Shown here: piece after piece, positions 1 to 6,184 of the stretch | How positions within the stretch are numbered: the stretch's first letter is position 1 | How the letters are laid out: every line of letters begins with the position of its first letter | IMG/VR virus record: IMGVR_UViG_3300045988_013197 | Span: 1-6,184 of that record | Strand: one strand, 5' to 3' | From: a virus | Length of the DNA: 6,184 nt | Translations under genes and position numbers: made by a program | The notes under the pieces: model-generated | Database searches by the model: none | Told to the model about the DNA's origin: nothing | What the model saw: only the letters and a program-made list of their open reading frames with translations

Positions 1-55
1 CGGATTATATGACATCTGCTGCTAGTGGTTCGGCTAATACCTCTCAATTAAAATC
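1..55. repeat. Terminal redundancy copy 1 (circular-genome overlap), identical to 6130..6184
   Basis: cggattatatgacatctgctgctagtggttcggctaatacctctcaattaaaatc occurs at 1-55 and again, with no mismatch, at 6130-6184. The offset is 6129 nt (divisible by 3), and the capsid reading frame stays open across the junction. Confidence 0.95.
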
Positions 56-1454
56 CGTTCCTTATGTTAATCTGAATCTCATTTCCACACTTCTAAATGG
101 TGCAATTTCCTCGAAGGCTGTTGATGATGCTGGCTTTGGCTATTGCTATGGTGCTTGTAAGATTCTGGATTATCTTGGATATGGAGCGTTTATCGGTTCT
201 GGTAATACAAAAAAAGCGGATATTACCACCCAATATCTAGGTACTTCTTATACTGCTGATTCTCAGAATCCCTTGGTTTTCGGCACTTCTATGGTCGTAA
301 ACTTGCTTCCTGTATTGGCTTATCAGAAGATCTACTTTGATTTTTTCAGCAATTCTCAATGGGAGAAACATTTGGCTTATGCTTATAATGTTGATTATTG
401 GGACGGCACTTCTCCGGTAACTCCTGTTGCTGATATGTTTAAGCTTCGCTATTCCAACTATCCTAAGGATTATTTCCTTGGTGTTCTTCCTAATTCTCAA
501 TATGGCTCGGTAGCTGCTTTGCCGTCTGTTCACTCTCTAACTGATGACTCTAATAAAGTAGTCGTTTTTACTCCTAACTCTTCTCCTTATAATGGCTTAG
601 TTCAGAACGATCCGAATACTTCTAATGTTACTGTTAACAATCAGAATAAATCTGATGTTCGTTATGCGACGCTTAACTCTGACCTCTCCGCTCTTTCAAT
701 CCGTGCAACGGAGTATTTACAGCGCTGGAAAGAAGTAATTCAATTTAGTAGTAAGGACTATTCAGACCAGATGGCTGCTCAGTTTGGCATTAAAGCTCCC
801 GAATATATGGGTAATCATGCTCATTATATTGGAGGTTGGTCTAATGTTATTAATATTAATGAGGTTCTGAATACTAACTTGACTGCTGATAACTCTCAAG
901 CTGTTATTGCTGGTAAAGGTGTTGGTTCTAAGTCTGGTCATGTTATTAATTATGATTGTGGTGCTGAACATCAGGTAATTATGTGTGTATATCATGCTGT
1001 TCCTTTGGTTGACTGGTCCTTGAAAGGTCAGAATCCTCAATTGACTGTAACTGATATTTCTGACTTTCCGCAGCCCGCCTTCGATCAATTAGGTCTGCAA
1101 CCTGTGTCAGCTTTGAATCTTAATAACAGTCCGTCGTCCCCGACTGGTAATATTGGTTATAATTTGCGTTACTGGCAATGGAAGTCTAATGTTGATACGG
1201 TTCATGGAGGTTTCCGTCCCTCTGCTACGTATCAATCTTGGGTCGCTTCTATCCAATCTTCATGGCCTCAGGTTTCAGGCCAGAGTTCGTTTTCTTATCA
1301 GTCGTTTAAGATTCGTCCTCAGCAGATGAACTCTATCTTTGAGCCTCAGATTTCAACTTCTAATTATAGTCTGGCTTTTGATCAGTTGTTGTGTAATGTT
1401 AATTTTCAGGTATATGCTGTGCAGAATCTGGATAGAAATGGTTTACCTTATTAA
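1..1454 (+). CDS. VP1: Major capsid protein VP1/F, C-terminal part (5' partial in this linearisation; first full codon at 3)
   Basis: Open from the window start in the frame of 9..1454, with stop TAA at 1452-1454. It is in frame with 5847..6129 across the 6129-nt circle, giving 1737 nt and 578 aa. It contains the capsid blocks LRYSNYPKDYFLGVLPNSQYG, IRATEYLQRWKE and FGIKAPEYMGNHAHYIGG, which resemble the R..dYF..lP.PQ.G, lR.a.alQ.w.E and FGv...d.rl.RPEylGG motifs of gokusho/alpa-type VP1. Third-position T bias is strong. Confidence 0.93.
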   Translation, partial: DYMTSAASGSANTSQLKSVPYVNLNLISTLLNGAISSKAVDDAGFGYCYGACKILDYLGYGAFIGSGNTKKADITTQYLGTSYTADSQNPLVFGTSMVVNLLPVLAYQKIYFDFFSNSQWEKHLAYAYNVDYWDGTSPVTPVADMFKLRYSNYPKDYFLGVLPNSQYGSVAALPSVHSLTDDSNKVVVFTPNSSPYNGLVQNDPNTSNVTVNNQNKSDVRYATLNSDLSALSIRATEYLQRWKEVIQFSSKDYSDQMAAQFGIKAPEYMGNHAHYIGGWSNVININEVLNTNLTADNSQAVIAGKGVGSKSGHVINYDCGAEHQVIMCVYHAVPLVDWSLKGQNPQLTVTDISDFPQPAFDQLGLQPVSALNLNNSPSSPTGNIGYNLRYWQWKSNVDTVHGGFRPSATYQSWVASIQSSWPQVSGQSSFSYQSFKIRPQQMNSIFEPQISTSNYSLAFDQLLCNVNFQVYAVQNLDRNGLPY

Positions 1455-1470
1455 TTAATTGTGTGTTACT

Positions 1471-1914
1471 ATGAGAAGTTTTGCTTACAAAAATGAAAAT
1501 TTTGTTGAGGATGATTATCGTCCTCAATTAGTAGAAGGTCATCCCTGTTATCAGGCTAGTGTATATGATTCTGTAATGTTGGAAGAAGTATGTGATGATT
1601 CGTTTAAGTTGATGGATATGACTTCTATTCTTTTGAATCAGGAGAAGTATCGTCGTCTTCTCGGTGATATGAATGTACAGAATATCCTTGCCCAGATGCA
1701 TCCTACTCAGTCTACTACTATGGATAGTATGACTGATGAGGAACGTTTTAATTGTGTCATTTCTCGACATTGTCAAACTATTTCTGAAAGGCAAGCTGTC
1801 CTTCAACAATTAGCTAGAGAGAAGTCTGAATTGTCTGCTTTTGCTGAATCTATGTTGGCAGAGACTAAGGCAGCGCCGTCCTCGGATTCCGCATCTGCCT
1901 CTAGCGCTCAATGA
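1471..1914 (+). CDS. Hypothetical 147-aa acidic protein, possibly an internal scaffolding (VP3-like) protein
   Basis: ATG at 1471, preferred over the TTG at 1459 used by the ORF track. It starts 16 nt after the VP1 stop, and its stop TGA (1912-1914) overlaps the next ATG (1911) as ATGA. Codon usage matches the genome. The protein is acidic and ends in a Ser/Ala-rich tail (AAPSSDSASASSAQ). I recognise no diagnostic motif, so the scaffold call rests only on size, charge and its position between the capsid genes. Confidence 0.75.
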   Translation: MRSFAYKNENFVEDDYRPQLVEGHPCYQASVYDSVMLEEVCDDSFKLMDMTSILLNQEKYRRLLGDMNVQNILAQMHPTQSTTMDSMTDEERFNCVISRHCQTISERQAVLQQLAREKSELSAFAESMLAETKAAPSSDSASASSAQ

Positions 1915-3014
1915 TTGGTTCCTTGTTTGGCAGTATGATTAATGCTATGTCGCAGTCCAATGCGAATGCGTCCAATGAATTAATCGCTACACAGAATCGT
2001 CAGGCTGCCCAGCATGAAGCCTATTTGTCTCGGCAATGGCAGAAGTATATGGTTGATTATCAGAATCAGTACAATTCTCCTACTGCTCAGATTGCTCGAG
2101 GTTTGAATCCTTTTGTTAGTTCTACTGGTGCGGGTACTTCTGCTTCTCCTGGTTCTTCTCCTCAGGCTACTATTCCCTCTACTCCTGCTATGCAAGGTGT
2201 CCATGTGGATTTATCTGGTATTGATTCTGCATTGGCGACATTTGCTCAGGCTCGGAAGGCTATTACTGAGTCTAATCAGGTTGAGACTCTTACCCCCCTC
2301 TTAGCTAGAAAAATTATGGGAGACACTGATTATAAGAATATTGGTGTTGGTGAGTCTGGTTATTGGGACTCTAATACTGGTCGTATTTCTGCTGAGCTGG
2401 ACCAGTCTAGAGAGCGTCAGGATCTTGAAAATGCGGTTGCTGCTGGTAAATTGTCTGCGGCTCAGACTTCTCATATTTATTTGCAGGCTGATGCTCAAGC
2501 TATCCTGAATAAATATATGGATGCTCAGCAGCAAGCAGATTTGCTTACAAAAGCCCAGTATCTTTATAACCTTCAACAACAAGGTGCTTTAACCGAGAAG
2601 CAGATTCAAACTGAGCTTCAACGTGCACTCCAGATTGCTGCTCAGACACAAGGTCAGAAAATTTCTAACAACATTGCTTCTGACACTGCTGATGCTCTAA
2701 TATCTGCTACGAATATGGCTTACTATACACAGTATTATGATTCTCTCTGGGATTACAAGAATGTCAACAATCGTAAGAATATGCAGTATTCTAAGGATAA
2801 AGCCATTCGCGATTATTACAAGTGGTCTGCTGGTAATGCCAAGAAAGACTTTGATTCTTATGGCCTGCGCAATGCTATAGACTATACGTCTCGTATTTTT
2901 CAAGGTGCTGGTAATGTAATTGGAGCTATGCGCCCTGGTCCCCAGATTTTCCGTAATGATTACGGTCCTCGTAACACTACTATTTATAATGGTTCTAATG
3001 GTATTGGTTATTAG
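1911..3014 (+). CDS. VP2: Minor capsid / DNA pilot protein (VP2-like, H-like)
   Basis: 367 aa, with its start coupled by an ATGA overlap to the upstream ORF. The N-terminal block ...QNRQAAQHEAYLSRQWQKYMVDYQNQYNSPTAQIARGLNPF resembles the conserved VP2 N-terminus, which ends in a GLNP motif. This is followed by an S/T/P/G-rich linker (about 2120-2195) and then a long Q/A/L-rich predicted coiled-coil. That architecture is typical of microvirus pilot proteins. Confidence 0.8.
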   Translation: MIGSLFGSMINAMSQSNANASNELIATQNRQAAQHEAYLSRQWQKYMVDYQNQYNSPTAQIARGLNPFVSSTGAGTSASPGSSPQATIPSTPAMQGVHVDLSGIDSALATFAQARKAITESNQVETLTPLLARKIMGDTDYKNIGVGESGYWDSNTGRISAELDQSRERQDLENAVAAGKLSAAQTSHIYLQADAQAILNKYMDAQQQADLLTKAQYLYNLQQQGALTEKQIQTELQRALQIAAQTQGQKISNNIASDTADALISATNMAYYTQYYDSLWDYKNVNNRKNMQYSKDKAIRDYYKWSAGNAKKDFDSYGLRNAIDYTSRIFQGAGNVIGAMRPGPQIFRNDYGPRNTTIYNGSNGIGY

Positions 3015-3036
3015 CTGTTAACATACTTTAGGACTA

Positions 3037-3054
3037 AGAGCCCATCACGGCTCT
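3037..3054 (+). other. Stem-loop 1 (6 bp, 6-nt loop)
   Basis: agagcc (3037-3042) pairs perfectly with ggctct (3049-3054). The loop is catcac. Confidence 0.6.
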
Positions 3055-3066
3055 GGAGTGATATAC

Positions 3067-3091
3067 ACCGGCCGCCCGCCTAGGGCCTGGT
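3067..3091 (+). other. Stem-loop 2 (7 bp GC-rich, one bulge, 10-nt loop)
   Basis: accggcc (3067-3073) pairs with ggcc-t-ggt (3084-3091), with t3088 bulged. The loop is gcccgcctag. Confidence 0.55.
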
Positions 3092-3096
3092 ATAAA
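3088..3096 (+). promoter_or_regulatory. Extended -10-like element (TGgTATAAA)
   Basis: tggtataaa at 3088-3096 matches the TGnTATAAT extended -10 pattern in 8 of its 9 positions (5 of 6 in the hexamer). There is no TTGACA-like -35 at the expected spacing. It would start transcription near the base of stem-loop 3. It is of doubtful relevance if the host is Bacteroidota, which uses TAnnTTTG promoters. Confidence 0.2.
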
Positions 3097-3099
3097 ATG

Positions 3100-3135
3100 G
3101 AGCGGAGCGACTTCCTTAGAGAAGCGTTCCGCTTC
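3100..3135 (+). other. Stem-loop 3 (about 14 bp, the longest hairpin in the island)
   Basis: gagcggagcg-a-cttc (3100-3114) pairs with gaag-cgttccgc-t-tc (3121-3135). There are 4 inner bp (cttc/gaag), a bulged a3110, and then 10 bp that include one g3107-t3127 wobble and a bulged t3133. The loop is cttaga. Confidence 0.7.
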
Positions 3136-3161
3136 GGTATTTTAGCACGTAGGTGCGCAAA

Positions 3162-3183
3162 GGCAGGTTCTATCTGACCTGCC
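3162..3183 (+). other. Stem-loop 4 (7-8 bp)
   Basis: ggcaggt (3162-3168) pairs with acctgcc (3177-3183), and an optional t3169-g3176 wobble extends the stem. The loop is ctatct. Confidence 0.7.
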
Positions 3184-3188
3184 GTGCC

Positions 3189-3203
3189 TATACACCCTGT
3201 ATA
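3189..3203 (+). other. Stem-loop 5 (6 bp, 3-nt loop), built from two copies of the TATACA motif
   Basis: tataca (3189-3194) pairs with tgtata (3198-3203). The loop is ccc. Confidence 0.55.
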
Positions 3204-3241
3204 CATCCACTTTGTCATTCAAGCGAAGCCCCTAGTTGTGT

Positions 3242-3275
3242 CCGAAGGAAATTTGAGTTATCATCTCAAATTCGG
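3242..3275 (+). other. Stem-loop 6 (8 bp perfect, plus a 3-bp extension)
   Basis: aatttgag (3250-3257) pairs with ctcaaatt (3265-3272), with loop ttatcat. ccg (3242-3244) can pair with cgg (3273-3275) across a 5-nt bulge, aagga. Confidence 0.7.
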
Positions 3276-3321
3276 CCTCCCCTTGTCCATAAACGCACAA
3301 CTCACACTCTAACCGTAGAAT

Positions 3322-3370
3322 AAAAAAAACTCTGGAATATTTTGTTTATTCGAAAATAATTCTTTCCTTT
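3322..3370 (+). terminator. Possible weak intrinsic terminator (A-tract, AT-rich hairpin, T-rich tail)
   Basis: The A8 run at 3322-3329 is followed by gaatatttt (3335-3343), which pairs with aaaata-a-ttc (3353-3362) as 9 bp with one bulged A. The T-rich tail tttccttt follows at 3363-3370. The stem is all A/T except the closing G-C, so its stability is low. Confidence 0.25.
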
Positions 3371-3422
3371 GCCCCTGTAGAAACCAACTCATTAAATTAT
3401 TAACATTTAAAATCTTACAATT
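3371..3422 (+). promoter_or_regulatory. AT-rich leader or putative promoter region for the downstream operon
   Basis: This is an AT-rich tract immediately upstream of the first gene after the gap. TTTG at 3368-3371 and taaattat at 3393-3400 give only a partial resemblance to the Bacteroidota -33 TTTG and -7 TAnnTTTG elements. The placement is plausible, but the motif match is weak. Confidence 0.2.
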
Positions 3423-3617
3423 ATGCAAAAATTTATTATTTCAGTCAAAGCAAAAGCTACTGGTCATGATGTTGTTCCGCCTTATATTGTCAATTCTCTC
3501 GATGGTCTTGGAACTTATTCTGAGCGAATGTCTCCGTTGGGCTTTATCGTTATTGTGGATTCGATTAAAGAAGAAAATGATTTTGTTTATTTTAAATCTC
3601 AGGACAATGAAAAGTAA
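3423..3617 (+). CDS. Hypothetical 64-aa protein
   Basis: ATG at 3423 and TAA at 3615-3617. The third-position T bias matches the genome (ttt att att ... gct act ggt cat gat gtt gtt). The 3' end overlaps the next start by 11 nt. I recognise no motif, and the protein is not basic, so it is not a J/VP8-like DNA-binding protein. Confidence 0.6.
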   Translation: MQKFIISVKAKATGHDVVPPYIVNSLDGLGTYSERMSPLGFIVIVDSIKEENDFVYFKSQDNEK

Positions 3618-3690
3618 TAATATCTGGAAAATTGTTATTGGCGCTGTTTCTGCTGCTTTAGGTTACATTCTTAATGCTATTGGGCTATGA
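3607..3690 (+). CDS. 27-aa single-pass membrane micro-protein, a holin-like candidate
   Basis: The ATG at 3607 lies inside the last codons of the 64-aa ORF, and the stop TGA (3688-3690) overlaps the peptidase ATG (3687) as ATGA. The peptide is MKSNNIWKIVIGAVSAALGYILNAIGL, a short polar N-terminus followed by an uncharged hydrophobic stretch of about 20 residues. 17 of the 27 codons end in T, matching genome codon usage. If this ORF were not coding, it would leave a 69-nt gap in an otherwise gapless operon. The longer 3466 start in the ORF track is a +1-frame artefact. Confidence 0.55.
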   Translation: MKSNNIWKIVIGAVSAALGYILNAIGL

Positions 3691-3992
3691 ATTACACTCT
3701 TATGCATTTTCTTGAGTACTTGTTGTATTCTAATGCTCATTTTTCTGTAACTAGTGCCAGGCGTACTCCTGAGCAGAATAAAGCTTGCAATGGTGCTCCG
3801 AATTCTCAGCATCTTGTAGGAGAAGCTGTTGATATTAAGCCTTATGGTTCTACTTCGTTTAGTAAGTTGCTCGAAATGATTCATCTTTTTTCTGATAATG
3901 TTTCGCCATTTGACCAGCTTATTATATATCCGACATTTATTCATATTTCGTTCTGTTCCCGTAATCGTCGACAGATAATAGATAAACGTTAA
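3687..3992 (+). CDS. Zinc D-Ala-D-Ala carboxypeptidase-like peptidoglycan peptidase (M15 / LAS superfamily, Peptidase_M15_3-like), a putative endolysin
   Basis: The 101-aa protein contains TSARRTPEQNKACNGAPNSQHLVGEAVDI and a downstream TFIHISF. This fits the family signature (S/T)xxR(S/T)xxxNxxxGGxxxSxHxxGxAxD plus a distal His. The predicted Zn ligands are H42 (3810-3812), D49 (3831-3833) and H86 (3942-3944). No N-terminal signal peptide is evident. Confidence 0.85.
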   Translation: MNYTLMHFLEYLLYSNAHFSVTSARRTPEQNKACNGAPNSQHLVGEAVDIKPYGSTSFSKLLEMIHLFSDNVSPFDQLIIYPTFIHISFCSRNRRQIIDKR

Positions 3993-3997
3993 TACTT

Positions 3998-5830
3998 ATG
4001 AAATATTCGCCAGAATTGCTTAAAGCTGCTGATTGTTGTCAGCATCGCTCATTTATTACCAACAAATATACGGGTAAGCGTATCGCTGTAGATTGCGGTC
4101 AATGCGATCACTGTATCCACAAGCGAGCTCAAAAGGCGTCTATGCGTGTGAAGACCGCTGGAAGTGCCTTCGAACATTGTTGGTTTGTTACGCTCACCTA
4201 TGATAATGAGCACATTCCGTTGTTTAATTGCGAGGTGTACTGCTCCGAATATGACGATGTTTTAAGTGATTCTGGCGTTGTTCATGGCTATGAAAAACAT
4301 TCTTATATTCCTGTTTCTGACTATCAACCTGAGGATTCTTCCCTTTTACGTCATATATTCTTCACGCAAGTTCAAGGTACAGTGCCGTTTGACCGTGAGA
4401 ACAAGGAATATGTTCCTGTTAAGGATAATTGGTTTCTTAGCATGGATGCTATTCGTAGTTTTATTCGTAAAACGCAGGCCGTTGACAATTCAGTCTATCC
4501 CGTTGCTGAAAAATACGGTGTTGATAACCTTATACCCTTTCTGAATTATGTTGATGTTCAGAATTATATTAAACGCTTACGTAAATATTTATATCAAGTT
4601 TTAGGTTCTTATGAAACGTTACACTTCTACGCTGTGGGTGAATACGGACCAGTCCATTTCCGCCCGCATTATCATATCTTATTATTCTCAAACTCGGAAA
4701 AAGTCTCAGCGGTATTACGACAGTGTCATGATAAGAGTTGGAAATTCGGTCGTTCAGATTTCCAGATTGCCCGTGGTGGAGCTTCATCATACGTTGCGAG
4801 TTATGTTAACAGCCTTAGTTCTGCTCCCTTATTATATCGAGCATGCAACTCATTTAAACCCCGACAAAGAGCGTCTCTTGGATTTTTTGAAAAAGGCGAG
4901 GTTTACGAGGAAGGTGAAGACGTCTATCATGCGATTGAGCAAAAAATCGATTCTGTCATTAATGGCCGAGTCTATAACTTCAACGGGATTAGTGTTAAAT
5001 CAACTCCCCCCTTGTCGTATATCCGTACCTTATTGCCCCGATTCTCAAGTGCTCGCTATGACGATGCTGTTGCGATTGCTAGAATTATTCGAGCTGTTGC
5101 AGATGCGCCAAAAAGAATCGCAAGGTTTGGTATTATAGATTATAATTCCGATTCTACCCTTTCTATTGTTCGTGCTTATTATCAATATATTACTTTAAAT
5201 CATCATTTAACCAATGAAGATGAAATTGTTTTACATTCTGCTCGGTGTCTTACTAGGCTCTGTAACAGTTCTTCTGATGTCGATATTAAATCTTATATTA
5301 ATAAGTTATATCGGCTATTCCTTTATGTCAGTAAGTTCCTTAGGAATTGGCATCTGCCTCCCATCGGTGGTAATCTTGATTCTTATGCCAATCGTATTAA
5401 TTTTATCATTAAAACAGGTATAGAGTATGAGAAAAAAGCGGACTATGTACGAATGTGTGATTCGTTGCGAATACAAGAAACATGTGAATTCCCTTTATTG
5501 CGATATTTTTACTTACCAGCCTCAGGATGTGAGGTGTCGACCGTTAAGGAGGAGAAAGACGGAACATTTTCCACGTACACTATTCGAGACAGAATGGCAG
5601 GAATCAAACCCACCATCTTACACTTTGATGACCCCCGAAAATTATTACTTTCCCCAGCTCTTTCTCGTTTGGTCGGATCATCCTTTAAAGCCTCGCAACC
5701 TGCAAATTACAACGATTTGTGCGACGACTTACAAAGGTGTCTGGATAACCGTGCATCGACGTTCTGCCGTGATATGATTAAACATAAGAAGCTAAATGAC
5801 GCTAATAATATATTTAACCGTATGGTCTAA
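3998..5830 (+). CDS. VP4: Rolling-circle replication initiator (HUH endonuclease; VP4 / gene A-like), unusually large at 610 aa
   Basis: The N-terminal Cys cluster is CC-x18-CGQCDHC. Motif 1 is FVTLTY (4184-4201) and the HUH motif is HYHILLF (4667-4687). The catalytic double-Tyr motif YVASYVN (4790-4810) is nearly identical to the phiX174 A protein active site YVAKYVNK. The gene starts 5 nt after the peptidase stop. Confidence 0.93.
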   Translation: MKYSPELLKAADCCQHRSFITNKYTGKRIAVDCGQCDHCIHKRAQKASMRVKTAGSAFEHCWFVTLTYDNEHIPLFNCEVYCSEYDDVLSDSGVVHGYEKHSYIPVSDYQPEDSSLLRHIFFTQVQGTVPFDRENKEYVPVKDNWFLSMDAIRSFIRKTQAVDNSVYPVAEKYGVDNLIPFLNYVDVQNYIKRLRKYLYQVLGSYETLHFYAVGEYGPVHFRPHYHILLFSNSEKVSAVLRQCHDKSWKFGRSDFQIARGGASSYVASYVNSLSSAPLLYRACNSFKPRQRASLGFFEKGEVYEEGEDVYHAIEQKIDSVINGRVYNFNGISVKSTPPLSYIRTLLPRFSSARYDDAVAIARIIRAVADAPKRIARFGIIDYNSDSTLSIVRAYYQYITLNHHLTNEDEIVLHSARCLTRLCNSSSDVDIKSYINKLYRLFLYVSKFLRNWHLPPIGGNLDSYANRINFIIKTGIEYEKKADYVRMCDSLRIQETCEFPLLRYFYLPASGCEVSTVKEEKDGTFSTYTIRDRMAGIKPTILHFDDPRKLLLSPALSRLVGSSFKASQPANYNDLCDDLQRCLDNRASTFCRDMIKHKKLNDANNIFNRMV

Positions 5831-5846
5831 TTTAAATTAATTAATT

Positions 5847-6184
5847 ATGAGTGATTTTAATCCGCTAGACCGAGCGAAAGTTGCCGTTCATCGCTCCTCC
5901 TTTGACTTGTCTAGTAAAAAATTATTTACGGCAAAAATTGGAGAGATCCTTCCTTGTTATTGGCAGATTGCTATTCCTGGTAACAAGTATCGTATCTCTT
6001 CTGACTGGTTTACTCGTACTGTTCCCGTTAATACGGCCGCATATACCCGTATTAAGGAGTATTATGATTTCTATGCTGTGCCGTTACGTTTAATTTCTCG
6101 TGCCCTTCCACAGGCATTTACTCAAATGACGGATTATATGACATCTGCTGCTAGTGGTTCGGCTAATACCTCTCAATTAAAATC
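5847..6184 (+). CDS. VP1: Major capsid protein VP1/F, N-terminal part (runs off the window end and continues at 56 through the circular junction)
   Basis: ATG at 5847, 16 nt after the Rep stop, with no stop codon to the window end. My translation is MSDFNPLDRAKVAVHRSSFDLSSKKLFTAKIGEILPCYWQIAIPGNKYRISSDWFTRTVPVNTAAYTRIKEYYDFYAVPLRLISRALPQAFTQMTDYMTSAASG... The RSSFDLS, G-x-LP, PG-x and FYAVPLRLI blocks match the conserved N-terminus of Microviridae major capsid proteins (compare Chlamydia-phage VP1 RSSFDRS...PGD...FFVPLRLIW). This ORF is absent from the supplied track only because it has no in-window stop. Confidence 0.93.
   Translation, partial: MSDFNPLDRAKVAVHRSSFDLSSKKLFTAKIGEILPCYWQIAIPGNKYRISSDWFTRTVPVNTAAYTRIKEYYDFYAVPLRLISRALPQAFTQMTDYMTSAASGSANTSQLK
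6130..6184. repeat. Terminal redundancy copy 2 (circular-genome overlap), identical to 1..55
   Basis: Exact 55-nt copy of the window start. This implies a 6129-nt circular molecule that was linearised inside the capsid gene. Confidence 0.95.

Follow-up and report, generated by a model that had tools for sequence, protein, structure and literature searches.

A conserved folded region behind the pilot gene of gut microviruses is a candidate complementary-strand origin on the packaged strand

Results

A non-coding gap behind the pilot gene

The window analyzed here is a 6,184-nt stretch of microvirus DNA (IMG/VR record IMGVR_UViG_3300045988_013197, positions 1 to 6,184) that carries all of its genes on one strand. 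Its sole sizeable non-coding stretch, positions 3015-3422 (408 nt), is bounded by the TAG stop of the pilot protein gene (3012-3014) and an ATG at 3423. A preliminary description had tied this gap to the capsid-gene transcript, but the gene that precedes it encodes the pilot protein and not the capsid. The same description saw no credible open reading frame (ORF) here, and we agree: the window ORFs at 3153-3323, 3184-3312 and 3045-3218 (minus strand) are intact in just 3-8 of 70 homologues, and the lengths of gap ORFs across homologues fall into all three classes modulo 3. A coding role for 3015-3422 was ruled out on the grounds that these ORFs are not conserved among the 70 homologues. The other junctions had been given as 16 nt or shorter, but one of 69 nt exists (3618-3686).

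The composition reported earlier (about 51% GC and lack of the T bias) also holds, with GC at 0.515 in 3031-3300 versus 0.398 genome-wide, and an AT skew of about -0.06 to -0.07 in the core versus -0.1 to -0.3 in most coding windows. The size of the gap is atypical, as had been stated, when compared to phiX174 and G4, but not within its own gut family, where post-pilot gaps of related phages span 266-1056 nt and large gaps are therefore typical. Searches for known RNAs with Rfam cmscan (E up to 10) found no match in 3015-3407, and the first inspection had recognized no family either; nearby, Rfam returned just one hit (3408-3445), which at 15 bits is noise. A tRNA/tmRNA scan found neither.

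The gap consists of three parts, module A, module B and an AT-rich tail, with the following features (window coordinates):

3022-3210, plus strand: module A, a multi-hairpin domain of high GC content (53%) that is exchangeable between relatives
3044-3062 (3044-48/3058-62), plus strand: H1, hairpin ATCAC/GTGAT, 100% paired
3070-3086 (3074-77/3083-86), plus strand: H2a, hairpin, 100% paired
3070-72/3078-80, plus strand: overlapping pairing, a pseudoknot or alternative conformer, 100% paired
3099-3106/3128-3135, plus strand: long hairpin, alternative to MH1 and H3, covarying
3102-3108, plus strand: MH1, mini-hairpin GCGGAGC, invariant except for loop N (GCGGAGC in 57, GCGAAGC in 13 homologues)
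3121-3135, plus strand: H3, hairpin GAAGCG-TTC-CGCTTC followed by GGTATTTTAG, covarying
3145-3156, plus strand: H4, hairpin GCAC-GTAG-GTGC, 100% paired
3157-3187, plus strand: H5, hairpin GCA..GGCAGGT/ACCTGCC..TGC, 5 of 10 pairs change on both sides
3189-3203, plus strand: H6, hairpin TATACA/TGTATA, optional, present in most homologues
3219-3308, plus strand: module B, a universally conserved three-way junction (covariance model R1)
3223-3229, plus strand: MH2, mini-hairpin GCGAAGC (GCGAAGC in 63, GCGGAGC in 6, ACGAAGT in 1 homologue)
3234-3241/3295-3302, plus strand: H7, long-range helix AGTTGTGT/GCACAACT that closes the junction, 100% paired
3242-3248, plus strand: MH3, mini-hairpin CCGAAGG stacked on H7, closing pair covaries
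3250-3272, plus strand: H8, hairpin AATTTGAG-TTATCAT-CTCAAATT, covarying
3273-3307, plus strand: pyrimidine-rich single strand with invariant CTTGTCCATAAAC at 3282-3294 (70-sequence alignment)
3303-3307, plus strand: CACAC tail 3′ of the H7 arm, invariant (70-sequence alignment)
3322-3329, plus strand: A8 run 3′ of module B, conserved at a length of 6-9 A in almost every homologue
3341-3371, plus strand: Bacteroidota-type promoter (-33 TTTG at 3341-3344, 19-nt spacer, -7 TTCCTTTG at 3364-3371)
3372-3422, plus strand: leader of the early operon, with CAACT...ATTATTAAC at 3385-3404 (alignment)

The core is under selection for a plus-strand structure

Folded as RNA, the plus strand reaches -111.9 kcal/mol (z = -4.37), which none of 100 shuffles equaled, and the minus strand gives z = -2.09. 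For DNA folding of the core (3022-3310), z is -4.16 on the plus strand and -3.81 on the minus strand. That RNA folding favors the plus strand while the two strands fold alike as DNA counts against a DNA-only reading.

Across an alignment of 70 sequences, 97% of the cells in 13 helices can pair and 23 pairs have changed on both sides, a level of covariation reached by 0 of 500 shuffles; slid controls pair in merely 21-44% of cells. Both the comparison with shuffled controls and the search for compensatory changes that had been suggested for this region thus come out in favor of a structured element. Covarying pairs were taken from an APC-corrected G-test, since a listing over all column stacks was too noisy. 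A pairing of 3099-3109 with 3222-3230 proposed by RNAalifold was discarded, as neither side varies and each forms a mini-hairpin motif of its own.

Identity of the core to its homologues averages 86-89%, compared to 63-90% for coding windows. Because this identity is high and the ORFs are not conserved, the core is a non-coding stretch under purifying selection. Its structure is specific to the plus strand, which in Microviridae is the packaged strand: read in the plus-strand sense, the paired columns hold 102 G.T cells versus 39 A.C cells (G.T occurs at 3100:3134 in 27 homologues), and the covariance model of module B matches the plus strand exclusively. Covariation is compatible with single-stranded DNA (ssDNA) and same-sense RNA alike and cannot separate them.

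Module A is a variable array of hairpins

Several of the stems first proposed for module A are revised by the alignment. H1 tolerates exchange at 3047:3059 (GC 53, AU 10, CG 5), and the stem 3037-3042/3049-3054 competes with it or is knotted to it. This latter stem, originally drawn as 3037-3054, is partly conserved (pair 3038:3053 is AT in 50 and GC in 10 homologues) but is interrupted by A.G at 3039:3052 in 54 of 70 homologues. The stem drawn at 3067-3091 is supported in its inner part, H2a, and unsupported in the remainder. Two-sided changes occur both in H2a (3075:3085; CG 67, GC 2, AU 1) and in the pairing that overlaps it (3070:3080; CG 61, UA 5, GC 4).

The stem given as 3100-3135 is one of two pairings, the other being MH1 together with H3. 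The long form covaries at 3105:3129 (GC 57, AT 7) and 3100:3134 (GC 37, GT 27), and H3 at 3122:3134 (GC 66, AU 42). One group of relatives (L014 group) has swapped H3 for GCG[A/C/T]AGC, turning a 6-bp hairpin into a 2-bp mini-hairpin. Covariation supports the stem recorded at 3162-3183, here part of H5 (one H5 pair is GC in 39 and AU in 31 homologues). H6, also described earlier, occurs in most homologues but is deleted in about 9 of 70, and its covariation is almost nil. Two helices were absent from the earlier list, H4 (3145-3156) and the long-range H7 of module B (3234-41/3295-3302); in H4, pair 3147:3154 is AU in 53 and GC in 17 homologues, and the loop is a GGA triloop in many homologues.

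Module A is conserved in 117 of 123 related genomes. Five relatives (L078, L107, L120, L136 and L038) carry unrelated sequence in its place, and in L055 it is truncated. Identity to the window is uncorrelated between the two modules (rho -0.04).

Module B is a universally conserved three-way junction

Covariance model R1 finds exactly one plus-strand copy of module B in each genome searched, including distant relatives (E-values of 7e-8 for L246, 9e-5 for L243, 1e-3 for L242, 5e-3 for L241 and 0.02 for L244), and the module is kept even where capsid identity is 25-37%. With the distant relatives aligned, 96.4% of cells are paired, and two-sided changes are seen at 18 of 20 pairs. Covariation in H7 involves three pairs in the close set and 7 of 8 in the wide set, and the inner pair of H7 is still T.G in 11 of 14 sequences; in H8, two-sided changes affect 6 of 8 pairs in the close set and all 8 in the wide set. 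The region 3242-3275, once drawn as a single stem, is indeed paired but is really two hairpins, 3242-48 (MH3) and 3250-72 (H8).

The single strand of the junction is also kept, as CTTGTC or CTCGTC followed by a ...CAC tail is recognizable in L241-L246. Iteron-like direct repeats adjoin module B in L244 (three 20-nt copies, 23-24 nt apart) and L246 (two copies); no such repeats follow it in the window itself. Identity of module B correlates modestly with that of the C-terminal half of Rep (rho 0.51).

The element recurs in microviruses and not in representative genomes

More than 110 independent microvirus contigs and 35 GenBank microviruses, from lemur, dog, human and marmot samples, carry the core, always in this location. 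A signature search of 185,579 representative bacterial and archaeal genomes found the element absent: all 87 signature hits were chance matches by nhmmer, and no prophage or host copy was among them. We reject the view, considered earlier, that 3015-3422 came from a host by horizontal transfer or is a chimera of the assembly, for which the GC content above that of the rest of the genome would speak. The recurrence in independent contigs, the absence from representative genomes and the purifying selection with compensatory changes all argue against it.

Att-site integration has been proposed for Bacteroidetes-associated microvirus proviruses, whose att sites flank a genome of identical gene order (PMC3091885). 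Given this order, their attP would fall in the equivalent gap, which would favor reading the gap as an XerC/XerD dif-like attP, perhaps acting as folded ssDNA as in CTX-phi. We consider this very improbable, as the bacterial 28-bp dif consensus gave no match with up to 3 mismatches, no integrated copy occurs among the 185,579 genomes, and a 28-bp site leaves 290 nt of covarying structure unexplained.

GNA-triloop mini-hairpins are enriched on the plus strand

MH1, MH2 and MH3 all have the features that define GNA mini-hairpins, namely closure of the loop by a C-G pair, a loop that begins with G, ends with A and is free (N) in the middle, and a complementary outer pair. Where the motifs vary, they do so at loop N or by compensatory changes of the outer pair. 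The closing pair of MH3 is GC in 60, CG in 39 and AU in 9 sequences, with forms that include GCGAAGC (29), CCGAAGG (19), CCGGAGG (6) and ACGAAGT (4). GCGNAGC reaches a density of 8.5/kb on the plus strand of the core versus 0.1-0.17/kb elsewhere or on the other strand. The enrichment extends to gaps that are unaligned or only remotely related to that of the window: the plus strand of the L038 gap holds 7 motifs versus 0.31 expected (0 of 2000 shuffles; minus strand 0), and the plus strands of the gaps of eight distant genomes hold 15 versus 1.66 expected (0 of 2000 shuffles; minus strand 5). We know of no richer natural array of GNA-triloop DNA mini-hairpins on one genetic element. C-GAA-G loops also cap the presumptive terminator hairpins, and the motif is therefore not exclusive to untranscribed DNA.

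GNA loops are the only loops that form such mini-hairpins, which melt at 70-76 C as DNA and are bound poorly by single-stranded DNA-binding protein (SSB); the RNA forms are far less stable, r(GCGAAAGC) melting at 39 C (PMC13037366). Mini-hairpins are present at the primase sites of G4, St-1 and alpha3, the ssiA site of RSF1010 carries a heptamer identical to MH3 (CCGAAGG), and the N4 hairpin promoters carry one identical to MH1 (GCGGAGC) (PMC13037366).

Promoter, leader and terminators

The only recognizable promoter of the phage lies in the AT-rich tail (3341-3371), and we propose that it drives the early operon, including Rep. It reads TTTG-N19-TTCCTTTG, one mismatch from -33 TTTG, a 19-21 nt spacer and -7 TAnnTTTG, which is the established consensus of Bacteroides promoters. 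Of 114 homologues, 67 have the strict form (TTTG-N19-21-TAnnTTTG) at this position; elsewhere it turns up just 13 times on the plus strand and a single time on the minus strand. A sigma-70 promoter scan was set aside as uninformative for a Bacteroidota host. The leader that follows contains a nearly invariant TTATTAA and, at 3385-3404, a gapped resemblance to the phiX origin (CAACT..ATTATTAAC); this motif, which 57 of 114 clade genomes have in their leaders and which is seldom seen outside them, is an alternative candidate for the plus-strand origin.

H3 with its trailing GGTATTTTAG was flagged as terminator-like and is the sole such candidate in the gap. Among relatives, canonical hairpin-plus-T-run terminators lie 5′ of module B in L078, L107 and L120; 5 genomes have one between the two modules, and 7 have one 5′ of module A. 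The fold therefore need not be part of a mature transcript. In 72 of 110 genomes, the window included, no canonical terminator precedes module A, which would then probably be transcribed as a 3′ UTR.

These observations bear on whether the fold is RNA at the 3′ end of a genome-length transcript (a terminator, an exonuclease-blocking 3′ UTR or a new ncRNA), a reading related to the structured ncRNA or stabilizing 3′ UTR first suggested. With a single promoter and all genes on one strand, the core would lie at the 3′ end of the transcript; the plus-strand bias of RNA folding, the terminator-like H3, the two pseudoknot-like or alternative pairings with compensatory changes and the 72 genomes without an upstream terminator all fit. 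However, the core has no Rfam match, its most constrained parts are 2-bp-stem mini-hairpins that are weak as RNA (PMC13037366), H3 can be replaced by a 2-bp mini-hairpin that would not terminate transcription, and at least 15 relatives have a canonical terminator 5′ of module B or of the two modules together. For a separate small RNA, there is no promoter 5′ and no T-run 3′ of the core. Weakened in this way, an RNA role is judged unlikely.

Discussion

We favor the gap being a non-coding control region of the phage as the best explanation. More specifically, at a probability of roughly 0.5, the packaged strand would here carry an origin region that works at the DNA level, mainly as a complementary-strand origin; every microvirus needs such an origin, and the genome has no other sizeable non-coding stretch. 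This role, named among several in the preliminary description, is favored because of the packaged-strand-specific structure, the mini-hairpin arrays and the position between terminator and promoter in relatives. We infer the DNA nature of the fold, priming at the gap and the identity of the enzyme. The ~290-nt core would act as folded ssDNA of the plus strand and not as RNA. After injection, host SSB would coat the genome, and the hairpin cluster with its GNA mini-hairpins (GCGGAGC, GCGAAGC, CCGAAGG) would remain folded and SSB-free, marking a site at which a primase, the PriA primosome or RNA polymerase would make the complementary-strand primer. Module B, which displays the invariant CTTGTCCATAAAC ... 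CACAC, would be the core recognition and initiation element, and module A may be an exchangeable accessory or a second initiation signal. Conserved intergenic hairpins of other microviruses have likewise been proposed as complementary-strand origins (PMC9865509).

Alternatively, module B could be the plus-strand origin, at which an HUH Rep would nick the displayed invariant strand (CTTG/TC...), with module A as the exchangeable single-strand origin. CTTG is the 5′ side of the phiX174 nick site and counts toward this alternative. The layout resembles that of rolling-circle plasmids (sso, dso with nic and bind, rep operon), module B lies just 5′ of the promoter of the Rep-encoding operon, and the single-stranded motif is kept at 25-37% capsid identity. 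Module B tracks the C-terminal half of Rep best, module A evolves independently, and iteron-like repeats directly follow module B in L244 and L246; the repeats and the correlation also fit a Rep origin. Against it, the phiX174-type plus origin (CAACTTGATATTAATAAC) was not found with up to 3 mismatches, the characterized microvirus plus origins sit inside the Rep gene and are not hairpins, and the leader motif at 3385-3404 is a separate plus-origin candidate. Genomes lacking module A would be left with a terminator hairpin as their sole obvious complementary-strand origin, and mini-hairpins are documented at priming sites and not at Rep nick sites (PMC13037366). On balance, we find a Rep origin rather improbable.

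Compared to characterized systems, the sequence likeness is confined to short mini-hairpin motifs, as judged from the heptamers. The primase-dependent origins of G4, St-1, phiK and alpha3 are, as in the gap, intergenic non-coding hairpin clusters on the packaged strand. Both the G4-type origins and the gap have GCGNNAGC-type or GCGNAGC-type mini-hairpins that resist SSB, and in each a long hairpin may alternate with a mini-hairpin (3099-3135 in the window) (PMC13037366). However, G4-type origins have about three hairpins in ~140 nt and the gap element more than 10 helices and three mini-hairpins in ~290 nt, with a long-range three-way junction that the former lack. Beyond the heptamers the two share no sequence homology, and the hosts differ (E. 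coli versus, presumably, Bacteroidota). The phiX174 primosome assembly site (n′/PriA) also consists of intergenic hairpin structure on the viral strand that would start complementary-strand synthesis (PMC9865509), but it is a single ~55-nt hairpin between F and G, whereas the gap element follows the pilot gene and has no similarity to it. In roodoodoo- and reekeekeeviruses, intergenic hairpins for which a minus-strand start was proposed show nucleotide conservation and compensatory substitutions like those of the gap (PMC9865509); there, however, the structure is simple, with one or two hairpins that measure 13-64 nt, compared to a two-module ~290-nt fold with mini-hairpin arrays.

Plasmids offer further parallels. 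RSF1010 ssiA/ssiB and plasmid ssoA/ssoU are orientation-specific folded ssDNA of 40-300 nt, like the gap, and ssiA has CCGAAGG in common with MH3. Plasmid sso elements are exchangeable cassettes adjoining the Rep origin; module A appears exchangeable in the same way, but the gap element resides in a phage. The order of structured element, iteron-like repeats and rep promoter in L244 and L246 is that of the pMV158-type double-strand origin, but the window has no repeats after module B and its Rep belongs to a different family.

In the literature, we found no description of the element, nor of Rep nick sites beyond phiX-like phages. It is doubtful that the core is an undescribed RNA acting beyond transcript stabilization or that module B represents a new class of HUH-Rep origin. 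Such an RNA may measure ~290 nt, combine a three-way junction of deep conservation with two pairings of pseudoknot type, and could serve, for example, in host-factor capture or in control of a switch between replication and packaging; in a new HUH-Rep class, the nick site would be presented by a mini-hairpin-capped three-way junction.

To our knowledge, replication origins of microviruses are known only for those of E. coli (phiX174, G4, alpha3 and St-1), and for the abundant gut microviruses that apparently infect Bacteroidota we know of nothing on the conversion of ssDNA to duplex or on the Rep nick site. The element described here is a concrete candidate that is widely conserved, has a defined architecture and displays single-stranded motifs that do not vary. 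Work on the mini-hairpin motif has centered on in vitro studies and on G4 and RSF1010; the element would extend it to an entire family of phages, and its variable module A and universal module B parallel the sso and dso cassettes of rolling-circle plasmids. Module B could furthermore be used to mark and orient these phages in metagenomes.

Genome context of the non-coding gap

Every credible gene of the window is encoded on the plus strand:

5847-6129 continuing 1-1454, plus strand, major capsid protein (phrog_514)
1459-1914, plus strand, 151-aa protein
1911-3014, plus strand, DNA pilot protein
3423-3617, plus strand, 64-aa protein
3687-3992, plus strand, peptidase-like protein
3998-5830, plus strand, Rep

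Because the window ends (1-55 and 6130-6184) are identical over 55 nt, the record represents a circular genome whose 6129 nt are extended by an assembly overlap; the capsid gene spans the join (ATG at 5847, stop at 1454, 578 aa). The gene upstream of 3015-3422 encodes the pilot protein and not, as the preliminary description implied, the capsid protein; nor are all other junctions 16 nt or shorter, given a 69-nt gap (3618-3686) between the 64-aa and peptidase-like ORFs, which an alternative ORF (3466-3690) overlaps. A 70-aa ORF at 5881-6093 lies inside the capsid gene, out of frame, and is unlikely to be a gene in its own right: the capsid coding sequence accounts for the strong conservation of its nucleotides.

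As first proposed, 3015-3422 holds no credible ORF: its three ORFs are intact in just 3-8 of 70 homologues, with lengths spanning all three classes modulo 3. The core is GC-rich (0.515 at 3031-3300 vs. 0.398 for the genome), with a weaker T bias than elsewhere. Folded as RNA, the plus strand reaches -111.9 kcal/mol (z = -4.37, matched by 0/100 shuffles), compared with z = -2.09 for the minus strand, while DNA parameters give the core z = -4.16 on the plus and -3.81 on the minus strand. The hairpin-dense island noted from the sequence stands, although its list of stems requires corrections, and Rfam has no family for the element, just as none had been recognized.

Conservation and distribution

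Homologues of the gap are found, in an equivalent place, in 35 GenBank microviruses sampled from lemur, dog, human and marmot (72-87% identity), and in 29 of 30 IMG/VR relatives found via the pilot protein, the sole exception (L016) being a contig that ends just past the pilot gene. A 16-base signature from the 3′ part of the gap matched >119 viral contigs, nearly all of ~6 kb, and yielded 114 distinct full-length copies. Mean nucleotide identity to the window is 86-89%, equal to or above that of coding regions, and reaches 94-95% where pilot-protein identity is just 74%. Among 185,579 representative genomes of bacteria and archaea the signature has 87 matches, none extending past the pattern; this set thus holds neither a host source nor a prophage copy. 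Together with the viral contigs and the compensatory changes described below, this leaves the suggested host fragment or chimeric assembly insertion unsupported. A dif-type attachment site is also unsupported, as the dif consensus finds no match at ≤3 mismatches and the 185,579 genomes hold no prophage copy.

Covarying structure of the plus strand

An APC-corrected scan of 114 sequences for covariation ranks Watson-Crick column pairs top, among them:

3242:3248, GC in 60, CG in 39, AU in 9
3122:3134, GC in 66, AU in 42
3253:3269, UA in 68, CG in 45
3147:3154, AU in 87, GC in 27

Counts over 13 defined helices in a MAFFT alignment of 70 sequences show 97.0% of cells paired, with 23 pairs and 250 cells changed on both sides; 0/500 shuffles attain these values, and slid controls give 21-44% pairing with ≤7 pairs changed on both sides. 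Such compensatory substitutions among related microviruses were among the checks that the preliminary description had proposed. Pairings compete in three places of the core, as pseudoknots or perhaps as alternative conformers:

3070-72/3078-80 versus 3074-77/3083-86, compensatory changes in both
3037-42/3049-54 versus 3044-48/3058-62
long hairpin 3099-3106/3128-3135 versus mini-hairpin 3102-3108 plus hairpin 3121-3135

G.T cells are more numerous than A.C cells (102 vs. 39), the T3241.G3295 pair is invariant, and G.T occurs at 3100:3134 in 27 homologues. Judged by these alignments, it is the plus strand that carries the structure, as had been claimed; in Microviridae this strand is both the mRNA-sense and the packaged strand.

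Two modules of the core

Module A (3022-3210) is found in most of the clade; unrelated sequence takes its place in L078, L107, L120, L136 and L038, and it is truncated in L055. Module B (3219-3308) is always present. It comprises, in order, a mini-hairpin (3223-3229), the long-range helix H7 (3234-3241/3295-3302) enclosing a second mini-hairpin (3242-3248), hairpin H8 (3250-3272) and a pyrimidine-rich single strand with an invariant CTTGTCCATAAAC, and a CACAC tail 3′ of the H7 3′ arm. Identities of the two modules to the window are uncorrelated (rho -0.04).

Eight relatives with capsid identity of just 25-37% (L241-L248: GenBank PP511387, PP511620, PP511695, PQ006775, PP511484, OQ686865, OR148995 and PP511882) have their genes in the same order, with unannotated post-pilot gaps of 266-1056 nt; the longest, in L246, may conceal unannotated minus-strand genes. 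The module B architecture was recognized in 6/8 by eye and DNA folding, and a module B covariance model finds exactly one match per genome, on the plus strand and in the expected place (L246 7e-8, L243 9e-5, L242 1e-3, L241 5e-3, L244 0.02, L245 1.2). On the model-fitted alignment, 96.4% of cells are paired and 18/20 pairs changed on both sides, against 29-40% pairing in slid controls.

Repeats also occur within module A. TATACACC appears twice in its invariant linkers with the related TGTATACATCC close by (3062-3069, 3189-3196, 3199-3209), and CCCTGTATACATCCACT shares 76% identity with CCCTGTAGAAACCAACT at the presumed transcription start (3195-3211 vs. 3373-3389); all of these may be protein-binding repeats or due to chance.

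Mini-hairpins with GNA triloops

The core carries three mini-hairpins:

3102-3108, plus strand, GCGGAGC
3223-3229, plus strand, GCGAAGC
3242-3248, plus strand, CCGAAGG

In the first two, homologues differ at the middle loop base only; the third differs at that base as well and also through compensatory changes in the outer pair (GCGAAGC 29, CCGAAGG 19, CCGGAGG 6, ACGAAGT 4). In one subgroup the 6-bp hairpin H3 (3121-3135) is swapped for GCG[A/C/T]AGC. GCGNAGC density is 8.5 per kb in the core plus strand vs. 0.1-0.17 per kb in other parts or on the opposite strand, and the motif is enriched on the plus strand even where sequence does not align with the window core:

Mini-hairpin counts (motif with complementary outer pair, vs. 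2000 shuffles)
L038 gap: plus 7, expected 0.31, 0/2000 shuffles; minus 0
Gaps of eight distant genomes: plus 15, expected 1.66, 0/2000 shuffles; minus 5
Window core: plus 3, expected 0.26, 4/2000 shuffles; minus 0

GNA loops alone form mini-hairpins, which melt at 70-76 °C as DNA, resist nucleases and bind SSB poorly; RNA counterparts are considerably less stable, r(GCGAAAGC) melting at 39 °C (PMC13037366). Mini-hairpins occur in the G4 primase start site (GCGAAAGC), St-1 and alpha3 (GCGTTAGC), RSF1010 ssiA (CCGAAGG) and N4 hairpin promoters (GCGGAGC) (PMC13037366). Upstream of module B, five genomes without module A or with part of it (L078:2985-3005; also L055, L107, L120, L136) carry TTCCGAAAGTA, preceded by a T run in 4/5, whose C-GAAA-G loop resembles that of the G4 mini-hairpin.

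Promoter, leader and terminators

The AT-rich tail contains a Bacteroidota-type promoter, TTTG-N19-TTCCTTTG (3341-3371). The strict consensus, TTTG-N19-21-TAnnTTTG, occurs at this position in 67/114 homologues and hardly anywhere else. As the sole such site in the genome and conserved in relatives, it indicates a host among the Bacteroidota and one operon spanning the genome. An A8 run (3322-3329; 6-9 A in nearly all homologues) lies directly 3′ of module B. The leader sequence CAACTCATTAAATTATTAAC (3385-3404) resembles the phiX174 plus-strand origin, CAACTTGATATTAATAAC; CAAYT-N0-8-ATTAWTAAY is found in the leader of 57/114 clade genomes, is rare elsewhere and is absent from the distant relatives.

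A rival reading makes module B the Rep nick locus and module A a single-strand origin. Module B immediately precedes the promoter of the Rep operon, its identity shows a modest correlation with that of Rep, and iteron-like repeats stand directly 3′ of it in L244 (4184-4250, three 20-nt copies 23-24 nt apart) and L246 (4470-4507, two 14-nt copies spaced 24 nt), suggesting that Rep or a regulator may bind there. We consider this arrangement unlikely.

Canonical hairpin-plus-T-run terminators precede module B in L078 (-24.4 kcal/mol), L107 and L120; 5 genomes have them between the modules and 7 ahead of module A, so that in these relatives the fold sits between terminator and promoter. An insertion of ~35 nt separates the modules in L019 (~3250-3300), L024, L027, L028 and L036; in the first three it forms a strong hairpin followed by 5-8 T, resembling an intrinsic terminator. 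Between pilot stop and module A, L018, L114, L126 and L130 have terminator-like hairpins (-15 to -19 kcal/mol, then T7-T8) with stems of C and G runs, most capped by C-GAA-G (e.g., CCCCCGCGAAGCGGGGG); the GNA triloop is thus used in presumptive terminators too.

A candidate complementary-strand origin

Covariation cannot decide between DNA and RNA. We favor a fold that functions as DNA, because its most constrained elements are 2-bp mini-hairpins, weak as RNA; because a normal hairpin and a mini-hairpin can replace each other, which is sensible only at about equal stability, as in DNA; and because canonical terminators precede module B or module A in relatives. That 72/110 genomes, the window included, lack a terminator-like structure before module A, and that the plus-strand preference is clearer in RNA than in DNA folding, would favor an RNA 3′ element, a reading we consider unlikely.

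The element is a candidate analogue of G4-type complementary-strand origins, the phiX174 primosome assembly site and plasmid ssi/sso signals. Like complementary-strand origins it is non-coding, packaged-strand-specific, under selection for pairing and furnished with mini-hairpins, which sustains the structural side of the origin proposed in the preliminary description; apart from the mini-hairpin heptamers, no sequence homology to any characterized origin is apparent. It is also larger and more elaborate than these sites, with >10 helices, a long-range three-way junction and three mini-hairpins. Literature searches yielded no account of it, and since the same role has been proposed for conserved intergenic hairpins of other microviruses (PMC9865509), the kind of element is already known.

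We put at roughly even odds (about 0.5) that the fold is a recognition or start site for complementary-strand priming by the host. On entry, the packaged strand would be coated by SSB apart from the fold, which the host priming machinery would recognize to initiate complementary-strand synthesis. Module B would be the conserved core of this fold, and module A an exchangeable accessory or a second signal.

Follow-up and report, generated by a model that had tools for sequence, protein, structure and literature searches.

We propose that a 27-residue membrane peptide, referred to here as TM27, and the peptidase encoded directly after it form a minimal two-component lysis module in a microvirus; judged from sequence, this reading is given a probability of about 0.6. 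The window, that is the whole stretch of 6,184 nt that was analysed, is the complete circular genome of a gut microvirus, 6129 nt plus a 55-nt terminal repeat. Microvirus lysis is usually told from phiX174, in which one small protein acts with no wall enzyme and timing depends on host growth. Protein E of phiX174, 91 aa long, is read in another frame from a gene wholly inside gene D; its target is MraY, and no muralytic enzyme takes part. An earlier note on this DNA had described a cassette of three translationally coupled genes resembling a holin/endolysin module. The present analysis retains the peptide and the enzyme, and sets the first of the three genes, o64, apart from them.

The coordinates of the features are given in Table 1. 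The three ORFs are chained by overlaps exactly as the earlier note had placed them (11 nt at 3607, ATGA at 3687-3690), and the position it gave them, between a non-coding island and Rep, is borne out by 408 nt without long ORFs upstream of o64 (3015-3422) and by a Rep start at 3998. The comparison set consisted of 82 genomes (the window, 4 GenBank records and 77 IMG/VR contigs). o64, TM27 and the peptidase are all intact in 82/82, and this intact arrangement is far beyond chance. The spacing of -11/-4 nt was found in 66 of the 82 genomes. Taken singly, the o64/TM27 spacing is -11 nt in 67, -14 in 8, -8 in 5 and +4 in 2, the ATG of TM27 being fixed and the o64 stop shifting. The ATGA junction of TM27 and the peptidase is present in 81/82 genomes and also in Dulem viruses 238, 226, 243 and 241. 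The overlaps had been offered as a sign of coupling; however, every gene of this genome abuts or overlaps its neighbour, and the peptidase and Rep of the relatives are likewise abutted or overlapped by 4 nt. Such tight packing is general in microviruses and thus makes the overlaps weak evidence for functional coupling. The AT-rich leader before o64 is a possible promoter, translation leader or Rep site, and its motif recurs before the peptidase ATG in bajarodmic virus 1034.

Table 1. Features of the lysis-candidate locus in the window
Feature	Position	Strand	Remarks
o64 ORF	3423..3617	+	ATG 3423, TAA 3615-3617; 64 aa
TM27 ORF, MKSNNIWKIVIGAVSAALGYILNAIGL	3607..3690	+	ATG 3607, TGA 3688-3690; 27 aa
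M15_3 peptidase ORF	3687..3992	+	ATG 3687; 101 aa
o64/TM27 overlap, 11 nt	3607..3617	+	direct sequence reading
TM27/peptidase ATGA stop/start overlap	3687..3690	+	direct sequence reading
Candidate 74-aa long form	3466..3690	+	TM27 frame from upstream ATG in o64
Zone with reduced synonymous change, o64 codons 15-46	3465..3560	+	dS by segment
AT-rich conserved leader, ATTATTAAC...TTACAATT, directly before o64 ATG	3396..3422	+	columns conserved in 45-genome alignment

TM27 is a genuine gene on which purifying selection is very strong, and its product is a predicted single-pass membrane peptide. Nei-Gojobori estimates revealed purifying selection on all three genes, with dN/dS of 0.36 for o64 and 0.19-0.24 for the peptidase (dS 0.79), TM27 being the most constrained (0.09 overall, 0.07-0.08 in non-overlapping codons, dS 0.63). 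A dN/dS of 0.07-0.09 with dS of about 0.6 indicates conservation at the protein level. There are 78 distinct nucleotide sequences of TM27 among 81, their variation is 3-periodic (entropy 0.23/0.07/0.66 at the codon positions), and nearly all TM residues are conserved across the 82 genomes. The peptide begins with a polar, basic, Lys/Asn-rich segment, MKSNNIWK, and continues as a hydrophobic helix some 19 residues long, the mean Kyte-Doolittle hydropathy being -1.26 for residues 1-8 and 2.01 for residues 9-27. It has no proline, is charged only at K2 and K8, and ends within the hydrophobic helix (...LNAIGL). On reading the sequence, small residues (G12, S15, A16, G19, G26) are found at a pinholin-like spacing.

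TM27 resembles a holin in being a small phage protein with a TM helix whose gene lies beside an endolysin gene. Holins typically carry a charged C-terminal tail; TM27 is without the hydrophilic, charged C-terminal domain of the holin class and, at 27 aa, is smaller than any canonical large-hole holin that we know of. The earlier note had proposed profile searches of each ORF, and these placed the peptidase in PF08291 and PHROG 894 and returned no family for TM27 or o64. A holin family match was found neither for the 27-aa peptide nor for the 74-aa form in Pfam, PHROG or NCBIfam, and the peptides of other lineages gave holin-family hints at E of about 0.1 only. GenBank records PP511855, PP511333, OP549867 and MG945572 carry no CDS annotation at the 84-nt TM27 gene. 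Common gene callers apply a floor of 90 nt to the ORFs that they report.

The 101-aa peptidase is, by its sequence features, a signal-less zinc peptidase of the M15_3/LAS type and a homologue of endolysins; it is regarded here as a candidate endolysin with a predicted muralytic role. It matches Pfam PF08291 (Peptidase_M15_3) with an E value of 1.2e-9 and 38.7 bits against a gathering cut-off of 23.2, residues 18-87 being aligned with profile positions 42-107 of 108, and PHROG 894 ('endolysin') with an E value of 6.6e-14. PF08291 is present in all 120 peptidase homologues among the matches listed. The zinc-ligand signature H-x6-D ... H is found as S40-Q41-H42-x2-G45-x-A47-x-D49 with H86, and the substrate-binding Arg of the S-x-x-R motif lies in S23-A24-R25-R26. 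Across 16 diverse relatives, the most distant at 66% identity, residues R26, S40-Q41-H42, G45, D49 and H86 do not vary, and R26, H42, D49 and H86 align with the same residues in the endolysins of Stenotrophomonas phage Siara (44% identity) and Bacteroides phage BS-TP2 (38%). The nearest non-microviral relatives are annotated endolysins, the tblastn matches including those of Stenotrophomonas, Xanthomonas, Burkholderia, crAss-like and Bacteroides phages, and the gene already bears the label 'peptidase' in GenBank relatives. The AF2 model (pLDDT 88) has an amphipathic helix at the N-terminus (H4-14). When this model was compared with the PDB by Foldseek nothing was found at E<=0.001 (VanY 5hnm appeared at E 1.2 only), and a profile search of PDB sequences gave nothing at E<=0.01. 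The peptidase has no TM, SAR or signal segment, its maximum 17-residue hydropathy being 1.02 at residue 75. Without a signal peptide or SAR segment, it would be expected to accumulate in the cytoplasm and to depend on a lesion in the membrane. A SAR-type fusion of TM segment and peptidase, as the 124-aa 'peptidase' of GenBank in Dulem viruses 238, 226 and 243 might suggest, was rejected on translation. The 21-codon N-terminal extension is a non-hydrophobic read-through in the peptidase frame that overlaps a separately framed TM28 ORF, and the TM ORF of these viruses encodes 28-29 aa in another frame with the usual ATGA junction.

The pairing of peptide and enzyme is recurrent. A TM27 match was found by tblastn in 35 GenBank phage records, and the peptidase abuts it in all 35. 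A motif scan of 2.9 million IMG/VR contigs gave 74 genuine TM27/TM28 ORFs, and 72 of the 74 genomes carry an M15 peptidase. A short single-pass peptide together with an M15 peptidase occurs in at least six microvirus lineages with differing gene orders, and beyond the clade of the window the TM peptide adjoins the peptidase in four lineages. Dulem viruses 238, 226 and 243 have the TM ORF joined to the peptidase by the ATGA overlap. In bajarodmic viruses 410 and 1134 and Dulem virus 257 the peptide has 29 aa, its ORF lies 3 nt upstream of the peptidase gene, and the enzyme shares about 50% identity with that of the window. The peptide of bajarodmic virus 1034 has 31 aa and is encoded 25 nt ahead of the peptidase, which in this virus came from dsDNA phages in a separate acquisition. 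In the oral clade of D_HF4_111, 7/7 loci encode a peptide of 28-29 aa; its ORF is 500-600 nt upstream of the peptidase, with another small TM ORF and a structured spacer in between, and in pig microviruses a 29-30-aa peptide lies downstream of the peptidase in all nine records checked. According to PMC9239249, the MAGs MG945328 and MG945336 belong to different families, with 21% VP1 identity. They share a published recombinant stretch of 766 nt at 76% identity; the blastn match takes in the peptidase and, at its near end, the initial 56 nt of the TM ORF, which is 90 nt long. Their TM peptides are 69% identical over the full length. No relatives of the MG945328 peptidase were found in IMG/VR. 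The TM peptides of distant lineages are only 15-41% identical, so that their common ancestry is uncertain, and small hydrophobic ORFs readily appear in T-rich genomes like these.

Loss of the enzyme was also observed. In L224 (complete, 5958 nt) and L245 the peptidase is cleanly absent and TM27 is intact with synonymous differences. Thus the pair is not obligate, and TM27 appears as its core element. Of the earlier reading as a holin/endolysin-like module, the signal-less M15_3 enzyme, the conserved TM peptide and their recurrent pairing stand. The synteny survey that it had suggested recovered co-occurrence of TM peptide and peptidase across lineages, and found o64 bound to one clade. Contig L133, which carries the peptidase, was discarded as a three-fold concatemer, and L132 (24.7 kb) is probably chimeric, because the TM27-peptidase-Rep segment alone matches the window. 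No integrated copy or host was found in a scan of 185,579 species genomes, in which the best cellular homologues of the peptidase reached at most 42% identity and came mostly from Bacteroidota, with other phyla also represented.

The first gene, o64, encodes an acidic, soluble product with a pI of 5.1, for which the AF2 model (pLDDT 74) gives three beta strands. Its family has 2604 members, every one of them on contigs of about 6 kb, and contains no Pfam domain. An exhaustive profile search of 1.84 billion representatives returned only 49 short representatives of its own family. Outside that family there was no match in Pfam, PHROGs, NCBIfam or, by Foldseek, the PDB, and BFVD gave its own family only, in agreement with the earlier statement that the 64-aa protein has no recognisable function. 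In the bajarodmic 410 clade the place of o64 is taken by a 57-aa ORF, and homology of the two was rejected (hhalign probability 0.1%). Since o64 is confined to one clade and unrelated small ORFs take its place elsewhere, the three-gene cassette reduces to a two-gene pair, and o64 is probably a clade-specific neighbour outside the lysis pair.

The synonymous sites of o64 are unusual. By codons, dS is 0.68 for 2-14, 0.25 for 15-27, 0.13 for 28-46 and 0.45 for 47-61, and its minimum lies below every 19-codon window of Rep (Rep minimum 0.17, median 0.62). At four-fold sites of this zone the third-position purines are frozen and the first positions of o64 vary. Thus P19 is written CCG, TCG or GCG and gives R in the +1 frame in 59/59, L39 is written TTG, CTG or ATG and gives W in 59/59, and V45 is GTG in 59/59. 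An RNA structure behind the freeze was considered and rejected, as the consensus fold of the 249 columns has 2 covarying pairs and reaches only -11 kcal/mol, and folding of a single sequence gives a z-score of +1.27. The frozen sites may instead mark an overprinted protein. In most relatives the TM27 frame stays open upstream as far as an ATG about 46 codons away, and a frame of the 74-aa type has been called by gene callers in 206 database proteins. It is possible, and on balance rather unlikely, that this protein of 73-74 aa, read from 3466-3690 in the +1 frame of o64, is the real membrane component, with TM27 as a short form from an internal start. From its N-terminus on it would have a hydrophobic domain, a loop rich in Lys and then the helix of TM27, and the two forms would make a holin/antiholin-like pair in one frame. 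In favour of this, the dS of o64 falls five-fold from the in-frame ATG on, through 0.68, 0.25 and 0.13, and rises again to 0.45 where the loop is predicted; read in the +1 frame, the unusual purines give R, W, W, E and E; and the dip, for which no RNA structure accounts, is deeper than in any Rep window. However, Rep itself has dips nearly as deep. Synonymous randomisation of one sequence gave a 5.7% chance of an open +1 frame, but conserved openness was dropped as evidence for the long form, because long +1 stretches of Rep are equally stop-free in 92-100% of relatives. Stops interrupt the long form in L041, L083 and L084, and its ATG is missing in L016, L024 and L027. In L084 the +1 stop is a TAG that arises from TTA at codon 26, a change silent in o64. 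Members of the bajarodmic 410 clade have an extension that is short, not conserved or interrupted, that of Dulem virus 238 is little conserved, and synonymous changes that create a stop are not depleted relative to other transversions. This zone of o64 also contains a TTATTG repeat of iteron-like type, which makes a DNA element an alternative to the long form.

The two-component reading, in which TM27 and the peptidase act together, would work as follows. TM27 would accumulate late in infection in the cytoplasmic membrane, with its N-terminus inside according to the positive-inside rule. It could oligomerise through its small-residue face (G12/A16, S15/G19 and the heptad G12-G19-G26), and the oligomers would breach or depolarise the membrane. 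The folded cytoplasmic peptidase would then get to the peptidoglycan and cut the peptide cross-links, and the cell would burst. The overlaps may couple translation of TM27 and the peptidase to the upstream ORF and thereby fix their ratio. TM27 is probably the primary, timing-determining effector and the peptidase an accelerator, because one lineage lost the enzyme and kept the peptide. The pore helix of pinholin S21-68 of phage 21 relies on a small-residue/glycine-zipper face, and the small residues of TM27 are comparably spaced. Pinholes release only membrane-tethered SAR endolysins; the peptidase, being free of SAR and TM segments, would not get out through a pinhole alone. Several points speak against the module: the pair is not obligate; the peptide has no holin-family match and no charged C-terminal tail, and is very small for a holin; peptide and enzyme lie apart in the D_HF4_111 clade; the TM peptides of distant lineages have little sequence in common; the peptidase model has no significant PDB match; and an outer-membrane component (spanin) is lacking.

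The closest parallels are the holin-endolysin cassettes of BS-TP2 (gp5/gp6) and Siara (gp26-30), in which, as here, a signal-less M15_3 endolysin stands beside a small membrane protein. In BS-TP2 the holin precedes the endolysin with the same 4-nt stop/start overlap, and in Siara the endolysin gene is followed by two holin/antiholin genes and spanins. These holins are larger (149 aa in BS-TP2, 104-124 aa in Siara) and have several TM segments, whereas TM27 has 27 aa and one helix, and no antiholin or spanin genes are recognisable beside it. The window peptidase lacks about 30-40 N-terminal residues of its dsDNA-phage relatives, and the window is a 6.1-kb ssDNA microvirus, unlike the dsDNA phages BS-TP2 and Siara.

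It is also conceivable, and unlikely, that TM27 alone is the lysis effector or a membrane toxin, which would block wall synthesis as E does or collapse the membrane potential and free autolysins, the peptidase being an accelerator acquired horizontally at a later time. This would agree with L224 and L245, which retain TM27 under selection without the enzyme, with the loss of the enzyme once and of TM27 never, and with the near-complete conservation of TM residues, which fits binding to a specific partner. Several horizontal entries of M15 peptidases into microviruses, as described in PMC3394797, point in the same direction. Against this, the TM27-type motif is almost confined to peptidase-bearing genomes (72/74), and an inhibitor of wall synthesis would not provide the lesion in the membrane on which a signal-less wall enzyme still depends. 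The comparison with E, also a small microviral membrane peptide and one in which the TM helix is the functional part, is apt if TM27 acts alone. The function of E needs a proline, and TM27 has none. TM27 also differs from E in having its own coding space except for 11+4 nt and in being paired with a peptidase; E-type lysis genes are embedded in another gene and work without a muralytic enzyme, and L224 and L245 share the second of these features only.

Dense packing of unrelated accessory genes, by which the adjacency of TM27 and the peptidase would have no functional meaning, is improbable. All genes here are abutted or overlapped, distant TM peptides are weakly similar, and the co-occurrence within one clade (35/35, 82/82) could follow from descent alone, but the pairing recurs with different gene orders and independently acquired peptidases, and one recombined stretch common to two families holds the peptidase and most of the TM ORF. 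Very improbable is a virion-associated entry role of the peptidase, a case that the earlier note had named as refuting lysis; the enzyme would open the wall for entry of the DNA, and TM27 would do other work, for example exclude superinfecting phages or anchor replication or assembly. Gp7, a wall hydrolase of the microvirus Ebor, is present in virions, but in trace amounts only (PMC11980548), the homologues of the window enzyme are lysis-cassette endolysins and not virion proteins, its loss in L224 and L245 would abolish entry if it were required, and the repeated pairing with a TM peptide would be left unexplained.

The enzyme half of the proposed module has a history. An endolysin role for the M15_3 peptidases of Alpavirinae and Gokushovirinae was proposed in 2012 by Roux et al. 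(PMC3394797), and Kirchberger et al. counted microviral M15_3 peptidases among lysis-associated accessory genes in 2022 (PMC9239249). The family, the type of virus and the proposal of wall dissolution at the end of infection are the same as here, so that the contrast with phiX174 drawn in the earlier note was not new. In their passages on these peptidases an adjacent 'unknown ORF' is mentioned in 5/11 cases and a conserved small TM peptide is not described (PMC3394797, PMC9239249). The peptide partner alone is therefore new, the proposal of a microviral M15 endolysin dating from 2012. Activity of another type of microviral wall hydrolase was demonstrated in 2025 (PMC11980548). This is Gp7 of Ebor (Tainavirinae), which also encodes a 45-aa predicted membrane protein, Gp1, and which is likened to the present pair by description; Ebor differs in having an alphaproteobacterial host, and neither a role nor a pairing was proposed for Gp1 (PMC11980548).

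Gut microviruses are among the most abundant human-associated phages. As a tentative generalisation, held at somewhat less than even odds, the peptides of 27-31 residues could be the membrane-breaching partners of M15 endolysins in many gut and oral microviruses, the clade of the window perhaps having a 74-aa form in addition. They would have remained unannotated because the shortest of them fall below the 90-nt floor of gene callers. Routine annotation systematically overlooks TM27, which is better conserved than all the neighbouring genes. If the generalisation is true, these peptides would be the smallest known holin-type proteins, TM27 and its 101-residue endolysin would be among the smallest lysis systems known, and the possible 74-aa form overprinted on o64 would give the clade of the window a holin/antiholin-like pair. 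More speculatively, TM27 and the 101-aa enzyme could serve as compact lysis or antibacterial parts for Bacteroidota. The ssDNA phages were said in 2025 to be without a membrane holin and a peptidoglycan hydrolase (PMC11946311). If the generalisation above is true, timed two-component lysis would be widespread in ssDNA phages and would move between microvirus families as a module.

The best-supported reading of the locus, to which we assign a probability of roughly 0.6, is that TM27 (the 27-aa membrane peptide) and the peptidase form a minimal two-component lysis module. An earlier note had proposed a lysis cassette of three genes. The peptide and enzyme part of that proposal is supported, whereas nothing ties o64 (the 64-aa ORF) to lysis, and it is treated here as a neighbouring clade-specific gene. 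All three ORFs were confirmed at their positions, as were the ATG of TM27 11 nt inside the end of o64 and the ATGA joining TM27 to the peptidase. The 55-nt direct repeat at the two ends is identical, which indicates that the window is a complete circular genome with a true length of 6129 nt. As the capsid gene begins before the window end, the ORF at the window start is its 3' part only. The closest GenBank records, at most 82-86% identical over the aligned parts, were microviruses from lemur, dog and human faeces (Dulem viruses 237-255, MG945572, OP549867).

Coordinates of genes and other features in the window
Feature	Position	Strand	Remark
Direct terminal repeat	1-55, 6130-6184		55 nt
Phage_F major capsid gene	starts ~5846		crosses circle junction
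Capsid gene, 3' part	9-1454		
151-aa gene			between capsid and pilot-protein genes in listed order
Pilot-protein gene	1911-3014		
Stretch without long ORFs	3015-3422		408 nt; G+C 0.50 over 3015-3320, ~0.39 elsewhere in genome
Structured island	3023-3333	+	
AT-rich motif	3396-3422		directly before o64 ATG in window's clade
o64	3423-3617	+	64 aa
Putative long form of TM27	3466-3690	+	74 aa
Iteron-like repeats	~3481-3492, ~3541-3557		in frozen zone of o64
TM27	3607-3690	+	27 aa
Peptidase	3687-3992	+	101 aa
Rep gene	starts 3998		610 aa
Rep-internal ORF	4611-5138	+	175 aa, +1 frame of Rep

Of the three ORFs TM27 is under the strongest constraint, and it is a genuine gene. Relatives were gathered through the peptidase and comprised 80 IMG/VR loci (95 relatives were found, with peptidase identity of 66-95%) and four GenBank genomes; 82 genomes, the window included, had upstream sequence available. 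All three ORFs were intact in 82/82, with overlaps of -11/-4 nt in 66 and the ATGA junction in 81 of the 82. It was found that 81 TM27 genes have 78 different nucleotide sequences and an almost invariant protein (consensus IWKI[VI]IGA[VI]SAALGY[IV]LN[AS]IGL). This variation, mostly at third codon positions (entropy by position 0.23/0.07/0.66), and the low dN/dS (0.09 overall, 0.07-0.08 outside the overlaps, dS ~0.6) identify it as a gene; dN/dS was 0.19-0.24 for the peptidase and 0.36 for o64. TM27 is unannotated in all GenBank relatives examined, where a 69-nt gap separates the 'hypothetical protein' from the 'peptidase'. At 84 nt, TM27 falls short of the 90-nt minimum of the most widely used gene caller for prokaryotes, which would explain the omission. 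Searches of Pfam, PHROG and NCBIfam gave no family match for it. A segment 86% identical to window 3564-5910 (TM27, peptidase and Rep) was also seen in a 24.7-kb Logan contig (SRR29466483, L132), among dsDNA-phage-like genes (dUTPase, D5_N/DUF5906 primase, Bro-N) with no capsid gene nearby and with the TM27 frame fused to an unrelated upstream ORF. This contig is probably a chimeric assembly, a real hybrid being the alternative.

The peptidase passes the Pfam threshold for Peptidase_M15_3 and matches PHROG endolysin family 894. Its R26, S40-Q41-H42...D49 motif and H86 do not vary among relatives of 66% identity or more, and they align with the same residues in annotated dsDNA-phage endolysins. 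It is 44% identical to the endolysin gp26 of Stenotrophomonas phage Siara, whose cassette continues with two holin/antiholin genes and an i-spanin/o-spanin pair, and 38% identical to the endolysin gp6 of Bacteroides phage BS-TP2, which follows a 149-aa holin with a 4-nt overlap. The microviral enzyme is a shortened form: the 30-40 residues with which its relatives begin are missing, and its own N-terminus is not hydrophobic, in agreement with its earlier description as signal-less. The AlphaFold model is compact and confident (pLDDT 88). No significant solved structure was found by Foldseek or by sequence profile, so the LAS-fold assignment is based on sequence motifs. In the Dulem viruses 238, 226 and 243 (L117-L119; PP511332, PP511534, PP511322) the annotated start of the 'peptidase' CDS is 21 codons too early, and the CDS runs across a separately framed TM ORF. 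The peptidase of Dulem 243 and 241 (PP511885, L130) carries the GenBank label 'hypothetical protein'.

Within the window's clade TM27 and o64 each match 35 GenBank phage records with identical organism and host breakdowns, and every TM27 match abuts a peptidase; such perfect co-occurrence is uninformative on linkage beyond common descent. All IMG/VR contigs were scanned for exact matches to the N-terminal motif MK.NN[IVM]WK, which gave 74 genuine TM27/TM28 ORFs, 72 of them with an M15 peptidase in the same genome. A TM peptide and a peptidase recur together in other lineages, where o64 is absent or replaced. In Dulem 238, 226 and 243 (peptidase ~60% identical) an ATGA junction links a TM ORF of 28-29 aa to the peptidase. 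In Bajarodmic 410 and 1134 and Dulem 257 (~50% identical) the TM ORF MKSETKSKIWSAIIAAAVSLLTSIAQIFS ends 3 nt before the peptidase and is preceded by a 57-aa ORF unrelated to o64. Bajarodmic 1034, whose 162-aa peptidase has its nearest relatives in 40-70-kb dsDNA phage contigs, has a 31-aa TM ORF ending 25 nt upstream of it. The oral D_HF4_111 clade shows MKK.NVWKLVLQIAVSALTALATALGV. in 7/7 loci, then a second small TM ORF; the peptidase is 500-600 nt downstream. In pig microviruses a 29-30-aa TM ORF lies downstream of the peptidase in 9/9 examined records (of 13), starting inside the 3' end of the peptidase or after a 45-47-aa ORF. Four of these pig viruses (L281-L284; MT135378, MT135359, MT135399, MT135368; locus 377-998) have the order peptidase, 45-47-aa ORF, 29-aa TM ORF and Rep; there is an 8-nt overlap of the small ORF with the TM ATG, and the TM frame continues open through the small ORF in the upstream direction (72-75 aa), an arrangement that mirrors o64/TM27 in an unrelated lineage.

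Kirchberger et al. (PMC9239249) describe MG945328 and MG945336 as genomes of different families (21% VP1 identity) with a common recombinant region of ~700 nt around the peptidase. We found 766 nt in common at 76% identity, comprising a spacer on the upstream side, the peptidase and, of the 90-nt TM ORF, the first 56 nt, so that the exchanged stretch contains the greater part of the TM ORF along with the enzyme gene; the two full-length TM peptides are 69% identical. This shared stretch, together with the pairing in different gene orders, is the strongest available argument that the two may function jointly. The TM peptides of the most distant lineages agree in architecture, with many Lys residues in the head and many Ala, Ser, Gly, Ile and Leu residues in the helix, yet they are only 15-41% identical, so their common ancestry is not established.

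The earlier view that o64 has no recognisable function agrees with our searches. Its family contains ~2600 database proteins, all on ~6 kb contigs and with no domain. No match was found in Pfam, PHROG or NCBIfam, and an exhaustive profile search of 1.84 billion representatives gave only 49 short proteins, all of its own family. Structure prediction gave a small beta protein with three strands (pLDDT 74), for which PDB had nothing similar and BFVD only its own family. The TM27 frame is open upstream into o64, giving a hydrophobic 74-aa ORF that is sometimes reported by gene callers. This openness is worthless as evidence for a long form, as all long +1 stretches in Rep are equally open (92-100% of 74 relatives) because third codon positions are 52% T. 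Synonymous sites of o64 are partly frozen: dS is 0.68 at codons 2-14, 0.25 at 15-27, 0.13 at 28-46 and 0.45 at 47-61, as against 0.63 in TM27 and 0.79 in the peptidase; the lowest 19-codon window of Rep has 0.17 (median 0.62). At several four-fold sites atypical purines are kept in 58-59 of 59 genomes, with variation at the first base of that o64 codon, and they preserve R, W, W, E and E in the +1 frame. This zone showed no RNA structure. The dS drop at codons 15-46 and the frozen purines fit a long form of TM27 overprinted within o64; it is nevertheless doubtful, as its frame has stops in three genomes, the upstream ATG is missing in some, the extension is not conserved in more distant clades and an iteron-like TTATTG repeat lies in the same zone. 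The iteron-like repeats there are CTTATATTGT and a second one, which reads CTTATTGTTATTGTGG in the consensus and CTTTATCGTTATTGTGG in the window; they are an alternative cause of the constraint.

Inside Rep a basic ORF (pI 10) was observed in the +1 frame, present from ATG to stop with 175-196 aa in 75/75 relatives and with a conserved start M[KRN]RY[IT][SF]TL. Its mean protein identity is 0.71 vs 0.82 for Rep over the same stretch, and dS of Rep falls to 0.18-0.42 at codons 221-270 and 331-360 within it. Like phiX174 B or K within gene A, it may be overprinted. Its openness by itself is no proof, as 92-99% of relatives also keep the other long +1 stretches of Rep open; Pfam and PHROG gave no match. 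The island upstream of o64 is highly structured: 296 nt of it have an RNA minimum free energy of -102 kcal/mol (z = -5.0; 0/200 shuffles as stable). Its hairpins are kept in 27 relatives with compensatory changes in 18/44 pairs (GC13/CG8/AU4 at one, UA20/CG7 at another), and neither an Rfam family nor a tRNA was found in it. Possible roles are a complementary-strand origin for the packaged ssDNA and a structured RNA. Microvirus D_HF4_111 (L124) has a comparable G+C-rich spacer, placed between its TM ORFs and its peptidase. In the unrelated bajarodmic virus 1034 (L125, 1068-1092) the AT-rich motif, ATTATTAAC(N)..TTACAA(N)T, stands before the ATG of the peptidase as well. Candidate functions of this motif are those of a promoter, a leader or a Rep site; the TTATTAAC in it resembles the phiX174 origin core, ATATTAATAAC.

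The contrast drawn earlier with phiX174 lysis is valid, and it is not new. Roux et al. (2012, PMC3394797) report M15_3 peptidase genes in 11 human-associated microviruses, show their horizontal acquisition and propose an endolysin role; Kirchberger et al. (2022, PMC9239249) list peptidases as lysis-associated accessory genes; and microvirus Ebor (PMC11980548) encodes a 45-aa membrane protein and a wall hydrolase whose activity was shown by experiment. Judged by the searchable literature, the new elements are a conserved TM peptide that annotations omit, its repeated occurrence with peptidases in different lineages, the position of most of its gene inside a stretch recombined between families, the synonymous-site freeze in o64 and a lineage without the enzyme.

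In that lineage, L224 (IMGVR_UViG_3300045988_000161) and L245, TM27 is present and the peptidase gene is cleanly missing. L224 is a complete circle (5958 nt, 99-nt terminal repeat) with all other genes intact, and both have the order o64, TM27, a common spacer of ~60 nt and Rep. Their closest relatives carry the peptidase; no further members were found in IMG/VR. TM27 differs between the two at synonymous positions, which indicates that it is kept under selection without the enzyme. The main rival, that TM27 brings about lysis by itself and the peptidase only speeds it up, fits this lineage; we consider it unlikely. An entry role of the peptidase, whose dsDNA-phage homologues are endolysins in classical lysis cassettes, and mere gene packing, with the pairing seen in different gene orders, are less likely still. 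In the two-component module TM27 would insert into the inner membrane, its N-terminus presumably toward the cytoplasm (from K2, K8 and the positive-inside rule), self-associate via its small-residue face and breach or depolarise the membrane, and the cytoplasmic peptidase would then gain access to murein. TM27 lacks two classical traits of holins, a charged C-terminal tail and a match to a holin family; hence it may work like a holin, with no claim that it belongs to a holin family. The enzyme is dispensable in nature, and disruption of TM27 was never found among the relatives examined. Since the enzyme can be lost and the peptide is not, TM27 is probably the primary effector of the module.
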